This document shows positions 1 through 64,000 of a stretch of 64,000 nucleotides of DNA, piece after piece. Within the stretch, counting starts at the first letter, position 1; the number at the start of each line of letters is the position of its first letter. The notes under the pieces were generated by a model that worked only from the letters and a program-made list of their open reading frames with translations, had not been told where the DNA came from and did not search any database. The DNA comes from Escherichia coli. Its GTDB lineage: Bacteria > Pseudomonadota > Gammaproteobacteria > Enterobacterales > Enterobacteriaceae. Where the stretch lies: NCBI RefSeq assembly GCF_003991155.1, contig NZ_CP031293.1; one strand, given 5' to 3'. The position numbers were made by a program, and so were the translations under genes.

Positions 1-363
1 GGCGGAAATCAACACCTTCTTCGCACCAGCATCAAGGTGCGCCTGCGATTTCTCGGCGGAGGTATAAAAGCCAGTACATTCGACAATGATTTCTGCGCCT
101 TTCGCTTTCCATGGAATATTTTTAGCCTCTTTTTCGGCGTAAACCGCGATACTTTTTCCATCAACGATAAGTGAATCTTCCGTAAAATCAACGCTCCAGG
201 GGAACGGTCCGTAGTTTGAATCATGTTTCAACAGGTAGGCGAGAATTTTTGGGGAAGTGAGATCATTAATAGCAACAATGTCTATGTTGCTTTTGACTTC
301 AAGTAATCGACGCAACACCAGTCGACCGATACGACCAAAACCGTTAATACCAACTTTACTCAT
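1..363 (-). CDS. gapC: Glyceraldehyde-3-phosphate dehydrogenase GapC, N-terminal part; gene continues beyond the window start (intact versus pseudogene cannot be judged here)
   Basis: Reverse-strand translation from ATG at 363 gives [23 protein letters not shown]..., the GAPDH NAD-binding N-terminus; frame stays open to position 1. Confidence 0.8.
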
Positions 364-551
364 GGTCTTCTCCTGTCAGGAACGTTCGGATGAAAATTGA
401 TCCTTTCCAGGCTTAGACCAGGATGGCGGGATGGGCAATCTACATTCTTGCCGTGAAACGTAACGTACTGAAAACGGGTGAACAATATTTAATGAAATTT
501 TAAGAAAAGCTCGTTATGTTAACGGAAAATTATGTTAAAGCAGGAAATGTT

Positions 552-1082
552 ATGGAAAGTAAATATTCAAGGTTACAAATCGGCATTCACTGGCTGGTCT
601 TTTTGCTGGTTATCGCAGCGTATTGCGCAATGGAGTTTCGTGGTTTTTTCCCACGTGGCGATAGGCCGCTTATCAACATGATTCATGTTTCCTGTGGCAT
701 CTCAATTCTCGTGCTGATGGTTGTTCGTCTTTTGTTAAGGCTTAAATACCCAACTCCGCCGATTGTACCTAAACCAAAACCGATGATGACGGGACTGGCG
801 CATTTGGGACATTTGGTGATCTATCTCCTGTTTATTGCGCTGCCAGTGATTGGTTTGGTGATGATGTATAACCGGGGCAACCCGTGGTCTGCGTTTGGTA
901 TGACAATGCCTTATGCAGCAGAGGCCAATTTCGAACGGGTTGATAGCTTAAAGTGGTGGCATGAGACGCTGGCGAATCTGGGATATTTTGTCATCGGGTT
1001 GCACGCTGCGGCTGCACTGGCACACCACTATTTCTGGAAGGACAACACACTTCTACGCATGATGCCGCGTAAACGTTCCTGA
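552..1082 (+). CDS. cybB: Cytochrome b561
   Basis: ORF 516..1082; internal start MESKYSRLQIGIHWLVFLLV chosen to give the 176-aa length; multi-TM haem-binding protein with conserved His. Confidence 0.9.
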   Translation: MESKYSRLQIGIHWLVFLLVIAAYCAMEFRGFFPRGDRPLINMIHVSCGISILVLMVVRLLLRLKYPTPPIVPKPKPMMTGLAHLGHLVIYLLFIALPVIGLVMMYNRGNPWSAFGMTMPYAAEANFERVDSLKWWHETLANLGYFVIGLHAAAALAHHYFWKDNTLLRMMPRKRS

Positions 1083-1092
1083 AGGATCTTTA

Positions 1093-1156
1093 AAGAAAAC
1101 GCCTGTACTAAAACCGACCCGCGGTACAGGCGAAGAGTACGGGCCTACATCGGAAG
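1093..1156 (-). ncRNA. rydC: RydC small regulatory RNA (Hfq-dependent, pseudoknotted)
   Basis: Minus-strand sequence cttccgatgtaggcccgtactcttcgcctgtaccgcgggtcggttttagtacaggcgttttctt in the cybB-ydcA intergenic region matches my recollection of RydC; contains the stem cctgtac/gtacagg and a terminal U-run. Confidence 0.7.
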
Positions 1157-1326
1157 CGCCTATTATATTTATTTGTATGACAAATAAAACCATAATCCTT
1201 GTCCATATGTCCATCTGGCTTATCTTTAATCAATTCACACGATCTTTGATCTCATCAACAGTATCAAAATAAACCAGCGTATAACGTTCAAATCGAACAT
1301 AAGATTCGATAAACCATGGAGGTTAT

Positions 1327-1500
1327 ATGAAAAAACTGGCACTTATCTTGGTTATAGGAGCGCTTGTTTCCTTTTATGCCGATGCCGGGCGCAAACCCTG
1401 TTCTGGTTCGAAAGGGGGGATCTCACACTGTACGGCAGGCGGCAAATTTGTCTGTAATGATGGTTCTATTAGTGCATCGAAAAAAACATGCACTAACTGA
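1327..1500 (+). CDS. ydcA: Small secreted protein YdcA (57 aa, signal peptide)
   Basis: ATG at 1327, MKKLALILVIGALVSFYADAGRKPCSGSKGG...KKTCTN, stop at 1498-1500; below the 60-aa cutoff of the ORF track. Confidence 0.75.
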   Translation: MKKLALILVIGALVSFYADAGRKPCSGSKGGISHCTAGGKFVCNDGSISASKKTCTN

Positions 1501-1571
1501 AGTGTAAAAGGGGTGCCATGAGAAAATGAATCTGCTAGTCAGATGCGCGGGGAAAATCCCCGCGCTTGCCC

Positions 1572-1779
<208 letters not shown>

Positions 1780-1820
1780 TCGTTGGCCTCGGTTTGTACT
1801 GACCCCAGAAAGTTGGACAG

Positions 1821-2672
1821 TTAAACACGAGGCATATAGGTCTGATTCCGATATTCAATTGGAGTCAGACCTTTTAATTTCAGGCTAATTCTTCTGCTGT
1901 TGTAGTATTCAATATATTCCGTAACAGCATCCTTCAGCTCGCTTATATTACTGAACTCATCAAGATAAAAACACTCCGACTTTAAGGTTCCAAAGAAACA
2001 CTCCACCACAGCATTATCCAGACAATTGCCTTTTCTGGACATGCTTTGTTTAATACCATGTTCTTTAAGGATATTTTGATATCTTCTCATACGATACTGC
2101 CATCCCTGGTCAGAGTGCAGAACAGGATGCTCGTGAGGATTAAGCTTTTTGAATGCCTGATCGAGCATATTCTCGACCATGTTCATCACTGGTCTTTCCG
2201 AAAGGCTGTAAGAAATAACTTCGTTGTTGAAGAGATCTATTACTGGAGACAAATACAGCTTGCGCCCATTGACTGCAAATTCAGTAACATCGGTAACCCA
2301 CTTCTCGTTTGGCCGCGTAGCCTTGAAATCTCTTTGGAGAACATTGGGGGCGGTTTGCCCTACCTCTCCTCTGTAAGAGCGGTATCGCTTGACCTTAATC
2401 GCTGCCTTCAGTGAGAGGATTCCCATCAGGCGCTGAACAGCTTTATGGTTAATCTGTTTCCCTTCTCGATGAAGAGACAGCGTTACCCTACGGTATCCGT
2501 ATCGGCCTCTATTCTCATGATAAATCTCACCAATACGCTTTTTAACGTCCGCATACTTGTCAGGCTTGCTGAGAGCCTTTAGATGGTAATAAAACGTACT
2601 GCGCGGTATCTCCGCAGCCCTGAGAAGCTCATCAAGAGGATAAAACTGCCTTAGCTCGTTGAGTACTTTCAC
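1821..2672 (-). CDS. insK: IS150 OrfB (InsK), DDE integrase-type transposase catalytic domain
   Basis: 283-aa ORF in the -1 frame relative to insJ, overlapping its 3' end; IS3-family catalytic domain. Confidence 0.9.
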
Positions 2673-3190
2673 TTTTTCGTGGGATGAGCTAAGGCTTTCA
2701 GCTTTTTTAGATACACAAGCCGCGTTTCAAGAAATCGAACTTGCCTTTCAAGATCCTCAATGCGTCGGTCTTTTGACAGCTCCAATGCTGATGCCGCTTT
2801 TTCTGGATCAACTGATATTGCAATGTTTCTTTTGGTGCCAATCTTGAGCGCGCGTAAACCAGCTTCTCCGCGCTCTTCATAAACCTTCAGCCACCTGGCT
2901 ACAGAACCACTACCAGCAAGCATAAAGTGAGCAGCAGCCTGATTAAGAGACATGTGCTGCTCGATCACAGCTTTCACGACCTTAATACGCAACTCAGGAT
3001 CAGCACTAACACCTTTAGGTTTGGGAATTAAACCTTTTTCTCCATGTTTTTCATAGAGGGCAACCCATGTCCTGACCTGGGTTCGGGGGACACCAAAACG
3101 TGCCGAGATGATCCTGTAACCATCATCAGTAGTGAAGTAGTGATTCACGACTTCAAGGCGCTTTTCAAAAGGGTATTTTGGCTTTGACAT
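2669..3190 (-). CDS. insJ: IS150 OrfA (InsJ), HTH DNA-binding transposase component
   Basis: 173-aa ORF MSKPKYPFEKRLEVVNHYFTTDDGYRIISARFGVPRTQVRTW..., recognised as IS150 InsJ. Confidence 0.9.
   Translation of the reverse strand: MSKPKYPFEKRLEVVNHYFTTDDGYRIISARFGVPRTQVRTWVALYEKHGEKGLIPKPKGVSADPELRIKVVKAVIEQHMSLNQAAAHFMLAGSGSVARWLKVYEERGEAGLRALKIGTKRNIAISVDPEKAASALELSKDRRIEDLERQVRFLETRLVYLKKLKALAHPTKK
2702..2708 (-). promoter_or_regulatory. Programmed -1 ribosomal frameshift heptamer A_AAA_AAG for InsJK fusion transposase
   Basis: Plus-strand cttttttag at 2702-2710 is AAAAAAG on the coding strand, inside the insJ/insK overlap. Confidence 0.7.
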
Positions 3191-3567
3191 ATCAGGGGCT
3201 ATTCCATTTCATCGTCCAACAAAATGGGTGCAGTACACAGTTGATAGAAATATTGGTCGGGGCCTTCGTCTTTCTGATTCCCGGTTAGCCTGAAAACAGA
3301 AAGTCTCAGGCACCCGTGAGCATCCTATGTGGTTTCCTTAAGGACGAAAATAATCACCTGACGAAATTGCGTGCTGTTTTCCAGAATTTTTCGTCATTCG
3401 GTTTAGCCAGTTTAATCATTCGTTACTCTCTTCATTCCAATGGCATTATTCTTCTCTGCCATAATTGTTGTAAAAATGTGACGCAAAGAGGTTTTTGGTC
3501 GTAAGAAATTACCGTCAAGTGCCGATGACTTTCTATCAGGAGTAAACCTGGAAGAGAGACAACGGTA

Positions 3568-5208
3568 ATGAATACAACTCCCTCACAGCGATTAGGTTTT
3601 TTGCATCACATCAGGCTGGTTCCGTTATTTGCCTGCATTCTTGGCGGTATCTTAGTTCTATTCGCATTAAGTTCTGCTCTGGCTGGCTATTTCCTCTGGC
3701 AGGCCGATCGCGATCAGCGTGATGTTACTGCGGAGATTGAGATTCGGACCGGGTTAGCGAACAGTTCAGATTTTTTGCGTTCAGCCCGGATCAATATGAT
3801 TCAGGCCGGGGCAGCGAGTCGTATTGCGGAAATGGAAGCAATGAAGCGAAATATTGCGCAAGCCGAATCGGAGATTAAACAGTCGCAGCAAGGTTATCGT
3901 GCTTATCAGAATCGACCGGTGAAAACACCTGCTGATGAAGCCCTCGACACTGAATTAAATCAACGCTTCCAGGCTTATATCACGGGTATGCAACCGATGT
4001 TGAAATATGCCAAAAATGGCATGTTTGAAGCGATTATCAATCATGAAAGTGAGCAGATCCGACCGCTGGATAATGCTTATACCGATATTTTGAACAAAGC
4101 CGTTAAGATACGTAGCACCAGAGCCAACCAACTGGCGGAACTGGCCCATCAGCGCACCCGCCTGGGTGGGATGTTCATGATTGGCGCGTTTGTGCTTGCC
4201 CTGGTGATGACGCTGATAACATTTATGGTGCTACGTCGGATCGTCATTCGTCCACTGCAAAATGCCGCACAACGGATTGAAAAAATCGCCAGTGGCGATC
4301 TGACGATGAATGATGAACCGGCGGGTCGTAATGAAATCGGTCGCTTAAGTCGTCATTTACAGCAAATGCAGCATTCACTGGGGATGACTGTAGGGACCGT
4401 TCGACAGGGCGCGGAAGAGATTTATCGTGGCACCAGCGAAATTTCAGCTGGCAATGCGGACCTGTCATCTCGCACCGAAGAACAAGCGGCGGCTATCGAA
4501 CAAACTGCCGCCAGCATGGAGCAACTCACTGCGACGGTGAAACAGAATGCGGATAACGCGCATCATGCCAGCAAACTGGCGCAAGAGGCTTCTATTAAAG
4601 CCAGCGATGGCGGGCAGATGGTTTCCGGTGTAGTAAAAACGATGGGCGCTATCTCCACGAGTTCGAAGAAAATTTCTGAGATCACCGCCGTCATCAACAG
4701 TATTGCTTTCCAGACGAATATTCTGGCACTGAATGCTGCCGTTGAAGCCGCGCGAGCGGGTGAGCAAGGGCGTGGATTTGCCGTTGTCGCCAGCGAAGTA
4801 CGGACACTCGCAAGCCGCAGCGCTCAGGCGGCGAAAGAGATTGAAGGCTTGATCAGTGAATCAGTCAGGTTAATTGACCTGGGATCGGATGAGGTGGCCA
4901 CGGCCGGGAAAACCATGAGCACTATTGTTGATGCCGTCGCGAGTGTCACACATATCATGCAGGAAATTGCCGCCGCCTCGGATGAACAAAGTAGAGGCAT
5001 AACGCAGGTTAGCCAGGCGATTTCTGAAATGGATAAGGTGACGCAACAGAATGCTTCTCTGGTAGAAGAGGCCTCAGCGGCGGCGGTGTCCCTTGAAGAA
5101 CAGGCGGCACGATTAACTGAGGCGGTGGACGTATTCCGTCTGAACAAACATTCTGTGTCGGCAGAACCTCGCGGAGCGGGTGAACCAGTTAGTTTCGCTA
5201 CGGTGTGA
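3568..5208 (+). CDS. trg: Methyl-accepting chemotaxis protein III (ribose/galactose sensor)
   Basis: 546-aa ORF; N-terminal TM, periplasmic domain, HAMP, and the conserved MCP signalling domain (...[15 protein letters not shown]...). Confidence 0.9.
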
Positions 5209-5217
5209 AAATGTTCA

Positions 5218-5240
5218 AGGAAGGGATCGACAGATCCCTT
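5218..5240. terminator. Hairpin between convergent trg and ydcI
   Basis: gaagggatcgacagatcccttc forms a perfect 8-bp stem immediately after the trg stop. Confidence 0.5.
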
Positions 5241-5246
5241 CACCTT

Positions 5247-6170
5247 TCAGAACGGCATTGATTTTCGAATAGCGTTAATCATCAACTGGCAACCAGAAGA
5301 GAACGTCGCATCTACGCGGGTCAGTATTCCAATCGGTTCGCCTGCACCATGTCCCGGAACAGGCAGGGCCACCAGCGTGGCATGACGCAGGTCGTCTTTT
5401 ACAGCGCCAGAAGGGACAAACCACACGTAGTCGTATTCAACCGTAAGTTGACGAGATAGCGAAGCAGACAGCGTTTCGATACAACCCGAAGGAATTTTAC
5501 ATCCCTGGCTCTGCACTAATGCATCTGAATGCTGGCGTGGCGCAGTGCCTTCTGGTGATACAACGACCGGCCATTCCAGCACCCGGCTTAGCGTTACGTT
5601 CTCCTGAAGTAGCGGATGATTGGGGCGGACAACCAGCTTCAGCGATTCAAGAAACAGCAGTTCGTAATTAAGCCCGGTCATCAGTTCAGGACCTGACATC
5701 CGACCAATGCCGATATCGATTTCCCCGGTTTTTAAACCCGCCAGAATCATAGGGTTACTCATTGTCGCAACTTGCAAGGTCGTCTCTTTTTGTTGCTGAT
5801 GAAACTGACCTATAACCGAAGGTAATATCCCCAGTGCCGCAGTAGGTAGTGCACCAACCCTGACGATATCATTATTAAGACCTTCTTTACGATGAAGCGA
5901 CTGTCCAGCAGTGTTGATGGCGTCAAGAACTCTGACTGCATGCGTTAAAAATTGTTCGCCGGGTAAGGTAAGTTGCGCCCCCTGACGACCACGCTCAAAC
6001 AAGCGAGCGCCCGTCAGCTGCTCCAGTTCATTCAATGTCTTAGAGAGCGCAGGTTGACTCAAATTAAGGGTTTCAGCCGCGCGCCCCAAAGTTCCTTGTT
6101 GTGCGACAGCTACGAATGTATGAAGGTGGCGCAAACGGATGCGCTGACTAAACAGACTATTTTTTTCCAT
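5247..6170 (-). CDS. ydcI: LysR-family transcriptional regulator
   Basis: ORF 5247..6311; start set at MEKNSLFSQRIRLRHLHTFVAV (ATG at 6170) to give about 307 aa; N-terminal HTH and LysR substrate-binding domain. Confidence 0.8.
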   Translation of the reverse strand: MEKNSLFSQRIRLRHLHTFVAVAQQGTLGRAAETLNLSQPALSKTLNELEQLTGARLFERGRQGAQLTLPGEQFLTHAVRVLDAINTAGQSLHRKEGLNNDIVRVGALPTAALGILPSVIGQFHQQQKETTLQVATMSNPMILAGLKTGEIDIGIGRMSGPELMTGLNYELLFLESLKLVVRPNHPLLQENVTLSRVLEWPVVVSPEGTAPRQHSDALVQSQGCKIPSGCIETLSASLSRQLTVEYDYVWFVPSGAVKDDLRHATLVALPVPGHGAGEPIGILTRVDATFSSGCQLMINAIRKSMPF

Positions 6171-6386
6171 AAGCGATGTTAAAAACGAAGCGGTGTCGCT
6201 GACAAGTGAAGTTGTTTGATTATGATAACTTGATTGCAAAATATTATTAACAATTAAAGCAATTATGTTACAGCAAAATGGATAATATTGATGTTTTCGC
6301 GGCGAGATCACAGTTTGTAAATTCTTCCCGCCGGAGTGAATGCGGTTACCTACACTCCAGATTACTGACCACTGGAGGCAGACACT

Positions 6387-7730
6387 ATGGCGAACAGCAT
6401 CACGGCGGATGAGATTCGGGAACAGTTTTCGCAGGCAATGTCAGCCATGTACCAGCAAGAAGTTCCGCAGTACGGCACGCTGCTGGAACTGGTAGCTGAT
6501 GTGAATCTGGCTGTGCTGGAAAACAATCCTCAACTGCACGAAAAAATGGTAAATGCAGACGAGCTGGCGCGACTGAATGTTGAACGTCATGGGGCGATTC
6601 GTGTTGGGACTGCACAAGAGCTTGCTACTCTTCGGCGGATGTTTGCCATTATGGGGATGTACCCGGTGAGCTATTACGATCTCTCGCAGGCGGGAGTGCC
6701 GGTACATTCCACAGCATTTCGGCCCATTGATGATGCTTCTCTGGCGCGTAATCCATTCCGCATTTTTACCTCATTACTCCGCCTTGAGCTTATCGAGAAC
6801 GAATTTTTGCGCCAGAAAGCGGCGGAGATTCTGCGTCAGCGCGATATCTTCACCCCACGTTGTCGACAACTGTTAGAGGAGTATGAGCAGCGGGGCGGTT
6901 TTAACGAAACACAGGCACAGGAGTTTGTGCAGGAAGCCCTGGAAACGTTTCGTTGGCACCAGTCAGCAACGGTAGATGAAGAAACCTATCGCGCCTTGCA
7001 CAACGAACATCGGTTGATTGCTGATGTGGTCTGTTTTCCTGGATGCCATATCAACCACCTGACGCCACGTACGCTGGATATTGACCGGGTGCAGTCAATG
7101 ATGCCTGAATGCGGGATTGAACCCAAAATTCTGATCGAAGGGCCGCCGCGCCGCGAGGTACCTATTTTACTACGCCAGACCAGCTTTAAAGCACTGGAAG
7201 AGACGGTGTTGTTTGCAGGGCAGAAACAGGGTACGCATACCGCGCGCTTTGGTGAAATAGAGCAGCGTGGTGTGGCATTAACGCCGAAAGGACGACAACT
7301 GTATGATGATCTACTGCGGAACGCTGGAACCGGGCAGGATAATCTCACTCACCAAATGCATTTACAGGAAACCTTCCGCACTTTTCCTGACAGTGAGTTT
7401 TTAATGCGTCAGCAAGGGTTGGCATGGTTCCGGTACCGTCTGACGCCTTCAGGTGAGGCGCATCGTCAGGCGATTCATCCCGGAGACGATCCACAGCCCT
7501 TAATTGAACGTGGTTGGGTAGTGGCGCAACCCATTACCTATGAAGATTTCTTGCCTGTTAGCGCGGCGGGGATCTTCCAGTCAAATCTGGGTAATGAAAC
7601 GCAGGCACGCAGTCACGGTAATGCCAGTCGCGAAGCATTTGAGCAGGCGTTGGGCTGCCCGGTTTTGGATGAGTTCCAGCTTTATCAGGAAGCGGAAGAA
7701 CGCAGTAAACGTCGCTGTGGTTTGCTTTAA
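6387..7730 (+). CDS. ydcJ: DUF1338-family metalloenzyme YdcJ
   Basis: 447-aa ORF in conserved position between ydcI and opgD. Confidence 0.75.
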   Translation: MANSITADEIREQFSQAMSAMYQQEVPQYGTLLELVADVNLAVLENNPQLHEKMVNADELARLNVERHGAIRVGTAQELATLRRMFAIMGMYPVSYYDLSQAGVPVHSTAFRPIDDASLARNPFRIFTSLLRLELIENEFLRQKAAEILRQRDIFTPRCRQLLEEYEQRGGFNETQAQEFVQEALETFRWHQSATVDEETYRALHNEHRLIADVVCFPGCHINHLTPRTLDIDRVQSMMPECGIEPKILIEGPPRREVPILLRQTSFKALEETVLFAGQKQGTHTARFGEIEQRGVALTPKGRQLYDDLLRNAGTGQDNLTHQMHLQETFRTFPDSEFLMRQQGLAWFRYRLTPSGEAHRQAIHPGDDPQPLIERGWVVAQPITYEDFLPVSAAGIFQSNLGNETQARSHGNASREAFEQALGCPVLDEFQLYQEAEERSKRRCGLL

Positions 7731-7954
7731 ATTCTGACCATCCGCCTTTGCAAAAATTTGCCTGATTTTACAAACGAATCAGGCTCATCCCATCGACATA
7801 AAAAAATTGCCGATTTATGCATATTCTCTCAGTTCAACAATTGGATTATTAATAAATATTGTCTAGAGTGAGCGGTCATAAATAAGCACTTTCTTGCCGC
7901 TGAAAACGACCAGCGCGGGACCATTCACAACACCAGAAGGACTCACTTTCAGGT

Positions 7955-9610
7955 ATGGATCGTAGACGATTTATTAAAGGTTCAATGGCTATGGCCGCCG
8001 TGTGCGGTACCAGCGGCATTGCTTCTCTTTTTTCTCAGGCGGCATTCGCGGCAGATTCTGATATTGCCGACGGGCAAACCCAGCGTTTTGACTTCTCCAT
8101 TCTACAGTCAATGGCGCACGACTTAGCGCAAACAGCGTGGCGTGGCGCGCCGCGTCCGTTACCTGACACGCTGGCGACAATGACGCCGCAGGCTTATAAC
8201 AGTATTCAATACGACGCCGAAAAATCGCTCTGGCATAACGTTGAGAACCGTCAACTGGACGCTCAGTTCTTCCATATGGGAATGGGATTCCGTCGCCGCG
8301 TTCGTATGTTTTCTGTTGATCCCGCAACACATCTGGCGCGTGAAATTCACTTTCGCCCGGAGTTGTTCAAATACAACGATGCGGGTGTTGATACCAAACA
8401 ATTAGAAGGGCAAAGTGATCTCGGTTTTGCCGGTTTTCGCGTGTTTAAAGCCCCCGAACTGGCGCGCCGTGATGTAGTATCATTCCTCGGTGCGAGTTAT
8501 TTCCGCGCCGTTGACGACACATATCAATACGGTCTATCGGCTCGCGGCCTGGCGATCGACACTTACACCGACAGTAAAGAAGAGTTCCCCGACTTTACCG
8601 CCTTCTGGTTTGATACGGTAAAACCGGGGGCAACCACCTTTACCGTTTATGCGTTGCTCGATAGCGCCAGCATTACTGGTGCCTATAAGTTCACTATCCA
8701 TTGCGAGAAAAGTCAGGTGATTATGGATGTGGAAAATCACCTGTATGCGCGCAAAGACATTAAACAGCTGGGCATTGCGCCGATGACCAGTATGTTCAGC
8801 TGCGGTACTAATGAACGTCGGATGTGCGACACCATTCATCCGCAAATCCATGACTCTGATCGTTTGTCCATGTGGCGGGGCAACGGCGAGTGGATTTGTC
8901 GTCCGCTGAACAATCCGCAAAAATTGCAGTTCAATGCTTACACCGACAACAACCCGAAAGGGTTTGGTTTATTGCAACTGGATCGTGATTTCTCCCATTA
9001 TCAGGACATTATGGGCTGGTATAACAAACGCCCAAGTCTGTGGGTGGAACCGCGTAACAAGTGGGGTAAGGGCACCATCGGCCTGATGGAAATCCCAACA
9101 ACGGGCGAAACGCTGGATAACATTGTCTGCTTCTGGCAGCCAGAAAAAGCTGTAAAAGCGGGTGATGAGTTTGCATTCCAGTATCGTCTGTACTGGAGTG
9201 CGCAACCGCCTGTTCATTGCCCATTAGCGCGCGTTATGGCGACGCGTACCGGCATGGGTGGTTTCCCGGAAGGTTGGGCTCCTGGTGAACACTATCCCGA
9301 AAAATGGGCGCGTCGTTTTGCCGTCGATTTCGTTGGTGGTGATCTGAAGGCTGCCGCGCCAAAAGGCATTGAGCCGGTGATTACGCTTTCCAGTGGGGAA
9401 GCGAAGCAAATCGAAATTCTCTATATTGAACCCATTGATGGTTATCGTATTCAGTTTGACTGGTATCCGACTTCGGACTCCACTGATCCGGTCGATATGC
9501 GGATGTATCTGCGTTGTCAGGGCGACGCTATCAGTGAAACATGGCTGTATCAGTATTTCCCGCCAGCGCCGGATAAACGTCAGTATGTTGACGACCGCGT
9601 GATGAGTTAA
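7955..9610 (+). CDS. opgD: Glucans biosynthesis protein D (periplasmic, Tat-exported)
   Basis: 551-aa ORF with twin-arginine motif [18 protein letters not shown]...AFA; OpgG/OpgD family. Confidence 0.9.
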
Positions 9611-9749
9611 TCGTTTTTTCTTCGGCACCTTCTTCGGGAGGTGCCGTCTGGTTAAACACGATCCCGCTCGCATTTTTCCCTAAGTTAAATGAGTAATCTG
9701 ATGGTGTGTATTTCAGATACACCTTGTCAGCCACTAACAGGGAGTGCGT

Positions 9750-9974
9750 ATGTTTCCAGAATATCGAGATTTAATATCCCGTCTGAAAAACGAAAATCCT
9801 CGCTTTATGTCCTTGTTCGATAAACACAATAAACTTGATCATGAAATTGCCAGAAAGGAAGGTTCCGACGGTCGAGGGTACAATGCGGAAGTGGTCCGCA
9901 TGAAAAAACAAAAGCTACAGTTAAAAGATGAGATGCTCAAAATCCTGCAGCAGGAGAGCGTCAAAGAGGTGTAA
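9750..9974 (+). CDS. ydcH: DUF465 small protein YdcH
   Basis: ORF 9744..9974; start at MFPEYRDLISRLKNENPRF gives 74 aa (alternative start at 9744). Confidence 0.7.
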   Translation: MFPEYRDLISRLKNENPRFMSLFDKHNKLDHEIARKEGSDGRGYNAEVVRMKKQKLQLKDEMLKILQQESVKEV

Positions 9975-10036
9975 ACTTTCCTAAGCCGCCAGCCAGGCGG
10001 CTTTTTTAACAACTGCATGGATTGACTGGAGATAAG

Positions 10037-10576
10037 ATGACCGAAACGATAAAAGTAAGTGAATCACTTGAATTACATGCTGTTGCAGAAAGTCATGTCA
10101 CACCTCTTTATCAGTTAATCTGTAAAAATAGAACCTGGTTACAGCAGTCGCTAAACTGGCCGCAGTTTGTTCAAAGTGAAGAGGACACGCGAAAAACGGT
10201 GCAGGGCAATGTAATGTTGCATCAACGCGGCTATGCCAAAATGTTCATGATTTTCAAAGAAGATGAACTTATCGGCGTTATCTCGTTTAATCGTATTGAA
10301 CCACTGAATAAAACCGCTGAAATCGGCTACTGGCTGGACGAATCTCATCAGGGGCAGGGGATCATTTCTCAGGCGCTGCAGGCATTGATTCATCATTACG
10401 CTCAGTCTGGTGAACTTAGACGCTTCGTGATCAAATGTCGGGTGGACAATGCGCAAAGCAACCAGGTCGCTTTGCGCAATGGTTTTATCCTTGAAGGTTG
10501 CCTGAAACAGGCTGAGTTCCTGAATGATGCCTATGATGATGTGAACTTATACGCGCGTATTATCGATTCACAATAA
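10037..10576 (+). CDS. rimL: Ribosomal-protein L7/L12 serine acetyltransferase
   Basis: Start at [20 protein letters not shown]; GNAT fold; 179 aa. Confidence 0.85.
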
Positions 10577-11548
10577 CCCTGCCAACGGCGTTCGAGTAAT
10601 GCGCTCCTCGCCGTTAATGACTTTTGGACCACGGACATGAACCGTGTCGCCATCAAAGGCTTCAACGACGGCGTGGTCGGTTAACTCCACATGGTTTTCA
10701 ATTATCACCGCACCTGTAATACGGCTCTCACCTTGTATGACAACGTGCTCGTCGAGCAGAATCGGTCCGCCACGTACCACGGCATTTCCGCCAATCAAGA
10801 CATGATGTTTTAACACACAATTACCTTCCACAATGGCATATTCCGCCACCTGCGAACTGTAATGAATCGTCGGAATGGCATCTTCTTCTATGCCAGCTTT
10901 CACCTGCGCGTGACCGTAGACTTTAGCACAATCGCATAGCCAGACGTTGTTCTCTTCATTACCTTCAATACTGGCAAAATCAAAAACTTCGGCGCGATGT
11001 TCAATAAAAGCATACCGGACGACGGCATCGCCATAAATTTGTGCCTGGTGGACAATCCGCGAGGCGCTAACCCTCGCGCGATCATAAATTTGTAGCAGGA
11101 GTTGATGGTCGGGCGTTAAGCCTTGTGCGGCGACGATCATAGAATGTTGATCAATTAAGGCGTGACCAAATATTCTACATTGACCGCAAACTAATGAGTC
11201 ACTAATGGTGACACTGTCACTTATATATGCACCCTGGCTGATTTCACTATTATCGATCCAGACATTATCCGTTGCGTAAACCTCTCCCCACAGCACGCTG
11301 GTGCCGGTGATACGCGTATTCCCGGAAATCACCGTTCCGCCGAACGCAATAGCATTCTGGTCGTAAATCCAGCAATTTCCTTCCTGTGCTAACACCGTTT
11401 CGCGATCGATCCAGCCGCCAGCGCTTCCTGCTATCACATCGTTAAAATCGCTAATGGCGATAATCTGCCGTAATAACACATTTTTTTTAGTGCCATCTTC
11501 CTGATAACTAAAGGCTCGCTGTTCTTCACTTAGACGATATTTGCGCAT
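10568..11548 (-). CDS. ydcK: Left-handed beta-helix (hexapeptide-repeat) protein YdcK
   Basis: 326-aa ORF with hexapeptide-repeat character; conserved position. Confidence 0.75.
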
Positions 11549-11671
11549 AGCGTTTTCCCACAGGTGACTTACTATAACCGTAGCAAATTCTGCGGCTCTG
11601 GCTATGCTCGAGAAAATTCCATAAAATGCATTTCAAATATACTTTATAAATTAAACAAAATGAGTAAGAAG

Positions 11672-12664
11672 ATGCAGAGCGATAAAGTGCTCAATTTGCC
11701 GGCAGGCTACTTTGGTATTGTGTTGGGGACGATAGGGATGGGATTTGCCTGGCGCTATGCCAGCCAGGTTTGGCAGGTCAGCCACTGGTTGGGGGATGGG
11801 CTGGTGATTCTGGCGATGATCATCTGGGGATTATTGACTGGCGCATTTATTACCCGACTCATACGCTTTCCGCATAGCGTGCTGGCAGAAGTGCGCCATC
11901 CAGTGCTGAGCAGTTTTGTGAGTTTGTTTCCGGCAACGACGATGCTGGTGGCGATTGGTTTTGTTCCGTGGTTTCGCCCACTGGCGGTGTGCCTGTTCAG
12001 TTTTGGTGTCGTGGTTCAGTTGGCTTATGCCGCCTGGCAAACTGCGGGATTATGGCGCGGATCTCACCCTGAAGAAGCTACCACGCCTGGACTGTATCTG
12101 CCGACAGTTGCCAACAACTTTATCAGCGCAATGGCCTGTGGTGCGTTGGGCTACACCGACGCCGGTCTGGTGTTTTTAGGCGCAGGCGTTTTCTCATGGC
12201 TAAGCCTGGAACCGGTGATCTTGCAGCGTCTGCGCAGTTCGGGAGAATTACCCACGGCACTGAGGACATCACTCGGCATTCAGCTCGCTCCTGCGCTGGT
12301 GGCCTGTAGTGCCTGGCTGAGCGTCAACGGCGGCGAGGGTGACACGCTGGCGAAAATGCTTTTCGGTTATGGACTGCTGCAACTGCTGTTTATGCTACGT
12401 CTGATGCCATGGTATCTCTCCCAGCCATTTAATGCTTCATTCTGGAGTTTCTCGTTCGGCGTATCTGCACTGGCAACCACCGGTTTGCATCTGGGGAGTG
12501 GCAGCGATAATGGATTTTTCCATACGCTGGCGGTGCCGCTGTTTATCTTTACCAATTTTATTATTGCAATACTGCTCATCCGTACTTTTGCGCTTCTGAT
12601 GCAGGGAAAATTGTTAGTCAGAACCGAGCGCGCCGTTTTAATGAAAGCAGAGGACAAAGAATGA
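11672..12664 (+). CDS. tehA: Tellurite resistance protein TehA (C4-dicarboxylate/SLAC-type channel family)
   Basis: ORF 11564..12664; start at [19 protein letters not shown] gives 330 aa; polytopic membrane protein. Confidence 0.85.
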
Positions 12665-13254
12665 TCATTCGTGACGAAAACTATTTTACTGATAAATATG
12701 AATTAACCCGCACACACTCTGAAGTGCTGGAAGCGGTGAAAGTGGTTAAACCGGGTAAAACGCTGGATCTGGGCTGTGGCAATGGTCGTAACAGTCTTTA
12801 CCTGGCAGCCAATGGTTATGATGTTGACGCATGGGATAAAAATGCCATGAGTATCGCCAACGTCGAGCGCATTAAGTCCATTGAAAATCTGGATAATTTA
12901 CACACCCGGGTCGTTGATCTGAATAACCTCACATTTGATGGACAGTACGATTTTATTCTTTCGACTGTGGTGCTGATGTTCCTTGAGGCTAAAACCATCC
13001 CAGGGCTGATTGCCAATATGCAACGTTGCACTAAACCTGGCGGTTACAACCTGATTGTGGCGGCGATGGATACCGCTGATTATCCATGTACCGTCGGCTT
13101 CCCGTTTGCCTTCAAAGAGGGAGAATTACGTCGATATTACGAAGGCTGGGAGAGGGTGAAATACAATGAGGACGTCGGCGAGCTGCACCGCACCGACGCC
13201 AACGGTAATCGTATTAAACTGCGTTTCGCCACGATGCTGGCACGTAAAAAATGA
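12661..13254 (+). CDS. tehB: Tellurite methyltransferase TehB (SAM-dependent)
   Basis: 197-aa ORF with SAM-binding motif [15 protein letters not shown]; start overlaps the tehA stop (ATGA). Confidence 0.9.
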
Positions 13255-13556
13255 TCCGGTAAGAACAAAGCGCGTGAAAATTCCCCACGCTGAGATGGTT
13301 TACTGTTCTTCTTTTCGGTAAGCATATTTTTAATCAAAAGGATGTGAAATTAATCACAGTAGTCGAAGTTTTTCATCAGATTAACGCACTGATATTTAAC
13401 TACTGATGATTGACTTAGCCCCTTTTTCGGCATTGACTATGTCGTCTGTAAAGGGGCTGAAAAATTTATTTTCACCAACACTTTTTTTGCCACAACACGA
13501 AGCGGCGCTTTTTGCTATAACTTAAAAAGTAATATAATCATCTCAGGAAACTATTC

Positions 13557-14225
13557 ATGCGTACCACATCATTTGCGAAAGTTGCAGCTTTATGCGGCTT
13601 GTTGGCTCTGTCTGGTTGTGCCTCTAAAATCACCCAGCCAGATAAATATTCTGGTTTTTTAAACAATTACTCTGATTTAAAAGAAACAACCTCAGCAACA
13701 GGTAAACCTGTTTTACGTTGGGTAGACCCGAGTTTTGATCAAAGCAAATATGACAGCATCGTCTGGAACCCAATCACTTATTATCCGGTACCAAAACCTT
13801 CTACCCAGGTAGGGCAGAAAGTTCTGGATAAAATTTTGAACTATACCAACACCGAAATGAAAGAAGCGATAGCGCAGCGTAAACCACTGGTTACCACCGC
13901 TGGGCCGCGTAGTCTGATTTTCCGTGGGGCCATTACCGGTGTAGATACCAGCAAAGAAGGGCTGCAATTCTATGAAGTGGTTCCTGTTGCATTAGTGGTT
14001 GCGGGGACGCAAATGGCTACAGGCCACCGTACCATGGATACTCGCCTCTATTTTGAAGGTGAGCTGATTGATGCAGCGACTAATAAACCGGTTATCAAAG
14101 TCGTTCGTCAGGGCGAAGGTAAAGACCTGAATAACGAAAGTACGCCAATGGCTTTCGAAAATATTAAACAAGTTATTGATGACATGGCGACCGATGCCAC
14201 CATGTTTGACGTTAACAAAAAGTAG
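13557..14225 (+). CDS. ydcL: Lipoprotein YdcL
   Basis: 222-aa ORF with lipobox LALSGCAS after the signal peptide. Confidence 0.8.
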   Translation: MRTTSFAKVAALCGLLALSGCASKITQPDKYSGFLNNYSDLKETTSATGKPVLRWVDPSFDQSKYDSIVWNPITYYPVPKPSTQVGQKVLDKILNYTNTEMKEAIAQRKPLVTTAGPRSLIFRGAITGVDTSKEGLQFYEVVPVALVVAGTQMATGHRTMDTRLYFEGELIDAATNKPVIKVVRQGEGKDLNNESTPMAFENIKQVIDDMATDATMFDVNKK

Positions 14226-14233
14226 TTCCAGAC

Positions 14234-14258
14234 GCGCCATCGTTAGATGGCGCTTTTT
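14234..14258 (+). terminator. Rho-independent terminator of ydcL
   Basis: gcgccatc gtta gatggcgc perfect 8-bp stem followed by ttttt. Confidence 0.7.
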
Positions 14259-14259
14259 A

Positions 14260-14749
14260 TCCGGTGCGCCGTAAAACCCCGTCCTTCAGGGCGGGGATAT
14301 AAGGCGCGGTTTTGCACCTGACCAGGTGTTTGCTGTTGTTCAATGTATTGGCGGATGACGGATATTGGCGCACCTCCGCAGCTACTGGCAAAATAGCCAG
14401 GACTCCACAAAACGCCTTTGTAGTAATACCTGACTGCAATATCTGGTCGATCTCGTCGCAGTAACCTACCCGATACGCCTTTGAGGCTGTTTACCAGACT
14501 GGATATCGCCAGTTTGGGAGGTTAGTTAATTAACAAATGGACGTGATCTGGTTCGCCATCCATTTCAACCAGTTCAGCTTCAAAATCAGCACATACATTT
14601 GAAAAGTAAGTGCGTAGTTTTTCTGTCGCGTCATGGTCAAAAATCTGGCGTCGGTATCTGGTGACAAAGACCAGATGAACATGCATCAGGAAAACACAAT
14701 GCCTTCCACGCCGGATATCGGTTTCTTTTTTCACAGACCAAAGTATCAT
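14260..14749 (-). pseudogene. tnpA: IS200-type Y1 (HUH) transposase TnpA, frameshifted
   Basis: N-terminal 75-aa ORF (14522..14749) ends just after the HUH motif (HVHLVFVTRYRRQIF...DHVHLLIN); the C-terminal homology (...LWSPGYFASSCGGAPISVIRQYIEQQ) continues in a different frame downstream. Confidence 0.7.
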
Positions 14750-14756
14750 TTGACCT

Positions 14757-15965
14757 GTGAAACGATTACAGGCATTTAAATTCCAGTTAAGACCAGGTGG
14801 TCAACAGGAGTGTGAAATGAGGCGCTTAGCAGGCGCATGTCGTTTCGTTTTCAATCGTGCTCTGGCACGTCAGAATGAGAATCATGAGGCCGGTAATAAA
14901 TACATCCCTTACGGGAAAATGGCTTCCTGGCTGGTTGAGTGGAAAAATGCCACTGAAACGCAATGGCTTAAAGATTCTCCCTCACAGCCATTGCAACAGT
15001 CACTGAAAGACCTTGAGCGGGCTTACAAAAACTTCTTCCGGAAGCGGGCTGCTTTTCCCCGATTCAAAAAGCGGGGACAGAATGATGCATTCCGCTACCC
15101 GCAGGGCGTTAAGCTCGATCAGGAAAACAGCCGTATTTTTCTGCCGAAACTGGGCTGGATGCGCTACCGGAATAGCCGTCAGGTCACGGGTGTTGTGAAA
15201 AATGTCACTGTCAGCCAGTCCTGCGGTAAGTGGTACATCAGTATTCAGACAGAAAGTGAAGTATCCACTCCGGCTCACCCTTCAGCATCAATGGTCGGGC
15301 TGGATGCTGGCGTGGCTAAACTCGCCACGCTGTCAGATGGCACAGTCTTTGAGCCTGTAAACAGTTTTCAGAAAAACCAGAAGACGCTGGCGAGACTTCA
15401 GCGACAGTTAAGCCGCAAGGTCAAATTCAGCAACAACTGGCAGAAGCAGAAACGCAAAATACAGCGACTGCATTCCTGTATCGCAAATATCCGCAGGGAC
15501 TACCTTCACAAAGTCACAACGGCCGTCAGCAAAAACCACGCAATGATAGTCATTGAGGATTTGAAGGTCAGCAACATGTCAAAGTCAGCAGCGGGTACGG
15601 TCAGCCAGCCGGGGCGCAATGTCCGGGCAAAATCAGGTTTAAACCGTTCGATACTGGATCAGGGCTGGTATGAAATGCGCCGCCAGCTTGAGTACAAGCA
15701 GCTCTGGCGTGGCGGTCAGGTGCTTGCTGTTCCGCCAGCGTATACAAGCCAGCGTTGCGCGTACTGTGGTCATACAGCGAAAGAGAACCGCCTGTCACAA
15801 AGTAAATTCAGATGCCAGGTATGTGGATATACAGCGAACGCCGATGTAAATGGCGCTCGTAACATTTTAGCGGCGGGGCACGCCGTTCTTGCCTGTGGAG
15901 AGATGGTGCAGTCAGGCCGCCCGTTGAAGCAGGAACCCACCGAAATGATTCAGGCGACAGCCTGA
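14757..15965 (+). CDS. insQ: TnpB (IS605 OrfB family; RuvC-like RNA-guided endonuclease)
   Basis: 402-aa ORF; N-terminal KFQLRP...RFVFNRAL; C-terminal zinc finger CAYCGH...CQVCGY and a RuvC-like region. Confidence 0.85.
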
Positions 15966-16004
15966 ACGTAGCAGGGATCCACGTCCTTCAGGGCGTGGAG
16001 GATG

Positions 16005-17180
16005 TCAATATCGGTTTCTGTCAGCGATTAAATTCAACACCACGTAACAAACGCCTCCGGCAATTAATCCCCAAAACGCAGAACCAATCCCGGCCAGCGT
16101 CAATCCACTTGCCGTTACCAGAAATGCCACCACCGCCGCGTCGCGCTCACGCTCATTATGCAGCGCCTGATACAAACTGCCGCCAATGGTACTCAACAGC
16201 GCCAGACCTGCCAGCATCTGGATCCAACTTACGGGCAGGGCAGCCATCATCCCGGTAATGGCACTACCAAACAGACCTGCGAGCAAATAGAAAATGCCTG
16301 CAACGGCAGCGGCCAGCCAACGTTGATCTTTATCCGGATGCGCTTCCGGGCTTTGGCAAATAGCCGCGGTGATTGCCGCAATACCGACGGAATAAACGCC
16401 GAAAGGGGAAAAAACCAGTGCCAGCAATCCAGTAAATACAATTAATGGCGAAACAGGAGCCGAATATCCGGCGGCTTTCATTGCTGCGATACCCGGTGCG
16501 TTTTGCGATGCCATCGTCACCAGAAAAAGGGGGAGTGCAACGCTCAGGCTGTGAGCAAACGAAAAATCAGGGCTAATATAAGTGGGGAGAACGGGTTTAA
16601 AGACAACATCAGTTGTGACAACGTCACCTTGCGCGATAACGATCACGACCCCAATAATCATCGCGGCAATTACCGCATAGCGCGGCGCAACGGCCCTGGT
16701 TGCCAGCCATACCAGCAACATACTGCCACACAACGTAAATTGACCATCCAGGCTCGCAAACGCCTGTAAACCAAAGCGTAATAAAATCCCGGCAAGCATT
16801 GCCGCCGCAAGCGAGTGCGGAATAATGCGCATCAGACGAGCAAAGAGTCCCGTTATGCCGCAGAGGACTATTAACGCGTTGGTGACAATAAAAACGCCGA
16901 TGGTTTCGTTAAGTGTTAGTCCCTGCAATCCGGTGACCAACAAAGCCGCGCCAGGCGTTGACCATGCGGTGAGAACAGGTACGCGATACCATAATGTCAG
17001 AGCCAGCGTACTGACGCCCATTACCAGCCCCAGCGCCGTCATCCAGCCAGAGATTTGTGCAGTGGTGGCTCCGGCGACAATCGCTGCTTGCCAGATTATT
17101 GCCGCTGAACTGGCGTAGCCAATTAATACCGCCAGAAACCCCGCCAGTAGCGTGGGTGGAGGAATAGAAAACAGACGCAT
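16005..17180 (-). CDS. ydcO: BenE-family benzoate transporter homolog
   Basis: ORF 16005..17303; start at MRLFSIPPPTLLAGFLAVLIGY gives 391 aa; polytopic membrane protein. Confidence 0.8.
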   Translation of the reverse strand: MRLFSIPPPTLLAGFLAVLIGYASSAAIIWQAAIVAGATTAQISGWMTALGLVMGVSTLALTLWYRVPVLTAWSTPGAALLVTGLQGLTLNETIGVFIVTNALIVLCGITGLFARLMRIIPHSLAAAMLAGILLRFGLQAFASLDGQFTLCGSMLLVWLATRAVAPRYAVIAAMIIGVVIVIAQGDVVTTDVVFKPVLPTYISPDFSFAHSLSVALPLFLVTMASQNAPGIAAMKAAGYSAPVSPLIVFTGLLALVFSPFGVYSVGIAAITAAICQSPEAHPDKDQRWLAAAVAGIFYLLAGLFGSAITGMMAALPVSWIQMLAGLALLSTIGGSLYQALHNERERDAAVVAFLVTASGLTLAGIGSAFWGLIAGGVCYVVLNLIADRNRY

Positions 17181-17271
17181 AGTCACCTCGTGCGTTATAG
17201 CGTACAGGCACCGTAGCATTTGTCCGTTATAACGCACAAGTGATAAACTTCCGTTTTGCCGGAGGAGTCGC

Positions 17272-17808
17272 ATGGAAAATCTCGCTTGCTTTTTATCCAC
17301 CACACTTAAACAACTACGTCAGCAGCGCGGCTGGAGTCTTTCGCGACTGGCAGAAGCGACGGGCGTTTCTAAAGCGATGTTAGGGCAGATTGAGCGTAAT
17401 GAATCCAGCCCGACGGTCGCGACATTATGGAAAATAGCCACCGGGTTGAACGTGCCATTTTCGACATTTATTTCTCCGCCGCAGTCCGCAACGCCTTCAG
17501 TTTATGATCCACAACAACAGGCGATGGTGATCACTTCGCTGTTTCCTTATGATCCACAACTCTGCTTTGAACACTTCTCGATTCAGATGGCACCCGGTGC
17601 AATAAGCGAATCGACGCCCCATGAGAAGGGGGTAATCGAACATGTTGTCGTCATTGATGGACAACTTGATTTGTGCGTTGATGGTGAATGGCAGAGCCTT
17701 AATTGTGGGGAAGGCGCTCGATTTGCTGCAGACGTCACGCATGTCTATCGTAATGGTGGGGAGCAAACCGTACATTTTCATTCCCTCATCCATTACCCGC
17801 GCAGTTAA
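17272..17808 (+). CDS. ydcN: XRE-family HTH regulator with C-terminal cupin domain
   Basis: 178 aa; HTH LSRLAEATGVSKAMLGQIERNESSPTVATLWKIA; divergent from ydcO. Confidence 0.8.
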   Translation: MENLACFLSTTLKQLRQQRGWSLSRLAEATGVSKAMLGQIERNESSPTVATLWKIATGLNVPFSTFISPPQSATPSVYDPQQQAMVITSLFPYDPQLCFEHFSIQMAPGAISESTPHEKGVIEHVVVIDGQLDLCVDGEWQSLNCGEGARFAADVTHVYRNGGEQTVHFHSLIHYPRS

Positions 17809-17880
17809 GCGGGAAAACTATTTCGTAACGTCGCGCTTGTGGCTAAAATAGCCGCCATTTTTCAGCTACTGGATAAGAAA

Positions 17881-19842
17881 GTGACCGTATCTTCTCATCG
17901 TCTTGAACTGTTAAGTCCGGCACGCGATGCCGCCATTGCCCGCGAAGCTATTTTGCACGGTGCCGATGCTGTTTATATCGGCGGCCCTGGTTTTGGTGCC
18001 CGTCATAATGCCAGTAATAGCCTGAAAGATATTGCCGAGCTGGTGCCATTTGCCCATCGTTATGGTGCAAAAATTTTCGTCACGCTTAACACCATTTTGC
18101 ATGATGATGAGCTGGAACCTGCGCAACGGCTGATTACCGACCTCTACCAGACCGGCGTCGATGCGCTGATTGTTCAGGATATGGGGATTCTGGAACTTGA
18201 TATTCCGCCGATTGAACTGCACGCCAGTACGCAGTGCGATATTCGCACGGTAGAAAAAGCGAAGTTCCTCTCTGATGTTGGCTTCACGCAGATTGTGCTG
18301 GCGCGAGAGCTGAATCTTGAGCAGATCCGCGCGATTCACCAGGCCACGGACGCGACCATTGAATTCTTTATTCATGGCGCACTGTGCGTGGCCTATTCGG
18401 GTCAGTGCTACATTTCTCATGCGCAAACAGGGCGTAGCGCCAACCGTGGCGATTGCTCGCAGGCGTGCCGTTTGCCATACACATTGAAAGACGATCAGGG
18501 GCGGGTGGTTTCCTATGAAAAACATCTGCTGTCGATGAAAGATAACGATCAGACTGCCAACCTCGGCGCGCTGATTGATGCTGGCGTACGCTCCTTCAAG
18601 ATTGAAGGGCGTTACAAAGATATGAGCTACGTGAAGAATATCACAGCCCATTATCGTCAGATGCTGGATGCCATTATTGAAGAACGTGGCGATCTGGCGC
18701 GCGCTTCATCAGGTCGTACTGAACATTTCTTTGTTCCATCGACGGAAAAGACTTTCCACCGTGGTAGCACAGATTATTTTGTGAATGCCCGTAAAGGCGA
18801 TATTGGCGCGTTCGATTCGCCGAAATTTATCGGCCTGCCGGTGGGTGAAGTATTGAAAGTGGCGAAAGATCATCTCGATGTTGCCGTTTCCGAACCACTG
18901 GCAAATGGCGATGGCCTGAACGTGATGATTAAACGTGAAGTCGTCGGTTTTCGTGCCAATACGGTAGAGAAAACCGGAGAAAATCAGTACCGCGTCTGGC
19001 CCAATGAAATGCCAGCAGAGTTGCACAAAATTCGCCCGCATCACCCACTAAACCGTAATCTTGATCATAACTGGCAGCAGGCACTGACAAAAACCTCTAG
19101 CGAACGTCGGGTGGCGGTAGACATTGAACTGGGCGGCTGGCAGGAACAACTGATTCTGACCCTCACCAGTGAAGAGGGTGTCAGCATCACGCATACGCTG
19201 GACGGGCAGTTCGACGAAGCCAATAACGCCGAAAAAGCAATGAACAATCTAAAGGATGGTCTGGCAAAACTGGGGCAAACCATCTATTACGCCCGCGATG
19301 TGCAAATTAATTTGCCGGGTGCGCTGTTTGTACCAAACAGTCTGCTAAACCAGTTCCGCCGTGAAGCCGCCGATATGCTTGATGCTGCGCGTCTTGCCAG
19401 TTACCAGCGCGGCAGCCGTAAACCGGTTGCTGATCCTGCGCCGGTTTATCCGCAAACGCATCTGAGTTTCCTCGCGAACGTATACAACCAGAAAGCGCGT
19501 GAATTTTATCATCGCTATGGTGTGCAACTGATTGACGCGGCGTATGAGGCACATGAAGAGAAGGGCGAAGTCCCGGTGATGATCACCAAGCATTGTCTGC
19601 GCTTTGCCTTCAATCTGTGCCCGAAACAGGCGAAAGGCAATATCAAAAGCTGGAAGGCAACGCCAATGCAACTGGTTAACGGTGATGAAGTGTTAACGCT
19701 GAAATTTGATTGCCGCCCATGCGAGATGCACGTCATTGGCAAAATCAAAAATCACATACTGAAAATGCCGTTACCGGGAAGCGTAGTGGCATCCGTAAGT
19801 CCGGATGATCTGCTGAAAACATTGCCGAAGCGAAAAGGGTAA
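17881..19842 (+). CDS. ydcP: Peptidase U32-family protein YdcP (RlhA, 23S rRNA 5-hydroxycytidine synthesis)
   Basis: ORF 17839..19842; GTG start at 17881 (VTVSSHRLELLSPARD...) gives 653 aa; U32 family. Confidence 0.8.
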   Translation: MTVSSHRLELLSPARDAAIAREAILHGADAVYIGGPGFGARHNASNSLKDIAELVPFAHRYGAKIFVTLNTILHDDELEPAQRLITDLYQTGVDALIVQDMGILELDIPPIELHASTQCDIRTVEKAKFLSDVGFTQIVLARELNLEQIRAIHQATDATIEFFIHGALCVAYSGQCYISHAQTGRSANRGDCSQACRLPYTLKDDQGRVVSYEKHLLSMKDNDQTANLGALIDAGVRSFKIEGRYKDMSYVKNITAHYRQMLDAIIEERGDLARASSGRTEHFFVPSTEKTFHRGSTDYFVNARKGDIGAFDSPKFIGLPVGEVLKVAKDHLDVAVSEPLANGDGLNVMIKREVVGFRANTVEKTGENQYRVWPNEMPAELHKIRPHHPLNRNLDHNWQQALTKTSSERRVAVDIELGGWQEQLILTLTSEEGVSITHTLDGQFDEANNAEKAMNNLKDGLAKLGQTIYYARDVQINLPGALFVPNSLLNQFRREAADMLDAARLASYQRGSRKPVADPAPVYPQTHLSFLANVYNQKAREFYHRYGVQLIDAAYEAHEEKGEVPVMITKHCLRFAFNLCPKQAKGNIKSWKATPMQLVNGDEVLTLKFDCRPCEMHVIGKIKNHILKMPLPGSVVASVSPDDLLKTLPKRKG

Positions 19843-19933
19843 AACGCCAGTTTTCGGGTTACTCACCACTCATCAAATCTGCATGATATTGCCTGCCGGG
19901 TAAGGCGTCATGCCGCATCCGGCAACAAATGAC

Positions 19934-20164
19934 TCAACGCTGTCCCGCTTCTGGTTTGCGCGATTTTTGCCAGTAAAAATGCTCGCGCAAACCTTCCGCC
20001 GACTCTTCCGCCACAGCACGCAATTCATCGCTGTCCGCTTCATGACGCAGCTGATGATCCACATTCTTTACCCACATAAATTCATGTCCTTTGTGCCCTG
20101 CCATGAGTTGTCCTGAGAACAGTGCACACGTTAATAAGACAACCGATAACGCCTTCGAAAACAT
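19934..20164 (-). CDS. yncJ: Small secreted protein YncJ
   Basis: 76-aa ORF with signal peptide MFSKALSVVLLTCALFSGQLMA. Confidence 0.75.
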   Translation of the reverse strand: MFSKALSVVLLTCALFSGQLMAGHKGHEFMWVKNVDHQLRHEADSDELRAVAEESAEGLREHFYWQKSRKPEAGQR

Positions 20165-20339
20165 CCCGCCACCTTTTTCTAACCTTTTGCCGCTATGATG
20201 CCAATCGTTTCTTGAGGTTATTATTCAGTTTTGCAAATTAGAGCAAAGAAATTCTGGAATCTTCCTTCCTGATTTTGCATTGCATTCTGCCGTTGCGGCG
20301 ATTTAGTGCTATTTTCGAGCACATTACACACGGAGGTAA

Positions 20340-20375
<36 letters not shown>

Positions 20376-20484
20376 AGGCAAGGAGTTATCGCTGGTGATG
20401 GTTTGATAACAGTTAATGAAAAGTTGTCATTTTTAACAACTGATATAGACTGCCGAATCACCTGCACATAATAACGATTCGATA

Positions 20485-21891
20485 ATGAAAAAATACCAGC
20501 AGCTTGCAGAACAATTACGCGAGCAGATTGCGTCGGGTATCTGGCAACCCGGAGATCGTTTGCCTTCGTTGCGTGACCAGGTGGCACTTTCTGGCATGAG
20601 CTTTATGACCGTGAGCCATGCCTATCAGTTGCTCGAAAGTCAGGGATATATTATCGCACGACCGCAGTCGGGTTATTACGTTGCGCCACAGGCAATAAAA
20701 ATGCCGAAAGCGCCAGTCATTCCAGTCACTCGAGATGAAGCAGTCGATATCAACACTTATATTTTTGATATGTTGCAGGCCAGTCGCGATCCGTCGGTCG
20801 TTCCGTTTGCCTCGGCCTTTCCCGACCCGCGACTTTTCCCCCTCCAACAACTAAACCGCTCGCTGGCGCAGGTAAGCAAAACCGCCACAGCGATGAGCGT
20901 GATTGAAAACTTACCGCCAGGAAACGCAGAACTGCGTCAGGCTATTGCTCGTCGCTATGCCTTACAGGGCATCACTATTTCTCCAGATGAAATTGTCATT
21001 ACCGCCGGGGCGTTAGAGGCATTAAACCTCAGTTTGCAAGTGGTAACTGAACCGGGCGATTGGGTGATAGTAGAGAATCCTTGTTTCTACGGCGCTTTGC
21101 AGGCGCTGGAGCGGTTACGGCTGAAGGCGTTATCGGTGGCGACGGACGTTAAAGAAGGGATCGATCTTCAGGCGCTGGAACTGGCGTTGCAGGAGTATCC
21201 GGTGAAAGCGTGCTGGCTGATGACTAATAGCCAGAATCCACTCGGATTTACCTTAACACCGCAAAAAAAAGCACAACTGGTGGCGTTGCTCAATCAGTAC
21301 AACGTAACGCTGATTGAAGATGACGTTTACAGCGAACTTTATTTTGGACGGGAAAAACCGCTGCCTGCGAAAGCGTGGGATCACCACGATGGTGTTTTGC
21401 ATTGCTCTTCGTTTTCGAAATGTCTGGTGCCTGGTTTTCGTATTGGTTGGGTCGCCGCCGGAAAACATGCACGTAAAATTCAACGCTTGCAGTTGATGAG
21501 TACGCTTTCCACCAGCTCACCGATGCAGCTTGCACTGGTGGATTACCTTTCTACTCGCCGATACGATGCTCATCTTCGTCGTCTGCGTCGCCAGCTTGCG
21601 GAACGTAAACAACGCGCCTGGCAGGCTTTGCTGCGTTATCTGCCTGCGGAAGTCAAAATTCATCACAATGACAGCGGTTATTTTCTCTGGCTGGAGCTCC
21701 CCGAGCCGTTAGATGCAGGAGAATTAAGCCTGGTGGCACTGACGCATCATATCAGTATTGCGCCGGGTAAAATGTTTTCTACCGGTGAAAACTGGTCACG
21801 TTTTTTTCGTTTTAATACCGCGTGGCAGTGGGGAGAACGTGAAGAACAGGCGGTAAAACAATTAGGCAAACTTATTCAAGAACGGCTGTAA
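20485..21891 (+). CDS. ydcR: MocR-family regulator (GntR HTH fused to aminotransferase-like domain)
   Basis: 468-aa ORF; N-terminal GntR HTH and PLP aminotransferase-fold C-terminal domain. Confidence 0.85.
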   Translation: MKKYQQLAEQLREQIASGIWQPGDRLPSLRDQVALSGMSFMTVSHAYQLLESQGYIIARPQSGYYVAPQAIKMPKAPVIPVTRDEAVDINTYIFDMLQASRDPSVVPFASAFPDPRLFPLQQLNRSLAQVSKTATAMSVIENLPPGNAELRQAIARRYALQGITISPDEIVITAGALEALNLSLQVVTEPGDWVIVENPCFYGALQALERLRLKALSVATDVKEGIDLQALELALQEYPVKACWLMTNSQNPLGFTLTPQKKAQLVALLNQYNVTLIEDDVYSELYFGREKPLPAKAWDHHDGVLHCSSFSKCLVPGFRIGWVAAGKHARKIQRLQLMSTLSTSSPMQLALVDYLSTRRYDAHLRRLRRQLAERKQRAWQALLRYLPAEVKIHHNDSGYFLWLELPEPLDAGELSLVALTHHISIAPGKMFSTGENWSRFFRFNTAWQWGEREEQAVKQLGKLIQERL

Positions 21892-22135
21892 TAGCGTTTA
21901 ATTTAATTCCTCTCAGGATGGGTAATATGAATTTCGAATAGCAGTCATATTTCCTAACTCCTTGTCTATACTCCAGAAGATAACCTTACAGAGGGCATAA
22001 TGCGCGGTAGCTCACAACCTGATTAAATTTTCTCAGGGGCGAAGGTGTGCCTGCAAGCCGCCGTCTATGGTTAAACAAGGAGATATTTTTACGGCACGGC
22101 GGCTGAACAATTAATTACGACAGGAGTAAGACCTT

Positions 22136-23281
22136 ATGAGCAAGACATTTGCCCGCAGCAGCCTGTGTGCGCTCACCATGACAATAATGACCGCTCACGC
22201 CGCCGAACCGCCTACCAATTTAGATAAACCGGAAGGGCGACTGGATATTATCGCCTGGCCGGGATACATCGAACGCGGACAAACTGATAAACAATACGAC
22301 TGGGTAACGCAATTCGAAAAAGAGACAGGCTGCGCGGTGAATGTGAAAACCGCCGCGACTTCCGATGAAATGGTCAGTCTGATGGCCAAAGGGGGTTACG
22401 ATCTGGTTACGGCATCCGGCGATGCCTCGCTGCGCCTGATTATGGGCAAACGCGTGCAGCCGATTAATACCGCCTTGATTCCCAACTGGAAAGCGCTCGA
22501 TCCGCGCGTGGTTAAAGGCGACTGGTTTAACGTTGGCGGCAAAGTTTACGGCACACCTTACCAATGGGGGCCGAACCTGCTGATGTACAACACTAAAACC
22601 TTCCCGACGCCGCCGGATAGCTGGCAAGTGGTTTTTGTTGAGCAGAATCTGCCGGACGGCAAGAGCAATAAAGGCCGCGTCCAGGCTTATGATGGCCCTA
22701 TCTACATTGCGGACGCTGCGTTGTTCGTTAAAGCCACTCAGCCGCAGTTGGGCATCAGCGATCCGTATCAACTCACCGAAGAACAGTACCAGGCGGTGCT
22801 GAAAGTGCTGCGCGATCAACATAGTTTGATCCATCGCTACTGGCATGACACTACCGTGCAAATGAGCGATTTCAAAAACGAGGGTGTAGTTGCTTCCAGT
22901 GCCTGGCCCTATCAGGCCAACGCCTTGAAAGCCGAAGGCCAGCCTGTCGCTACCGTTTTCCCGAAAGAGGGCGTTACCGGTTGGGCTGACACCACCATGC
23001 TACATAGCGAAGCGAAACATCCGGTTTGCGCCTACAAATGGATGAACTGGTCATTAACCCCAAAAGTGCAGGGCGATGTGGCGGCCTGGTTTGGCTCGCT
23101 ACCAGTAGTGCCGCAAGGGTGTAAAGCCAGTCCGTTATTAGGCGAGAAAGGTTGTGAAACAAACGGTTTTAACTATTTCGATAAAATCGCCTTCTGGAAA
23201 ACGCCTATAGCAGAAGGGGGCAAGTTTGTTCCCTACAGTCGCTGGACGCAGGATTACATTGCCATTATGGGTGGTCGCTAA
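22136..23281 (+). CDS. ydcS: Periplasmic polyamine-binding protein of ABC transporter
   Basis: 381 aa with signal peptide; PotD/PotF-like substrate-binding protein; first gene of the ydcSTUV-patD cluster. Confidence 0.85.
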   Translation: MSKTFARSSLCALTMTIMTAHAAEPPTNLDKPEGRLDIIAWPGYIERGQTDKQYDWVTQFEKETGCAVNVKTAATSDEMVSLMAKGGYDLVTASGDASLRLIMGKRVQPINTALIPNWKALDPRVVKGDWFNVGGKVYGTPYQWGPNLLMYNTKTFPTPPDSWQVVFVEQNLPDGKSNKGRVQAYDGPIYIADAALFVKATQPQLGISDPYQLTEEQYQAVLKVLRDQHSLIHRYWHDTTVQMSDFKNEGVVASSAWPYQANALKAEGQPVATVFPKEGVTGWADTTMLHSEAKHPVCAYKWMNWSLTPKVQGDVAAWFGSLPVVPQGCKASPLLGEKGCETNGFNYFDKIAFWKTPIAEGGKFVPYSRWTQDYIAIMGGR

Positions 23282-23298
23282 CTTCGCTGGGGTGTTTT

Positions 23299-24312
23299 AT
23301 GACGTACGCAGTGGAGTTTGACAACGTCTCACGGTTGTACGGTGACGTGCGCGCAGTAGATGGCGTCAGTATTGCGATAAAAGATGGTGAGTTCTTCTCT
23401 ATGCTGGGGCCGTCCGGTTCCGGCAAAACCACCTGCCTGCGCCTGATTGCTGGATTCGAACAACTTTCCGGCGGGGCTATCTCTATCTTTGGTAAACCCG
23501 CCAGCAATCTGCCACCGTGGGAGCGGGACGTGAATACTGTCTTCCAGGACTACGCGCTATTTCCGCATATGTCGATTCTTGACAACGTCGCCTACGGGCT
23601 GATGGTCAAAGGCGTGGATAAAAAACAGCGGCATGCGATGGCGCAAGAGGCGCTGGAGAAAGTGGCGCTGGGTTTTGTTCAGCAACGTAAACCGTCACAA
23701 CTTTCTGGTGGTCAGCGCCAGCGGGTTGCTATCGCCAGAGCATTGGTGAATGAACCGCGTGTGTTGTTGCTGGATGAACCGCTCGGCGCACTGGATCTCA
23801 AATTGCGTGAGCAGATGCAACTGGAACTGAAAAAGCTGCAACAGTCTCTCGGTATCACTTTTATCTTCGTTACCCACGATCAGGGCGAAGCGTTATCGAT
23901 GTCCGATCGTGTGGCGGTTTTCAATAATGGACGCATTGAGCAGGTCGATTCCCCGCGTGATCTCTATATGCGCCCGCGCACGCCGTTTGTTGCCGGGTTC
24001 GTCGGGACATCGAATGTTTTTGATGCACTGATGGCAGACAAACTTTGTGGCATGACGGGAAGCTTCGCCCTGCGACCGGAACATATCCGCTTCAACATCC
24101 CCGGCGAAGTGCAGGCCAATGGCACGATCCAGGCGGTGCAGTATCAGGGCGCGGCGACCCGTTTTGAACTGAGACTGAACGGCGGTGAAAAACTGCTGGT
24201 GAGTCAGGCCAATATGACAAGCGAAGAACTGCCCGCCACGCTCACGCCCGGAAAACAGGTGATGGTTTCCTGGTCGCGTGATGTGATGGTACCGCTGGTT
24301 GAGGAGAGGTGA
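23299..24312 (+). CDS. ydcT: ABC transporter ATP-binding protein
   Basis: Walker A GPSGSGKTT, signature LSGGQRQR, Walker B LLLDEP. Confidence 0.9.
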   Translation: MTYAVEFDNVSRLYGDVRAVDGVSIAIKDGEFFSMLGPSGSGKTTCLRLIAGFEQLSGGAISIFGKPASNLPPWERDVNTVFQDYALFPHMSILDNVAYGLMVKGVDKKQRHAMAQEALEKVALGFVQQRKPSQLSGGQRQRVAIARALVNEPRVLLLDEPLGALDLKLREQMQLELKKLQQSLGITFIFVTHDQGEALSMSDRVAVFNNGRIEQVDSPRDLYMRPRTPFVAGFVGTSNVFDALMADKLCGMTGSFALRPEHIRFNIPGEVQANGTIQAVQYQGAATRFELRLNGGEKLLVSQANMTSEELPATLTPGKQVMVSWSRDVMVPLVEER

Positions 24313-25254
24313 ATGGCGATGAACGTATTGCAATCACCTTCACGTCCAGGTCTGGGTAAGGTGTCCGGTTTCTTCTGGCGTAATCCGGGGCTGGGGCTGT
24401 TTTTGCTGCTGCTTGGCCCGCTAATGTGGTTTGGCATTGTCTATTTCGGCTCGCTGCTAACGCTGTTATGGCAGGGCTTTTATACCTTTGACGATTTCAC
24501 CATGTCGGTAACGCCGGAACTGACGCTGGCGAATATCCGTGCGCTGTTTAATCCGGCGAATTACGACATCATTCTCCGCACGCTGACTATGGCTGTGGCA
24601 GTCACTATCGCCAGCGCCATTCTGGCTTTTCCAATGGCGTGGTATATGGCGCGCTATACCAGCGGGAAAATGAAAGCGTTTTTTTATATTGCGGTAATGT
24701 TGCCGATGTGGGCGAGCTACATTGTTAAAGCCTATGCCTGGACGTTATTGCTGGCAAAAGATGGCGTGGCTCAGTGGTTTTTACAACATCTTGGGCTGGA
24801 ACCACTGCTGACTGCGTTCCTCACGCTACCGGCGGTGGGAGGTAATACGCTGTCAACTTCCGGGCTGGGGCGCTTTCTGGTGTTTCTCTATATCTGGCTG
24901 CCGTTCATGATCCTGCCCGTGCAGGCGGCGCTTGAGCGTTTGCCGCCGTCATTGTTGCAGGCGTCAGCTGATCTCGGCGCACGTCCACGACAAACCTTTC
25001 GCTATGTGGTGCTGCCGCTGGCGATCCCAGGTATTGCCGCTGGCTCTATCTTTACCTTCTCACTCACACTGGGCGATTTTATCGTCCCGCAGCTGGTTGG
25101 CCCGCCAGGATATTTTATCGGCAATATGGTTTATTCCCAGCAGGGGGCGATTGGCAATATGCCGATGGCGGCGGCATTCACCCTGGTGCCGATTGTTCTC
25201 ATCGCACTGTACCTGGCGTTCGTGAAACGTCTGGGAGCGTTCGATGCACTCTGA
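24313..25254 (+). CDS. ydcU: ABC transporter permease
   Basis: 313-aa polytopic permease; start abuts the ydcT stop (TGAATG). Confidence 0.85.
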
Positions 25255-26038
25255 ACGCGCACCGTTTTTCCTCAAACTGGCGGCCTGGGGCGGCGTGGTT
25301 TTCCTACATTTTCCCATCCTGATTATCGCCGCCTATGCGTTTAACACTGAAGATGCGGCGTTTAGTTTTCCACCGCAAGGCCTGACGCTGCGCTGGTTTA
25401 GCGTGGCAGCACAGCGTAGTGATATTCTTGATGCCGTGACACTGTCACTTAAAGTGGCAGCGCTGGCGACATTAATCGCGCTGGTGTTAGGGACGCTGGC
25501 CGCTGCCGCGCTGTGGCGACGAGACTTTTTCGGCAAAAACGCCATTTCGCTGTTACTGTTGCTGCCCATTGCGCTGCCGGGCATTGTCACTGGTCTGGCG
25601 CTATTAACCGCCTTTAAAACCATCAATCTGGAGCCGGGATTTTTCACCATCGTGGTCGGCCATGCGAATTTTTGCGTAGTGGTGGTGTTTAACAATGTCA
25701 TCGCCCGTTTTCGCCGCACCTCGTGGAGTCTGGTTGAGGCGTCAATGGATCTTGGGGCCAATGGCTGGCAAACCTTCCGCTACGTAGTGTTGCCGAATCT
25801 CAGTTCGGCGCTACTGGCAGGAGGAATGCTGGCGTTTGCTTTGTCGTTCGATGAAATCATCGTTACGACTTTTACGGCAGGTCATGAACGAACGTTACCG
25901 TTGTGGTTACTCAATCAGCTTGGGCGACCACGTGATGTACCGGTAACCAACGTCGTGGCACTGCTGGTTATGTTGGTAACAACCTTGCCGATCCTGGGAG
26001 CCTGGTGGCTAACCCGCGAAGGCGACAATGGTCAATAA
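25244..26038 (+). CDS. ydcV: ABC transporter permease
   Basis: 264-aa permease overlapping ydcU by 11 nt. Confidence 0.85.
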
Positions 26039-26059
26039 CCACTGATACAGGAATATGCT

Positions 26060-27484
26060 ATGCAACATAAGTTACTGATTAACGGAGAACTGGTTAGCGG
26101 CGAAGGGGAAAAACAGCCTGTCTATAATCCGGCAACGGGGGACGTTTTACTGGAGATTGCCGAGGCATCCGCAGAGCAGGTCGATGCTGCTGTGCGCGCG
26201 GCAGATGCAGCATTTGCCGAATGGGGGCAAACCACGCCGAAAGTGCGTGCGGAATGTCTGCTGAAACTGGCTGATGTTATCGAAGAAAATGGTCAGGTTT
26301 TTGCCGAACTGGAGTCCCGTAATTGTGGCAAACCACTGCATAGTGCGTTCAATGATGAAATCCCGGCGATTGTCGATGTCTTTCGCTTTTTCGCGGGTGC
26401 GGCGCGCTGTCTGAATGGTCTGGCGGCAGGTGAATATCTTGAAGGTCATACTTCGATGATCCGTCGCGATCCGTTGGGGGTCGTGGCTTCTATCGCACCG
26501 TGGAATTATCCGCTGATGATGGCCGCGTGGAAACTGGCTCCGGCGCTGGCGGCAGGGAACTGCGTAGTGCTTAAACCATCAGAAATTACCCCGCTGACCG
26601 CGTTGAAGTTGGCAGAGCTGGCGAAAGATATCTTCCCGGCAGGCGTGATTAACGTACTGTTTGGCAGAGGCAAAACGGTGGGCGATCCGCTGACCGGACA
26701 TCCTAAAGTGCGGATGGTGTCGCTGACGGGCTCTATCGCCACCGGCGAGCACATCATCAGCCATACCGCGCCGTCGATTAAGCGTACTCATATGGAACTT
26801 GGTGGCAAAGCGCCAGTGATTGTTTTTGATGATGCGGATATTGAAGCAGTGGTCGAAGGTGTACGTACTTTTGGCTATTACAATGCCGGACAGGATTGTA
26901 CAGCGGCTTGTCGGATCTACGCGCAAAAAGGCATTTACGATACGCTGGTGGAAAAACTCGGTGCTGCGGTGGCAACGTTAAAATCGGGTGCACCGGCTGA
27001 CGAGTCTACGGAGCTTGGACCTTTAAGCTCGCTGGCGCATCTCGAACGCGTCAGCAAGGCGGTAGAAGAGGCGAAAGCGACAGGGCACATCAAAGTGATC
27101 ACCGGTGGTGAAAAGCGCAAGGGTAATGGCTATTACTATGCGCCGACGCTACTGGCTGGCGCATTACAGGATGATGCCATCGTGCAAAAAGAGGTATTTG
27201 GTCCGGTAGTGAGTGTTACGCTCTTCGACAACGAAGAACAGGTGGTGAACTGGGCGAATGACAGTCAGTACGGACTTGCATCCTCGGTATGGACGAAAGA
27301 TGTGGGCAGGGCGCATCGCGTCAGCGCGCGGCTGCAATATGGTTGTACCTGGGTCAATACCCATTTCATGCTGGTAAGTGAAATGCCGCACGGTGGGCAG
27401 AAACTTTCTGGTTACGGCAAGGATATGTCACTTTATGGGCTGGAGGATTACACCGTCGTCCGCCACGTCATGGTTAAACATTAA
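26060..27484 (+). CDS. patD: Gamma-aminobutyraldehyde dehydrogenase (aldehyde dehydrogenase family)
   Basis: 474 aa; ALDH motifs including catalytic Cys in GQDCTAAC and ELGGKAP. Confidence 0.9.
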
Positions 27485-27525
27485 GGATAATATTGCAGAT
27501 CGTAAGAGTATGAGATGATCTTGCG

Positions 27526-27560
27526 TACTGTCAGAGCACTGATTTCTCTGACAGTACGTG
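27526..27560. terminator. Bidirectional hairpin terminator between patD and yncL
   Basis: Stem tactgtcagag (27526-27536) pairs with ctctgacagta (27550-27560) around a 13-nt loop. Confidence 0.6.
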
Positions 27561-27580
27561 CTGCGTGCAAAATCACTACA

Positions 27581-27676
27581 TCAAATAAACCAGCCAAATC
27601 TCATAGAGATAAGAGTAAACAAACCAACAGCAGCAAAGACATTTATCAGTACTACAGTTCTACTGGAAACATTCAT
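27581..27676 (-). CDS. yncL: Small membrane protein YncL (31 aa)
   Basis: Minus-strand ATG at 27676: MNVSSRTVVLINVFAAVGLFTLISMRFGWFI, stop at 27581; single predicted TM helix; below the ORF-track cutoff. Confidence 0.7.
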   Translation of the reverse strand: MNVSSRTVVLINVFAAVGLFTLISMRFGWFI

Positions 27677-27870
27677 TTTTGCCACCTTTTATCATTGCCC
27701 CTATGTGTATAGTACGGGTTAAGAAAATCCGCAATAATACTCATTCTGAAGATGGATAAGGACAAGTTGCTGTTTGATGATTTTTTCTCAAACTGGTGAA
27801 AAAACTTGATGCACGTCAAAAAATGACGCATATTTGCGCGCGTTTTATTCATCTGGCTGGACGCCCGTAC

Positions 27871-28044
27871 ATGTCTCTCTATCAACACATGCTTGTTTTT
27901 TATGCGGTTATGGCAGCAATCGCATTTCTTATCACCTGGTTTCTTTCTCACGATAAGAAACGCATCCGTTTCTTAAGCGCCTTTCTGGTGGGGGCAACAT
28001 GGCCGATGAGTTTCCCGGTGGCGCTGTTATTTTCACTGTTTTAA
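27871..28044 (+). CDS. ortT: Orphan toxin OrtT (GhoT-like small membrane toxin, 57 aa)
   Basis: Start at MSLYQHMLVFYAVMAAIAFLITWFLSHDKK...; two TM helices; no adjacent antitoxin ORF. Confidence 0.75.
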   Translation: MSLYQHMLVFYAVMAAIAFLITWFLSHDKKRIRFLSAFLVGATWPMSFPVALLFSLF

Positions 28045-28129
28045 ATCTTACTCACTGGCTTGACGGCACCACGCAGACTTATATCATTTGGATGAATCGA
28101 TAAATTTCACAAGTGGCTAAGGAGAAAGT

Positions 28130-28363
28130 ATGTCGCATCTGGATGAAGTCATCGCGCGCGTGGATGCCGCGATTGAAGAGAGCGTCATTGCCCATATGAA
28201 CGAATTATTAATCGCCCTGAGCGATGACGCGGAGTTAAGTCGGGAAGATCGCTACACCCAGCAGCAGCGTTTGCGCACCGCTATTGCTCATCACGGTCGC
28301 AAGCATAAAGAAGATATGGAAGCGCGTCATGAACAGTTAACCAAAGGCGGCACCATCCTGTGA
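28130..28363 (+). CDS. ydcY: Uncharacterised small protein YdcY
   Basis: 77-aa ORF MSHLDEVIARVDAAIEESVIAHMNELL... Confidence 0.75.
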   Translation: MSHLDEVIARVDAAIEESVIAHMNELLIALSDDAELSREDRYTQQQRLRTAIAHHGRKHKEDMEARHEQLTKGGTIL

Positions 28364-28813
28364 TTAAAATGAGCGTCTGGCTACCAACCAGGCGCCAACC
28401 ACAAGTAAAATTGCGCCACAAATTGGGCCGAACAACGCCCGTAGTGGTACGCCATGACTGCGGAAGATATCCAGAACCAGACCGCCAATCAGCTGGCTGG
28501 CGACCAGTACTGCAATAGTTGTCGCCGCTCCCACATTCTGATATCCGCTGATACTGGCGAAGACAAAAAACGATCCCAGCAAGCCAGGTATAAGTGTCCA
28601 CCAGCGCACGCTGGACACCAGTTCGCCAAACCCCGCCATACCTTGTTTAAACCATAAAATAGAAACAAAGAGCACAATCCCCACCAGTGAGTTCAGCAAC
28701 ATGGCGATGAGAATGGTAGAGGAGGTCTGGGTGATGCGCACCATCAGCGTGTTCTGGACTACCAGACCAATTCCGGCGGCAATCAAAAAGGCAAGGGTGA
28801 GCGACTGATTCAT
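28364..28813 (-). CDS. ydcZ: DMT-superfamily inner membrane protein YdcZ
   Basis: 149-aa hydrophobic ORF; start overlaps the mnaT stop. Confidence 0.8.
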   Translation of the reverse strand: MNQSLTLAFLIAAGIGLVVQNTLMVRITQTSSTILIAMLLNSLVGIVLFVSILWFKQGMAGFGELVSSVRWWTLIPGLLGSFFVFASISGYQNVGAATTIAVLVASQLIGGLVLDIFRSHGVPLRALFGPICGAILLVVGAWLVARRSF

Positions 28814-29328
28814 CCAATCGCGTCCGGTTCAGTGCGTTCGTCGAGTTGCAACTGCATAAATGTCAGATCCAGCCAGCGCCCAAATTTAGTGCCCACCTGC
28901 GGCATTTGCGCGGTGACGACAAATCCCAGCGACTGGTGCAGATGCAAAGACGCCTGATTTTGCGATTCGATCCCGGCGACCATGACATGCTTCCCGCAAT
29001 CCCGCGCTTCATCAATCAATCGGCTTAACAATTTACGCCCCAGACCTTTGCCCTGATGATCGGGATGGACATAAACCGAATGTTCCACGGTATGGCGAAA
29101 ACCATCGAAATTACGCCAGTCGCCAAACGAGGCATATCCTGTAACTACGCCATCTTGTTCACTCACCAGCACCGGATAACCAGCTAAAGTCCGCGCTTCA
29201 AACCAGGCAATGCGATTATCTGCATCCACCGTTTGGTCATTCCAGATAGCCGCCGTATACAACACGGCGTGGTTATAAATTTCCGCAATGGCAGCACAGT
29301 CGGCTTTGCGGGCAAAACGGATGGACAT
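28810..29328 (-). CDS. mnaT: L-amino acid N-acyltransferase MnaT (GNAT, phosphinothricin acetyltransferase-like)
   Basis: ORF 28810..29454; start at MSIRFARKADCAAIAEIYNH gives 172 aa; GNAT motifs. Confidence 0.8.
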   Translation of the reverse strand: MSIRFARKADCAAIAEIYNHAVLYTAAIWNDQTVDADNRIAWFEARTLAGYPVLVSEQDGVVTGYASFGDWRNFDGFRHTVEHSVYVHPDHQGKGLGRKLLSRLIDEARDCGKHVMVAGIESQNQASLHLHQSLGFVVTAQMPQVGTKFGRWLDLTFMQLQLDERTEPDAIG

Positions 29329-29508
29329 GTCTGGCCTCGATAAAATAATGATGATGATGTTATCAATACTACCGAAAACAGCCCGAAGCAACGGATTCCT
29401 CGATGAAATTATTGCGTGTTGCAGAGGGGATGTGACGGCTGCAAACAAAACCAATCCCGTGAGCCTGCTACTATTGATGGATTCATGCTAAAAGCACAGG
29501 AGAGCATT

Positions 29509-30546
29509 ATGGGGCAACAAAAGCAGCGTAACCGCCGTTGGGTTCTGGCCTCGCGTCCGCATGGCGCACCGGTTCCGGAGAATTTCCGTCTTGAAGAAGA
29601 TGATGTCGCCACACCGGGTGAAGGACAGGTGTTACTGCGCACAGTTTATTTGTCCCTGGACCCGTATATGCGTGGACGTATGAGCGATGAGCCATCTTAT
29701 TCACCGCCGGTTGATATTGGCGGCGTGATGGTCGGCGGCACGGTGAGCCGTGTCGTGGAGTCGAATCATCCTGATTATCAGCCTGGCGACTGGGTGCTGG
29801 GCTACAGTGGATGGCAGGACTATGACATATCCAGTGGTGATGAACTGGTGAAACTTGGCGATCATCCGCAAAATCCATCGTGGTCGCTGGGTGTGCTGGG
29901 GATGCCAGGCTTTACTGCTTATATGGGCCTACTGGATATCGGTCAGCCTAAAGAGGGCGAAACGCTGGTGGTTGCGGCGGCGACAGGACCAGTAGGGGCG
30001 ACGGTGGGGCAAATCGGCAAACTTAAAGGTTGCAGAGTGGTGGGGGTAGCCGGTGGCGCGGAAAAATGCCGCCATGCTACCGAGGTGTTAGGCTTCGATG
30101 TTTGCCTTGATCACCACGCGGACGATTTTGCCGAACAACTGGCGAAAGCGTGCCCAAAAGGTATTGATATCTATTATGAAAACGTGGGCGGTAAGGTATT
30201 TGATGCAGTGCTACCATTACTTAATACATCTGCGCGCATTCCCGTTTGTGGCTTAGTGAGCAGCTATAACGCTACAGAGCTACCACCCGGTCCGGATCGT
30301 TTACCCCTGTTGATGGCAACGGTGCTGAAAAAACGCATTCGCTTGCAAGGGTTTATTATTAGTCAGGATTATGGTCACCGCATCCATGAGTTTCAGCAAG
30401 AGATGGGGCAGTGGGTAAAAGAGGGAAAAATTCACTATCGTGAACAAGTTACCAACGGTTTGGAGAACGCCCCACAGACGTTTATTGGCCTGCTGAACGG
30501 CAAAAACTTCGGTAAAGTTGTTATTCGCGTCGCGGATGATGATTAA
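29509..30546 (+). CDS. curA: NADPH-dependent curcumin/dihydrocurcumin reductase (MDR family)
   Basis: ORF 29416..30546; start at MGQQKQRNRRWVLASRPHG gives 345 aa; Rossmann motif AAATGPVGATVGQ. Confidence 0.85.
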   Translation: MGQQKQRNRRWVLASRPHGAPVPENFRLEEDDVATPGEGQVLLRTVYLSLDPYMRGRMSDEPSYSPPVDIGGVMVGGTVSRVVESNHPDYQPGDWVLGYSGWQDYDISSGDELVKLGDHPQNPSWSLGVLGMPGFTAYMGLLDIGQPKEGETLVVAAATGPVGATVGQIGKLKGCRVVGVAGGAEKCRHATEVLGFDVCLDHHADDFAEQLAKACPKGIDIYYENVGGKVFDAVLPLLNTSARIPVCGLVSSYNATELPPGPDRLPLLMATVLKKRIRLQGFIISQDYGHRIHEFQQEMGQWVKEGKIHYREQVTNGLENAPQTFIGLLNGKNFGKVVIRVADDD

Positions 30547-30744
30547 AGATACGACGGCGGCATAAAGCCGCCATAAAACTCCAGGCAAAAATCTTTTTTC
30601 CAGCTTTAATTAACTTACCACTTCTCTGTTCTGTAGCTAATAACAATAAAGGTAAGTGGATAATGATTATTCAGCTTCATACGCCAGGTAAACGACTTCT
30701 ACTGTGCTGGCAGAGTTGGAACGAAAACACCTGAAGGAAATAAC

Positions 30745-31410
30745 ATGCCTGGAACGGAAAAAATACCGCATATCAGTTTAACTATGAAGGTTGAGAACGA
30801 CCTGAAACATCAGCTTAGTATTGGCGCATTAAAACCTGGCGCACGCCTGATTACTAAAAATCTGGCGGAGCAATTAGGTATGAGTATTACACCTGTGCGT
30901 GAAGCATTATTACGTCTGGTTTCGGTGAATGCGCTTTCTGTCGCACCAGCGCAAGCATTTACAGTTCCGGAAGTGGGGAAACGTCAATTAGACGAAATCA
31001 ATCGGATCCGCTACGAGCTGGAATTAATGGCAGTTACTCTGGCTGTTGAAAACCTCACCCCGCAAGACCTGGCGGAACTCGAGGAATTGCTCGAGAAATT
31101 ACAGCAGGCGCAAGAAAAGGGCGACATGGAACAAATCATTAATGCGAACAGGTTATTTCGCTTAGCGATTTATCATCGTTCAAATATGCCCATCCTGTGT
31201 GAGATGATTGAGCAACTGTGGGTCAGGATGGGACCTGGTTTACATTATCTTTATGAAGCGATTAACCCAGCGGAATTACGTGAGCGTATAGAAAGCTATC
31301 ATGAACTACTCGCCGCGTTAAAAGTAAAAGACAAAGAGGGATGCAGACATTGTCTTGCTGAAATTATGCAAAAAAACGTTGCTATGTTATACCAGCAATA
31401 TAATCGTTAA
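30745..31410 (+). CDS. mcbR: GntR/FadR-family regulator McbR
   Basis: 221-aa ORF with N-terminal winged HTH and FadR-like C-terminal domain. Confidence 0.8.
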   Translation: MPGTEKIPHISLTMKVENDLKHQLSIGALKPGARLITKNLAEQLGMSITPVREALLRLVSVNALSVAPAQAFTVPEVGKRQLDEINRIRYELELMAVTLAVENLTPQDLAELEELLEKLQQAQEKGDMEQIINANRLFRLAIYHRSNMPILCEMIEQLWVRMGPGLHYLYEAINPAELRERIESYHELLAALKVKDKEGCRHCLAEIMQKNVAMLYQQYNR

Positions 31411-31445
31411 AGTAAGTGCCCGGCAAATACCGGGCATCAAGGTAA

Positions 31446-33548
31446 TCACTCAAATCGCCACGCAACATTCACGCCGATACCATAATTTCGTCCGGGCGCA
31501 GGTTCGTAATATCGCCCGTTTGACTCATTGACAATGACAGAACCAACGTATTCTTTATCGAATAAATTATCGACACGACCAAATAAATCCACGGTTAAAT
31601 TGTGGTAATTGTATTTATACCCGGTGAATAAGCCGACGAGTGTATAAGAAGGCGCTTTGGCCGTATTTTCATCATCTGCCATAATATCGCCCATATAACG
31701 CGCTTCCGTGCCTGCATACCAACCATCTTCCGGTATATAACCTATCGACGCAAAGCCCATATTACGGGCGATCCCTGGCATCCGGTTACCGTTACAATCC
31801 TGTTCATTGCAAACATTGCTGCGATAGGTCGCATCAAGCCAGGTCCAGGACGCTTTTACGCGAAAATCTCCCGCGAAACGTTGATCCCATGCCAGTTCAG
31901 CGCCTTGACGACGGGTCTTTCCGGCATTTTTGTAAGTCGTACGCCCACCGCTACTGCTATCGACAACAATTTCATCATCGGTGTCGGTCTGGAACAATGC
32001 GAGACTAAGCAGCCCATCACCAATACGCGTTTTACTGCCGATCTCAATTGTATCGTTGGTGGAGGGTTTTAACCCAAAGTTCATACCGCTTTGTCCATCA
32101 GCACGATAAGACAGCTCATTAATCGTCGGCGTTTCAAAACCTCGCCCGGCTGCCAGATAGATATTCCAGGCATCGGTCATTGCATATTTTAACGAACCGG
32201 CAGGTAGCCATTTGTGATAACTGGCATCACCGCTGTCATCGCCGTTACCCGGAGTAACGTAATGGTCGTTGGAATCAAACCACACGGAGCTGTAGCGCAC
32301 GCCAGCATCCAGCGACAGTTTTTCGCTCAGCTGCCACTGCGTCTGTAAATAGGGATCGACGTTCCACATCAGATTGCGTTCGTCGCGGCGCAACTCACCT
32401 TTTTGCCCGTATTCCGGCACGCCGCTATTCAGGCGGAAGTTATTGTAGCCCTTGCGGTTTTCACTCATGTTTTCGTAGTTCAGGCCGGTAGTGAACGTGA
32501 GCGGAACGCCCAGTTCACCACGGTGTGTCCAGCGGCTGTCTATCCCCTGGTAATGGCGTTGCAGAGTAATCACGCCGCCCGCATGTGACGGGTTAAGTTG
32601 TGGTGCCATGGGTATTGACTGGTACTGGGTCGTTTCTCGCTCTCCGGCATACATCATCACACTCATCTCATCCCGCGAACTCAGGCTACGCTCATAGCGC
32701 AACCCAGCCTGAGTTTGCTTGATGGTTTTTCGCGTGTCGTACTGTTCTGCACGAGGCGCTTGTTGTGGATTCGCCTTCCATTCTGCTTTGGTTAGCCCAC
32801 CTGGGTCATCTGCTTTGATATCCACACTATTGAAAATCAGGCTTAATTTGCTGGCTTCATCAATGCGAACGCCCAGTTTGGCATTGGCTAAATTTTTCTG
32901 TGCGCCACTATGGTCACGATAGCCGTGGGTCGTAAAACGCGTGGTTGAGACGGTGTAATCGACATCGCCAGGCTGTGTGCCGTCGCCCGTTGCGCCTGTT
33001 GCTTTCAGCCCATAGCGCCAGCTGCCAAAACTGCCGTAGTAACTACTGGCTTCAATGGTTGGTGGCTGTTGTCCGGTCTGGGTGATGACATTCATTACAC
33101 CGCCAGACGCGTTGCCATACAGAGCAGAGAAGGGGCCACGCAGCACTTCCACATTTTGCACACTGCTTAAATCGATGTTGGATGTTTGCCCTTGCCCGTC
33201 GGGCATGGTGGCGGGAATACCGTCCACATACAGGCGAATACCGCGAATTCCGTAAGTGGAGCGGGAGCCAAATCCGCGAATCGACAGCTGTAAATCTTGC
33301 GCATAGTTCTGCCGGTTTTGTACCTGCAAACCAGGCACGCCAGTCAGTGATTCAGACAAGTTAATGCGCGGTGTTGCCAGGCGCATCTCCTCGCCATCCA
33401 CCACGCTTACTGCTGCTGGCGTATCCAGTTCTGAAACCACCTGCGGCGCGGCACTGACAATCATGGTCTGTTCATCAGCGGCAAAAACAACGGGGGAAAG
33501 GACAAGCAGTGCGGGCAAAACGGTCTGTCGGACGGAAAAAATCTTCAT
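31446..33548 (-). CDS. yncD: TonB-dependent outer membrane receptor
   Basis: 700 aa; signal peptide, plug domain, beta-barrel ending in the aromatic C-terminal residue (…AWRFE). Confidence 0.85.
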   Translation of the reverse strand: MKIFSVRQTVLPALLVLSPVVFAADEQTMIVSAAPQVVSELDTPAAVSVVDGEEMRLATPRINLSESLTGVPGLQVQNRQNYAQDLQLSIRGFGSRSTYGIRGIRLYVDGIPATMPDGQGQTSNIDLSSVQNVEVLRGPFSALYGNASGGVMNVITQTGQQPPTIEASSYYGSFGSWRYGLKATGATGDGTQPGDVDYTVSTTRFTTHGYRDHSGAQKNLANAKLGVRIDEASKLSLIFNSVDIKADDPGGLTKAEWKANPQQAPRAEQYDTRKTIKQTQAGLRYERSLSSRDEMSVMMYAGERETTQYQSIPMAPQLNPSHAGGVITLQRHYQGIDSRWTHRGELGVPLTFTTGLNYENMSENRKGYNNFRLNSGVPEYGQKGELRRDERNLMWNVDPYLQTQWQLSEKLSLDAGVRYSSVWFDSNDHYVTPGNGDDSGDASYHKWLPAGSLKYAMTDAWNIYLAAGRGFETPTINELSYRADGQSGMNFGLKPSTNDTIEIGSKTRIGDGLLSLALFQTDTDDEIVVDSSSGGRTTYKNAGKTRRQGAELAWDQRFAGDFRVKASWTWLDATYRSNVCNEQDCNGNRMPGIARNMGFASIGYIPEDGWYAGTEARYMGDIMADDENTAKAPSYTLVGLFTGYKYNYHNLTVDLFGRVDNLFDKEYVGSVIVNESNGRYYEPAPGRNYGIGVNVAWRFE

Positions 33549-33789
33549 GAAAAAAGCCAGGTTAAGAATGGGAAAACGCCGCTATGGTAATAAAATTGTA
33601 AATTTATGGAAAACGAAACGGCACGATACGTTAAGTAATTGAGAAAATTGTAGTCGTAACGGCAAGAAATGCTCCACATTTGAGAAAATAATGATTACCA
33701 TTCCCATTTATAACAAGGGCGTAACGATGATTACGCTTAGCGAAGCATTGTGAAGCAGCAAAAATATCGGTTCATCAAAGGGAGTCGTC

Positions 33790-34851
33790 ATGCATTTACG
33801 TCATCTGTTTTCATCGCGCCTGCGTGGTTCATTACTGTTAGGTTCATTGCTTGTTGCTTCATCATTCAGTACGCAGGCCGCAGAAGAAATGCTGCGTAAA
33901 GCGGTAGGTAAAGGTGCCTACGAAATGGCTTATAGCCAGCAAGAAAACGCGCTGTGGCTCGCCACTTCGCAAAGCCGCAAACTGGATAAAGGCGGCGTGG
34001 TTTATCGTCTTGATCCGGTTACTCTGGAAGTGACGCAGGCGATCCATAACGATCTCAAGCCGTTTGGTGCCACCATCAATAACACGACTCAGACGTTGTG
34101 GTTTGGTAACACTGTAAACAGCGCGGTCACGGCGATAGATGCCAAAACGGGCGAAGTGAAAGGACGTCTGGTGCTTGATGAGCGTAAACGTACCGAAGAA
34201 GTGCGCCCGCTGCAACCGCGTGAGCTGGTAGCTGATGATGCCACGAACACCGTTTACATCAGTGGTATTGGTAAAGAGAGCGTGATTTGGGTCGTTGATG
34301 GCGAGAATATCAAACTGAAAACCGCCATCCAGAACACCGGTAAAATGAGTACCGGTTTAGCGCTGGATAGCAAAGGCAAACGTCTTTACACCACTAACGC
34401 TGACGGCGAATTGATTACCATCGACACCGCCGACAATAAAATCCTCAGCCGTAAAAAGCTGCTGGATGACGGCAAAGAGCACTTCTTTATCAACATCAGC
34501 CTTGATACCACCAATCAGCGTGCATTTATCACCGATTCTAAAGCGGCAGAAGTGTTAGTGGTTGATACCCGTAATGGCAATATTCTTGCGAAGGTTGCGG
34601 CACCGGAATCACTGGCTGTGCTGTTTAACCCAGCGCGTAATGAAGCCTACGTGACGCATCGTCAGGCAGGTAAAGTCAGTGTGATTGACGCGAAAAGCTA
34701 TAAAGTGGTGAAAACGTTCGATACGCCGACTCATCCGAACAGCCTGGCGCTGTCTGCAGATGGCAAAACGCTGTATGTCAGTGTGAAACAAAAATCCACT
34801 AAACAGCAGGAAGCTACCCAGCCGGACGATGTGATTCGTATTGCGCTGTAA
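33790..34851 (+). CDS. yncE: Periplasmic seven-bladed beta-propeller protein YncE
   Basis: 353 aa with signal peptide and repeated beta-propeller blades. Confidence 0.85.
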   Translation: MHLRHLFSSRLRGSLLLGSLLVASSFSTQAAEEMLRKAVGKGAYEMAYSQQENALWLATSQSRKLDKGGVVYRLDPVTLEVTQAIHNDLKPFGATINNTTQTLWFGNTVNSAVTAIDAKTGEVKGRLVLDERKRTEEVRPLQPRELVADDATNTVYISGIGKESVIWVVDGENIKLKTAIQNTGKMSTGLALDSKGKRLYTTNADGELITIDTADNKILSRKKLLDDGKEHFFINISLDTTNQRAFITDSKAAEVLVVDTRNGNILAKVAAPESLAVLFNPARNEAYVTHRQAGKVSVIDAKSYKVVKTFDTPTHPNSLALSADGKTLYVSVKQKSTKQQEATQPDDVIRIAL

Positions 34852-34963
34852 TAGATATGGCGAGGGTGAAAACGGAGAGACTTGCCTGACTTTTATCACG
34901 CCGTATCCGGCACCTTCTTCAGTAATTTGAATTTGCCCGGCACGCAGCCGGGCAATTTTGCAA

Positions 34964-36463
34964 TTAACTCGCCGTTTCAGGTTTAAACACAATTTCCTGT
35001 TTTTCTTCATCTTCCTCGACGACTGGCGCAGTGCTGTGAATTTCAGCAACGCGTTTGCGCACACCAAACCAGCCTATAACCAGCAGAATACCGATAATCG
35101 GCAGCGCCGCGATAGTATAAGTCCCGTTCGGGTAATCGAACGCCATCAGCACCAGGACACTCAGTAAAAACAGTAATGTCAGCCAGGAAGTGAAGGGCGC
35201 GCCAGGCAGTTTAAAACTGACATCCGCTGCTTTGCCTTCTTTAATCGCTTTACGCAGGCGCATCTGGCACACGATGATAAACGCCCATGAAGCGATGATT
35301 CCCAGCGACGCGAAGTTCAACACAATCTCAAATACGCGCGACGGCACCAGATAGTTGAGGAATACGCCGACGACATACACAACCAGTGTCGCCAGAATCC
35401 CGGCATACGGCACATGCTGACGACTCATTTTCGCCATAAAACTCGGTGCGGAACCGCCCATCGCCATCGAGCGCAGAATACGTCCGGTGCAGTACAGACC
35501 TGAGTTCAGGCTGGAGAGGGCAGCGGTCAGCACCACAATGTTCATAATGCTGCCGATATATGGCACACCCAGTTTAGAGAAAAACGTCACGAACGGACTT
35601 TGCCCCGCCTGATACGCGCTCCACGGCAATAACATAACCAGCAACACCACGGAGCCGACGTAAAACAGACCAATACGCCAAATCACACTGTTAATCGCTT
35701 TAGGCACCATGGTCTGCGGATCTTTACATTCTCCGGCCGCTGTACCCACCATTTCAATGGAGGCAAAAGCAAACACTACGCCCTGAATCAACACCAGCGC
35801 AGGCAGCAAACCGTGGGGGAAAAAGCCGCCGTTATCGGTAATTAAATGAAAGCCAGTGGCGTTGCCATCCAGCGGCTGACCACTACCGAGGAACACTGTA
35901 CCCACGACCAAAAAGGTTACAATGGCGAGCACTTTAATAAGTGCAAACCAGAACTCCATCTCCGCAAACCATTTCACACCGATCATATTCATGGTGCCAA
36001 CGATGGTCAGTGCAGCGAGCGCAAAGACCCACTGCGGCACGCCGCCAAACGCGCCCCAGTAATGCATATACAGAGCGACGGCGGTAATATCAACAATCCC
36101 CGTCATCGCCCAGTTGATGAAGTACATCCAGCCTGCAACGTAAGCGGCTTTCTCTCCTAAAAACTCACGGGCATAAGAGACAAAACTGCCACTGGAAGGG
36201 CGGTGTAACACCAGCTCACCCAATGCACGCAGAATAAAAAACGAAAACAGGCCGCAGATCAAATAGACCAGTGCCAGTGCTGGCCCCGCCATTTGCAGTC
36301 GGGCTCCTGCACCTAAAAACAAGCCGGTGCCAATCGCGCCGCCAATGGCGATCATCTGTACCTGGCGATTGCCCATCGCTTTGTGATACCCCTCTTCGTG
36401 GGCATTAAGCCAGCGGCGTTTCGCGGCGTGCTGATCTGAAGTGTCGGTGTCGTGTTTACTCAT
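34964..36463 (-). CDS. ansP: L-asparagine permease (APC superfamily)
   Basis: ORF 34964..36514; start at MSKHDTDTSDQHAAKRRWLNAHEEGYHKAMGNRQVQMIAIGG gives 499 aa. Confidence 0.9.
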   Translation of the reverse strand: MSKHDTDTSDQHAAKRRWLNAHEEGYHKAMGNRQVQMIAIGGAIGTGLFLGAGARLQMAGPALALVYLICGLFSFFILRALGELVLHRPSSGSFVSYAREFLGEKAAYVAGWMYFINWAMTGIVDITAVALYMHYWGAFGGVPQWVFALAALTIVGTMNMIGVKWFAEMEFWFALIKVLAIVTFLVVGTVFLGSGQPLDGNATGFHLITDNGGFFPHGLLPALVLIQGVVFAFASIEMVGTAAGECKDPQTMVPKAINSVIWRIGLFYVGSVVLLVMLLPWSAYQAGQSPFVTFFSKLGVPYIGSIMNIVVLTAALSSLNSGLYCTGRILRSMAMGGSAPSFMAKMSRQHVPYAGILATLVVYVVGVFLNYLVPSRVFEIVLNFASLGIIASWAFIIVCQMRLRKAIKEGKAADVSFKLPGAPFTSWLTLLFLLSVLVLMAFDYPNGTYTIAALPIIGILLVIGWFGVRKRVAEIHSTAPVVEEDEEKQEIVFKPETAS

Positions 36464-36729
36464 TGCTCTCCCTGATTGCTTTAATGAAAAAGTCATATAA
36501 GTTGCCATGAACAATGTTTATTCATCCTGGCGATGATAGTTATCACCATTATTCTTTATGGGTATAAAACTATCGGCGCAGCATCCTACCCGTTATCGAT
36601 AAACGATGCAAAACATCCCCTTACAATCCTGAAGGGGAATAATACAACTGACGAAAAAATGACAAATCCTTTTGCTGGTTAACCTGTGTACTGTCCTACA
36701 CTTAATCTTTAAAAGATTGTGAGGGGCAT

Positions 36730-37347
36730 ATGATTAAGGTGTATGGCGTACCCGGCTGGGGCTCTACAATCAGTGAGCTGATGCTAACACTGGCTGATAT
36801 TCCTTATCAGTTCGTTGATGTCAGTGGTTTTGACCGCGAGGGAACTTCACGCGAGTTATTGAAAACCCTGAACCCGTTGTGTCAGATTCCGACACTGGCG
36901 CTGGAAAATGACGAGATTATGACGGAGACAGCGGCGATTGCATTGATGGTTCTCGATCGTCGCCCGGACCTTGCGCCACCGCTTGGGCGCGCCGAACGTC
37001 AGCAGTTTCAACAGTTATTGGTCTGGCTGGTTGCTAATGTCTATCCAACGTTCACTTTCGCCGATTACCCTGAGCGTTGGGCATCTGACGCACCTGAACA
37101 GTTAAAGAAGAATGTAATTGAATATCGCAAATCACTTTATATCTGGCTGAATTCACAATTGACCGCTGAACCTTATGCCTTTGGTGAGCAACTAACGCTG
37201 GTGGACTGTTATCTCTGCACCATGCGCACATGGGGACCGGGACACGAATGGTTTCAGGATAATGCCCCGAACATCAATGCGATTGCTGATGCTGTATGTC
37301 AGATACCAAAGCTAAAAGGGATACTAAAGAGGAATGGAATCATTTAA
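36730..37347 (+). CDS. yncG: Glutathione S-transferase-like protein
   Basis: 205 aa; GST N- and C-terminal domain pattern. Confidence 0.8.
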   Translation: MIKVYGVPGWGSTISELMLTLADIPYQFVDVSGFDREGTSRELLKTLNPLCQIPTLALENDEIMTETAAIALMVLDRRPDLAPPLGRAERQQFQQLLVWLVANVYPTFTFADYPERWASDAPEQLKKNVIEYRKSLYIWLNSQLTAEPYAFGEQLTLVDCYLCTMRTWGPGHEWFQDNAPNINAIADAVCQIPKLKGILKRNGII

Positions 37348-38397
37348 TTATTTTTCCCATCGATTTCGCCCACTTTCTTTCGCCCGGTATAACGCAGCGT
37401 CGGCATCTGAAATAATTTGTTCAGCCGTTTTTGCGGGAGCAGAACAGGTAATCCCCTGACTAACCGTAACGAATGCATTAACAGCAGATGCCTGATGCGG
37501 GATAGCTGCCAGTTTAAGTTCTTGCTTCACTCTGGCTGCTACCGTCTCTGCTTCCGGCAATGTTGCATTAAAAAGTATGATGACAAACTCTTCGCCACCA
37601 TAACGGACAACAACATCCTCCGACTGGCGAGTTGAACGCTGTAGAGCGTCGGCAACTTGTATTAGACAACGATCCCCAGCAGGATGCCCGTAAGTGTCGT
37701 TGTAACGTTTAAAAAAATCGACATCCAGCATAATAAGAGCAAATGACCCGCCGTTATCTATCGCGTCGTGTAAGATACTGTTCATTGCACGTCGGTTTGC
37801 TATCCCAGTTAAAGGATCACGATGTGCTAATGCATCAAGGCGATTAATTAACTGGTTGTTATAACTGTTTTGTACCCATGCTTCTTCAAACCAACGTAAC
37901 AAAATGAGTCGCCCACCATATAGCGCCAGTGAAAAAATACACCATACAACAGCAAAATGAATATTGATCTGTTGATTAAGCATAAGACTCGCTATTGGAG
38001 TGGTGAACCATAAGGGAATGACAAATGCGAGCAATGATGGGGTATGGAAATAAAGTGCGATAACGCCACTAAGCATTAATAATACACATAGTGGATAAGC
38101 AAACTGCAGCGTCCAGTACGCAATAAAGTGATAACTACACCATGACCATAGCAGGCTCAGGGCAACTAATAGCACCTGGATAGGTAATGTTTTTTGCCGA
38201 GGGATGAGTAGTAAACCACTGCAAATCAGCAGAATACCCGTTGCAGATATATCAATAGAATGTATAAGGCTTTTTTCATTTAACCAGGGTGGAGTAAGGT
38301 CATTAAACAGAACACGGCGCAGCAAAATTATCAATGCAAAACTGACATTGATAAAAGCAAACCATGGCAAACTAATCGTCATGCCGCGAATAACCAT
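37348..38397 (-). CDS. Membrane-anchored diguanylate cyclase (GGDEF domain); accessory, not one of the K-12 DGCs I recognise
   Basis: 349 aa; N-terminal multi-TM region, C-terminal GGDEF domain with intact active site RYGGEEF and DPLTGIANRR start. Confidence 0.8.
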   Translation of the reverse strand: MVIRGMTISLPWFAFINVSFALIILLRRVLFNDLTPPWLNEKSLIHSIDISATGILLICSGLLLIPRQKTLPIQVLLVALSLLWSWCSYHFIAYWTLQFAYPLCVLLMLSGVIALYFHTPSLLAFVIPLWFTTPIASLMLNQQINIHFAVVWCIFSLALYGGRLILLRWFEEAWVQNSYNNQLINRLDALAHRDPLTGIANRRAMNSILHDAIDNGGSFALIMLDVDFFKRYNDTYGHPAGDRCLIQVADALQRSTRQSEDVVVRYGGEEFVIILFNATLPEAETVAARVKQELKLAAIPHQASAVNAFVTVSQGITCSAPAKTAEQIISDADAALYRAKESGRNRWEK

Positions 38398-38491
38398 ATC
38401 GCGGCGGGTTTTCCATGAGTGATGCGTTTTTCTTCGTTCAGCCCTTTTTTAACCAAAAAAGGGCAGGATACCTGCCCGGTATGCAGTAAAT

Positions 38492-40468
38492 TTATGGTGT
38501 CACTATATTGAACCAAAATTCAAAATTATCCATATAACCTAACAGCTCGTTGAGTTTTTCCGCATTGCCAGTAATTTTGACATCTTCTTTGGCCGTGGCT
38601 TCTTTCAGCGTCTCTTCTTTCAGTACAATTTTGTTCAATACATCACGAGACAGAGTGATAGTGGCATCAGCATCCGAAGCCTCTACACCAGCGGTATGAT
38701 TGAGAACACCATTTTCAAGCTCCACTTTATAGGTGCCGCCATCTTCACCAAAATCGAAATTCAACACGGTTTTGGCATCTGCCGCTTTCTCACCATTAAT
38801 ATGGACGGCAAGATAATCAAAGAACATCTCCGGCGTCATCGCACGCACGGTGTCTGGGCTGGCAGTATTTGGTGTTGGTAATTTTTGTACGCCATTACGC
38901 AATTCCTGTGCGCCAGTGAGATAGAAATTACGCCACGGCCCAGATTCAGCCTGATAGCCTAACTGCTCAAGCGCATCAGCTTCCAGATTTCTCGCTGCCT
39001 GGTTGTTTGGATCGGCAAACACCACCTTACTAACAACTTGGGCAACCCAGCGGAAATTACCCTGGTCATAATCCTGTTTGGCTTTCTGTAAAATGGCATC
39101 AGCACCGCCCATATACTCGACGAATTTTTTTGCGCCTTCTTCTGGCGGCAGTTCATCAAGCGTCGCGGGGTTACCATCAAACCAGCCGAGATAAAGCACG
39201 TAAGTTGCTTTCACGTCATGACTTACCGAACCGTAATAGCCGCGATTCGCCCAGGTATTAGCCAGTGAAGAGGGCAGTTTAAAGTTTGCGGCAATTTCAT
39301 CACGGGTCATCCCTTGATTTGCCATACGCAGAGTTTGATCATTGATGTAACGATACAAATCACGCTGGCTTTTAAGCAGTTTGACCACGTTATCGTTGCC
39401 CCAGGTTGGCCAGTGATGTTGAGCGAGAATAATCTCGGCTTTATCTCCCCATAAATTGAGAGCTTCGTTAATATATTTTGACCACGGCAGCGGTTGGCGA
39501 ATTTTAGCCCCACGCAGCGAATAGGTGTTATGAAGGGTGTGCGTGACATCTTCAGCGGTTTCGATCAGTTTCTTTTCTTCAATAAACCACAGCATTTCAG
39601 AAGGCGCTTCAGAGCCTGGCGCCATCAAGAAATCATAGGTCAACCCGTCAATAGTTTCTTTTTGTCCGGTTTTAGTGATGTAGTTAGTAGGAGCAATCAA
39701 CGTGACCGTTCCTGCTGAAGTGGTTGTTCCCAGTCCCGCGCCAACCTGGCCTTTAACATCAGGTTTCAATAAGTTGCCATACATATAACTGGCTCGTCGG
39801 CTCATCACATTGCCAGCCATAATATTTTCGGAAACGGCTTCCTCCAAAAATCCGGCTGGCGCGTAGATTTTAACTTTGCCTGATTTAACGTCAGCTTCAT
39901 CAATTACGCCGCGAACACCACCGTAGTGATCGACATGACTGTGTGTGTAGATAACCGCTACTACCGGTTTTTTGTCGCGATTTTTGTAATAGAGATCCAT
40001 ACCCACTTTGGCTGTTTCTGCTGAAACAAGGGGATCAACGATGGTAATACCCTCTTTACCTTCAATGATGGTCATATTTGATAGATCGAGATTGCGAATC
40101 TGATAGACACCTTCAGTTACTTCGAATAACCCGCTGATATTTATCAGTTGCGCCTGACGCCATAAACTTGGATTCACCGTATCAGGGGCTTTATCACCTT
40201 CTTTAATAAAAGCGTATTGTTGTGGATCCCAGATAACATTTCCTTTTTCGCCCTTAATCACGTCTTGAGGGATAGGGGCAACAAAACCTTTATGGGCATC
40301 AGTAAAGTCAGTGTTATCAGAAAACGGCAACTGGTTGTAGAGTAAATTGTTTGCTTGTTGCGTGGCTGCGGTGGCGTCTTTAGGGGCTTCCGCCGCGAGG
40401 AGTGGCAAAGAACTGGTGGTGAACAATCCCGTTATTAGCAGACTTTTAACAATATGATTAAGCTGCAT
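38492..40468 (-). CDS. Periplasmic alkyl/aryl-sulfatase (metallo-beta-lactamase fold, SdsA1/YjcS-like)
   Basis: 658 aa; signal peptide; MBL motif YTHSHVDHYGG; C-terminal dimerisation and SCP2-like region typical of type III sulfatases. Confidence 0.8.
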   Translation of the reverse strand: MQLNHIVKSLLITGLFTTSSLPLLAAEAPKDATAATQQANNLLYNQLPFSDNTDFTDAHKGFVAPIPQDVIKGEKGNVIWDPQQYAFIKEGDKAPDTVNPSLWRQAQLINISGLFEVTEGVYQIRNLDLSNMTIIEGKEGITIVDPLVSAETAKVGMDLYYKNRDKKPVVAVIYTHSHVDHYGGVRGVIDEADVKSGKVKIYAPAGFLEEAVSENIMAGNVMSRRASYMYGNLLKPDVKGQVGAGLGTTTSAGTVTLIAPTNYITKTGQKETIDGLTYDFLMAPGSEAPSEMLWFIEEKKLIETAEDVTHTLHNTYSLRGAKIRQPLPWSKYINEALNLWGDKAEIILAQHHWPTWGNDNVVKLLKSQRDLYRYINDQTLRMANQGMTRDEIAANFKLPSSLANTWANRGYYGSVSHDVKATYVLYLGWFDGNPATLDELPPEEGAKKFVEYMGGADAILQKAKQDYDQGNFRWVAQVVSKVVFADPNNQAARNLEADALEQLGYQAESGPWRNFYLTGAQELRNGVQKLPTPNTASPDTVRAMTPEMFFDYLAVHINGEKAADAKTVLNFDFGEDGGTYKVELENGVLNHTAGVEASDADATITLSRDVLNKIVLKEETLKEATAKEDVKITGNAEKLNELLGYMDNFEFWFNIVTP

Positions 40469-40772
40469 CTTAAGCGTCTCCAGAATGGACTTTTATTGGG
40501 GGTAATTACGGATGAAAATTTTTGTGAGGGCAAGAATAACTATAATGGGCGTTAATAAATTGGCAAGCCGGGAACTTGATGTTTTCTTAATGGCATGTTG
40601 GCGAAGAATATATTCTGCAAGTTGACGTTTTTGTTGGCGCTTTATTTAAAAGGGTGTAGTACAAACCTGTACAAATTCAAGTAGGCATTATTGCCGTAAA
40701 AAAGCATCACCGGACACATAACATTCACAACGTGTGTTAATTTTACTGACATCTTTCAAAAGGAGCACAATC

Positions 40773-41000
40773 ATGCCGCACATAGACATTAAATGTTTTC
40801 CACGTGAACTGGACGAACAACAAAAAGCAGCACTTGCTGCAGATATTACCGACGTTATTATTCGCCATCTGAACAGTAAAGACAGTTCGATAAGCATTGC
40901 TCTACAGCAGATTCAACCAGAATCATGGCAAGCTATCTGGGACGCCGAAATTGCGCCCCAAATGGAGACGCTGATAAAGAAACCTGGTTACAGCATGTAA
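40773..41000 (+). CDS. pptA: 4-oxalocrotonate tautomerase-family enzyme PptA
   Basis: Start at [33 protein letters not shown]... (75 aa); Pro1 tautomerase signature. Confidence 0.85.
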
Positions 41001-41003
41001 TGC

Positions 41004-41573
41004 TTAACCTGCCGTAACACGCTTCCCGCTGGTAACAAACGTGCCAGCACCTAAATGATGTAGTGTATTGAGCTTATCATCATCAAACTGCCAGCGGCCT
41101 TCGACAAATACCCGTGCGTCTGCCGCTGCTGATACCACTTCGCCAAACAGCGTGTCGTATTTTTCTTGCGCAGAAGTCGCAGGTAGCAGGCGACACTCCA
41201 TCCACGCCAGACATTTTTCCTCGACCAGCGGCAAACCAAGCACCGGACCTTTCACAACCGGAATACCATAGCAGTTAAACTTATCTTCATCACGCCCCGA
41301 CACACTTCCCACCGCCCACGTCCAGTCAGTCGCCGCAACGCCTGGGATAACGATGCCAAATTTACCGTTACGTTCAATCAACTCCCTGGTCCATGTCGAT
41401 TTATCTACCACAATCGCCACGCGTGGCGGTTCAAACTCTACGGGCATAGACCAGGCTGCTGCCATAATGTTACGCCGCTGGGATTGCTCATCGAAACTGG
41501 TGATCATGACAGTTGGGCCATGATTTAACAGACGGCTGGCATGGTGTAATTCGACGGGAATGAATTGGCTCAC
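41004..41573 (-). CDS. yddH: Flavin reductase-like domain protein YddH
   Basis: 189-aa ORF with flavin-reductase-like fold; conserved position. Confidence 0.75.
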   Translation of the reverse strand: MSQFIPVELHHASRLLNHGPTVMITSFDEQSQRRNIMAAAWSMPVEFEPPRVAIVVDKSTWTRELIERNGKFGIVIPGVAATDWTWAVGSVSGRDEDKFNCYGIPVVKGPVLGLPLVEEKCLAWMECRLLPATSAQEKYDTLFGEVVSAAADARVFVEGRWQFDDDKLNTLHHLGAGTFVTSGKRVTAG

Positions 41574-41747
41574 GATATCGCCTCGCTATGAAGGGTGTTT
41601 TAAAAGCGTAGCTCGTAACGCAATAAGTAACGAAATTAACGGGATTGGCGATTTGCGAACGTGATGCATGTCCGCGATCGCACAAAATAGCCAGTGCGGC
41701 GTCTATTCCAGGTTATAAGTTGAGAAAACCACTAAGGGAAACGCCTG

Positions 41748-42593
41748 ATGACGCCCATTCTGAATCACTATTTTGCCCGTATTAACTGGTTGGGAGCTGC
41801 TGCGGCCAATATTGATACGCTGCGTGCATTGCACCTGAAACACAATTGCACCATTCCGTTTGAAAATCTCGACGTTTTGCTGCCGAGGGAAATACAGCTT
41901 GATGATCAATCGCTGGAAGAGAAACTGGTGATAGCCCGTCGTGGCGGTTACTGTTTTGAGCAGAATGGCGTGTTTGAGCGTGTGTTACGCGAGCTGGGGT
42001 TTAACGTTCGCAGCTTGTTAGGGCGCGTAGTGTTATCAAATCCGCCAGCATTACCGCCGCGCACCCATCGTTTGCTGTTGGTGGAACTGGAAGGGGAAAA
42101 ATGGATTGCTGATGTCGGTTTCGGTGGGCAGACGCTAACCGCGCCGATTCGTTTAATGCCGGATATCATGCAAACCACGCCACACGGAGAGTATCGGTTG
42201 TTGCAAGAGGGTGATGATTGGGTGTTGCAGTTTAATCATCATCAGCACTGGCAGTCGATGTACCGTTTTGATCTCTGCGAGCAGCAACAAAGCGATTATG
42301 TGATGGGCAATTTCTGGTCGGCGCATTGGCCGCAGTCGCATTTTCGCCATCATTTGCTGATGTGTCGCCATTTGCCGGACGGTGGCAAGCTAACACTGAC
42401 CAATTTTCATTTTACCCATTATGAAAATGGGCACGCGGTGGAGCAGCGAAATCTACCAGATGTGGCGTCGTTATATGCCGTGATGCAGGAACAGTTTGGT
42501 CTGGGCGTAGATGATGCGAAACATGGCTTTACTGTGGATGAGTTAGCGCTGGTGATGGCGGCGTTTGATACGCACCCGGAGGCGGGGAAATAG
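41748..42593 (+). CDS. nhoA: Arylamine N-acetyltransferase / N-hydroxyarylamine O-acetyltransferase
   Basis: 281 aa; NAT family with catalytic Cys in RRGGYCFEQN. Confidence 0.9.
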   Translation: MTPILNHYFARINWLGAAAANIDTLRALHLKHNCTIPFENLDVLLPREIQLDDQSLEEKLVIARRGGYCFEQNGVFERVLRELGFNVRSLLGRVVLSNPPALPPRTHRLLLVELEGEKWIADVGFGGQTLTAPIRLMPDIMQTTPHGEYRLLQEGDDWVLQFNHHQHWQSMYRFDLCEQQQSDYVMGNFWSAHWPQSHFRHHLLMCRHLPDGGKLTLTNFHFTHYENGHAVEQRNLPDVASLYAVMQEQFGLGVDDAKHGFTVDELALVMAAFDTHPEAGK

Positions 42594-42606
42594 TTTATGT
42601 CAGGGG

Positions 42607-43831
<1,225 letters not shown>

Positions 43832-43860
43832 CAACAGCGCCTGACGGCGCTGTGTCTGGC

Positions 43861-43920
<60 letters not shown>

Positions 43921-43930
43921 TTAGTCCGGT

Positions 43931-43959
43931 TGTAGACCTGATAAGCGAAGCGCATCAGG
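43931..43959 (-). repeat. Second REP in inverted orientation (BIME partner)
   Basis: tgtagacctgataagcgaagcgcatcagg is the reverse complement of the REP consensus. Confidence 0.6.
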
Positions 43960-43967
43960 TAAAGGTT

Positions 43968-44861
43968 TCAGAGTTCAATTTCCCATTCGGCATGGAAAAG
44001 AATCACCGCTGTGCCAGAAATGGTGACTTTCTCCGGTTGGTTATCTCGAATTGTCACCGTCACATCAATTACACCATCACGCCCCAATGCGCGCCCCTGA
44101 TGGCCTTTAACACGCAACACGTTGCCATCGTGTGGCAATACGTTGTGATGTACTAACCATGCACCCATCGGGCCATTGGCATTGCCAGTCACCGGATCTT
44201 CCACAATACCAATCGCAGGCGAGAACATGCGACCATCGGTTTCGTTTTTGCCTGGGCGGATCTGGAACGGGAAGAAACCATTGCAGCCAATCTGTTTGCT
44301 GATTGTGGTCAGCGCAGCAAGGTCAGGCGAAAGGGCGTCGATATCCACTTCCGGCTTCAGTGGAATCATCACTTTTGAGTGTCCTGTGGTAGCCACCTGG
44401 ATTGGCAAGCCTTGCAAAATATCGTCTTCAGTGAGATGAAGCGCGTTGATAATCGCTGCACGTGTTTCACCTTTCAGCGGTGGCTCAAAGCCTGGAGTAC
44501 CTTGTTCCAGCGAAATACGATAATCATCATTTTGCTTTTCGATAGTCACACGATGTTTTCCTGCCAGCGACGTTTGCCAGACGGTGCAATTTCCTAAACC
44601 TAACACCTTTGCACGTACATAGTGCGCAGCTACTGTCGCGTGACCACAAATCGGAACTTCAACCGTTGGCGTAAAGTAGCGGATGCGCACATCGCTGTCG
44701 TCGCTGTGCAGCAGAAAAGCAGTTTCCGAATGACCTAACTCGCGGGCGATAAGCTGCATTTGCGCTTCGCTAAGATTATCGGCGGGGAAAACAACACCGG
44801 CAGAATTGCCGCGAAACGGTTGAGAGGTAAAAGCATCGACGTGGTAAACCTGCGGTTTCAT
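43968..44861 (-). CDS. yddE: PhzF-family isomerase-like protein YddE
   Basis: 297 aa, MKPQVYHVDAFTSQPFRGNSAGVV... PhzF/DapF-like fold. Confidence 0.8.
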   Translation of the reverse strand: MKPQVYHVDAFTSQPFRGNSAGVVFPADNLSEAQMQLIARELGHSETAFLLHSDDSDVRIRYFTPTVEVPICGHATVAAHYVRAKVLGLGNCTVWQTSLAGKHRVTIEKQNDDYRISLEQGTPGFEPPLKGETRAAIINALHLTEDDILQGLPIQVATTGHSKVMIPLKPEVDIDALSPDLAALTTISKQIGCNGFFPFQIRPGKNETDGRMFSPAIGIVEDPVTGNANGPMGAWLVHHNVLPHDGNVLRVKGHQGRALGRDGVIDVTVTIRDNQPEKVTISGTAVILFHAEWEIEL

Positions 44862-44940
44862 TAATGTTCTCCTGTGGCTGGAGAACTATCATAGCCTGCA
44901 AGTGGCCGGAGAGCGAAGAGCTATCCGGCCCGCGAGAGAA

Positions 44941-45621
44941 TTAACGCCGCGAACGCACAATCTGATACCGACGAGTAAAGTACTCAAACGGCGCGCTCCA
45001 GACATGCACCAGTCGGGTGAACGGGAAGAGCAGAAAGATGGTCATTCCAAGCACCAGATGAATGCGGAATATAAAGGCGACACCATCAAGATGCGTAGAT
45101 GCACCGCCCTGGAAAGTGACAATGCTTTGCGCCCAGCCCACCAGCTTCATCATTTCACTGCCGTCCGGATGTTGTGCTGAAAAAGGAATGGTGGTTAACC
45201 CAAGAATGCACTGAATTAACAAAATGGCGAGGATCAGGATATCCGCACCAGAAGACGTCGCCCTGATACGCGGATTTGTTAAACGACGCACCAGTAGCCC
45301 CGCACCGCCAATCAGCGTCAATACCCCGCATATTCCGCCGAGGATCATCGCCATTAGTTGTTTCGCTGCCACTGGCAAAAACCACGCGTACATCCAGTGC
45401 GGCGTTAACATGCCGAACAGGTGCCCGAAGAAAATCCCCAAAATGCCGATATGGAACAGATTCGACCACAGCACCATACCACGTTTATCCAGCATCTGGC
45501 TGGAGGCGGCGCGCCAGGTATACTGCCCGTAATCGTAGCGCAGCCAGCTTCCAAGGATAAAAACCGTGCCACACAAGTACGGGTAGATATCGTAAAAAAA
45601 GACGTTCAGATACTGAATCAT
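44941..45621 (-). CDS. narV: Respiratory nitrate reductase 2 gamma subunit (cytochrome b)
   Basis: 226-aa membrane protein; last gene of narUZYWV. Confidence 0.9.
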
Positions 45622-46313
45622 TTCCCACCTCCCGCACTGATGTCGACATACTGCGGCGCGACATCCTGGCTAAAGCGTCGCTGATATTGATTAAGCGGCG
45701 AGCTGTCACACGCCGTGGCGTTATCTTCAATAAACTTCACCTGTTCTTCTTCCCACACCGCATCCAGCGCCTGGCGGGTGTCGTCACGCTCTTCACTGCG
45801 AATCTGTTTTGTGACGCTGTCACTTGACAGAGGGCTTCCTGCCAGTTGCAACAGGGTGTCAAATAACGCGTACCACGGTGCCTCGCGTTGTTTTAAGCGT
45901 CCGCCAAGCAGGGCGAGGATCGGCGCAACGTTGAGCAAGCCTTCTTTCGCCTGATCGTCCGGCAGTACGCTTAAGTACTCCAGATACAGCGGCAGATAAT
46001 CGGGCAGTTCTCGACAATCCAACTGCAGACCGACCTTTTCATACTCCGCCAGCAGGTCCACCATTGCCTGGCCGCGATCGCGGGACTCGGCATGAACATG
46101 TTCGAACAGCAGCAGCGATGTGGTACGTCCACGGTCAAACACTTCGCACCATTCGGCCTGTTTATCCAGCAGCGGCGCGTTAAGCAGGTTGCGGGTAAAA
46201 TCCGTAAGCATCGGTGCGTCGCGGCGGATCAACGCCAGCGCGTCCTCCTTACATTCCCACAACAGCTCGTCCGGATACTCCATCAACAGGCCGATCACTT
46301 TGAGGATCTGCAT
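45618..46313 (-). CDS. narW: Nitrate reductase 2 delta subunit (molybdenum cofactor assembly chaperone)
   Basis: 231 aa, NarJ-like; overlaps neighbouring genes by a few nt. Confidence 0.9.
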
Positions 46314-47857
46314 TATTCGCCCTCCGCTTTGTCGCGCACTTCGGTGATGTTGATGGCATCGATACGGCTACTGTTGAACAGGTTGAATTTGCTGTCCGAG
46401 CCGTGGCAACCGTCGCCAAAGGTAAAACCGCAGCCGTTGCGTTCTGCGAAGGCATCGCCCGCCATTTCCCGATGGCTTGTCGGGATGACAAAACGGTCTT
46501 CATAGTTGGCAATGGCGAGGTAACGATACATCTCTTCGACCTGGGCGACGCTCAGACCTACTTCGTCGATGGCACGAGTATCAGTAACGCCTTCCACGGT
46601 TTGTGAACGCATATAGTGGCGCATCGCCATCATCCGTTTCAGCGCCCGCAGTACCGGACCGGTATCACCGGCACTCAACATATTGGCGAGATATTGCACC
46701 GGAATACGCAGGCTTTCGATGGCGGGCAGCACGCCTTCGCTTTTCGGCAAACCTCCCGCATCAGCGTAGGACTGAATCGGTGACAGCGGCGGAACGTACC
46801 AGACCATCGGCAGGGTGCGGTATTCAGGGTGCAGCGGTAGCGCCAGTTTCCAGTCCATTGCCATTTTGTAGACTGGCGAACGCTGGGCAGCGTCAATCAC
46901 GTTTTGTGGAATACCTTGTTTCAGGGCTTCCTCGATCACCGAGGGATCGTGCGGATCGAGGAACACTTCGCACTGGCGTTCATAGAGGTCAACTTCGCGC
47001 TCGGTGCTCGCCGCTTCCTCGATGCGGTCGGCGTCGTAAAGCAGCACGCCCAGATATCGGATGCGACCCACGCAGGTTTCTGAGCACACGGTGGGTTGGC
47101 CTGACTCAATTCGTGGGTAACAGAAGATACATTTTTCTGACTTGCCGCTTTTCCAGTTGAAGTAGATTTTTTTGTACGGACAACCGCTAATGCACAAACG
47201 CCAGCCACGGCATTTATCCTGATCGATCAGCACAATGCCGTCTTCTTCGCGTTTGTAGATAGCGCCGCTTGGGCAGGTCGCCACGCAACTGGGATTGAGA
47301 CAGTGTTCGCACAAGCGCGGCAGGTACATCATGAAGGTGTTTTCAAACTGCCCGTACATCTCCTTTTGCATGGCCTCGAAGTTGCGGTCACGGGCGCGTT
47401 TTTCGAATTCGCCGCCCAACAATTCTTCCCAGTTTGGCCCCCAGATCACTTTGTCCATCCGTTTGCCGTCAATCAGTGAACGCGGGCGAGCAGTAGGGAT
47501 ATGTTTGCCTTCCGGTGCGCTATGCAAATGTTCGTAGTCGAAGGTGAAAGGTTCGTAGTAATCATCAATCTGCGGCACCACCGGGTTGGCGAAGATTTTG
47601 GTTATTACGCCCATCTTGCTGCCCAGACGCGGGCGGATCTTGCCATTCACATCACGCACCCAGCCGCCTTGCCACTCTTCCTGATCTTCCCAGTTTTTCG
47701 GATAACCAATGCCCGGTTTGGTTTCGACGTTGTTAAACCATGCGTACTCCATGCCTTCGCGTCCGGTCCAGACGTTTTTACAGGTCACCGAACAGGTATG
47801 GCAGCCAATACATTTATCGAGGTTAAGCACCATGCCGACTTGCGAACGTATTTTCAT
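46313..47857 (-). CDS. narY: Nitrate reductase 2 beta subunit (Fe-S)
   Basis: 514 aa with four Cys clusters (CIGCHTCSVTC, CEHCLNPSCVATCPSGA and others). Confidence 0.9.
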   Translation of the reverse strand: MKIRSQVGMVLNLDKCIGCHTCSVTCKNVWTGREGMEYAWFNNVETKPGIGYPKNWEDQEEWQGGWVRDVNGKIRPRLGSKMGVITKIFANPVVPQIDDYYEPFTFDYEHLHSAPEGKHIPTARPRSLIDGKRMDKVIWGPNWEELLGGEFEKRARDRNFEAMQKEMYGQFENTFMMYLPRLCEHCLNPSCVATCPSGAIYKREEDGIVLIDQDKCRGWRLCISGCPYKKIYFNWKSGKSEKCIFCYPRIESGQPTVCSETCVGRIRYLGVLLYDADRIEEAASTEREVDLYERQCEVFLDPHDPSVIEEALKQGIPQNVIDAAQRSPVYKMAMDWKLALPLHPEYRTLPMVWYVPPLSPIQSYADAGGLPKSEGVLPAIESLRIPVQYLANMLSAGDTGPVLRALKRMMAMRHYMRSQTVEGVTDTRAIDEVGLSVAQVEEMYRYLAIANYEDRFVIPTSHREMAGDAFAERNGCGFTFGDGCHGSDSKFNLFNSSRIDAINITEVRDKAEGE

Positions 47858-50800
47858 TTTTTCGCCTCCTGAACCTGATCGCGACCTTCATCATCCAGCC
47901 AGTTAACGTTCTTCATCTTGCGGATCATGATGAATTCGTCGCGGTTCGAGCCGACGGTGCCGTAGTAGTTAAAGCCCCAGGCCAGCTGCGCGTAACCGCC
48001 AATCATATGCGTTGGTTTCGGACAAACGCGGGTGACCGAGTTATGAATGCCGCCGCGCATGCCAGTTACTTCCGAACCAGGAATATTCATAATGCGTTCC
48101 TGGGCGTGATACATCATGGTCATGCCCGGCGGTACACGCTGGCTGACCACCGCGCGGGCCGTCAGCGCGCCATTGGCGTTAAACACTTCCACCCAGTCGT
48201 TATCGACAATGGTCAGTTCACGGGCATCGGTTTCGCTGATCCAGACAATCGGTCCACCGCGAGAGAGCGTCAGCATTAGCAGGTTTTCACTGTAGGTTGA
48301 GTGAATGCCCCATTTCTGATGCGGTGTCAGGAAGTTAAGGGCTTTCTCCGGGAAGCCGTTTGGCGGTATCTGGCGCATTTCACTGACGCTACGGGTGTCG
48401 ATAGGCGGGCGATAAGCCACCAGACTTTCACCAAAAGCACGCATCCACGGATGATCCTGATAGAGTTGCTGGCGTCCCGACAGCGTGCGCCACGGAATTA
48501 ACTCATGAACGTTGGTGTATCCCGCGTTATAGGAGACGTGATCGCTTTCCAGACCAGACCATGTGGGGCTGGAGATAATTTTACGTGGCTGCGCCTGAAT
48601 ATCGCGAAAGCGAATCTTCTCGTCCTCTTTGTGCAGCGCCAGATGGGTATGTTCGCGTCCGGTGATCTCGCCCAGCGCCTGCCACGCTTTGACTGCAACA
48701 TGACCGTTGGTTTCCGGTGCCAGCGCCAGAATCACTTCTGATGCGTCAATGGCGGTGTCAATCAGCGGACGCCCCTGTGCCGGGCCTTCACGTTTGGTGT
48801 AGTTGAGTTTGCCGAGGAAATCGATTTCATCCTGGGTATTCCACGAAATCCCTTTACCGCCGTTGCCAAGTTTGTCCATCAATGGCCCGAGCGAGGTAAA
48901 GCGTTCATAGGTAGCAGGGTAGTCGCGTTCCACCGCCACAATATTGGGCGCGGTTTTACCTGGAATCAGATCGCATTCGCCTTTGCGCCAGTCGAGCACT
49001 TCACACGGCTGGGAGAGTTCTGCCGGAGAGTCATGTAGCAGTGGTTGTAATACCACGTCGGTTTCTTTGCCAAGATGACCCACGCACAGTTGCGAAAATG
49101 CTTTGGCGATACCTTTGTAGATTTCCCAGTCGCTGCGTGATTCCCACGCCGGATCGACCGCCGCAGAAAGCGGATGAATAAACGGATGCATATCCGAGGT
49201 GTTCATATCGTCTTTTTCGTACCAGGTGGCGGTGGGCAGAACGATATCGGAGAACAGGCAGGTACTGGACATACGGAAGTCGAGCGTCACCAGCAGGTCG
49301 AGCTTGCCTTCAATCGCCGCAGTTTGCCACTCGACTTCTTCTGGTTTGATCCCGTCGCTGGCACCGAGTTCCTGACCCTGAATCCCACTTTCGGTTCCCA
49401 GCAGATACTTCTGCATATACTCGTGACCTTTGCCGGAGGAGCCAAGCAGGTTAGAACGCCAGACAAACAAATTACGCGGATGATTGCTGCCGCTATCTGG
49501 TTGTTCGCAGGCCATACGTAAATCGCCCGATTTCAGCGCCTGGGCGGTGAATTCTGTGGGAGATAATCCGGCCTTGTCGGCTTCAGCTTTAATCCCGAGC
49601 GGATTACGCCCCAACTGCGGCGCAGAAGGTAGCCAGCCCATACGTTCGGCGCGAACGTTGAAATCAATCAGATGACCGCTGTACTTACTGGCATCGGCAA
49701 GCGGTGAAAGTAACTCCTGAGCAGAGACTTTTTCATAGCGCCATTGGCTGGAATGATTGTAGAAAAACGAGGTGCTGTTCATCTGGCGCGGTGGTCGGTT
49801 CCAGTCGAGCGCAAAAGCCAGAGGCAGCCAGCCGGTTTGCGGGCGCAGTTTTTCCTGACCGACATAGTGTGCCCAGCCGCCACCGCTTTGCCCGACACAA
49901 CCGCAGAAGATCAGCATATTGATCATCCCGCGGTAGTTCATGTCCATGTGATACCAATGGTTGACGCCAGCACCGAGAATAATCATCGAACGCCCATGCG
50001 TTTTATGGGCGGTATCGGCAAATTCACGGGCGATGGTTTCAATATACTGGCGCGGCACGCCGGTAATTTGCTCACCCCAGGCTGGGGTGTACGGTTTGAT
50101 TTCAGCGTAATCTTTCGCGCTGTTTTCATCTTCCAGCCCGCGATCGAGGCCATAATTCGCCAGTACCAAATCATAAACGCTGACGACCGGACAGGTGTTG
50201 CCATCGGCTAATGTCAGGTTTTTAACGGGCAATTGGCGCACCAGGACCGGATTGTGTTTTACGCGGCGAAAATGCGGATTTTCAATGCCGCCAAAGTAGG
50301 GGAAGGCCACGCCTGCAACGGCATCATGTTGACCGAGCAGAGTTAACGACAATTCGTTTTCCGTACCGGCGGCAATGGATTCCAGATTCCATTTGCCTTT
50401 TTCTCCCCAGCGAAAACCAATCGAACCGTTCGGCACCACCAGTTCACCTGCGGTATTAACTGCCACGGTTTTCCACTGCGGATTATTGCTTTCGCCCAGT
50501 CCATCTACCAGGTCAGACGCGCGGACCATGCGCCCGGGAACGTAGCTGCCGTCGTCGCGAGGTTCCAGCATTACCAGCATCGGCATGTCGCTGTAGCGGC
50601 GGCAGTAGTTGATAAAGTAGTCGCTGGGATTATCGAGATGAAACTCTTTTAAAATGACATGGCCCATTGCCATTGCCAGGGCACTATCAGTGCCTTGTTT
50701 CGGTGCCAGCCACTGGTCGCACAATTTGGCCACTTCAGAGTAGTCAGGGGTAATGGCGATGGTTTTAGTGCCTTTGTAGCGTACTTCGGTAAAGAAATGG

Positions 50801-51594
50801 GCGTCCGGCGTACGTGTCTGCGGTACGTTAGACCCCCAGGCGATGATGTAACTGGAGTTATACCAGTCGGCAGATTCCGGTACGTCGGTTTGCTCGCCCC
50901 AGGTCATCGGCGAGGCGGGCGGCAGGTCGCAATACCAGTCGTAGAAGCTTAAACAGGTGCCACCTAACAGCGACAGATAACGTGTTCCGGCGGCGTAAGA
51001 AACCATCGACATCGCCGGGATCGGCGAGAAACCGGCAACGCGATCCGGGCCGTAAGTTTTGATGGTCCAGACGTTAGCAGCGGCAATCAGCTGGTTTAGC
51101 TCCTGCCAGTTGGAGCGGATAAAGCCGCCGCGTCCACGTACTTGTTTGTAGCTCAGGCACTTTTGCGGATCGTTCATAATTGATGCCCACGCCAGTACCG
51201 GATCGCTGTGTTGCTTGAGGGCTTCGCGCCACAGTTCAATCAGTCGTTTACGAATGAGCGGGTATTTCAGGCGGTTAGCGCTGTAGAGATACCAGGAGTA
51301 ACTTGCGCCACGCGGGCAGCCGCGAGGTTCGTGATTTGGCAGGTCAGGGCGAGTGCGCGGGTAGTCGGTCTGTTGGATTTCCCAGGTCACCAGACCATTT
51401 TTAACGTATATTTTCCAGCTACAGGAGCCTGTACAGTTAACACCGTGGGTGGAACGCACGATTTTGTCGAACTGCCTACGCTGGCGATAGCTGTCCTCCC
51501 AGTCGCGGTTGCTATGCATCACCTGTCCGTGACCATCGGCAAAGGTTTCGCCCTTTTGTTTGAAGTAGCGAAAGCGATCCAAAAGTTTACTCAT
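47854..51594 (-). CDS. narZ: Nitrate reductase 2 alpha subunit (molybdopterin guanine dinucleotide enzyme)
   Basis: ORF 47854..51717; start at MSKLLDRFRYFKQKGETFADGHGQ (ATG 51594) gives 1246 aa; N-terminal H/C Fe-S motif HGVNCTGSCSWKIY. Confidence 0.9.
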   Translation of the reverse strand: MSKLLDRFRYFKQKGETFADGHGQVMHSNRDWEDSYRQRRQFDKIVRSTHGVNCTGSCSWKIYVKNGLVTWEIQQTDYPRTRPDLPNHEPRGCPRGASYSWYLYSANRLKYPLIRKRLIELWREALKQHSDPVLAWASIMNDPQKCLSYKQVRGRGGFIRSNWQELNQLIAAANVWTIKTYGPDRVAGFSPIPAMSMVSYAAGTRYLSLLGGTCLSFYDWYCDLPPASPMTWGEQTDVPESADWYNSSYIIAWGSNVPQTRTPDAHFFTEVRYKGTKTIAITPDYSEVAKLCDQWLAPKQGTDSALAMAMGHVILKEFHLDNPSDYFINYCRRYSDMPMLVMLEPRDDGSYVPGRMVRASDLVDGLGESNNPQWKTVAVNTAGELVVPNGSIGFRWGEKGKWNLESIAAGTENELSLTLLGQHDAVAGVAFPYFGGIENPHFRRVKHNPVLVRQLPVKNLTLADGNTCPVVSVYDLVLANYGLDRGLEDENSAKDYAEIKPYTPAWGEQITGVPRQYIETIAREFADTAHKTHGRSMIILGAGVNHWYHMDMNYRGMINMLIFCGCVGQSGGGWAHYVGQEKLRPQTGWLPLAFALDWNRPPRQMNSTSFFYNHSSQWRYEKVSAQELLSPLADASKYSGHLIDFNVRAERMGWLPSAPQLGRNPLGIKAEADKAGLSPTEFTAQALKSGDLRMACEQPDSGSNHPRNLFVWRSNLLGSSGKGHEYMQKYLLGTESGIQGQELGASDGIKPEEVEWQTAAIEGKLDLLVTLDFRMSSTCLFSDIVLPTATWYEKDDMNTSDMHPFIHPLSAAVDPAWESRSDWEIYKGIAKAFSQLCVGHLGKETDVVLQPLLHDSPAELSQPCEVLDWRKGECDLIPGKTAPNIVAVERDYPATYERFTSLGPLMDKLGNGGKGISWNTQDEIDFLGKLNYTKREGPAQGRPLIDTAIDASEVILALAPETNGHVAVKAWQALGEITGREHTHLALHKEDEKIRFRDIQAQPRKIISSPTWSGLESDHVSYNAGYTNVHELIPWRTLSGRQQLYQDHPWMRAFGESLVAYRPPIDTRSVSEMRQIPPNGFPEKALNFLTPHQKWGIHSTYSENLLMLTLSRGGPIVWISETDARELTIVDNDWVEVFNANGALTARAVVSQRVPPGMTMMYHAQERIMNIPGSEVTGMRGGIHNSVTRVCPKPTHMIGGYAQLAWGFNYYGTVGSNRDEFIMIRKMKNVNWLDDEGRDQVQEAKK

Positions 51595-51688
51595 GACATA
51601 ACTCCTGCTCCAGGAATGAATTGGGATCTGATGCCTTGTCGGACGCGACACGGTTGTAGCCTGATAAGACGTGTCAGGCATCGATCTC

Positions 51689-53077
51689 TTATTTTTGGCT
51701 GAACTTCCGCCGACCATAAACCAGCCAGGTCAGTAGCACGCAAACGATGTAGAAGATTAAAAACACTTTCATCGCGCCCACCGGAGAGCCGGTCATATTG
51801 AGCGACATGCCAAACGCCTGCGGAATAAAAAAGCCGCCCACTGCGCCAATGGCTGAGATAAAGCCCAGAGCGGCTGCCGTTTCGGTGACGGCTTCTCTTT
51901 GAGCTTGCTCATCACTACCGCCTTTCATCTTCACCCGATAAATGGTTATCTGGCGAAAGATGACGGCGATCATCTGGAAAGTAGAACCACTTCCCAGACC
52001 CGCGGTCAGAAACAGCCCCATAAATACGGCGTAAAATGCGATGAAATTACCGGAGCCTGTGCCCGGTAAGGTAAGGAACAGCAGGGCGCTGAAAATCGCC
52101 ATAAAAATGAAGTTGATCAACGTCACCCGCACGCCGCCGAATTTATCGGAAATAGCACCACCAAGCGATCGCGCGATGGCACCGATAAATGGGCCAAAGA
52201 ACGCCAGGCGCAGAATATTCACATCCGGGAACTGAGTTTTCGCCAGCATGGCAAAACCCGCAGAAAAACCGATAAACGAACCGAAGGTGGCAAGGTAAAG
52301 CAGGCTCAGCAGCCAGAGATGCAGGCGTTGTAACACTGGCAGCTGGTCGGCAATTGACGCGCGTGAACTGGCGATATCATTCATCCCTGACCAGGCGGCG
52401 ATCGTGGCAATCGCCAGTAATGGCACCCAAATCCATGCGGCATTCGCCAGCGACATTACCGAACCGTCGGCCTGCGGTACGCCATTGACGCCGAGAAAGG
52501 CAAATACGGGTACAAAAATGACCAGCGGTGCAACCAGCTGCATCACACTTACACCTAAGTTTCCTAATCCGCCATTAATCCCAAGTGCGCTCCCTTGTTT
52601 GGCTTTTGGGAAGAAGAAACTGATATTGCCCATGCTCGAAGCAAAGTTCGCACCTGCAAAACCGCATAGCAAAGCGATAACGATAAATATCCCAAAAGGA
52701 GTATTCGGATTCTGCACGGCAATTCCGAGCCAGACGCAAGGAATAATCAGGATTGCAGTACTAAAAACCGTCCATCGGCGTCCACCGAATATAGGCACCA
52801 TAAAGGAGTAGGGGACACGCAATAATGCGCCAGAAACGGAGGGTAATGCGGTTAATAAAAAGAGTTGATCGGTAGTGAAATTAAAACCGATTTTATTGAG
52901 ATTAACAGTAACTGCGCTAAATAGCATCCAGACACAGAAGGCAAGAAGTAGACAACTGACTGATATCCAGAGGTTTCTTCGTGCAATATGTTTTCCTTTA
53001 TTTTCCCAGAAGGCCGGATTTTCTGGTTTCCAGTCGCGTAAAAGATAACGACTATTTTTCTCATTTTGCAGTGCCAT
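51689..53077 (-). CDS. narU: Nitrate/nitrite transporter (MFS, NarK family)
   Basis: ORF 51689..53119; start at MALQNEKNSRYLLRDWKPENPAFW gives 462 aa. Confidence 0.9.
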   Translation of the reverse strand: MALQNEKNSRYLLRDWKPENPAFWENKGKHIARRNLWISVSCLLLAFCVWMLFSAVTVNLNKIGFNFTTDQLFLLTALPSVSGALLRVPYSFMVPIFGGRRWTVFSTAILIIPCVWLGIAVQNPNTPFGIFIVIALLCGFAGANFASSMGNISFFFPKAKQGSALGINGGLGNLGVSVMQLVAPLVIFVPVFAFLGVNGVPQADGSVMSLANAAWIWVPLLAIATIAAWSGMNDIASSRASIADQLPVLQRLHLWLLSLLYLATFGSFIGFSAGFAMLAKTQFPDVNILRLAFFGPFIGAIARSLGGAISDKFGGVRVTLINFIFMAIFSALLFLTLPGTGSGNFIAFYAVFMGLFLTAGLGSGSTFQMIAVIFRQITIYRVKMKGGSDEQAQREAVTETAAALGFISAIGAVGGFFIPQAFGMSLNMTGSPVGAMKVFLIFYIVCVLLTWLVYGRRKFSQK

Positions 53078-53386
53078 ATTGTTCCTCACATGCACACATT
53101 GGTAATGAAAAAAAGACAAAACAGGAGGTAAGGCGCAATAGCCAGTTATTAGAATTAAGGATGAATCAGGTGAAGTGCTGATTAGAAGAATAGATAAGAA
53201 AGCGTAACTGCGGGGGCAGAATGTGGATTAAACAGACAGATATGTGTTACTAAATGTAACCATTAAACGGGGGTTAATCTTTGAACGTATGTCATGTTTC
53301 AACCCTTCAGATCGTGAATCTAAAGGGTTGCATATTAACTATATTCTCAACAAGACCAGACACTTATAGAATTAGTGATGATTTAT

Positions 53387-54643
53387 TCACTGAAAAGGCC
53401 ATGAGCTGGAGGAAAACGATCTGTCCAGAAAGTCTATCGGTTCCTCTCTTATCGCCTCATTGTAATAATCGTTATTACAGTAAGTATTGTTTATTTCATC
53501 TAATGTCATATTTTTAATTTTTATATTCATCTGATTTACAACTTCTTCTGTTTTATAAGTGTGTATATTATATGGGGTATATGCTTCTTTAATAGTATAG
53601 TGAAACAATTCGTTATCCACATCTACTCCGTCAGAGTGAACTTCAAATGCACCAGGCGAAAGAATTGCCAGGCCAGTATTAAGCTTAAGTGCTGGGGAAA
53701 ATAAATTAAATAACATGAGCTGCATAGTAGGGCAATTGTTCTTCCCAGAAACATTTAAAAAATTTAAGTTTTTGCTCTGTTTTATTATGGGGAATAAAGT
53801 TCCAATATCGGATGTATTCTTAGTGTCAATGCGGGTTATTTTATTATTGTCCAGCCTTAAACTTTTGATAGATGAAAGATAAGTCAGGAAATGAAGGTTT
53901 ATTTTTTCCAACTGATTGTTCGCAGCGTTTAATGTCTGAACATTGCAGAAGTTGCTAAAGAATATTTTAATTTCAGAAAGCAAGTTGTTGTTGATAAGTA
54001 ACGTATTCAAGTTGGGGAATAAGGCATTATGTAAACTTGTTAGTTTATTATGGGATAGATCCAGCAGTAAAAGTTCATCTTTATTTCCTGCCACAATATC
54101 AGTTAATTGATTGTGGCTGAGATTCAGGTACTGCAGCCTTTCGCAACATTCTAATTGCACAAACTCTAGTTGATTATGTGCCGCACTAAAATAAGTAATT
54201 GATGAAAGCCGATCTATATCAATATTTCTGAGAGAATTATTATTCATAGATATATGTGTAATGCTTACATTTCTACCTTGAGGAAAATTTATTGACTCAA
54301 GAGCATTACTATTCAGACTAAGCTTTACGAGTCTATCGTAGGTGGTTGTATCAAAATGTGTGAGTTGGTTATTATCAAGATTGATAGAGGTGAAGTTTTG
54401 CAGCCCTGGTGGTTGGGTAGTTAAATTAAGTCCTGATAAATCAATATCATTCTGTTTCGACAAAAAAGCACAATTTATCCTTTTAGCGGCTTCGTTTCGG
54501 CATTCCGGACGATGGATTTCACCTGTAAGTATGCGTTCTGCTTTCCATTGATTTAATTCGAGCATCCAGTTAAGTTCATTTTTTTCTGGATGTTGCTGTA
54601 TGGATTGTGGATTTATTTTATTAAATATTGAAGGGAATTTCAT
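53387..54643 (-). CDS. Leucine-rich repeat protein with type III effector-like (IpaH/YopM-type) LRR and a C-terminal domain of unknown function
   Basis: 418 aa; repeated LxxLxLxxNxLTxL units (LNLSHNQLTDI, LDLSHNKLTSL, LRLDNNKITRI); AT-rich gene. Confidence 0.75.
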   Translation of the reverse strand: MKFPSIFNKINPQSIQQHPEKNELNWMLELNQWKAERILTGEIHRPECRNEAAKRINCAFLSKQNDIDLSGLNLTTQPPGLQNFTSINLDNNQLTHFDTTTYDRLVKLSLNSNALESINFPQGRNVSITHISMNNNSLRNIDIDRLSSITYFSAAHNQLEFVQLECCERLQYLNLSHNQLTDIVAGNKDELLLLDLSHNKLTSLHNALFPNLNTLLINNNLLSEIKIFFSNFCNVQTLNAANNQLEKINLHFLTYLSSIKSLRLDNNKITRIDTKNTSDIGTLFPIIKQSKNLNFLNVSGKNNCPTMQLMLFNLFSPALKLNTGLAILSPGAFEVHSDGVDVDNELFHYTIKEAYTPYNIHTYKTEEVVNQMNIKIKNMTLDEINNTYCNNDYYNEAIREEPIDFLDRSFSSSSWPFQ

Positions 54644-54705
54644 AACTGCTCCGTAGTAATGCTTTATTTTAATGATTTATTACCCTTGATAAATCAGGAT
54701 GTGTT

Positions 54706-64000: not shown

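Follow-up and report, generated by a model that had tools for sequence, protein, structure and literature searches.

A minority allele of the small RNA gene rydC at its known site between cybB and ydcA of Escherichia coli

RydC is a small RNA described since 2005, and its targets and its repressor are known. A stable Hfq-dependent transcript of about 64 nt has been published for E. coli K-12 and for Salmonella (PMC4337610, PMC11340327), and a discrete 64-nt minus-strand RNA has been reported in K-12 (PMC11340327). A crystal structure of RydC bound to Hfq exists: the loop uridines U23/U24 and U46/U47 touch the rim of Hfq, the 3′ U tail binds its proximal face, and mutating G37 or G39 (helix 1) destabilises RydC (PMC4337610). 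The 5′ end of RydC pairs with the long cfa mRNA (212-nt leader) and masks an RNase E site, leading to more cyclopropane fatty acid synthase (PMC6755755, PMC4337610, PMC11340327); RNase E cuts this leader between G-100 and A-99 (PMC6755755). Modest effects are reported on trpE, pheA, csgD and yejABEF (PMC4337610, PMC11340327, PMC6755755). Transcription is repressed by YieP, about 20-fold in E. coli and 7.5-fold in Salmonella, and RydC is barely detectable unless yieP is deleted (PMC11340327). The YieP motif found by ChIP-exo is atTTGTaTGAcaAAT, and rydC and ydcA were among the genes chosen there for follow-up (PMC7642389). The small RNA ArrS also activates cfa, through an overlapping site in the long leader that protects the same RNase E site (PMC6755755). 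ArrS differs from RydC in that its sequence is unrelated, it is encoded at another locus (antisense to gadE, PMC6755755) and it has no pseudoknot; it is absent from the region analysed here.

The window is the whole stretch of 64 kb that was analysed. It was scanned on both strands with the 4227 families of Rfam 15, and the E value below refers to this entire scan. The RydC family (RF00505) matches the minus strand from 1156 to 1093 over its full length (model positions 1-64 of 64) with 83.1 bits, against a gathering threshold of 48, and an E value of 1.1e-14. This match is far beyond chance. The minus strand of 1093-1156 reads CUUCCGAUGUAGGCCCGUACUCUUCGCCUGUACCGCGGGUCGGUUUUAGUACAGGCGUUUUCUU. 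A sequence-only reading had named this 64-nt minus-strand stretch RydC and had proposed a covariance-model search as the check; the full-length match, far over the curated threshold, bears out coordinates, strand and length exactly. The same reading had recognised a stem cctgtac/gtacagg and had taken it as part of the RydC pseudoknot. The stem exists, is slightly longer than claimed, and is one of the two interleaved helices described below. Every trait that defines RydC and is readable from sequence is present in this copy. At a probability of about 0.96, 1093-1156 is the chromosomal rydC gene of an E. coli strain, with its own sigma-70 promoter, a YieP-type operator, an H-type pseudoknot and the Hfq/cfa role. 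By analogy with the K-12 and Salmonella literature, this copy would be expressed, would bind Hfq, would be controlled by YieP binding and would act on cfa. The finding is correct but ordinary: a known small RNA sits in its known place. Two small minus-strand open reading frames overlap rydC (1053-1214, 53 aa; 1108-1233, 41 aa). They were rejected as unsupported; the RNA and its promoter explain the region fully.

The gene order was taken from the annotation transferred from NZ_CP029747.1 (strain 2016C-3878) and from the list of open reading frames of the window (Table 1). Strain 2016C-3878 matches bases 1000-1330 at 100% identity; nearly every other complete E. coli genome matches them at 95-99%. 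The placement between cybB and ydcA, also claimed from sequence alone, holds: both neighbours lie on the plus strand, and MG1655 has the ncRNA gene rydC (b4597) annotated in this gap with the same orientation. rydC is convergent with cybB, whose stop codon ends 10 nt short of the rydC 3′ end, and divergent from ydcA, from which it is separated by a promoter region of 170 bp. The locus is single-copy in 5415 of the 5426 complete E. coli genomes; the exact allele of 1093-1156 is a minority one (55/5415). On plasmid-labelled records, 5/5415 rydC matches were found; these could be mislabelled replicons or plasmid-borne chromosomal segments. The RefSeq pipeline leaves rydC unmarked in NZ_CP029747.1 and in all listed records except MG1655, while it marks rprA. 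The practical point is that automated annotation would show the cybB-ydcA gap as empty, because rydC is left unmarked. The rydC allele and the operator variants may help strain-to-strain comparison of RydC regulation; otherwise, the value of the finding is mainly one of annotation.

Table 1. Features of the rydC locus and neighbouring genes. Positions are those of the window; nt, position in RydC; negative numbers, position relative to the RydC start. Features are sorted by position.
Feature	Position	Strand	Basis
gapC/gap	ends 363	-	NZ_CP029747.1 annotation
cybB (cytochrome b561 / superoxide oxidase)	552-1082	+	ORF list; NZ_CP029747.1 and MG1655 annotation
rydC gene, 64-nt Hfq-dependent small RNA	1093..1156 (start 1156, end 1093)	-	RF00505 and MG1655 b4597 identity
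3′ tail UUUUCUU, nt 58-64; terminator U tract and part bound by Hfq proximal face	1093..1099	-	sequence; role from PMC4337610
S2 3′ arm, nt 49-57, GUACAGGCG; with the U tail, rho-independent terminator of rydC	1100..1108	-	inverted repeat, pair counts
Loop uridines U46/U47, Hfq rim contact	1110..1111	-	present in sequence; role from PMC4337610
S1 3′ arm, nt 35-41, GCGGGUC, holds G37 and G39	1116..1122	-	Rfam consensus structure, pair counts
S2 5′ arm, nt 25-33, CGCCUGUAC	1124..1132	-	inverted repeat; three compensatory pairs
Loop uridines U23/U24, Hfq rim contact	1133..1134	-	present in sequence; role from PMC4337610
S1 5′ arm, nt 12-18, GGCCCGU	1139..1145	-	Rfam consensus structure, pair counts
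5′ single-stranded seed, nt 1-13	1144..1156	-	alignment; RNAduplex against cfa leader
-10 box TATAAT, -11..-6	1162..1167	-	sequence; invariant in 13 aligned copies; PMC11340327
Perfect 9+3+9 palindrome TTTATTTGT-ATG-ACAAATAAA, -12..-32; putative YieP operator	1168..1188	.	inverted repeat
ydcA	1327-1500	+	ORF list; NZ_CP029747.1 and MG1655 annotation
yncP	between ydcA and hokB in listed order		NZ_CP029747.1 annotation
hokB	1572-1721	-	NZ_CP029747.1 annotation
IS150	between hokB and trg	-	NZ_CP029747.1 annotation
trg	3568-5208	+	NZ_CP029747.1 annotation

The structure was defined by the Rfam helix (S1) and by a perfect 9-nt inverted repeat (S2): CGCCTGTAC (1100-1108) and GTACAGGCG (1124-1132), with 15 nt between the arms. 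S1 pairs nt 12-18 with nt 35-41 and S2 pairs nt 25-33 with nt 49-57. The arms of the two helices interleave, and the structure is therefore an H-type pseudoknot. Each of the 7 + 9 pairs of this copy is a standard one. S2 consists of nine perfect base pairs, as in K-12; S1 consists of seven base pairs, including two G-U wobbles (G13-U40 and U18-G35), with -10.2 kcal/mol versus -10.5 kcal/mol in K-12. This copy has G37, G39, U23/U24, U46/U47 and the 3′ U tail, and Hfq binding would be expected from the literature. The pseudoknot would leave the 5′ end single-stranded and would offer the UU steps of the loops and the 3′ U tail to Hfq.

Conservation was read from an alignment of 13 copies (12 distinct sequences overall). 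Ten are from Escherichia: the window, MG1655, CFT073, one divergent E. coli, E. albertii, E. whittamii and four other lineages; the others are from S. enterica arizonae and two metagenome contigs. A scan of genome contigs with a pattern made of seed, S1 and loop gave 8 loci, without the main representatives of E. coli and S. enterica, though MG1655 fits the pattern. A metagenome scan built to exclude the E. coli type gave 2 loci. The 5′ seed CUUCCGAUGU, outside both helices, does not vary among the 13 aligned copies; nt 1-12 (CUUCCGAUGUAG) are the same in 13/13, Escherichia and Salmonella-type. Across the 12 distinct sequences, 97.5% of the cells of the two helices are paired, versus 25-43% in controls with the partners shifted by 1-3 columns. 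In S2, the three inner pairs show changes in both partners (UA/AU/CG to CG/GC/UA). In S1, the pairs that vary show one-sided changes only, with pairing kept. The covariation of S2 is thin and is essentially one lineage split, Escherichia versus Salmonella-type, because the alignment holds no Klebsiella, Citrobacter or Enterobacter copies.

The Salmonella-type copies (arizonae, L006; metagenome, L011 and L012) score 73-83 bits. They share with the window the seed, S1, TATAAT and the ATTTGTCATACAAAT palindrome. They differ in the inner three pairs of S2, which are GUAC/GUAC here and GCGU/ACGC there (compensatory), and in loops with one or two inserted bases, which make these copies 66 nt long. 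K-12 RydC (b4597; RF00505) shares position and orientation between cybB and ydcA, length, seed, the two pseudoknot helices, UU steps, U tail and -10 box. It is identical to the window copy at 61 of 64 positions. The differences are A13G (1144), U20C (1137) and A35G (1122) in the window copy, two of which turn Watson-Crick pairs of S1 (A-U, U-A) into G-U, and a promoter palindrome that is perfect here and carries a G-to-A change in K-12.

Convergent genes often share one hairpin as a bidirectional terminator, and this general knowledge, together with the start of the inverted repeat 18 nt after the cybB stop codon, gives some ground for another explanation: the hairpin would be the terminator of cybB only, with no separate minus-strand RNA. 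The sequence-only reading had warned that the locus could be mistaken for a simple cybB terminator, a fair warning given this spacing. The same 10-bp hairpin is also predicted to form on the plus strand. There, however, it is followed by GAAGAGUACGGG, without a U run; the run of T belongs to the minus strand. With GAAGAGTACGGG and no T run after it, the plus-strand hairpin is therefore not a canonical cybB terminator; the terminator is on the minus strand only, where S2 and UUUUCUU would end rydC. Nor would a terminator without an RNA account for the 24 nt upstream of the hairpin that fit the RydC model, for the unvarying 5′ seed, or for TATAAT and the operator, which are conserved and positioned for a start at 1156. 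This explanation is extremely improbable. A shared hairpin in the rydC gene may have a secondary role in stopping cybB transcripts. A terminator scan found no plus-strand terminator at the rydC hairpin. It did not report S2 with its U tail, because it considers loops of 3-8 nt only and 15 nt lie between the S2 arms. Two small, overlapping hairpins within RydC (1131..1117 and 1134..1118) were reported; the scan's total of 4, versus 1.5 +/- 1.2 in shuffled sequences, was treated as not meaningful.

A perfect TATAAT, read directly from the sequence and supported by its conservation, lies immediately upstream of 1156 (1167..1162); there is no recognisable -35. The published rydC promoter has the same architecture, TATAAT without a clear -35 (PMC11340327). 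The rydC promoter escaped a consensus scan, since the scan demands at least 4/6 matches in the -35 hexamer and there is no acceptable -35 here. As proposed, a sigma-70 promoter with this TATAAT would start minus-strand rydC at 1156, and transcription would stop at 1093.

The palindrome at 1168-1188 is the probable operator of the YieP repressor. Its core, 1171-1185 on the plus strand (ATTTGTATGACAAAT, -15..-29 of rydC), equals the published YieP motif. YieP, a GntR-family repressor, would keep rydC off by binding there; the operator overlaps the promoter spacer, so that repression would be by occlusion, a step that we infer. From the palindrome through the -10 box, the sequence is invariant from Escherichia to the Salmonella-type copies, except for a spacer base that is A or G and for the G-to-A change of the palindrome; upstream of the palindrome, conservation is absent among the 13 aligned copies. 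The G-to-A change (1181, in one half-site) is found in MG1655 and in one other lineage. The 44-nt promoter of the window, with the perfect palindrome, is identical in 3870/5415 E. coli genomes, and the palindrome is also perfect in the Salmonella-type loci. K-12 MG1655, in which YieP repression of rydC was studied, is a strain with G-to-A at 1181.

Seed nt 3-13 are predicted to pair with -109..-99 of the MG1655 cfa leader (UCUACGUCGGA) at -16.8 kcal/mol (RNAduplex), and the predicted duplex lies across the RNase E cut (G-100/A-99). Between strain 2016C-3878 and K-12, the cfa leaders differ only at -201, -181 and -144, and the RydC site is therefore intact in the matching genome. The change A13G turns just the terminal pair of the duplex into a wobble. 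None of the RydC targets listed in the literature lies within the window.

Of the three bases that set the allele apart from MG1655, C20 and G35 occur in this copy only among the 13 aligned ones; A35G also creates a CCGCGG palindrome at 1119-1124. The nested minimum free energy fold of the 64 nt has a z score of -1.03 and is not the native one. This unremarkable energy and the failure to recover the pseudoknot are expected, because the program cannot represent pseudoknots. Nested folding was therefore dropped as a test and pairs were counted on the alignment instead. The alternative nested fold is made of a helix 13-21/48-56 and a hairpin 24-31/35-43. It is predicted at -18.7 kcal/mol, versus -13.5 kcal/mol in K-12, and the mean pair probability of helix 13-21/48-56 in nested folding is 0.98 for this allele versus 0.18 for K-12. 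This preference arises from G13 and C20, through which nt 13-20 (GCCCGUAC) come to resemble the S2 5′ arm (GCCUGUAC) closely. The substitutions favour the nested fold, so that folding could differ somewhat from that of K-12 RydC.

A gene that is rydC by descent, with a G13/C20/G35 allele functionally impaired through nested misfolding, would agree with the rarity of the exact allele, with C20 and G35 being unique to it in the alignment and with an alternative helix of probability 0.98 in a fold 5.2 kcal/mol stabler than in K-12. All three changes are nevertheless compatible with the pseudoknot (A-U to G-U, U-A to U-G, one loop base), whose estimated energy (-21.8 kcal/mol, a crude value) is still lower than that of the alternative fold. 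S1 could also form co-transcriptionally, ahead of the synthesis of the 3′ arm of the alternative helix. Either fold keeps the seed unpaired and a hairpin before the U tail, and the Rfam score equals that of the Salmonella arizonae copy. Impairment of this allele is unlikely, and the chance that it explains the locus is put very low. It is also improbable that RydC of this lineage is bistable between pseudoknot and nested fold, the allele letting the terminator 3′ arm pair with either stretch, with stability or Hfq dependence altered.

Several other features of the window and of neighbouring loci were recorded. The gap gene (1-363, minus strand) encodes glyceraldehyde-3-phosphate dehydrogenase and is an intact CDS in 2016C-3878; gapC is a pseudogene in MG1655. 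A copy of IS150 (1795-3239, minus strand; transposase ORFs of 173 aa and 283 aa) lies inside the hokB/sokB toxin-antitoxin locus and is annotated as IS150 in the identical record. Window positions 1-1794 and 3240-6000 are contiguous in MG1655, with a 3-bp overlap that corresponds to the target duplication. The insertion is within sokB and the hokB mRNA leader; the hokB ORF is therefore separated from its promoter and leader. At 3161-3315, the Rfam sok match scores 62.5 bits; uninterrupted loci of other Escherichia reach about 110 bits. In two other Escherichia lineages, two tandem full-scoring sok matches are found beside rydC (L005, 1742-2389; L007, 1135-1783), with about 109-114 bits each and about 500 bp apart. 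This suggests a duplicated hokB/sokB-type module in these lineages; MG1655 has a single hokB/sokB locus and the window one sok match. A match to SECIS_3 was found at 59188-59246 (plus strand; 84.3 bits, gathering threshold 63). Provided that the window and NZ_CP029747.1 are collinear, this match lies inside fdnG, about 582 nt from its start, with UGA as codon 196, and is the selenocysteine insertion element expected for formate dehydrogenase-N.

Follow-up and report, generated by a model that had tools for sequence, protein, structure and literature searches.

Does the copy of IS150 in this stretch of Escherichia coli chromosome retain everything that it needs to make its frameshifted transposase and to move, and what accounts for the place in which it lies? 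IS150, together with its frameshift at A_AAA_AAG and the OrfAB transposase that results, has been textbook matter since 1991. The element, the frameshift, and the fused transposase are thus already known, and RefSeq annotates this same DNA as a programmed-frameshift IS150 transposase; our question concerns the state, the history, and the target of this particular copy. The window that we analyzed is the whole 64-kb stretch, in which IS150 occurs only once, so that a composite transposon or a second nearby IS150 is ruled out within it. Elsewhere, the window resembles an ordinary E. coli chromosome. Rfam matches place the RydC sRNA at 1093–1156 on the minus strand, adjoining cybB, and a SECIS element at 59188–59246 on the plus strand, at the start of a large plus-strand ORF (59242..61653) that is presumably a formate dehydrogenase gene.

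To define the extent of the element, we aligned it to the annotated IS150 of K-12 MG1655 and located its ends, as follows.

1795..3237, minus strand: complete IS150, 1443 bp, by gapless alignment to the annotated K-12 MG1655 IS150
3207..3237, minus strand: terminal inverted repeat IRL, reading 5'-TGTACTGCACCC... and ending at 3237; from a repeat search, with 31-nt arms that are 71% complementary
1795..1825, minus strand: terminal inverted repeat IRR, reading ...GGGGTCAGTACA-3' and ending at 1795; the other member of the inverted-repeat pair with IRL

The alignment contains 17 substitutions and no indels (1426/1443 nt, 98.8% identity), and none of the 17 substitutions falls within IS nt 523–651, the stretch that includes the frameshift region. 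By the ISfinder convention, isoforms share more than 95% nucleotide and more than 98% amino acid identity; the window copy, with 98.8% of nucleotides and 99.3% of transposase residues (453/456) in common with K-12, falls within these bounds. The terminal inverted repeats are imperfect, with TG...CA ends that read TGTACTG...CAGTACA. The first 44 nt of the element are the same as in K-12, while IRR differs by one substitution (IS nt 1430, T>C) that is common to all moved copies of the window allele described below. DNA that is 100% identical, flanks included, occurs in many complete E. coli genomes, where it is labeled [quoted passage not shown] By sequence comparison, therefore, we assign window positions 1795–3237 to a complete IS150, an IS3-family isoform of the K-12 reference. 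The latter (insJ/insK, b3557/b3558, the hokA copy in MG1655) has the same 1443-bp length, ORF layout, heptamer coordinate, hairpin, and DDE residues.

The production of the fused transposase depends on a small region in which the two reading frames of the element overlap. The features of this region are given here.

2669..3190, minus strand: insJ (orfA), 173 aa, a helix-turn-helix (HTH) DNA-binding protein, from the ORF list and a Pfam HTH_28 match (E = 1.6e-23)
1821..2726, minus strand: insK (orfB) frame, −1 relative to insJ, from the ORF list and Pfam matches to rve (6.7e-29), rve_2, and HTH_21
2702..2708, minus strand: slippery heptamer A_AAA_AAG at IS nt 530–536, in the position and phase of the K-12 reference
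2648..2695, minus strand: predicted frameshift-stimulating hairpin with a 10-bp stem, GCCUUAGCUC/GAGCUAAGGC, from RNA folding

An earlier note on this DNA, made from the letters and a list of ORFs, had described an IS150 with both frames intact and the slippery heptamer in their overlap, and each of these points is borne out within the full-length 1443-bp element. Both insJ and insK are uninterrupted. The insJ gene (IS nt 48–569) differs from K-12 in a single residue, M159V, and the annotated GTG-start ORF of insK runs from 2672 to 1821 (283 aa). The insK frame is open over IS nt 512–1417 and the insJ stop lies at IS nt 569, which creates a 58-nt overlap; because the heptamer occupies IS nt 530–536, it lies inside this overlap. 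The plus strand at 2702–2708 reads CTTTTTT, giving AAAAAAG on the minus strand, and the insJ codons across it are CUA-AAA-AAG, which is the X_XXY_YYZ phase of A_AAA_AAG.

The predicted hairpin begins 6 nt (CUGAAA) past the heptamer, with a folding energy of −18.5 kcal/mol (z = −4.09) that none of 200 shuffled sequences equaled in stability, and the same hairpin is also found in a 101-nt fold. An Enterobacter relative of the element (L024), which is 91% identical overall, carries 3 differences in the frameshift region of ∼110 nt (∼97% conserved) and an invariant stem; it is the sole full-length divergent relative that was compared, and an invariant stem leaves no covariation signal to score. 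Rfam holds no family for the IS150 frameshift element, and a search of it gave nothing at 2620–2720 even at E ≤ 1.

These surroundings are what give the heptamer its meaning. The bare sequence AAAAAAG occurs 19 times in the 64 kb, compared with an expectation of 16.4±4.1 and with at least 19 in 31 of 100 shuffles, which is about the level that chance alone would produce; what makes the copy at 2702–2708 significant is solely its setting, in phase with insJ, within the ORF overlap, and followed by a hairpin. A count of this kind would be compatible with a chance AAAAAAG that has no recoding role, yet the context effectively rules out such a reading, to which we give a negligible probability: this heptamer agrees exactly with the characterized IS150 site in phase, in position, and in the hairpin that follows, and it is embedded in the ∼110 nt that are conserved well above the overall identity in the Enterobacter relative.

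Other elements and genes with this type of signal provide a comparison. In IS911, IS3, and E. coli dnaX, which use the same A_AAA_AAG heptamer, a 3' RNA structure is spaced 5–9 nt from it; IS911 and dnaX possess an extra upstream Shine-Dalgarno-like stimulator, and IS3 uses a pseudoknot. The window copy of IS150 differs from all three in that only a simple long-loop hairpin is predicted. A second question is whether InsJK could arise mainly because RNA polymerase slips on the A6 run during transcription, and not through −1 frameshifting by the ribosome. Six A residues in a row are few for efficient slippage of RNA polymerase, and the correctly spaced, very stable, and conserved hairpin is a signature of ribosomal frameshifting. 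Although transcriptional slippage is used by some IS3-family elements, such as IS1447 (PMC6211511), we regard it as very improbable as the main source of InsJK, and a survey (PMC4066793) cites IS150 as an element in which −1 frameshifting by the ribosome at A_AAA_AAG, stimulated by a stem-loop, is proven.

Ribosomal frameshifting at the heptamer would yield the following product, with its candidate active site.

1821..3190, minus strand: predicted InsJK (OrfAB), 456 aa, complement join(3190..2702, 2702..1821), with base 2702 read twice
2291..2289, 2111..2109, and 2003..2001, minus strand: catalytic codons D301, D361, and E397, respectively, plus K404, assigned by motif spacing

With a simultaneous −1 slip, the predicted protein is joined at ...RLVYLKK/AESLSS... 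(the slash marks the fusion point), and precisely this fused sequence is recorded under the names “IS3-like element IS150 family transposase” and “OrfAB transposase.” It contains the Pfam domains HTH_28, HTH_21, rve, and rve_2 and scores 412 bits against the NCBIfam model transpos_IS3, which has a cut-off of 160. A sequence search of InsJK against PDB chains gave no match at E ≤ 0.001, so that we placed the DDE triad from the spacing of the motif together with the Pfam rve match, and not on a solved structure. D301 lies in WVTDVT, D361 in LHSDQG, and E397 in NAVVECFF, followed by K404, with a spacing of 59/35/6. This spacing fits the rule for the IS150 subgroup, D(57–60)D(35)E with a K six residues after the E (PMC5771124). 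No mutation of the DDE triad was found on the alignment to the reference, D301, D361, and E397 all being present. InsJK differs from its K-12 counterpart in three residues, M159V, S221G, and T258I, all of which are outside the rve domain.

The way in which these parts would work together can be outlined as follows. The IS150 mRNA encodes InsJ (orfA), and a fraction of the ribosomes translating it would slip back one base at A_AAA_AAG, helped by the 10-bp hairpin 6 nt downstream. For IS150, Vögele et al. (1991) reportedly put this fraction at about one third. Slipped ribosomes would go on in the insK frame to produce the 456-aa InsJK, with an N-terminal HTH region and a C-terminal DDE/RNase-H-like catalytic domain, and InsJK would then act on the terminal inverted repeats in the copy-out/paste-in manner of the IS3 family, with target duplications of 3–4 bp. 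Since all of the cis and trans components are intact, the window copy is very probably competent for transposition through frameshifted InsJK. The earlier note had proposed both OrfAB synthesis and probable competence, and the two open frames, the in-phase heptamer, the hairpin, the HTH and rve domains, the D-59-D-35-E-6-K arrangement, and the TG...CA inverted repeats all lend support to that proposal. From these features we infer frameshifting and transposition for the window copy itself.

Several considerations run against competence, the atypical flanks of the window copy (see below) among them. The three residue changes and the one IRR substitution set this allele apart from the experimentally studied element; the K-12/B allele, which is three residues from the window allele, is highly active in evolution experiments (PMC5289635, PMC5419217, PMC7881107). 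In addition, 574 of 5426 complete E. coli genomes share the junction between IRR and hokB, so that the copy may have been a long-standing resident that stayed where it is. Copy-out/paste-in transposition, however, keeps the donor. Our view of the host genome covers 64 kb, in which this copy is the only one.

The behavior of the same allele elsewhere bears more directly on this point. By exact-sequence look-up of the InsK allele in other genomes, we found the byte-identical 1443-bp allele (0 differences) in four further junction contexts. One identical copy (L005) lies inside a molybdopterin oxidoreductase gene with a perfect target duplication (TSD), ggt/ggt; another (L010) lies in the ldr locus with a perfect ccgg/ccgg; and a third (L008) is at hokA, in the orientation opposite to that of K-12, with a perfect aag/aag. 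Identical copies at hokA in the K-12 orientation (L004, L009) are without a TSD, and a 5-bp TSD (aagtg/aagtg) also occurs for the window allele at hokA. Because clean new duplications flank identical copies at other loci, these comparisons of DNA show that the window allele has transposed recently.

The K-12-type hokA copy of IS150 (L002), for its part, is without a TSD, and the sequence next to its IRR recurs, as the reverse complement, next to IRL in oppositely oriented hokA copies (compared in L004, L006, and L008). This suggests that the K-12-type hokA configuration arose by an in-place inversion with an adjacent deletion, not by simple insertion. Two metagenome contigs (L068, L059) have chimeric IS150 flanks, such as a left flank from the hokB side with a right flank from the hokA side; read from the junctions, this pattern implies that copies of IS150 at different hok loci have recombined, with large rearrangements as the outcome.

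That IS150 copies recombine, as the chimeric flanks indicate, is one of the points that could be raised in favor of a quiet element here. On such a reading the window copy looks intact and is inherited vertically, an amino acid change, the IRR substitution, or the IRL junction with its extra TG blocks its mobilization, and the identical copies in other genomes arose by recombination or gene conversion; the presence of the same junction in so many genomes and the imperfect TSD of the window copy (see below) would agree with this. Recombination, however, does not make what is found around the identical copies at non-homologous sites, where perfect 3–4-bp duplications (ggt/ggt, ccgg/ccgg) are the product of transposition. 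The amino acid changes are, moreover, outside the catalytic domain, and the extra TG is outside the IS ends. We consider a quiet resident unlikely, and favor a competent element.

To place the element within its locus, we compared the window to the empty K-12 site and its annotation. The features on either side of IS150 are listed below.

1572..1779, minus strand: mokB (1779..1612) and hokB (1721..1572) reading frames, from the ORFs and the K-12 annotation of the homologous region
1769..1794, plus strand: 5' part of sokB, its first ∼26 nt, mapped from the K-12 sokB annotation (L003 1620–1676)
1786..1791, minus strand: CGAGGC in the mokB Shine-Dalgarno region, starting 4 nt from the IRR end
1792..1794: TSD copy GTT on the IRR side, from comparison with the empty K-12 site
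3238..3242: CA followed by GTT on the IRL side, from the same comparison
3502..3528, plus strand: sigma-28-type promoter-like motif of trg, TAAGAAAT-N11-GCCGATGA, read by eye; the trg coding sequence is 3568–5208

The insertion follows position 1645 of the empty K-12 site (L003; ...GGCCTCGGTTGATAG...), within sokB, 16 nt ahead of the mokB start codon. Both sokB and the hokB mRNA leader are thus interrupted by IS150, at a point 4 nt upstream of the ribosome-binding site of mokB, with the 3' part of sokB at about 3243–3273, beyond the element. The mokB and hokB ORFs are intact along with the ribosome-binding site, but the insertion separates them from their promoter and 5' leader; strain 2016C-3878, in which the locus is identical, has hokB annotated there. 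The Rfam family for the hok leader and sok (RF01794) reflects the same disruption: the empty K-12 site gives a single match of 109.7 bits, whereas the window gives two weaker matches flanking IS150, of 62.5 and 39.5 bits (1716–1794 and 3238–3315). The description of IS150 as lying beside a toxin locus, given in the earlier note, consequently has to be revised, since the element is inserted in the sokB/hokB leader, inside the locus. The same note had placed it beside a chemoreceptor promoter. A sigma-28-like motif for trg is indeed found on that side, similar to the FliA consensus, TAAAGTTT-N11-GCCGATAA, but it is untouched at a distance of 265 nt from the IS end, which rules out an insertion within the trg promoter; the distance from the IS end to the trg start codon is 330 nt.

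Some smaller differences accompany the insertion. The −35-like half of the trg motif (3502–3509) is TAAGAAAT in the window and TAAGTAAT in MG1655, and the spacer between hokB and trg contains several other substitutions relative to K-12. Just inside the IRR end, at 1838–1872 on the plus strand, there is a terminator-like hairpin of 15 pairs followed by TTTAATTT, which faces transcripts from the hokB/sokB side and could terminate the truncated sokB transcript or block read-in. Both the K-12 copy, at hokA, and the window copy, at hokB, are in the leader/sok region of a chromosomal hok locus; in the window copy the hok gene is faced by IRR and not by IRL, unlike the K-12 hokA copy.

The flanks of the window copy read GTT / IS / CA-GTT, which can be described either as a duplication of 3 bp plus two additional bases adjoining IRL or as a 5-bp duplication with one mismatch (CGGTT/CAGTT). 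Because these flanks are not a clean 3-bp duplication, the history of the window copy, as its junctions record it, is not that of a simple textbook insertion. At the same hokB site, the K-12 allele has clean TSDs of 3 bp (L018) and of 4 bp, shifted by one base (L021), and the identical allele copies elsewhere have clean TSDs of 3, 4, or 5 bp. The hokB site has therefore received at least three independent natural IS150 insertions: that of the window allele and the two of the K-12 allele. [quoted passage not shown] Those studies concern the E. coli B allele and put the parallelism largely down to selection, whereas the window contains a natural insertion of a different IS150 allele with an atypical left junction.

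As a side observation, we compared the sequences that adjoin the IRR end. The sample was drawn from the exact-allele look-ups, from species-representative genomes (6 IS150 ends), and from metagenome contigs (75 loci, which make up most of the sample), and it provided 54 distinct IRR flanks. The motif YGRGGC, starting 4–6 nt from the IS end and straight after the 3–4-bp duplication, is present in 36 of them, compared with a background of 0.19% in the window (binomial P ∼ 1e-84), and GGC alone, at +7..+9, +8..+10, or +9..+11, is present in 46. When hok-leader-like flanks are removed, the motif is still found in 19 of 37, a figure obtained with a crude pattern filter that let two hokB-site flanks remain. 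The motif is also oriented: of 30 unique full-length insertions, 21 have it in the IRR flank and none has it in the IRL flank. In the window, the CGAGGC at 1786–1791 fits YGRGGC. At hok loci, the Shine-Dalgarno sequence of mok constitutes the motif, and the RF01794 consensus has a conserved GaGGC; the motif is also present in the ldr leader.

On balance, we lean towards a model in which IS150 integration is directed, in a fixed orientation, to a 3–4-bp target followed by YGRGGC on the IRR side, such that type I toxin-antitoxin loci serve as landing pads and the insertions at trg/mokB, hokC, hokE, and ldr, as well as the hokB insertion in the window, reflect target preference at least as much as selection. 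We found no description of a YGRGGC target motif in the open-access literature that we searched, including PMC5289635, PMC5419217, PMC7881107, and PMC11708052; one may exist elsewhere. The oriented target motif might thus be the sole part of our findings that is new.

For the strain itself, a competent IS150 would mean a live insertion sequence, from which insertions, deletions, and recombination between IS copies are possible, and the insertion that it already carries disrupts its hokB/sokB type I toxin-antitoxin locus. The oriented motif, if true, would explain mechanistically why hok and ldr loci are hot spots for IS150, a pattern that papers on experimental evolution have read as adaptive parallelism.

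Follow-up and report, generated by a model that had tools for sequence, protein, structure and literature searches.

A nonsense codon interrupts tnpA in the IS609 copy between ydcL and ydcO of Escherichia coli

INTRODUCTION

In IS608 of Helicobacter pylori, tnpA and tnpB are co-directional, and in ISDra2 of Deinococcus radiodurans the TnpB TAM is TTGAT. In characterized TnpB systems, the omegaRNA is encoded by the 3' part of tnpB together with the right end of the element. IS608 inserts 3' of TTAC and is cleaved on the right at TCAA, 10 nt 3' of the hairpin; its left guide GL (AAAG) recognizes CL (TTAC), and each cleavage site is read by the tetranucleotide located 5' of the respective hairpin foot (PMC3201880). 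In the TnpA dimers of IS608, both monomers contribute in trans to each active site (PMC3201880).

The copy of IS609 annotated in E. coli K-12 MG1655 comprises yncK/b4578 (tnpA) and insQ/b1432 (tnpB). According to Umenhoffer et al., a stop codon interrupts yncK in this copy, which lacks transposition activity (PMC2891674), and Lee et al. (2016) recorded 0 new IS609 copies among the 758 IS insertions that they found in mutation-accumulation lines derived from K-12 (PMC5009759). The published inactivity pertains to the K-12 allele (Leu96 to TGA) and not to the Tyr76-to-TAA allele described below. A 2026 study names the IS609 TnpB as one of the purified orthologues chosen for testing (PMC12781874). 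A literature search on insQ/yncK function retrieved the MDS42 statement, the mutation-accumulation data, and the 2026 TnpB purification paper only.

This work analyzes an IS609 copy in a 64,000-nt stretch of the E. coli contig NZ_CP031293.1 (assembly GCF_003991155.1), referred to here as the window; all coordinates are window positions.

RESULTS

Identity and boundaries of the element

Based on the annotation of related genomes, the gene order at this chromosomal locus is tehA-tehB-ydcL-[element]-ydcO-sutR-rlhA. Sequence similar to window positions 14200 to 16060 is present in 5,423 of 5,426 complete E. coli genomes, and the same interval is 100% identical to strain 2016C-3878. The limits of the element were set by comparison with a genome lacking the insertion, in which the ydcL-ydcO junction reads ...GGCGCTTTTTAT/TATCGGTTTC... 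(the slash marks the insertion point). Both junctions are thereby fixed unambiguously, giving an insertion sequence of 1,748 bp at 14261 to 16008 (plus strand). These limits and this length are those of the K-12 MG1655 feature "insertion sequence:IS609" (1503161 to 1504908), which lies at the same ydcL-ydcO locus and is 99.0% identical over the full 1,748 bp. A copy in O157:H7, annotated as "IS609 family transposase," is 97.9% identical over the same length. The name IS609 as used here takes these annotated K-12 and O157 copies as its reference.

The features of the element are those of the IS200/IS605 family: a Y1/HUH tnpA (a pseudogene in this copy), subterminal palindromes on the same strand, no terminal inverted repeats between the termini, and no target duplication. 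The empty site (...TTTTTAT/TATCGG...), when aligned to the occupied one, shows that insertion took place 3' of the target without duplicating it. We are highly confident, within the overall interpretation developed below, that 14261 to 16008 is a chromosomal copy of IS609, a "peel-and-paste" single-strand transposon. An earlier note, made from the sequence alone, had placed an IS200/IS605 element between ydcL and ydcO; the annotated flanking genes, the match to Pfam family PF01797, and the near-identity to annotated IS609 all bear this out.

The K-12 copy resembles the window copy in having a tnpA pseudogene with an internal stop, an intact 402-aa insQ, and CAG at the position of the natural tnpA stop. 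It differs in the lesion itself: K-12 retains Tyr76 (TAT) and has Leu96 changed from TTA to TGA, whereas the window retains Leu96 and has Tyr76 changed to TAA. The O157:H7 copy lies elsewhere, in a TetR-family gene next to ytfB, and shares with the window copy its length, ends, TTTAT target, and gene arrangement. Unlike the window copy, it has an intact tnpA (product WP_000604943.1), with Tyr76 present and TAG following Gly143, and a G-to-T change at 15995 in the right hairpin.

IS609 is inserted within the ydcO stop codon and 3' of a TTTAT that forms the tail of the ydcL terminator T-tract; the terminator stem is located at 14234 to 14253. On the minus strand, the end of ydcO reads ...CGA TA/A in the empty allele and CGA TAT TGA in the occupied allele (window 16005 to 16013). 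Because the element lies inside the stop codon, ydcO gains one C-terminal Tyr and ends at a TGA supplied by the right end of the IS, its length being 1,173 nt in the empty allele and 1,176 nt in the occupied one.

The tnpA lesion and its distribution

The tnpA pseudogene, the counterpart of K-12 yncK/b4578, occupies 14318 to 14749 on the minus strand and comprises 143 codons plus the original stop position, as delimited with PF01797 and an alignment to WP_000604943.1. An open reading frame at 14522 to 14749 (minus strand) encodes 75 aa with the C terminus DHVHLLIN, followed by a stop. This N-terminal piece matches the Pfam Y1_Tnp profile (PF01797) at positions 1 to 58 of 121 (E value, 1.6e-17), and the C-terminal piece (PPKLAISS...WSPGYFASSCGGAPISVIRQYIEQQ) matches positions 60 to 121 (E value, 1.3e-16). 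Exactly one profile position is thus missing between the two pieces; the intact homologue scores 141.5 bits against the same profile. Translation in one frame from 14749 to 14240 gives MILWS...DHVHLLIN, a stop, and then PPKLAISSLVNSLKGVSGRLL...WSPGYFASSCGGAPISVIRQYIEQQQTPGQ..., such that both halves lie in the same frame, broken by a lone TAA at 14522 to 14524. This in-frame, inactivating TAA (minus strand) replaces Tyr76 (TAT) through a single-nucleotide difference at 14522, where the window has T and the intact copy has A. The TAT-to-TAA substitution is the sole change at the break, and, over the region in which they align, the window tnpA and the intact O157:H7 tnpA (WP_000604943.1, 143 aa) differ by zero indels. 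Consistently, for the locus in 2016C-3878, which is 100% identical, PGAP notes "internal stop" rather than "frameshifted." The lesion is a nonsense substitution, Tyr76 TAT to TAA, and the frame is unbroken elsewhere. A further change removes the natural stop, TAG having become CAG at 14318 to 14320 (minus strand), and the frame now extends through the left hairpin to 14243; base 14320 is G in all 12 ydcL-ydcO copies compared (see below) and A in the O157 copy.

The IS609 TnpA matches the IS608 TnpA structure 2a6m with an E value of 7e-19, the HUH motif and the catalytic Tyr being aligned. H69-V70-H71 form the HUH motif of the tnpA product, and its catalytic Tyr, Y135, aligns to Y127 of IS608. 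The Y135 codon is present, located downstream of the TAA at codon 76; a stop at this codon yields a 75-aa product that keeps H69 and H71 and is without the nucleophile Tyr135. The tnpA of the window copy is a pseudogene, and we infer that transposase activity has been lost.

Allele frequencies were gauged by counting exact 41-mers centered on the site of interest in the 5,426 complete genomes. The TAA version was retrieved from 1,023 genomes, at up to three places per genome, and the TAT version from 4,892, some of which have several copies. In K-12 tnpA, where Tyr76 is kept, the stop at Leu96 (TTA to TGA) corresponds to window position 14463, and its 41-mer is found in 2,726 genomes. Sequences were then compared for 12 ydcL-ydcO copies (those of the window, 2016C-3878, and K-12, plus nine sampled at regular intervals along the list ranked by similarity), which represent only 12 of about 3,400 occupied ydcL-ydcO loci. 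In all 12, tnpA is disabled, through five distinct lesions: TAA at Tyr76, TGA at Leu96, TAA at Glu62, a 5-bp deletion at 14634 to 14638, and a 1-bp deletion at 14708. Several copies combine lesions. The Tyr76 TAA is common to five of the 12, the window included; some lineages sharing it also have the 5-bp deletion, and others have additional stops and deletions. The tnpA lesion of the window is a lineage-specific allele, distinct from that of K-12. Substitutions in tnpA among the 12 copies comprise 9 non-synonymous changes, 4 synonymous changes, and 3 stops, with no shortage of non-synonymous changes. An excess of nonsense changes as a sign of selected inactivation was not significant in these copies (P = 0.12 to 0.15; the test counted 2 of 16 substitutions as nonsense, compared to 3 stops in the tally).

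The earlier note had read the lesion as a frameshift, with the conserved C-terminal region continuing in another frame. Such a reading has some appeal, as other E. coli lineages do carry frameshifting deletions at this locus (the 5-bp and 1-bp deletions listed above), and the C-terminal part is listed as a separate 55-aa open reading frame (14243 to 14410), which can mimic another frame. However, 14749 and 14410 differ by 339 nt, a multiple of 3, the single-frame translation crosses both halves with one TAA, and the window tnpA has neither of these deletions and no indel relative to the intact copy. The single-frame translation and the indel-free alignment led us to reject a frameshift, to which we assign virtually no probability. 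What the note had said of the 75-aa HUH-containing N terminus, of its premature end, and of the pseudogene status of the transposase agrees with the open reading frame, the PF01797 match, and the premature TAA; the C-terminal region does follow, in the same frame. It might also be argued that the stop codon arose in sequencing or assembly and that the gene is really intact, the allele being only one base from the intact one. The TAA allele is not a sequencing error, because its exact 41-mer occurs in 1,023 of the 5,426 complete genomes, which stem from unrelated projects. In addition, the TAA recurs among the compared ydcL-ydcO copies, and the natural stop codon would be absent even without it. 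The allele counts thus rule out this candidate as well, and an artifact has practically no chance of being the explanation.

Ends, hairpins, and target site

The left subterminal imperfect palindrome (IPL) lies at 14277 to 14296 (plus strand; CCCCGTCCTTCAGGGCGGGG) and forms an 8-bp stem with one T.G mismatch and a TTCA loop. It is nested in a longer imperfect palindrome at 14266 to 14307, and its predicted DNA fold has a free energy of -14.1 kcal/mol (z score, -2.6). The right counterpart (IPR) lies at 15979 to 15998 (plus strand; CCACGTCCTTCAGGGCGTGG). The two hairpins are alike at 18 of 20 nt; the two differences, C3 to A and G18 to T, are partners of one base pair, and pairing is therefore kept. 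In both, a stem of 8 to 9 bp closes a TTCA loop and is interrupted by a T.G mismatch at an identical position. A search of the 64 kb that tolerated up to 3 mismatches matched these two sites alone, and 100 shuffles gave 0. Two near-identical hairpins in the same orientation had been described in the earlier note; the hairpins stand, with coordinates corrected by 1 nt on the left and 3 nt on the right.

Stem sequences vary among strains. On the left, K-12 and most other ydcL-ydcO copies have a G-to-A change at 14281 that adds a mismatch, while the window has G, as in the intact copy. On the right, A is replaced by T at 15981 in three copies, and the G-to-T change at 15995 noted above is found in the intact O157 copy. 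Among the compared strains, the window carries the best-paired version of both hairpins.

The target sequence TTTAT is located at 14256 to 14260 (plus strand), 5' of the left end, where it forms the left cleavage site and the predicted TnpB TAM. Five independent insertion loci were compared: the left end is immediately preceded by TTTAT at four and by CTTAT at one (a plasmid), the sequences flanking the right end are unrelated to one another, and every copy terminates in ...GTCAA. BLAST matches at other loci all begin at window position 14256. The right cleavage site, TCAA (16005 to 16008, plus strand), ends 10 nt 3' of the hairpin foot, and 16005 to 16007 read on the minus strand are the TGA at which ydcO now ends. 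A putative left guide GL, AAAA (14273 to 14276, plus strand), is located 5' of the hairpin foot and opposite the TTAT of the target, with which it probably pairs, by analogy with IS608.

Like IS608, IS609 has subterminal palindromes on the top strand, a target of 4 to 5 nt without duplication, and a TCAA 10 nt 3' of the hairpin. The target differs, being TTAT or TTTAT instead of TTAC, as does the distance between the left cleavage site and the hairpin (16 nt versus 19). When TTAT/AAAA of IS609 is set against TTAC/AAAG of IS608, the fourth position differs on both sides. The orientation of the two genes is also unlike that in IS608, tnpA and tnpB being divergent in IS609.

The tnpB gene and predicted omegaRNA

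The tnpB gene (insQ; 14757 to 15965, plus strand) is intact and encodes a 402-aa protein of the RNA-guided endonuclease family, annotated in RefSeq as a putative RNA-guided DNA endonuclease. InsQ contains the Pfam domains HTH_OrfB_IS605, OrfB_IS605, and Cas12f1-like_TNB (PF12323, PF01385, and PF07282), all above cutoffs. The RuvC catalytic triad (D183/E267/D363) and both CxxC pairs of zinc-finger cysteines (C334/C337...C353/C356) are present. Comparison to the ISDra2 TnpB structures 8bf8, 8exa, and 8h1j gave an E value of 1.9e-55, with residues 3 to 376 aligned and the RuvC triad and zinc-finger cysteines in common.

In the 12 ydcL-ydcO copies, tnpB has zero stops and zero indels over 1,209 bp, and all 402 aa are intact. 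At the lesion rate of tnpA (taken in this calculation as four lesions in 432 bp), about 11 lesions would be expected in tnpB, and the probability of observing none is about 1e-5, a rough figure that treats lesions as independent events. The pN/pS ratio of tnpB among these copies is 0.29, and 20 of 38 substitutions are non-synonymous, a number below the neutral expectation (P = 0.001 to 0.014, depending on the transition bias).

As with ISDra2 tnpB, the 3' end of insQ abuts the right end of the element, the expected place for an omegaRNA. A predicted omegaRNA scaffold of approximate extent was placed at 15838 to 16008 (plus strand), covering the tnpB 3' end and the right end, as in characterized TnpB systems (PMC8612924). 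An Rfam scan for a curated omegaRNA family found nothing at the gathering score. Three of four weak, sub-threshold matches fell at the expected spot (15838 to 16018), namely, HgcC at 15902 to 16018 (22 bits versus a 50-bit cutoff; E value, 0.04), sot0042 at 15838 to 15999, and RAGATH-18 at 15892 to 15935; the fourth was an unrelated microRNA. The RNA fold of 15830 to 16024 has a z score of -3.1. By analogy with the characterized systems, we infer that an omegaRNA is derived from the tnpB 3' end and the right end. The guide is predicted to be the flank TATCGGTTTCTGTCAG (16009 to 16024, plus strand), a role that would follow from the TnpB mechanism. The predicted TAM of InsQ is TTTAT, unlike that of ISDra2.

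The sub-threshold HgcC alignment sets the right hairpin and its AGGAUGUCAA tail against the consensus CCccCGcccUUuAgggCGggGAGGAGGUCAG of this archaeal family, with which the hairpin and the AGGAnGUCA tail agree. This alignment hints that the 3' part of the archaeal HgcC family is a TnpB-type right end or omegaRNA terminus.

The start codons of tnpA (ATG, 14749 to 14747) and tnpB (GTG, 14757) are 7 bp apart, and, because the genes diverge, the promoter of each must lie inside the other. A sigma-70 promoter scan of the element returned one weak minus-strand match, located inside tnpB, compared to 2.0 expected in shuffles. An imperfect 14-nt palindrome at 14729 to 14762 (TTTCACAGACCAAA / TTTGACCTGTGAAA, 86% complementary) covers both start codons and could serve as a regulatory element common to the two genes or form an RNA hairpin at their starts.

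An exact 12-nt repeat, ATATCGGTTTCT, occurs at 14715 to 14726, in the 5' coding region of tnpA, and at 16008 to 16019, which comprises the last IS base and 11 nt of the predicted guide. As a candidate TnpB self-target, the repeat was rejected: no TTTAT precedes the internal site, and the internal site is conserved in IS609 at other loci. Of the 16-mers in the window, 0.15% (anchored) to 0.7% have 11 nt or more in common with the element, and the repeat is probably a coincidence.

Polymorphism and mobility

An uninterrupted ydcL-ydcO junction is found in 1,984 of the 5,426 genomes (37%), O157:H7 among them; presence of the insertion is therefore a polymorphism. These empty sites are compatible with ancestral absence, with precise excision, and with replacement through recombination. 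The Tyr76-TAA and CAG allele also occurs at a second locus in strain Z0117EC0051, in a DUF3251 gene next to nrdR. This second site, like the presence of the TAA 41-mer at up to three places per genome, points to mobilization of dead copies in trans or to gene conversion. The earlier note had regarded the element as frozen in place. This holds insofar as autonomous transposition is not expected, and none was observed for the K-12 copy (PMC5009759; PMC2891674); it does not hold for the site, which is polymorphic, or for the TAA allele, which recurs at the second locus.

Shortened IS609 derivatives of 1,500 bp (between yhgE and hslO) and 1,336 bp (on a plasmid of ETEC6335) have lost most of tnpA and keep both hairpin ends together with a full-length tnpB annotated as intact. 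These derivatives resemble tnpB-only elements arising from IS609.

DISCUSSION

The data are very probably best explained by an IS609 copy whose tnpA was killed by the Tyr76-to-TAA substitution and whose cis-acting parts and tnpB remain intact. The element is inserted 3' of TTTAT, where the ydcL terminator ends, and within the ydcO stop codon. The 75-aa TnpA, without the C-terminal helix bearing Tyr135, would be unable to cut or rejoin the ends. The parts that act in cis are intact, namely, the TTTAT target, both top-strand palindromes, and the TCAA right cleavage site, as are tnpB/insQ and presumably the omegaRNA derived from the right end. With tnpA dead and the ends intact, the element would be non-autonomous: it would not move by itself, and an intact IS609 TnpA supplied in trans could move the copy.

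An active transposase might nevertheless still be made, either by read-through or suppression of the TAA or by complementation between an HUH-containing fragment and a Tyr-containing fragment. The frame downstream of the TAA is open, and missense changes relative to the intact copy are limited to N51K and V132A; the base after the TAA is C, and assembly of the active site in trans is established for IS608 (PMC3201880). On the other hand, the deletions and stops added in sister lineages fit neutral decay and not a selected recoding signal, nor does tnpA show any deficit of non-synonymous changes. The first in-frame start after the TAA is a TTG at codon 114, from which part of the fold would be omitted. 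TAA is moreover the stop codon at which termination is most efficient in E. coli, which counts against read-through. Continued production of an active transposase is thus very improbable. A different proposal is that the element is no longer a functional transposon and that tnpB/insQ and its guide RNA are selected for a function of their own, be it selfish maintenance of the allele or a role for the host, loss of tnpA being part of the transition. This would account for the dead tnpA in 12 of 12 copies, with 5 distinct lesions within 432 bp, next to a tnpB under the constraint described above, and for the shortened derivatives elsewhere that lost tnpA and kept tnpB and both ends. However, the 12 copies are a small sample of the occupied loci, a pN/pS of 0.29 indicates weak constraint, and retention of tnpB without tnpA has already been described and is common in the IS200/IS605 family. 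We consider this proposal unlikely, and it would add to the preferred explanation, that of a non-autonomous IS609, without excluding it. The empty ydcL-ydcO allele contains an exact match to the predicted guide TATCGGTTTCTGTCAG, immediately 3' of TTTAT. A more specific version, somewhat less likely again, is that tnpB/insQ came under selection after repeated and independent death of tnpA, with InsQ and this guide acting as a chromosomal allele drive that cleaves empty alleles as they enter the cell or arise by recombination and so maintains the insertion, or with InsQ co-opted by the host for a function at the 3' end of ydcO.

Both the K-12 and RefSeq annotation and the literature already cover the element with its boundaries, the inactive transposase gene, and insQ, and the locus is an ordinary, known feature. 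The gain for annotation is small, consisting of the correction of the lesion to a nonsense codon and its recognition as a lineage-specific allele distinct from that of K-12. Of modest broader interest are the several independent tnpA knockouts beside a tnpB that is intact in every one of the 12 copies, at a site that is itself polymorphic. The ydcL-ydcO locus is a convenient natural system for asking what role TnpB has after loss of the transposase.

Follow-up and report, generated by a model that had tools for sequence, protein, structure and literature searches.

The IS609 element in a 64,000-nucleotide stretch of Escherichia coli DNA (contig NZ_CP031293.1; hereafter the window) has an inactive transposase gene and an intact tnpB, which raises the question of whether its 3′ end still encodes a guide RNA for the TnpB protein and whether this nuclease has been kept by selection. 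We find that positions 15870–16008 of the window, together with the flank from 16009 to about 16025, are most probably the gene of the omega-RNA (right-end RNA) of InsQ, the IS609 TnpB (Table 1). The guide-RNA interpretation had been offered in a preliminary description of this DNA, and the strand of the structured region, its covarying stems, the copy-specific flank, the TAM and target, the 3′ ends mapped in K-12 and the RuvC residues all agree with it. The feature has good support but represents an ordinary case of a known system, with nothing new in kind, and both IS609 and InsQ are already annotated in K-12, the latter in RefSeq as 'putative RNA-guided DNA endonuclease InsQ'.

Table 1. Features of the IS609 locus, in window coordinates.
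Feature	Position	Strand	Remarks
TTTAT, insertion target and TAM	14256..14260	+	abuts the left end; from the empty-site comparison
IS609 element	14261..16008	+	1748 bp, between ydcL and ydcO; without target duplication
Left-end subterminal hairpin CCCCGTCCTTCAGGGCGGGG	14277..14296	+	near-copy of the right-end hairpin
tnpA (Y1/HUH transposase) pseudogene	14318..14749	−	nonsense codon 76 and stop loss
tnpB / insQ	14757..15965	+	intact 402-aa ORF; stop codon 15963–15965
Stem P1	15870..15886	+	15870–15875/15881–15886, within the tnpB C-terminal coding region
Stem P2	15892..15933	+	outer helix CCUGU/GCAGG conserved; inner hairpin length-variable
Stem P3	15940..15975	+	15940–41/15974–75, 15945–47/15967–69, 15950–55/15960–65; includes the tnpB stop codon
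Stem P4	15978..15999	+	right-end subterminal hairpin, UUCA loop; doubles as a DNA signal for TnpA
3′ tail GGAUGUCAA	16000..16008	+	conserved; ends at the TCAA right-end cleavage site
ydcO (BenE-family transporter)	16005..17180	−	stop codon now within the IS right end
Guide TATCGGTTTCTGTCAG(CGA)	16009..16027	+	antisense to the last ydcO codons; core TATCGGTTTCTGTCAG = 16009–16024

The IS609 element and its insertion site

The boundaries of IS609 were set by comparison with an insertion-free site and with a second copy, and they equal those of the mobile-element feature in K-12 MG1655 (1503161–1504908). The empty site, found in EcN, reads CTTTTTAT|TATCGGTTTC and the occupied site TTTAT[IS]TATCGG; target duplication is absent, as is characteristic of IS200/IS605 elements, which insert 3′ of a specific tetra- or pentanucleotide. 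O157:H7 also has an empty ydcL–ydcO allele. An IS609 copy of O157 likewise has TTTAT upstream, and the corresponding position in relatives holds TTTAT, TTTAC or TTGAT. Among complete E. coli genomes, about 62% have the site occupied and about 38% are without the element there; occupied genomes number about 3,370. A hairpin search of the window gave two matches against zero expected, namely the two subterminal hairpins, which stand in place of terminal inverted repeats, as is typical of the IS200/IS605 family; they have the same orientation and differ from each other at two positions. The right-end hairpin (ccacgtccttcagggcgtgg) had been recognised before and is confirmed, with a near-copy at the left end, but it lies at 15979–15998 and not, as then reported, at 15982–16001. 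The tail that follows it is near-invariant among 40 relatives and divergence starts directly after it; since the element ends exactly at 16008, the guide begins at 16009.

The transposase gene had been described as frameshifted. Alignment with the IS609 tnpA from O157:H7, where the gene is intact, contained no indels, which excludes a frameshift in the window; instead, codon 76 has changed in frame from TAT to TAA (base 14522) and the natural stop codon from TAG to CAG. The repaired translation scored 144.6 bits against the NCBIfam model transpos_IS200 (cut-off 55), showing that a Y1 TnpA is present, as a pseudogene only. The catalytic tyrosine presumably lies near the C-terminus, that is, downstream of the codon-76 stop. 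Frameshifts in tnpA do exist in other strains. The element had also been called immobilised, which holds in cis, where tnpA is dead, but not in trans: neither end looks damaged, and a TnpA encoded by a different IS609 copy could therefore still mobilise the element.

InsQ retains the RuvC catalytic residues

The earlier view of tnpB as a full-length gene with RuvC and zinc-finger motifs was confirmed. In addition to its uninterrupted reading frame, InsQ has the HTH/WED-REC, RuvC and zinc-ribbon architecture of TnpB nucleases: it contains the Pfam domains HTH_OrfB_IS605 (PF12323), OrfB_IS605 (PF01385) and Cas12f1-like TNB zinc ribbon (PF07282), scores 380 bits against NCBIfam guided_TnpB (NF040570, cut-off 100) and is named 'RNA-guided endonuclease InsQ/TnpB family protein' by PGAP. 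It aligns end to end with the solved ISDra2 TnpB (E = 2e-55), the catalytic triad being identical: the RuvC residues D183/E267/D363, whose equivalents in ISDra2 TnpB we take to be D191/E278/D361, are kept, as are the CxxC pairs C334/C337 and C353/C356. This alignment, which had been suggested as a check for inactivating RuvC substitutions, revealed none, and 66 of 66 family-invariant residues are retained. InsQ does not match the nuclease-dead TnpBs of the TldR type, which have lost RuvC catalytic residues and whose guide targets a host promoter: its RuvC triad is intact and its guide equals the insertion flank. TnpB proteins are not all active, that of Helicobacter pylori IS608 having been inactive in the assay of Meers et al. 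(PMC10055086).

A conserved RNA structure overlaps the 3′ end of tnpB

Covariation was analysed in an alignment of 40 relatives, with slid structures and 500 shuffles as controls. The structured region takes up the final 139 nt of IS609, forms four stems on the tnpB strand, overlaps the 3′ end of tnpB and reaches the right-end boundary, as expected of an omega-RNA. The RNAalifold consensus contains 38 pairs, 24 of them compensatory, and double changes were found at 26 of the 37 scaffold pairs. Paired cells amounted to 94.6% and 93.8% (40–52% in the slid controls) and covariation scores to 0.356 and 0.363 (at most 0.126 in controls), values that none of the 500 shuffles reached. P1 showed double changes in four of its six pairs, with 15–16 sequences switched at three of those; compensatory changes were present at all ten pairs of the P3 inner helix and at 7/9 pairs of P4, and at the position of P2 relatives carry hairpin insertions of 12–24 nt. 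The structure is strand-specific, 93.8% of cells being paired on the + strand compared with 83.0% on the − strand, and 12.5% of the pairs are G.U. Of the previously proposed region (15830–16025), covariation supports the part from 15870 to 16008, and the segment 15830–15869 is not independently supported by structure.

The single-sequence fold had a z-score of −3.5; the single-sequence MFE fold was set aside as a structure because it places guide and scaffold in a common pairing, at odds with the consensus. In a pseudoknot search, GUC in the tail was invariant and its candidate partners (15902–15904 or 15843–15845) were non-covarying or non-conserved. A covariance model search of the 64-kb window found no second copy of the IS609 RNA.

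RNA 3′ ends and the guide segment

From 15861 onward, K-12 and the window share an identical sequence (window-to-K-12 offset +1488900). In the K-12 Term-seq data (PMC7815308), the dominant 3′ ends on the + strand are 1504927 (LB, OD 0.4) and 1504925 (LB, OD 2.0, and M63), which map to 16027 and 16025, that is, 19 and 17 nt past the element end, in three conditions. RNA from the tnpB 3′ region, on which the earlier proposal depended, is therefore seen in K-12, and its 3′ ends fall where those of a stable guide RNA are expected, about 16–20 nt past the right end. Their signal is low compared with that of many others in the same table (PMC7815308). The same data place a Rho termination region at K-12 1505179, transcription continuing about 270 nt further, into ydcO. 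No terminator-like site was found at the right end, and a terminator origin of the 3′ ends, which lie 26–28 nt past the hairpin (stem end 15999), was rejected. A tnpB 3′-overlapping transcript in E. coli K12 data was noted in 2015 by Gomes-Filho et al. (PMC4615843); a literature search on TnpB together with IS609, insQ or ydcM brought up no work on the RNA of the native E. coli element. Taken with the intact tnpB, these data indicate that E. coli, K-12 included, has a native and apparently complete TnpB and omega-RNA unit.

As had been anticipated, the guide reads into the 3′ end of ydcO: directly downstream of the element end, the flank is antisense to the terminal codons of that gene. The sequence of this flank exactly matches the empty site's target half, and flanks are copy-specific, diverging right after TCAA in 70 loci. 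The insertion-free allele of EcN consists of TTTAT followed by TATCGGTTTCTGTCAG, i.e. the expected TAM and target. At the occupied site, the match to the guide is preceded by TCAA and not by TTAT, so the element spares itself as a target. An IS609-like TnpB homologue has been purified and assayed elsewhere using a TTAT TAM. Occupation of the site lengthens the ydcO coding sequence from 1173 to 1176 bp, a gain of one residue (Tyr).

Comparison with known TnpB guide RNAs

A covariance-model search for IS605 guide-RNA scaffolds, recommended in the preliminary description, did not recover them in Rfam: even at permissive thresholds, IS605-orfB-I/II gave zero matches and no family reached its gathering score. 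The matches below that score were HgcC (RF00062; 22.2 versus 50), sot0042 (RF02656; 17 versus 88) and, at P2, RAGATH-18 (RF03064; 25.4 bits versus 44.9).

An omega-RNA, or reRNA, of ISDra2 TnpB from Deinococcus radiodurans was reportedly described by Karvelis et al. in 2021. Our RNA comparison used an ISDra2-like Deinococcus element with 82% protein identity to ISDra2 TnpB; with filters off, the IS609 RNA covariance model gave a weak 9.5-bit match at the 3′ end of its tnpB, which leaves sequence-level homology to the solved omega-RNA unsupported. The architecture is nevertheless alike. In ISDra2 (Nakagawa et al. 2023, PMC10097598), as in IS609, the RNA covers the right end together with the C-terminal part of the tnpB coding sequence, which is dispensable, and has several stems. 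The last stem is formed by the right-end hairpin and carries a tetraloop of the UUCA/UUUA type, situated about 20 nt ahead of the guide. Both elements terminate in TCAA, roughly 16 nt of flanking DNA make up the guide, and a T-rich 5-nt TAM lies at the left flank. The two differ in scaffold length (139 nt in IS609, 116 nt in ISDra2), in the TAM (TTTAT versus TTGAT) and in the post-hairpin tail (GGAUGUCAA versus GGUUCAA in the ISDra2-like relative), and no covarying equivalent of the pseudoknot that cryo-EM revealed between the ISDra2 tail and an upstream loop (PMC10097598) was located in the IS609 RNA.

The 'cut-and-copy' system of Geobacillus stearothermophilus IS605 (Meers et al. 2023, PMC10055086) resembles IS609 in that TAM plus guide equal the scarless donor joint, or empty site, and in that one motif serves both TnpA and TnpB. 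Elements without a working tnpA that retain RNA and ends, like IS609, were common in that study. Unlike those of Geobacillus IS605, however, tnpA and tnpB of IS609 are divergent and not co-directional, and IS609 is present as one fixed copy in the chromosome, its tnpA being dead. The retention mechanism was demonstrated for Geobacillus elements by Meers et al. (PMC10055086), and the native E. coli copy is known here from sequence and Term-seq data.

The sotRNAs and HgcC of IS1341-type tnpB genes (Gomes-Filho et al. 2015, PMC4615843) likewise comprise a sense, tnpB 3′-overlapping transcript with a UUCA tetraloop hairpin, and that study names E. coli K12 among the bacterial examples. The weak HgcC and sot0042 matches coincide with the IS609 RNA on the + strand, at scores far under the gathering thresholds; these families derive from archaeal sequences, and their definition predates knowledge of the guide function. 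RAGATH-18-derived RNAs act as guides of IS607 TnpB (Cell Res 2024, PMC11061315), and P2 (CCUGUGGAG...UGAAGCAGGAA) matches both ends of its consensus. Both RNAs are TnpB guide-RNA scaffolds (PMC11061315) with only this one stem in common, and IS607 elements use a serine recombinase in contrast to the Y1 TnpA of IS609.

A model for InsQ activity at ydcL–ydcO

In the mechanism that we propose, the omega-RNA would be produced by cutting or trimming tnpB read-through transcripts, and bound InsQ would protect the scaffold and about 16–19 nt of guide. The InsQ–RNA complex would recognise 5′-TTTAT beside TATCGGTTTCTGTCAG and then cleave, and this target would be present only where the element is missing, either because a trans-acting TnpA has excised it or because an allele without the insertion has entered the cell. 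By analogy with Geobacillus IS605, the break may be repaired from an IS-bearing copy, so that IS609 would be retained or copied. Excision, the canonical trigger, may seldom happen when the element's own tnpA is dead. Native IS609 offers a genetically tractable setting for omega-RNA biogenesis and for this 'retention' model, without heterologous expression.

A more far-reaching proposal, which we consider unlikely, is that InsQ and its guide RNA form a standing 'allele guard', or drive, that has been selected at one fixed site through much of E. coli diversification, well after repeated loss of the element's transposase, and that cuts the insertion-free ydcL–ydcO allele each time it turns up, repair converting it to the IS-bearing one. 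The empty allele would then arise by excision through the TnpA of another IS609 copy or would arrive by conjugation or transduction from the roughly 38% of strains that have it. If true, the allele guard would be a natural RNA-guided homing system between strains of the best-studied bacterium.

Selection on insQ and alternative explanations

Selection was assessed in 13 occupied E. coli loci. In all of them tnpB is intact and tnpA dead, the latter through at least five independent knock-outs, and the Poisson probability of zero tnpB lesions at the tnpA rate is 8e-7, tnpA having about one-third of the length of tnpB. Given at least five tnpA knock-outs against 13/13 intact tnpB genes, the InsQ nuclease appears, on the evidence of these sequences, to have been kept by selection after loss of the transposase. 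Nonsynonymous changes are under-represented in insQ (pN/pS 0.37–0.42, binomial p = 0.003), and some lineages carry radical substitutions such as L211P, C241R and Y336C, several radical changes being singletons. By the standards of bacterial genes, a pN/pS near 0.4 is relaxed. Polymorphism is 2.2% in the scaffold compared with 7.2% in tnpA (p = 0.027), and the guide is invariant in the 13 loci. At least five losses of tnpA with tnpB intact make IS609 a clean natural case of a nuclease outliving its transposase, which bears on the origin of TnpB-only elements and of domesticated TnpBs.

These data also bear on the possibility that IS609 is a decaying relic, in which the omega-RNA is still made, the InsQ–RNA complex no longer cuts or contributes and the element persists by vertical inheritance only. 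Such decay would fit the dead tnpA in every sampled locus, a pN/pS that is high for a bacterial gene with its singleton radical substitutions, the low Term-seq signal and the inactivity of IS608 TnpB in a comparable assay (PMC10055086); it is nonetheless unlikely, given tnpB genes free of lesions in 13/13 loci against at least five independent tnpA lesions, the nonsynonymous deficit, the complete set of family-invariant residues in InsQ, and a scaffold less polymorphic than tnpA next to an invariant guide.

Exaptation by the host, with the guide or read-through RNA regulating ydcO in antisense or with InsQ working as a TldR-like RNA-guided DNA binder, is very unlikely. The guide and the read-through RNA are indeed antisense to the 3′ end of ydcO, the transcript extending about 270 nt into this gene, and about 62% of complete genomes preserve tnpB at a single fixed site without a cis transposase. 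However, the RuvC D-E-D triad is intact, unlike that of nuclease-dead TldR-type proteins, the guide is simply flanking DNA, which holds for every mobile copy, and the 38% of genomes without the element here show no sign of compensation; where the element is present, ydcO gains only a single residue.

Least probable of all is that the region has no RNA function, its conservation reflecting TnpA DNA signals and coding constraint and its 3′ ends being insQ mRNA decay intermediates stalled by the hairpin: P4 coincides with the hairpin that TnpA recognises, which leads one to expect covariation there at the DNA level, and P1 to most of P3 lie within coding sequence, but P1–P3, outside the hairpin that TnpA requires, covary strongly and preserve pairing through amino-acid changes (e.g. 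Ala to Arg), the G.U pairs render the fold strand-specific, the 3′ ends lie well past the hairpin and are constant within 2 nt in three conditions, and the sub-threshold Rfam matches are all tnpB-associated RNAs on the same strand.

Under the guide-RNA reading, the 3′ ends 1504925/1504927, labelled only 'antisense to ydcO' in the published data (PMC7815308), can be reinterpreted as marking where the mature InsQ guide RNA ends. The K-12 annotation is without an RNA feature for it.

Support for a guide RNA at the right end of IS609

The preliminary description had read the 3' end of IS609 tnpB (insQ) plus the right end of the element as encoding a guide (omega) RNA, and this reading is supported by structural comparison of relatives, by the logic of the target site and by RNA ends from the literature. 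The observation itself held up with two corrections, to the tnpA lesion and to the hairpin coordinates. The unit is of the standard TnpB/omega-RNA kind and its element already carries that annotation, so there is little new in the guide-RNA finding itself. The annotation of K-12 MG1655 gives exactly this 1748-bp interval as IS609; there the tnpA pseudogene is called yncK and the tnpB product 'putative RNA-guided DNA endonuclease InsQ'; the window copy differs from that of K-12 at 17 positions, none of them beyond 15860.

Features of IS609 and its omega-RNA in the window
Feature	Position	Strand	Remarks
IS609	14261-16008		1748 bp; from comparison with the EcN empty site (L001) and the O157:H7 copy (L002)
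tnpA pseudogene	14318-14749	-	
tnpB (insQ)	14757-15965	+	full length, 402 aa
Stem P1	15870-15875 / 15881-15886		
Stem P2	15892-15896 / 15929-15933		variable inner hairpin
Stem P3	15940-15975		contains tnpB stop codon
Stem P4	15978-15986 / 15991-15999		right-end hairpin
9-nt tail			GGAUGUCAA, directly 3' of P4
Term-seq 3' end 1504925	16025	+	LB OD 2.0 and M63 (PMC7815308); 17 nt past element end
Term-seq 3' end 1504927	16027	+	LB OD 0.4 (PMC7815308); 19 nt past element end

InsQ contained all three expected Pfam domains, scored 380 bits against NCBIfam guided_TnpB (cut-off 100) and aligned over its full length with ISDra2 TnpB, whose structure is solved (E = 2e-55). As described earlier, its RuvC and zinc-finger motifs were in place: this alignment showed RuvC residues D183, E267 and D363 and both CxxC pairs to be kept, and inactivation of the RuvC triad by substitution was not found. 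Compared with 46 relatives, InsQ retained 66 of 66 invariant and 159 of 162 highly conserved residues, the three exceptions being the GTG start, the conservative F24L and I257V, the last also found in the active O157 copy.

Structure and covariation of the omega-RNA scaffold

For the RNA comparison, 80 loci encoding InsQ relatives (58-94% protein identity) were used, all of which were conserved up to ...GAGGATGTCAA and diverged completely directly after. When the final 200 nt of 40 of these loci were aligned, the consensus fold comprised 38 pairs, of which 24 showed compensatory double changes. In this fold 94.6% of cells were paired, versus 41-52% with partners shifted by 1-3 columns; covariation scored 0.356 versus at most 0.10 in the shifted controls, and none of 500 shuffles reached the observed values. 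Trimming the alignment and extending P3 left the picture unchanged (93.8% paired, 26 of 37 pairs compensatory). G.U pairs accounted for 12.5% of cells; pairing in the fold reached 93.8% on the + strand versus 83.0% on the - strand. Searched with a covariance model of this alignment, the 64-kb window gave a single hit, at 15865-16008 (154 bits).

The right-end hairpin proposed earlier at 15982-16001 is present, three bases further to the left (15979-15998). Because P4 is also a DNA signal for TnpA, covariation there says little by itself; P1-P3 are not part of this hairpin and covary as well as P4 does. Pairing in P1 (15870-15886; columns 63-79 of A4, the alignment of RNA-region sequences from relatives) is kept through concerted residue changes in the C-terminal tail of TnpB (AAGHAV, ARGHRV, RAGHAR); the protein sequence there appears to be dictated by the pairing of the RNA. 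An extra hairpin of 12-24 nt in P2 was seen in L031, L044, L045, L057, L059, L066, L081 and L082 (A4 columns 113-137), and an enlarged right-end hairpin in L029, L035, L040, L042, L049, L067 and L069. As judged from these sequences, the scaffold tolerates insertions at two points, inside P2 and in the right-end hairpin.

In the covariance-model search for known guide-RNA scaffolds, no Rfam family reached its gathering score over the RNA region, and the only sub-threshold + strand matches were HgcC (15902-16018), sot0042 (15838-15999) and RAGATH-18 (15892-15935), all tnpB-associated RNA families. In ISDra2 the omega-RNA scaffold measures 116 nt, with four stems and a pseudoknot, and overlaps only the dispensable C-terminal coding region; similarly, the IS609 scaffold overlaps only InsQ residues 372-402 and shares the terminal arrangement of hairpin and TCAA, but its length is 139 nt. 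An ISDra2-type pseudoknot could not be placed in it, and the IS609 model scored only 9.5 bits on an ISDra2-like element, at the right place.

Target site and RNA ends

Within the gene order tehA, tehB, ydcL, IS609, ydcO, sutR, rlhA of the E. coli chromosome, the insertion point (14234-14260 and 16005-16011 on its two sides) lies directly after the T-run of the ydcL intrinsic terminator and inside the ydcO stop codon; at the occupied site the IS right end supplies a TGA stop, which adds one C-terminal Tyr to YdcO. The EcN empty site reads CTTTTTAT directly followed by TATCGGTTTC, so IS609 is inserted without target duplication; its left flank is TTTAT and it terminates in ...GGAGGATGTCAA. In the empty allele the flank TATCGGTTTCTGTCAG is preceded by TTTAT. 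With the element in place, these 16 nt are preceded by TCAA, and the element thus lacks a match to its own TAM (transposon-adjacent motif). This arrangement of TAM and flank follows the same logic as the donor-joint/empty-site targeting of Meers et al. 2023, and others have assayed a TnpB resembling that of IS609 with a TTAT TAM. The left flank in relatives was TTTAT, TTTAC or TTGAT. TTGAT, the ISDra2 TAM, was found in more distant beta-proteobacterial relatives (L039, L040, L042, L045, L057, L061, L066); on these flanks, the TAM has shifted within this TnpB clade.

RNA from the tnpB 3' region is documented in K-12, whose sequence is identical there, by the curated dominant Term-seq 3' ends listed for the + strand in three conditions by Adams et al. 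2021 (PMC7815308), who labelled both ends only 'antisense to ydcO'. Gomes-Filho et al. 2015 (PMC4615843) had earlier described, in data from E. coli K12, transcripts that overlap the 3' ends of tnpB. The mapped ends lie 26-28 nt beyond the right-end hairpin, and no terminator-like site was found at them. The Rho-termination table of PMC7815308 contains a + strand region at 1505179 (Rho score 7.1); transcription therefore runs on for another ~270 nt, and the mapped ends arise by processing or protection. We infer protection: a 16-19-nt guide protected by bound TnpB would fit these ends. The same published data place antisense read-through from IS609 into ydcO over ~270 nt (window 16009 to ~16280, K-12 1504909-1505179).

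Loss of tnpA and retention of insQ

Of 5416 complete E. coli genomes, 2044 had the empty site in one piece and the rest (~62%) were split there; O157:H7, with active IS609 elsewhere in its genome, was among the empty-site genomes. Thirteen occupied loci were compared: the window, K-12 and 11 chosen at even similarity steps (loci within L084-L095). The frameshift previously ascribed to tnpA of the window was rejected, as alignment to intact tnpA contained no indel; instead, codon 76 carried a TAT>TAA nonsense change and the natural stop was lost (TAG>CAG). Transposase was dead in all 13 loci, with at least five different lesions among E. coli lineages at one chromosomal site: Y76* (window, L090), L97* (K-12 and four other loci), E62* (L092), a 5-bp deletion (L087, L091) and a 1-bp frameshift (L094, L095). 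In the same 13 loci insQ was an intact 402-aa ORF.

At the per-base rate of tnpA, ~14 tnpB lesions were expected and none was seen (Poisson 8e-7), the segregating tnpB changes (29 nonsynonymous, 20 synonymous) gave a ratio of 0.42 (p = 0.003 versus neutrality) with a pairwise pN/pS of 0.37, and the density of segregating sites fell from 7.2% across tnpA with the left end, through 4.2% for tnpB, to 2.2% for the RNA scaffold and 0 for the guide, figures that are indicative only because the sample is small and was picked by similarity rank. Nuclease and RNA were thus apparently kept long-term by selection after repeated transposase loss; in this lies the remaining interest of the unit, and testing is easy in K-12.

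IS609-like sequence occurred at a median of 3 places per genome in a search of E. coli genomes, with 575 places on plasmids; the fixed ydcL-ydcO copy may therefore often have TnpA available in trans. An enterobacterial-type relative with 81% protein identity and identical ends (L015) was found on a 2057-bp contig labelled Streptomyces mutabilis (NZ_BMTT01000064.1), probably reflecting contamination or very recent transfer. The tnpA stop-loss, common to all 13 occupied loci, may be the founding lesion. On the + strand this change (CTA>CTG) converts CACCTAACCAGGTG at the left end (14314-14329) into the perfect palindrome CACCTGACCAGGTG.

Follow-up and report, generated by a model that had tools for sequence, protein, structure and literature searches.

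The 31-codon open reading frame on the minus strand at positions 27581..27676 of the 64,000-nucleotide stretch of Escherichia coli DNA analysed here (the window) is yncL, read as a genuine gene for a 31-amino-acid, single-helix inner-membrane protein whose mRNA ends at a stable hairpin. The probability of this reading, including the model of the hairpin presented below, is estimated at about 0.85. The gene is already known, annotated and experimentally studied, and its detection is a correct re-discovery. The gene and its two neighbours are arranged as follows.

26060..27484, plus strand: patD (gamma-aminobutyraldehyde dehydrogenase), convergent with yncL and carrying the hairpin in its 3' flank
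27581..27676, minus strand: yncL coding sequence, 31 codons plus TGA, encoding the protein MNVSSRTVVLINVFAAVGLFTLISMRFGWFI
27871..28044, plus strand: ortT (orphan toxin OrtT, GhoT/OrtT family), divergent from yncL, 194 nt from its ATG

Read from the sequence, yncL starts with ATG at 27676 and stops with TGA at 27583..27581. An automatic ORF call starts three codons earlier, at GTG 27685, but this GTG lies partly within the Shine-Dalgarno sequence and falls out of frame in the Klebsiella clade, so that the ATG is taken as the start. The identity with K-12 b4598 is virtually certain. The NCBIfam equivalog profile NF000537 matches with 72.5 bits (cutoff 35; E = 1.8e-20) over model positions 1-30 of 30, and a RefSeq yncL CDS (WP_001303494.1) with an identical protein lies at the same coordinates, between patD and ortT, in a genome that is 100% identical over the region. 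Precomputed annotations label yncL orthologues as Pfam PF28073:YncL; a scan of the window protein with an older Pfam release lacking the YncL model gave no match. The yncL region is matched in 5415 of 5426 complete E. coli genomes, and the gene carries RefSeq annotation in essentially all complete E. coli genomes. A preliminary description of this DNA, made from the letters alone, had therefore given the reading frame, its product, its name and its place between patD and ortT correctly; it had also called the ORF hidden, which does not hold for a gene annotated by RefSeq/PGAP and represented by YncL families in NCBIfam and Pfam.

It is hardly in doubt that yncL encodes a translated, functional protein. 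Orthologues were collected by an exhaustive search of representatives and with a degenerate DNA pattern on genome contigs. As the pattern fixes ATG, LIN and RFGW, these residues are in part invariant by construction; loci found without the pattern agree with the pattern-retrieved set. In all 39 loci, which represent about eight enterobacterial genera (Escherichia, Citrobacter, Salmonella, Klebsiella, Raoultella, Pluralibacter, Intestinirhabdus and Enterobacter), a frame of 30-31 codons is intact; no other frame is open throughout the 40 distinct sequences. Relative to the window sequence, dN/dS lies between 0.05 and 0.29 in frame and above 1 in out-of-frame controls. Summed pN/pS is 0.21 in frame and 0.32 over the 13 codons unconstrained by the search pattern, whereas the two shifted frames give 1.67 and 3.77. 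Two plus-strand ORFs of 65 and 54 amino acids that overlap yncL were rejected as real genes; their frames are broken by stop codons in Klebsiella, Raoultella and Pluralibacter, and that of yncL is open in every case.

The same architecture is found in 22 of 22 distinct orthologue proteins and in independently found representatives: one hydrophobic helix with Arg/Lys6 and Arg26 at its flanks, the motifs LIN and RFGW, and a length of 30-31 amino acids. Strictly conserved are the intramembrane Asn12, Ser24 and RFGW. Residue 13 varies among V, F, L and I between strains and species, with V13 in the window and F13 in K-12. Native, untagged YncL has been observed by top-down proteomics, and tagged YncL was detected and found to be stress-induced by Hemm in 2008 and 2010, as cited in the paper on membrane depolarisation. 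A translational lacZ fusion of Salmonella yncL is expressed and sigma-S-dependent; 3xFLAG-tagged Salmonella YncL was not detected. The picture of a small, hydrophobic, single-helix, stress-induced protein drawn in the preliminary description is thus borne out by sequence and published induction, and of the checks suggested there, conservation across Enterobacteriaceae and a tagged fusion (carried out by others, as cited) both speak for coding.

When produced from a plasmid in early exponential phase, YncL partially depolarises the membrane and subsequently condenses the nucleoid. The abstract of the depolarisation paper also lists phage-shock induction and reduced protein synthesis; the labelling assay measured YohP. 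YncL is cleaved in vivo in a manner dependent on the intramembrane protease RseP, but purified RseP did not cleave it in vitro. Membrane depolarisation as the native role of YncL is unproven, the phenotype being derived from plasmid expression. The protein may act by self-association or by perturbation of lipids, using the conserved Asn12 within the membrane and RFGW as a C-terminal interface motif.

Many small membrane proteins of E. coli regulate larger complexes (cf. MgtS, AcrZ, CydX, MgrB), which was counted in favour of YncL being a specific regulator or subunit of such a complex rather than a general depolarising peptide, a role of the kind that had been suggested for it from sequence. 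The strictly conserved Asn12, Ser24 and RFGW resemble interaction determinants, and the origin of the depolarisation data in plasmid expression leaves room for this view. It is nevertheless considered unlikely and the earlier suggestion unsupported, as the published effect is a partial depolarisation and neither a binding partner nor a partner complex of YncL is reported in the literature examined. Moreover, the unrelated protein YohP depolarises the membrane too, which points to a generic membrane effect, and OrtT, the product of the sole conserved neighbour, is another small membrane-damaging protein and no complex subunit.

Upstream of yncL the following elements, all on the minus strand, were located.

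27682..27686, minus strand: Shine-Dalgarno sequence GGTGG, 5 nt upstream of the ATG, read from the sequence
27706..27734, minus strand: predicted sigma-S-type promoter, based on the conserved block, a sigma-S SELEX peak and the dependence seen in Salmonella
27711..27706, minus strand: -10 hexamer TATACA, with C at -13 (27712)
27734..27729, minus strand: -35-like hexamer TTGCGG, 17-nt spacer to the -10 hexamer
near 27702-27699, minus strand: probable transcription start, placed from the predicted promoter

GGTGG or a similar G-rich block is kept in all aligned yncL orthologues, and the ACTATA core of the block CGTACTATAc is invariant in all aligned upstream sequences of all genera. Genomic SELEX with sigma-S gave a peak between yncL and ydcX/ortT. 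Expression of yncL is described, in part through citing papers, as sigma-S-dependent and increased in stationary phase, in minimal medium and upon heat shock. The Salmonella orthologue STnc1110, an RNA of 195 nt, yielded 13 reads in an rpoS deletion and 204 in the wild type. In E. coli the average Term-seq reads at the yncL 3' end were 75,265 in LB at OD 0.4, 536,300 in LB at OD 2.0 (7-fold up) and 433,399 in M63 at OD 0.4 (5.8-fold up) (PMC7815308), a rise that matches the results of Hemm 2010 as these are cited elsewhere. The conserved sigma-S-type promoter, with TATACA and C at -13, would produce a monocistronic yncL mRNA of about 180 nt that would accumulate in stationary phase and minimal medium.

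The 3' side of the gene is defined by four features; K-12 coordinates were related to the window with an offset of +1489518.

27524..27536 / 27546..27558, unstranded: perfect 13-bp stem CGTACTGTCAGAG / CTCTGACAGTACG with a 9-nt loop at 27537..27545
27521, minus strand: mature 3' end of the yncL mRNA (K-12 1517039), from Term-seq (PMC7815308 supplementary file 1)
27521..27580, minus strand: yncL 3' UTR, the 60 nt between the stop codon and the mapped mature 3' end
27235..27520, minus strand: C-rich read-through region antisense to the patD 3' end, ending at the Rho region

The hairpin at 27524..27558 follows the stop codon of yncL by 22 nt and that of patD by 39 nt; its folding energy is -20.5 kcal/mol as yncL-sense RNA and -19.7 kcal/mol as patD-sense RNA. 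The preliminary description had reported a perfect hairpin with an 11-bp stem; hairpin and perfection are real, while the stem comprises 13 bp (7 of them G-C pairs), the 11 bp being its inner part, and starts 2 nt before the start given there, 27526. No other perfect hairpin in the 64-kb window is as long, and stems of at least 12 bp occurred in 0 of 40 dinucleotide-preserving shuffles. In the yncL sense, folding gives a z-score of -4.4, and none of 200 shuffles folds as well. Its sequence is unique within the window, and a repeat or REP element was accordingly rejected.

The hairpin is recovered independently by RNAalifold, and compensatory changes occur in 9 of the 15 aligned pairs among Escherichia, Citrobacter and Salmonella. 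Cells of the alignment are paired at 84.8%, compared with 36-53% when the partner is slid; on four of five covariation measures none of 500 shuffles attains the value observed, and on the remaining one, further pair types, 111 of 500 do. Other genera have different hairpins at the same position after yncL. As the sequences vary and the position is kept, the conserved requirement appears to be a stable 3' stem-loop downstream of yncL, whatever its sequence.

According to Adams et al. 2021 (PMC7815308), the yncL mRNA ends 3 nt past the stem (...GUACG-CAA-3'), and this is among the more abundant minus-strand 3' ends of its neighbourhood. A Rho termination region was placed in the same study at K-12 1516753 (window 27235), 286 nt downstream of the 3' end, this position being the most significant one within an 800-nt neighbourhood in an experiment not designed for the hairpin site. 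By DirectRNA-seq, coverage upstream and downstream of it was 220/9 without and 106/72 with bicyclomycin (BCM), a change of the downstream/upstream ratio from 0.04 to 0.68 (Rho score 16.6, p = 5e-21; PMC7815308 supplementary file 2). The ratio of C to G is 1.08-2.17 in every 50-nt interval downstream of the hairpin. RNA polymerase would thus transcribe through the hairpin into C-rich RNA antisense to patD, Rho would terminate the read-through yncL transcript within about 300 nt, and 3'-to-5' exonucleases would trim it back to the 13-bp stem, which would define and protect the mature 3' end. Trimming and protection at yncL are proposed by analogy, the trimming of Rho-terminated transcripts to stem-loops being an established model according to the references bib20 and bib91 as given in PMC7815308. 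On this evidence the hairpin is probably in the main a 3'-end-defining, stabilising structure on a Rho-terminated transcript.

A symmetric hairpin between convergent genes, folding about equally well on both strands, could also serve as a bidirectional intrinsic (Rho-independent) terminator for both patD and yncL, and it had been described as bidirectional from the sequence. A textbook terminator of this type, with A-run, stem and T-run, occupies the equivalent position in Klebsiella, Raoultella and related Enterobacter, and the downstream coverage of just 4% on the yncL strand without bicyclomycin would fit as well (PMC7815308). For E. coli, however, this is quite unlikely. The G+C-rich stem-loop of an intrinsic terminator is present but its U-rich tract is not: the tails are CAAGAUCAUC in the yncL sense and UGCUGCGUGC in the patD sense, neither strand has a U-tract next to the hairpin, and a consensus terminator scan did not call it. 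The attributes of a processed Rho end, in contrast, are found, namely a 3' end at the stem base and a Rho region (both from the literature) and more C than G (computed). Coverage past the hairpin reaches 68% of that upstream when Rho is inhibited (PMC7815308), a rise that speaks against Rho-independent termination, and the hairpin alone would thus not stop the polymerase. A 3' end is mapped on the yncL strand only; on the plus strand Term-seq shows none at the hairpin or in patD in LB at OD 0.4, LB at OD 2.0 and M63, although patD may be poorly expressed under these conditions. Finally, the patD and yncL transcripts are reported as overlapping. The term bidirectional is hence not upheld for E. 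coli, and a covarying structure that probably caps a Rho-terminated mRNA, despite a symmetry suggestive of a bidirectional terminator, calls for caution in reading function from sequence only. The intrinsic bidirectional terminator of Klebsiella and Raoultella and the combination of Rho and protective hairpin in Escherichia and Citrobacter may have replaced one another at the yncL 3' end.

Two further points on the 3' end run counter to a protective cap. The read-through RNA may start at an antisense promoter inside patD instead of at the yncL promoter. In addition, a strong stem can partly terminate transcription even when no U-tract follows, in which case the mapped 3' end could be a trimmed intrinsic product.

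Among the neighbours, ortT is the one unchanging partner of yncL. It is divergent at a distance of 180-199 nt in 37 of 37 evaluable loci, the same arrangement occurs in S. Typhimurium, and the ortT side of the spacer carries a conserved TTGATG-N17-CATATT promoter. The junctions with patD and ydcY have been broken several times; yncL and patD are 93 nt to 2.3 kb apart, with other genes intervening, or patD is missing from the available locus sequence. This invariable pairing with an orphan toxin gene links two poorly understood membrane-depolarising peptides. A tentative and still doubtful proposal is that yncL and ortT form a conserved two-gene module of small proteins that compromise the membrane potential, arranged back-to-back around a control region of fixed length, in which YncL might modulate, potentiate or buffer OrtT. 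Such an effect could be exerted at entry into stationary phase or in the stringent response, for example by hetero-oligomerisation through Asn12.

An obligate coupling of the two genes is refuted from the ortT side, as Kosakonia and Buttiauxella possess ortT without yncL; no YncL-like ORF was found near ortT in these two genera (profile E > 1, compared with about 1e-20 for positive controls). A toxin-antitoxin pair of YncL with OrtT was also rejected, since co-occurrence is not obligatory, YncL is itself depolarising and the neutralising part is hypothetical. The accessible sections of the OrtT study state that intergenic RNAs were tested, list an ortT-ydcY construct under methods and make no mention of a test of the YncL protein.

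The hairpin and the convergent overlap with patD were also weighed as mainly an excludon or RNase III element, in which double-stranded patD-yncL RNA would let the expression of each gene destabilise the other. The pair is one of 165 convergent excludons with RNA-seq overlap in at least 50% of the samples, Rho-sensitive antisense transcription into patD exists (PMC7815308), and in arrays of RNase E or RNase III mutants, as far as the available part of that report goes, the yncL mRNA level is altered (direction not stated) with confirmation by northern blot. This is improbable as an explanation of the hairpin, which covaries as an intramolecular stem and is kept even though the adjacency to patD is not conserved; for patD-yncL, mutual exclusion itself is hypothetical.

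STnc1110 of Salmonella was at first listed as a non-coding sRNA. A mainly regulatory RNA, including a dual-function RNA, with an incidental or secondary ORF would suit the abundance of this discrete transcript (about 180-195 nt), its strong 3' stem-loop, a fairly conserved 3' UTR block just 5' of the hairpin and the pairing of yncL with RprA in RIL-seq and TRIC-seq (in RIL-seq also with KilS). This is very improbable given the strong purifying selection specific to the yncL reading frame and the detection and activity of the YncL protein; a role of yncL as an sRNA target accounts at least equally well for the interactome data. The best local RprA-yncL duplex involves UUGCACGCAGCA, immediately 5' of the hairpin, and has 12 bp, 3 of them G-U pairs; it is equalled by 54 of 300 shuffles. 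A search of Rfam at E <= 1 over 27300..28100 returned no family, STnc1110/yncL being no curated RNA family.

Compared with known systems, the closest is yncL of K-12, the same gene in the same place between patD and ortT, with 30 of 31 residues identical and 2 differences in 410 nt. The Salmonella STnc1110 locus (STM14_1932) likewise encodes a 31-amino-acid orthologue, with ortT divergent and patD convergent, on an RNA of 195 nt that is comparable to the roughly 180 nt estimated here for E. coli. Its hairpin differs, TTGGCGGGGAGG / CCTCTCCGCCGA, and is closer to an intrinsic terminator because a U-run follows about 10 nt later. The 27-amino-acid YohP resembles YncL in its single hydrophobic helix and its dependence on sigma-S or stationary phase; overproduction of either protein depolarises the membrane and condenses the nucleoid, and the two were studied side by side. 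The two have unrelated sequences and loci, oxygen limitation raises YohP but heat shock YncL, and most mechanistic work (SRP targeting, magainin interference) concerns YohP only.

With Rho-processed 3' stem-loops the yncL mRNA shares a mature 3' end at the base of a stable hairpin that lacks a U-tract, and a bicyclomycin-sensitive region downstream in C-rich, G-poor RNA; trimming is a proposal in the case of yncL, whose hairpin is set apart by being unusually long and perfect and by lying also in the 3' flank of a convergent gene. With bidirectional intrinsic terminators it shares the symmetric stem between convergent genes. The versions in E. coli, other Escherichia and Citrobacter are without A-run and T-run flanks, whereas the site in Klebsiella and Raoultella is canonical, TAAAAAAGCAGCC...GGCTGCTTTTTTA, and these related genera solve the same 3'-end problem by a canonical bidirectional terminator at the same position.

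The gene 3' of which the hairpin lies is yncL, a known gene correctly re-identified from sequence alone as a 31-codon minus-strand ORF (RefSeq, NF000537). It is located with its neighbours as follows:

27676 (ATG) to 27583..27581 (TGA), minus strand, yncL ORF of 31 codons, protein MNVSSRTVVLINVFAAVGLFTLISMRFGWFI
27581..27676, minus strand, yncL CDS (WP_001303494.1), exact mapping of the annotation from one identical genome
26060..27484, plus strand, patD (gamma-aminobutyraldehyde dehydrogenase), mapped from the annotation of an identical genome
27871..28044, plus strand, ortT (ydcX, orphan toxin), mapped likewise

Several RefSeq E. coli chromosomes match the 501 bases around the ORF at 100% identity, and a match is present in 5415 of 5426 complete E. 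coli genomes; annotated beneath it are patD, ortT and yncL, the last as 'stress response membrane protein YncL'. In K-12 MG1655 the gene is b4598 (1517099..1517194; K-12 coordinate = window coordinate + 1489518), and 2 of 410 positions differ, one of them giving V13 in the window and F13 in K-12. Codon 13 (27638..27640) lies in the hydrophobic helix and is polymorphic, encoding L in other Escherichia and I in many Citrobacter. YncL scores 72.5 bits against the NCBIfam equivalog NF000537 (cutoff 35), and orthologues are labelled PF28073:YncL in precomputed annotations. Given the RefSeq annotation and the family matches, current annotation does cover the ORF, contrary to the idea that it is hidden, and nothing new in kind is added. 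An 82-aa read-through version of YncL (P0002), which has lost the stop codon (window 27581..27583), is present in the protein database, and in a conjugation GWAS Prokka calls a different, longer ORF embedding yncL; automated annotation of the locus is thus unstable.

The YncL family is narrow, since phmmer, run exhaustively against 1.84 billion representatives, returned only 9 proteins at E <= 0.001. A degenerate DNA pattern, applied to one genome per species, delivered 39 loci from Escherichia, Citrobacter, Salmonella, Klebsiella, Raoultella, Pluralibacter, Intestinirhabdus and Enterobacter. Conservation of the ORF, which the preliminary description had proposed as a check, was borne out: all 39 loci carry an intact 30-31-codon ORF, with dN/dS values of 0.05-0.29 against the window (Nei-Gojobori), and of six frames only that of yncL is open in all 40 distinct sequences.

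Summed pN/pS
yncL frame: 0.21
shifted frame +1: 1.67
shifted frame +2: 3.77
middle 13 yncL codons, free of search-pattern constraint: 0.32

The pattern fixes ATG, LIN and RFGW, whose invariance in the 39-locus set is partly by construction; it is matched by loci reached independently (phmmer representatives; OrtT). Plus-strand ORFs of 65 and 54 aa antisense to yncL were rejected, their frames being interrupted in Klebsiella, Raoultella and Pluralibacter sequences. Two assemblies are probably contaminated or mis-binned: 'Chryseobacterium sp. 18061' (L037, CACSKA010000006.1) carries an enterobacterial yncL/ortT locus nearly identical to that of 'Citrobacter sp. 18056' (L043), and an 'uncultured Raoultella' MAG (L039, CAAEVH010000070.1) a yncL of Citrobacter braakii type.

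An alignment of the 130 nt before the yncL ATG contains a CGTACTATAc block, the ACTATA core of which is invariant in all genera, and a conserved GGTGG 5 nt before the ATG. The promoter elements are:

27711..27706, minus strand, -10 hexamer TATACA, read from the upstream alignment
27712, minus strand, C at -13, typical of sigma-S promoters
27734..27729, minus strand, -35-like TTGCGG, spacer to -10 of 17 nt

Judged from these motifs, transcription would start near 27702-27699. Counted from there to the mapped 3' end, the mRNA would be about 180 nt long, similar in size to STnc1110, the Salmonella orthologue (195 nt; 204 reads in the wild type vs 13 in an rpoS deletion; PMC4014581). A SELEX peak of sigma-S holoenzyme lies between yncL and ydcX (PMC5493296). 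In the passages of PMC12542507 that cite Hemm 2008/2010, yncL is up in minimal medium and heat shock and YncL is induced in stationary phase or stress. Production of YncL increases DiBAC4(3) fluorescence, indicating depolarisation; the nucleoid becomes condensed in about 50-60% of cells, and sensitivity to both magainin-2 and pleurocidin goes up (PMC12542507). As a class II substrate of RseP, YncL was cut in three in vivo assays, but the purified protease did not cleave it (PMC10470546), and the untagged protein was detected by top-down proteomics (PMC12529367). The yncL mRNA is listed among the partners of RprA (RIL-seq and TRIC-seq) and of KilS (RIL-seq) (bioRxiv 10.1101/2025.09.11.675593; PMC8175672).

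Two of the 39 loci are truncated upstream of yncL; each of the other 37 has ortT in divergent orientation at a distance of 180-199 nt from the yncL ATG. This spacer (27677..27870 in the window) has a nearly fixed length, whereas the patD and ydcY junctions are repeatedly broken. The yncL-patD distance is 93 nt to 2.3 kb, or patD is absent from the locus sequence examined; several Klebsiella-clade and Raoultella loci have only an aldehyde dehydrogenase paralogue of about 32-34% identity on the other side, and ydcY adjacency is variable. The yncL-ortT arrangement is identical in S. Typhimurium, reached through OrtT. No YncL-like ORF was found within 2 kb of OrtT (84% and 81% identical) in Kosakonia and Buttiauxella (best YncL profile E-values > 1 vs about 1e-20 for positive controls), so that the association is one-way only. 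Kosakonia has two tandem GhoT/OrtT paralogues at the ortT site.

Co-regulation or cooperation of YncL and OrtT as two membrane-active peptides is a doubtful reading of this arrangement. A role of YncL as OrtT antitoxin is unlikely because YncL is itself depolarising; the OrtT study reports flanking intergenic RNAs tested as antitoxins, its methods name an ortT-ydcY construct, and its available passages do not mention a YncL protein test.

A CTTGATG-N17-CATATT block (27806..27834, plus strand) resembles a promoter for ortT and is conserved, even in Kosakonia and Buttiauxella, where yncL is missing. Term-seq gives a weak orphan 3' end on the plus strand at window 27839 (K-12 1517357), 32 nt ahead of the ortT ORF, with a Rho score of 0.52 and an intrinsic-terminator score of 3.18, and a terminator scan flags a terminator-like hairpin at 27843..27826 on the minus strand. 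This 3' end may reflect an attenuator in the toxin-gene leader or an artefact beside the transcription start.

The hairpin begins 22 nt downstream of the yncL stop in the yncL sense:

27524..27536 and 27546..27558, arms CGTACTGTCAGAG / CTCTGACAGTACG, perfect inverted repeat of 13 bp with a 9-nt loop

The 11-bp stem from 27526 that had been described is the inner part of this structure, which is real, conserved and covarying. It is the longest perfect hairpin of the 64-kb window and its sequence occurs there once; stems of 12 bp or more appeared in 0 of 40 dinucleotide-preserving shuffles, and the fold in the yncL sense has z = -4.4. From an alignment of 22 Escherichia, Citrobacter and Salmonella sequences RNAalifold recovers the stem unaided. 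Both sides are changed in 9 pairs of the full 15-pair stem, and 84.8% of cells are paired vs 36-53% with a slid partner. The observed covariation was reached by 0 of 500 shuffles on 4 of 5 measures, and by 111 of 500 for further pair types. By this comparative evidence the hairpin structure is under selection.

Just 5' of the hairpin, the 3' UTR block UUGCACGCAGCA (27559..27570, minus strand) is fairly conserved in Escherichia, Citrobacter and Salmonella; the best local duplex of yncL mRNA with RprA falls on this block (UGCUGUGUGUAG), has 12 bp including 3 G-U pairs and was equalled by 54 of 300 shuffles. Elsewhere in the window, perfect 10-bp hairpins with A-run/T-run arms at 38441..38464 (GCCCTTTTTT-AACC-AAAAAAGGGC) and 63218..63245 (AAAATGGCGC-TTTAAGAA-GCGCCATTTT, then TTTATTGC) look like canonical bidirectional intrinsic terminators.

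Three nucleotides beyond the stem, at window 27521 (K-12 1517039, minus strand), supplementary file 1 of Adams et al. 2021 (PMC7815308) records a Term-seq 3' end. It is labelled 'antisense to patD' there because its 60 nt from the yncL stop exceed the 50-nt limit for 'primary' ends.

Average Term-seq reads at K-12 1517039, minus strand (PMC7815308)
LB OD 0.4: 75,265
LB OD 2.0: 536,300
M63 OD 0.4: 433,399

This condition dependence agrees with the reported stationary-phase and minimal-medium induction of yncL. A Rho termination region follows 286 nt downstream at K-12 1516753 on the minus strand (window 27235), with upstream/downstream reads of 220/9 without and 106/72 with bicyclomycin (Rho score 16.6, p = 5e-21; PMC7815308, supplementary file 2); with Rho blocked, polymerase thus reads through the hairpin. 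In the RNA downstream of the hairpin C exceeds G in every 50-nt window (C/G 1.08-2.17), as expected for Rho loading, and Rho-terminated transcripts are trimmed by 3'-to-5' exonucleases, as the authors note (PMC7815308). We consider it likely, with a probability of roughly 65%, that, once Rho has terminated transcription, the hairpin sets the mature 3' end of yncL and shields it. Read-through transcripts are assumed to originate at the yncL promoter and would be trimmed back to the hairpin.

The bidirectional character given to the hairpin in the preliminary description holds for folding, the energies being about equal on the two strands (-20.5 kcal/mol in the yncL sense vs -19.7 kcal/mol in the patD sense), but bidirectional use is unproven for E. 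coli. A U-rich tail is absent both ways (CAAGAUCAUC in the yncL sense, UGCUGCGUGC in the patD sense), a consensus terminator scan made no call at the hairpin, and no plus-strand 3' end is listed there or elsewhere in patD for LB 0.4, LB 2.0 or M63 (PMC7815308). ExcludonFinder reports that the convergent patD and yncL transcripts overlap in at least 50% of RNA-seq samples, which is compatible with transcription through the hairpin from both sides. Rather than a bidirectional terminator, the hairpin is more aptly called a cap at the 3' end of a Rho-terminated mRNA.

A strong stem-loop 20-35 nt past the yncL stop occurs in nearly every genus, with clade-specific sequence.

Stems 3' of yncL by clade
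Escherichia: ..ACTGTCAGAG / CTCTGACAGT.., 12-16 bp, no flanking runs
Citrobacter: TGGCAGAGAG / CTCTCTGCCA, no flanking runs
Salmonella: TTGGCGGGGAGG / CCTCTCCGCCGA, U-run about 10 nt later
Klebsiella, Raoultella, some Enterobacter: TAAAAAAGCAGCC / GGCTGCTTTTTTA, A-run and T-run on both sides

The hairpin of Klebsiella, Raoultella and some Enterobacter is a canonical bidirectional intrinsic terminator, whereas those of Escherichia and Citrobacter are without such runs.

Follow-up and report, generated by a model that had tools for sequence, protein, structure and literature searches.

ortT of Escherichia coli, a conserved chromosomal gene for a GhoT/OrtT-family membrane peptide without an antitoxin at its locus

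The stretch of Escherichia coli DNA that was analysed (64,000 nucleotides, hereafter the window) contains the coding sequence of ortT (ydcX) at positions 27871..28044 on the plus strand. The gene was identified from the open reading frame listing, the protein family profile PF10753, identity to the OrtT protein of K-12 and the RefSeq annotation. The reading frame starts with ATG and consists of 57 codons and a stop codon, with the predicted product MSLYQHMLVFYAVMAAIAFLITWFLSHDKKRIRFLSAFLVGATWPMSFPVALLFSLF. An 82-aa frame reading from an alternative GTG at 27796 was rejected, as this start lies upstream of the conserved -35 hexamer described below. The upstream 'extensions' that gene callers had added to the orthologues in other genera were also rejected, being without conservation at the protein level. 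[quoted passage not shown]

A Pfam profile search matched the protein to PF10753 (Toxin_GhoT_OrtT) with E = 8.3e-28 and a score of 96.9 bits, against a curated cut-off of 22.1 bits. Residues 4-57 covered positions 1-55 of the 55 in the profile, which represents a full-length family match. A score so far beyond chance excludes a chance open reading frame at 27871..28044. The protein is identical to K-12 OrtT (b1445) at 57/57 residues (100%), and an ungapped alignment with K-12 GhoT showed 36/57 identical residues (63%). The first-pass annotation, which had named the product as the 57-aa peptide OrtT and called it GhoT-like, was therefore right on both points. ortT belongs to PF10753, and all of the defining family features that could be tested were found in it.

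From the start of yncL to the start of ydcY, 451/453 bases are the same as in K-12, one of the two changes being intergenic and the other synonymous; experiments performed in K-12 therefore transfer to the OrtT studied here. The K-12 gene (YdcX, b1445) encodes the same protein among the same neighbours, patD, yncL, ydcY and ydcZ, and there is no substantive difference between the two loci. A stretch of 901 bases around ortT, in which the RefSeq labels are yncL, ortT ('orphan toxin OrtT'), ydcY and ydcZ, was present in 5415/5426 complete E. coli genomes, nearly always as a single chromosomal copy. Collinearity with NZ_AP021933.1 (2267259-2331258) extends over all 64 kb of the window, with differences at 8 positions, so the annotation of that record can be carried over position by position; at the equivalent coordinates, RefSeq again reports 'orphan toxin OrtT'. 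The exact protein sequence was found on at least 1000 public contigs, under the name ORTT_ECOLI. The feature is thus ortT (ydcX), which has already been characterised and is known as a core gene of the E. coli chromosome.

The neighbours of ortT are yncL and ydcY, as had been claimed for them. The yncL gene (27581..27676, minus strand) is divergent from ortT and encodes a 31-aa stress-induced small membrane protein, recognised by the NCBIfam YncL equivalog model with E = 1.8e-20. Cells that produce YncL have a depolarised membrane and a condensed nucleoid (PMC12542507, 2025). Downstream lies ydcY (DUF2526; 28130..28363, plus strand), which matched PF10735 with E = 1e-46. It has a sigma-70-like promoter of its own in the ortT-ydcY spacer (TTGACG-16 nt-TATCAT, 28060..28087, plus strand), found by the promoter scan with 10/12 consensus positions. 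No terminator-like site was found between ortT and ydcY in the scan, and read-through is possible.

The divergent yncL gene adjoins ortT in Escherichia, Salmonella, Citrobacter (two loci), Intestinirhabdus and one metagenomic contig (L013), and YncL itself was detected in these same loci. In Salmonella and Citrobacter, the yncL/ortT pair is located downstream of a region encoding a patD-type aldehyde dehydrogenase. The gene 3' of ortT changes between genera: in Salmonella, Citrobacter and Intestinirhabdus, srfB/srfC-type genes are present instead of ydcY, and still other genes take this place elsewhere. A tblastn search of the fetched loci detected YdcY in those from Escherichia and in no others. 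Buttiauxella has a DUF1508 gene beside ortT in the place of yncL, and Kosakonia has two tandem PF10753 members with no adjacent yncL. ortT is a vertically inherited core gene with a stable chromosomal position downstream of patD in several enterobacterial genera. Of its neighbours, yncL is the sole recurrent one and ydcY is incidental; YdcY was rejected as a conserved partner of OrtT on the basis of both the synteny and published co-expression (PMC4344625).

Two further loci with toxin-type genes are present in the window. A HokB reading frame (1572-1721, minus strand; PF01848) belongs to a hokB locus that is split by IS150 in this strain, and a HigB-like toxin gene (63531-63809, minus strand; PF05015) is accompanied by an HTH antitoxin gene at 63247-63531. 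The first-pass annotation had seen in hokB, the higB-like gene and ortT a density of toxin-type genes. The hokB and higB-like reading frames are indeed there, and no functional meaning of the grouping was demonstrated: both loci are 26-36 kb from ortT, are of unrelated types, and the hokB/sokB locus is disrupted by IS150.

The hydropathy profile of OrtT showed hydrophobic segments at approximately 7-25 and 34-57, separated by a charged loop, SHDKKRIR. An AlphaFold2 model, for which a 20-sequence family alignment was supplied, gave a helical hairpin with helices at 3-25 and 30-56 (mean pLDDT of 84), and the two transmembrane segments ascribed to the peptide agree with both analyses. The positively charged loop presumably lies on the cytoplasmic side. 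The length of approximately 57 aa, the two transmembrane helices, the short charged loop and the second-helix motif of the family were all found; the motif residues present are R33, L35, G41, T43-W44-P45, S47, P49 and F57. Residue Phe38 is also present and is conserved in both E. coli paralogues, OrtT and GhoT. Across the family, GhoT included, R33, L35, L39, G41, T43-W44-P45, S47, P49, A51-L52, S55 and F57 show little or no variation, and the motif G-x-T-W-P-x-S-x-P was almost invariant in the 20-sequence alignment.

Comparison of ortT between genera gave pN values of 0.06-0.15 and pS values of 0.57-0.94, the synonymous sites being near saturation, and the dN/dS ratio was 0.04-0.15 where dS could be estimated. 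The gene is under strong purifying selection, and the second helix was its most constrained part in most comparisons. A gene this conserved, whose product has a proline-rich and invariant second helix, may well encode a protein with its own specific structure or partner rather than a generic disruptor of membranes. The locus is unlike that of a typical mobile toxin, being near-universal in E. coli, syntenic across genera and under strong purifying selection.

A promoter-like element was identified upstream of ortT at 27806..27842 (plus strand) by its conservation in seven orthologous loci, from Escherichia, Intestinirhabdus, Salmonella, Citrobacter, Kosakonia, Buttiauxella and one metagenomic contig. 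It consists of a -35 hexamer TTGATG (27806-27811), a 17-nt spacer and a -10 hexamer CATATT (27829-27834), directly followed by a GC-rich discriminator, TGCGCGCG, at 27835-27842. The core TTG.T ... GCATA.TT is invariant in the seven loci, and the flanks diverge. The element matches the sigma-70 consensus at 8/12 positions, which is under the threshold of the scanner, and it was hence missed by the scan. TTGATG-17-CATATT is the putative main promoter of ortT, and any sigma factor assigned to it is equally putative. Transcription would start near 27841-27843, giving a leader of approximately 29 nt with a weak GGA Shine-Dalgarno sequence.

The yncL-ortT spacer contains two conserved blocks, one near each gene. 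The block proximal to yncL, which is conserved in Escherichia, Salmonella and Citrobacter, resembles a promoter read on the minus strand (27706..27734; TTGCGG-17 nt-TATACA), with a C just before the -10 hexamer (CTATACA), a sigma-S-like signature. A genomic SELEX study of the RpoS holoenzyme lists a peak with an intensity of 28.5 in the yncL<>ydcX spacer (Shimada et al. 2017, PMC5493296); among the entries displayed there, it exceeds the neighbouring ones, and the assay is blind to which of the promoters is bound.

Several reports describe the expression of ortT. Up-regulation of ydcX has been noted once cultures leave early log phase (2018 preprint, bioRxiv 10.1101/310961). In qRT-PCR measurements by a single laboratory (two biological replicates), the ortT mRNA was induced 89 +/- 80-fold by serine hydroxamate, 4.6-fold by mupirocin and 3.1-fold by trimethoprim, and was raised 2.3-fold by production of RelA and 2.0-fold by heat shock (PMC4344625). 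The sigma-E and sigma-H promoters given for ortT in that paper are predictions, with only the 2-fold heat response behind them (PMC4344625). In Escherichia, Salmonella and Citrobacter, the sequence GCGCGCG stands right after the conserved -10 hexamer of ortT. A GC-rich discriminator is a mark of promoters that are inhibited, not activated, by ppGpp/DksA. The reported stringent induction would thus be indirect (for example, via RpoS) or would come from another promoter.

No antitoxin gene was identified beside ortT, in agreement with the initial reading of the locus. A tblastn search for GhoS in six frames of the whole 64-kb window returned only noise (best E = 0.26), and PADLOC gave no match for OrtT, YdcY or YncL. 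Among the 23 sequences searched, GhoS was detected solely at the K-12 ghoST locus. A GhoS gene (PF11080) was found beside a PF10753 gene in none of 11 distinct contexts except K-12 ghoST, in a small sample that comprised ortT orthologues and divergent members 40-51% identical to OrtT. The family is itself small: an HMMER search of 1.84 billion cluster representatives gave only 52 matches at E <= 0.001, and all of the source-named relatives among the matches listed were from enterobacterial genera. In this limited sample, genes that stand alone appear to be the rule in PF10753, and pairing with GhoS the exception. A GhoS-sized 97-aa reading frame upstream of the Kosakonia ortT pair was considered as a possible antitoxin gene and rejected, being without GhoS similarity or a Pfam match; it has a signal-peptide-like N-terminus and its own terminator-like hairpin after it.

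The search for an RNA partner was also negative. In the whole window, the Rfam scan at gathering thresholds gave only RydC, sok and the fdnG SECIS element, all away from ortT, and a permissive scan (E <= 1) of 27400-28500 gave no match. The predicted folds of the ortT leader (27843-27930) and of the mRNA (27843-28129) were no more stable than those of shuffled sequences (z = 0.58 and 0.01, respectively). No minus-strand promoter-like site was found by the promoter scan inside or just after ortT. A weak minus-strand terminator-like hairpin is present at 27843-27826; it is not conserved in Salmonella or Citrobacter, and the terminator-like sites found numbered 2 against a chance expectation of 1.1. 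An antisense promoter or terminator at ortT was rejected on these grounds.

ortT does not qualify as a module of type V, type I or type II. The adjacent co-transcribed GhoS-type gene (PF11080) of a type V system is absent, with yncL divergent upstream and ydcY downstream. The antisense RNA and long structured leader of a type I system were absent from the computational analyses, which a transcript could escape. There is no small antitoxin gene in an operon with ortT, as would be expected of type II: yncL is divergent, and the candidate ydcY carries a promoter-like site of its own and keeps its place next to ortT only within Escherichia.

The same protein has been studied experimentally in K-12 BW25113 by Islam, Benedik and Wood (Toxins 2015, PMC4344625). 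Expression of OrtT from pCA24N halted growth and was lytic; an ATG to ACG change of the start codon abolished the toxicity, which showed the protein to be the toxin, and the F38R substitution reduced it. Within two hours of overproduction, 99.99% of the cells had lysed; electron microscopy (TEM) showed membrane damage, enlargement of the periplasm, condensation of the nucleoid and cells that had emptied, and ATP was down 27-fold (PMC4344625). Persistence was raised 430-fold for ampicillin and 27-fold for ciprofloxacin. Deletion of ortT resulted in more growth and metabolism under trimethoprim or sulfamethoxazole, again in one laboratory with two biological replicates (PMC4344625). The first-pass annotation had named an overexpression assay as its check, with a lack of toxicity as the result that would speak against it; for the identical K-12 protein that assay is already published, and the outcome was toxicity. 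The label of 'toxin' rests largely on IPTG-driven multicopy expression. Many small hydrophobic peptides are toxic when expressed in this way.

The other check that had been proposed, a search for an antisense RNA or partner gene, was also made in the 2015 study; at the present locus, neither Rfam, folding nor the GhoS search gave one. Cells were not rescued from OrtT by co-expressed YdcY or GhoS, nor by a 772-bp native fragment in which an inactivated ortT was flanked by its two intergenic regions (PMC4344625). A genomic library (approximately 3x coverage), for which inserts of 622 bp were directionally cloned behind ortT, gave no antitoxin, and only ortT-defective plasmids were recovered (PMC4344625). 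The 'UTR' construct of that study begins inside yncL at approximately codon 8 (primer UTR-F), so intact yncL was assayed via the 3x library alone.

Of the known systems, GhoT of the type V module GhoST is the closest to OrtT. Both proteins have 57 aa, match PF10753, and have two predicted transmembrane helices and Phe38, and overproduction of either causes membrane damage, loss of ATP and lysis (PMC4344625). They differ in genetic setting and regulation: ghoT comes second in a ghoS-ghoT operon, ortT is monocistronic and lacks a nearby GhoS gene, and GhoS, the antitoxin in GhoST, fails to neutralise OrtT (PMC4344625). The ortT mRNA has two GCU sites for MqsR (27891 and 28023), and ghoT is reported to be without them (PMC4344625). 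The deletion phenotypes also differ, that of ghoT concerning carbenicillin and cefoxitin and that of ortT trimethoprim and sulfamethoxazole.

The type I toxins (Hok/Gef, TisB, Ldr and Ibs) are, like OrtT, small hydrophobic peptides of the inner membrane. When produced, type I membrane toxins dissipate the proton-motive force and promote persistence. They have no sequence relationship to OrtT and are controlled by antisense RNA antitoxins and long structured leaders, neither of which was detectable for ortT. YncL and YohP (Hemm et al. 2010, cited in PMC12542507) are, like OrtT, short hydrophobic inner-membrane peptides of stress or stationary phase that have no antitoxin. Their production lowers the membrane potential and condenses the nucleoid (PMC12542507), and a condensed nucleoid was also seen by TEM with OrtT (PMC4344625). 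Unlike OrtT, which has 57 aa and two transmembrane segments, they have approximately 30 aa and one transmembrane segment, with no sequence similarity to it, and their effects are sublethal, whereas overproduced OrtT is reported to be lytic. The traits of a stress-induced small membrane protein that OrtT displays at this locus are its size, its topology and the absence of a partner gene; its induction and the drop in ATP are known from the literature. OrtT works like GhoT and, more loosely, like the Hok/TisB toxins and the YohP/YncL proteins.

We consider it highly probable that ortT encodes a hairpin inner-membrane peptide of the GhoT/OrtT family that has no antitoxin, is controlled mainly at the level of transcription, and damages the membrane and the ATP supply when its level is raised. 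The gene would be transcribed from its own conserved promoter, approximately 35-65 bp upstream of the start codon, and its transcription rises in the late-exponential and stationary phases, under amino-acid starvation or the stringent response, and on heat shock. The 57-residue hairpin would then insert in the inner membrane. At a raised level, the peptide would compromise the inner membrane, collapse the proton-motive force and lower ATP, so that growth and metabolism would be slowed, with lysis at a high dose. As there is no antitoxin, the dose would be set by transcription. The route of membrane damage may be the same at native levels as on overexpression.

Four other explanations were weighed. 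The one that deserves the most attention, and which we still regard as unlikely, is that OrtT serves primarily as a stress-induced small membrane protein whose role is dosed and non-lethal, its designation as a toxin being an artefact of overexpression; that role might be a sublethal depolarisation, as for YohP and YncL, or the modulation of a specific membrane protein. Such a role is consistent with the status of ortT as a core gene of nearly all E. coli, with its vertical inheritance and its synteny across genera, with strong purifying selection and a nearly invariant TWPxSxP motif, and with the lack of an accompanying antitoxin in the PF10753 members sampled. It also fits a deletion phenotype of a mild shift in growth and metabolism, and not one of survival, and the effects of YncL and the unrelated YohP near native levels, namely membrane depolarisation and a condensed nucleoid (PMC12542507), the latter being seen with overproduced OrtT too. 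However, the 99.99% lysis and 27-fold drop in ATP are harsher than what is reported for YohP and YncL, the paralogue GhoT needs an antitoxin in the same cell, and no protein that interacts with OrtT is known. This explanation and the preferred reading differ mostly in emphasis; they share the sequence facts and place OrtT in different biological categories. The idea of a hidden partner, by which the divergent YncL or a factor encoded elsewhere would antagonise or modulate OrtT in the membrane as part of a two-component module, is improbable in our judgement. It would account for the retention of the yncL(-)/ortT(+) arrangement in Escherichia, Salmonella, Citrobacter, Intestinirhabdus and L013 and for a shared control region of approximately 194 bp in which the displayed SELEX data place an RpoS-holoenzyme peak (PMC5493296). 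The screens of 2015 also leave room for it, as the UTR construct lacked an intact yncL (PMC4344625) and, by our estimate, the approximately 3x library would have lacked a usable yncL clone with a probability of roughly 10-30%. Nevertheless, no yncL lies beside ortT in Buttiauxella and Kosakonia or beside the distant family members, the library screen gave just ortT-defective plasmids (PMC4344625), and YncL is itself depolarising, which fits an additive better than a neutralising action (PMC12542507).

Descent of ortT from a decayed type V module, as a ghoST duplicate minus ghoS, is very improbable. It is suggested by the 63% identity and equal length of OrtT and GhoT and by the presence of both in E. 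coli. No GhoS remnant was detectable in the window by tblastn, however, and the other ten PF10753 contexts, including members 40-50% identical, are without GhoS; this absence from the sampled family contexts argues against the loss of an antitoxin from a ghoST duplicate, although the 11-context sample is small and does not prove the direction of ghoST/ortT evolution. The site of ortT downstream of patD is, moreover, conserved across genera, and GhoS does not neutralise OrtT (PMC4344625). Least credible of all is a type I toxin under an unrecognised cis-antisense or adjacent small RNA, to which we give hardly any weight. The peptide is small and hydrophobic like Hok, TisB and Ldr, and a weak minus-strand terminator-like hairpin does lie at 27843-27826. 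Against this, the hairpin is not conserved and terminator-like sites were near their chance frequency, no minus-strand promoter-like site was found in or after ortT, and Rfam gave no match at E <= 1 around the gene. The inferred leader of approximately 29 nt and the mRNA are without excess structure, unlike type I leaders, the spacer 3' of ortT varies between genera as the neighbouring gene changes, and the 772-bp native fragment gave no relief of toxicity (PMC4344625).

RefSeq, UniProt, Pfam and PMC4344625 already record the gene, the family to which it belongs, its toxicity and the lack of an antitoxin. The synteny with yncL, the GhoS-free family contexts, the purifying selection and the conserved promoter-like element go beyond that study. 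The conserved element suggests that the control of ortT is transcriptional and is exerted from this candidate promoter. A more speculative extension, which we think improbable, is that yncL and ortT form a two-peptide membrane module with a shared control region bound by the RpoS holoenzyme, in which YncL tunes OrtT as an antagonist or a cooperator; if true, this would explain how a lytic peptide has been retained without a classical antitoxin. OrtT is among the few experimentally examined membrane 'toxins' that are kept as a strictly conserved core gene without an antitoxin. The comparative data also suggest that the choice between the names 'orphan toxin' and 'stress-induced small membrane protein' is mostly a matter of semantics. 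Studies of OrtT and GhoT could accordingly shift to their physiology at native levels, away from overexpression.

The hokB gene had been listed by the first-pass annotation among the toxin-type genes of the window. Alignment with K-12 identified an extra 1445-bp copy of IS150 at window positions 1795-3239. The two alignments flanking the insertion have 3 bp in common, which suggests a target duplication at this site. IS150 has inserted within both the sokB RNA gene, as annotated, and the leader of hokB/mokB, with the start of mokB approximately 15 nt downstream of the insertion point, and an Rfam match to sok was found at 3161-3315 on the minus strand. Splitting of the same sort has long been known at other K-12 hok loci. 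The inclusion of hokB as a toxin-type gene therefore holds for its ORF, which is still intact (1572-1721, minus strand), but the locus as a whole is divided by IS150 and is probably disabled in this strain.

The higB-like toxin gene in the same count was confirmed as an intact 92-aa ORF with a PF05015 match, paired with an HTH antitoxin (63247-63809, minus strand). The antitoxin is YddM, an HTH protein annotated as belonging to the HigA family; the two ORFs overlap by one base (63531) and the pair adjoins adhP. Between yncJ and ydcR, where K-12 carries the hicAB toxin-antitoxin pair, only a short HicB antitoxin remnant was present (20329-20406, plus strand). The remnant is annotated as a pseudogene with a missing N-terminus, and the 43-aa ORF covering it showed no Pfam match. 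An Rfam scan of the window identified two ordinary RNA elements, the RydC sRNA (1093-1156, minus strand) and the selenocysteine insertion element within fdnG (59188-59246, plus strand).

The divergent arrangement of yncL and ortT (window 27581-27870) is conserved in at least four genera, and was seen in loci of Salmonella (L006), Citrobacter (L007) and Intestinirhabdus (L012) and in a metagenomic contig (L013). The spacer common to both genes contains an RpoS-holoenzyme SELEX peak (PMC5493296), and membrane depolarisation has also been reported for YncL (PMC12542507). Intact yncL was not co-expressed with ortT in the 2015 ortT study (PMC4344625).

Directly after the conserved ortT -10 lies a GC-rich discriminator, TGCGCGCG (27835-27842), and a GC-rich discriminator is present at this position in Escherichia, Salmonella and Citrobacter. 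Such a discriminator is a classical mark of promoters inhibited by ppGpp/DksA. This signature is at odds with the reported induction of ortT by triggers of the stringent response (PMC4344625).

The GhoT/OrtT family (PF10753) is very small; a search of 1.84 billion proteins with OrtT as the query returned 52 cluster representatives (50% identity) at E <= 0.001. Some Enterobacteriaceae carry two paralogues at the ortT locus, in tandem in Kosakonia (L011, 4001-4183 and 4270-4443) and on either side of yncL in the metagenomic contig (L013, 823-996 and 1652-1840). GhoS was absent from both of these loci. A divergent family gene was found at 3001-3177 in two further contexts (L019 and L020), with 46% identity across the portion that aligns. 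It lies in a prophage late region, with an antiterminator-Q gene on one side and a holin-lysozyme pair on the other, and the L020 context also contains a gene for a heat-stable enterotoxin (ST), approximately 2.5 kb away. A family member carried by a phage may serve as an accessory to lysis or represent a moron gene.
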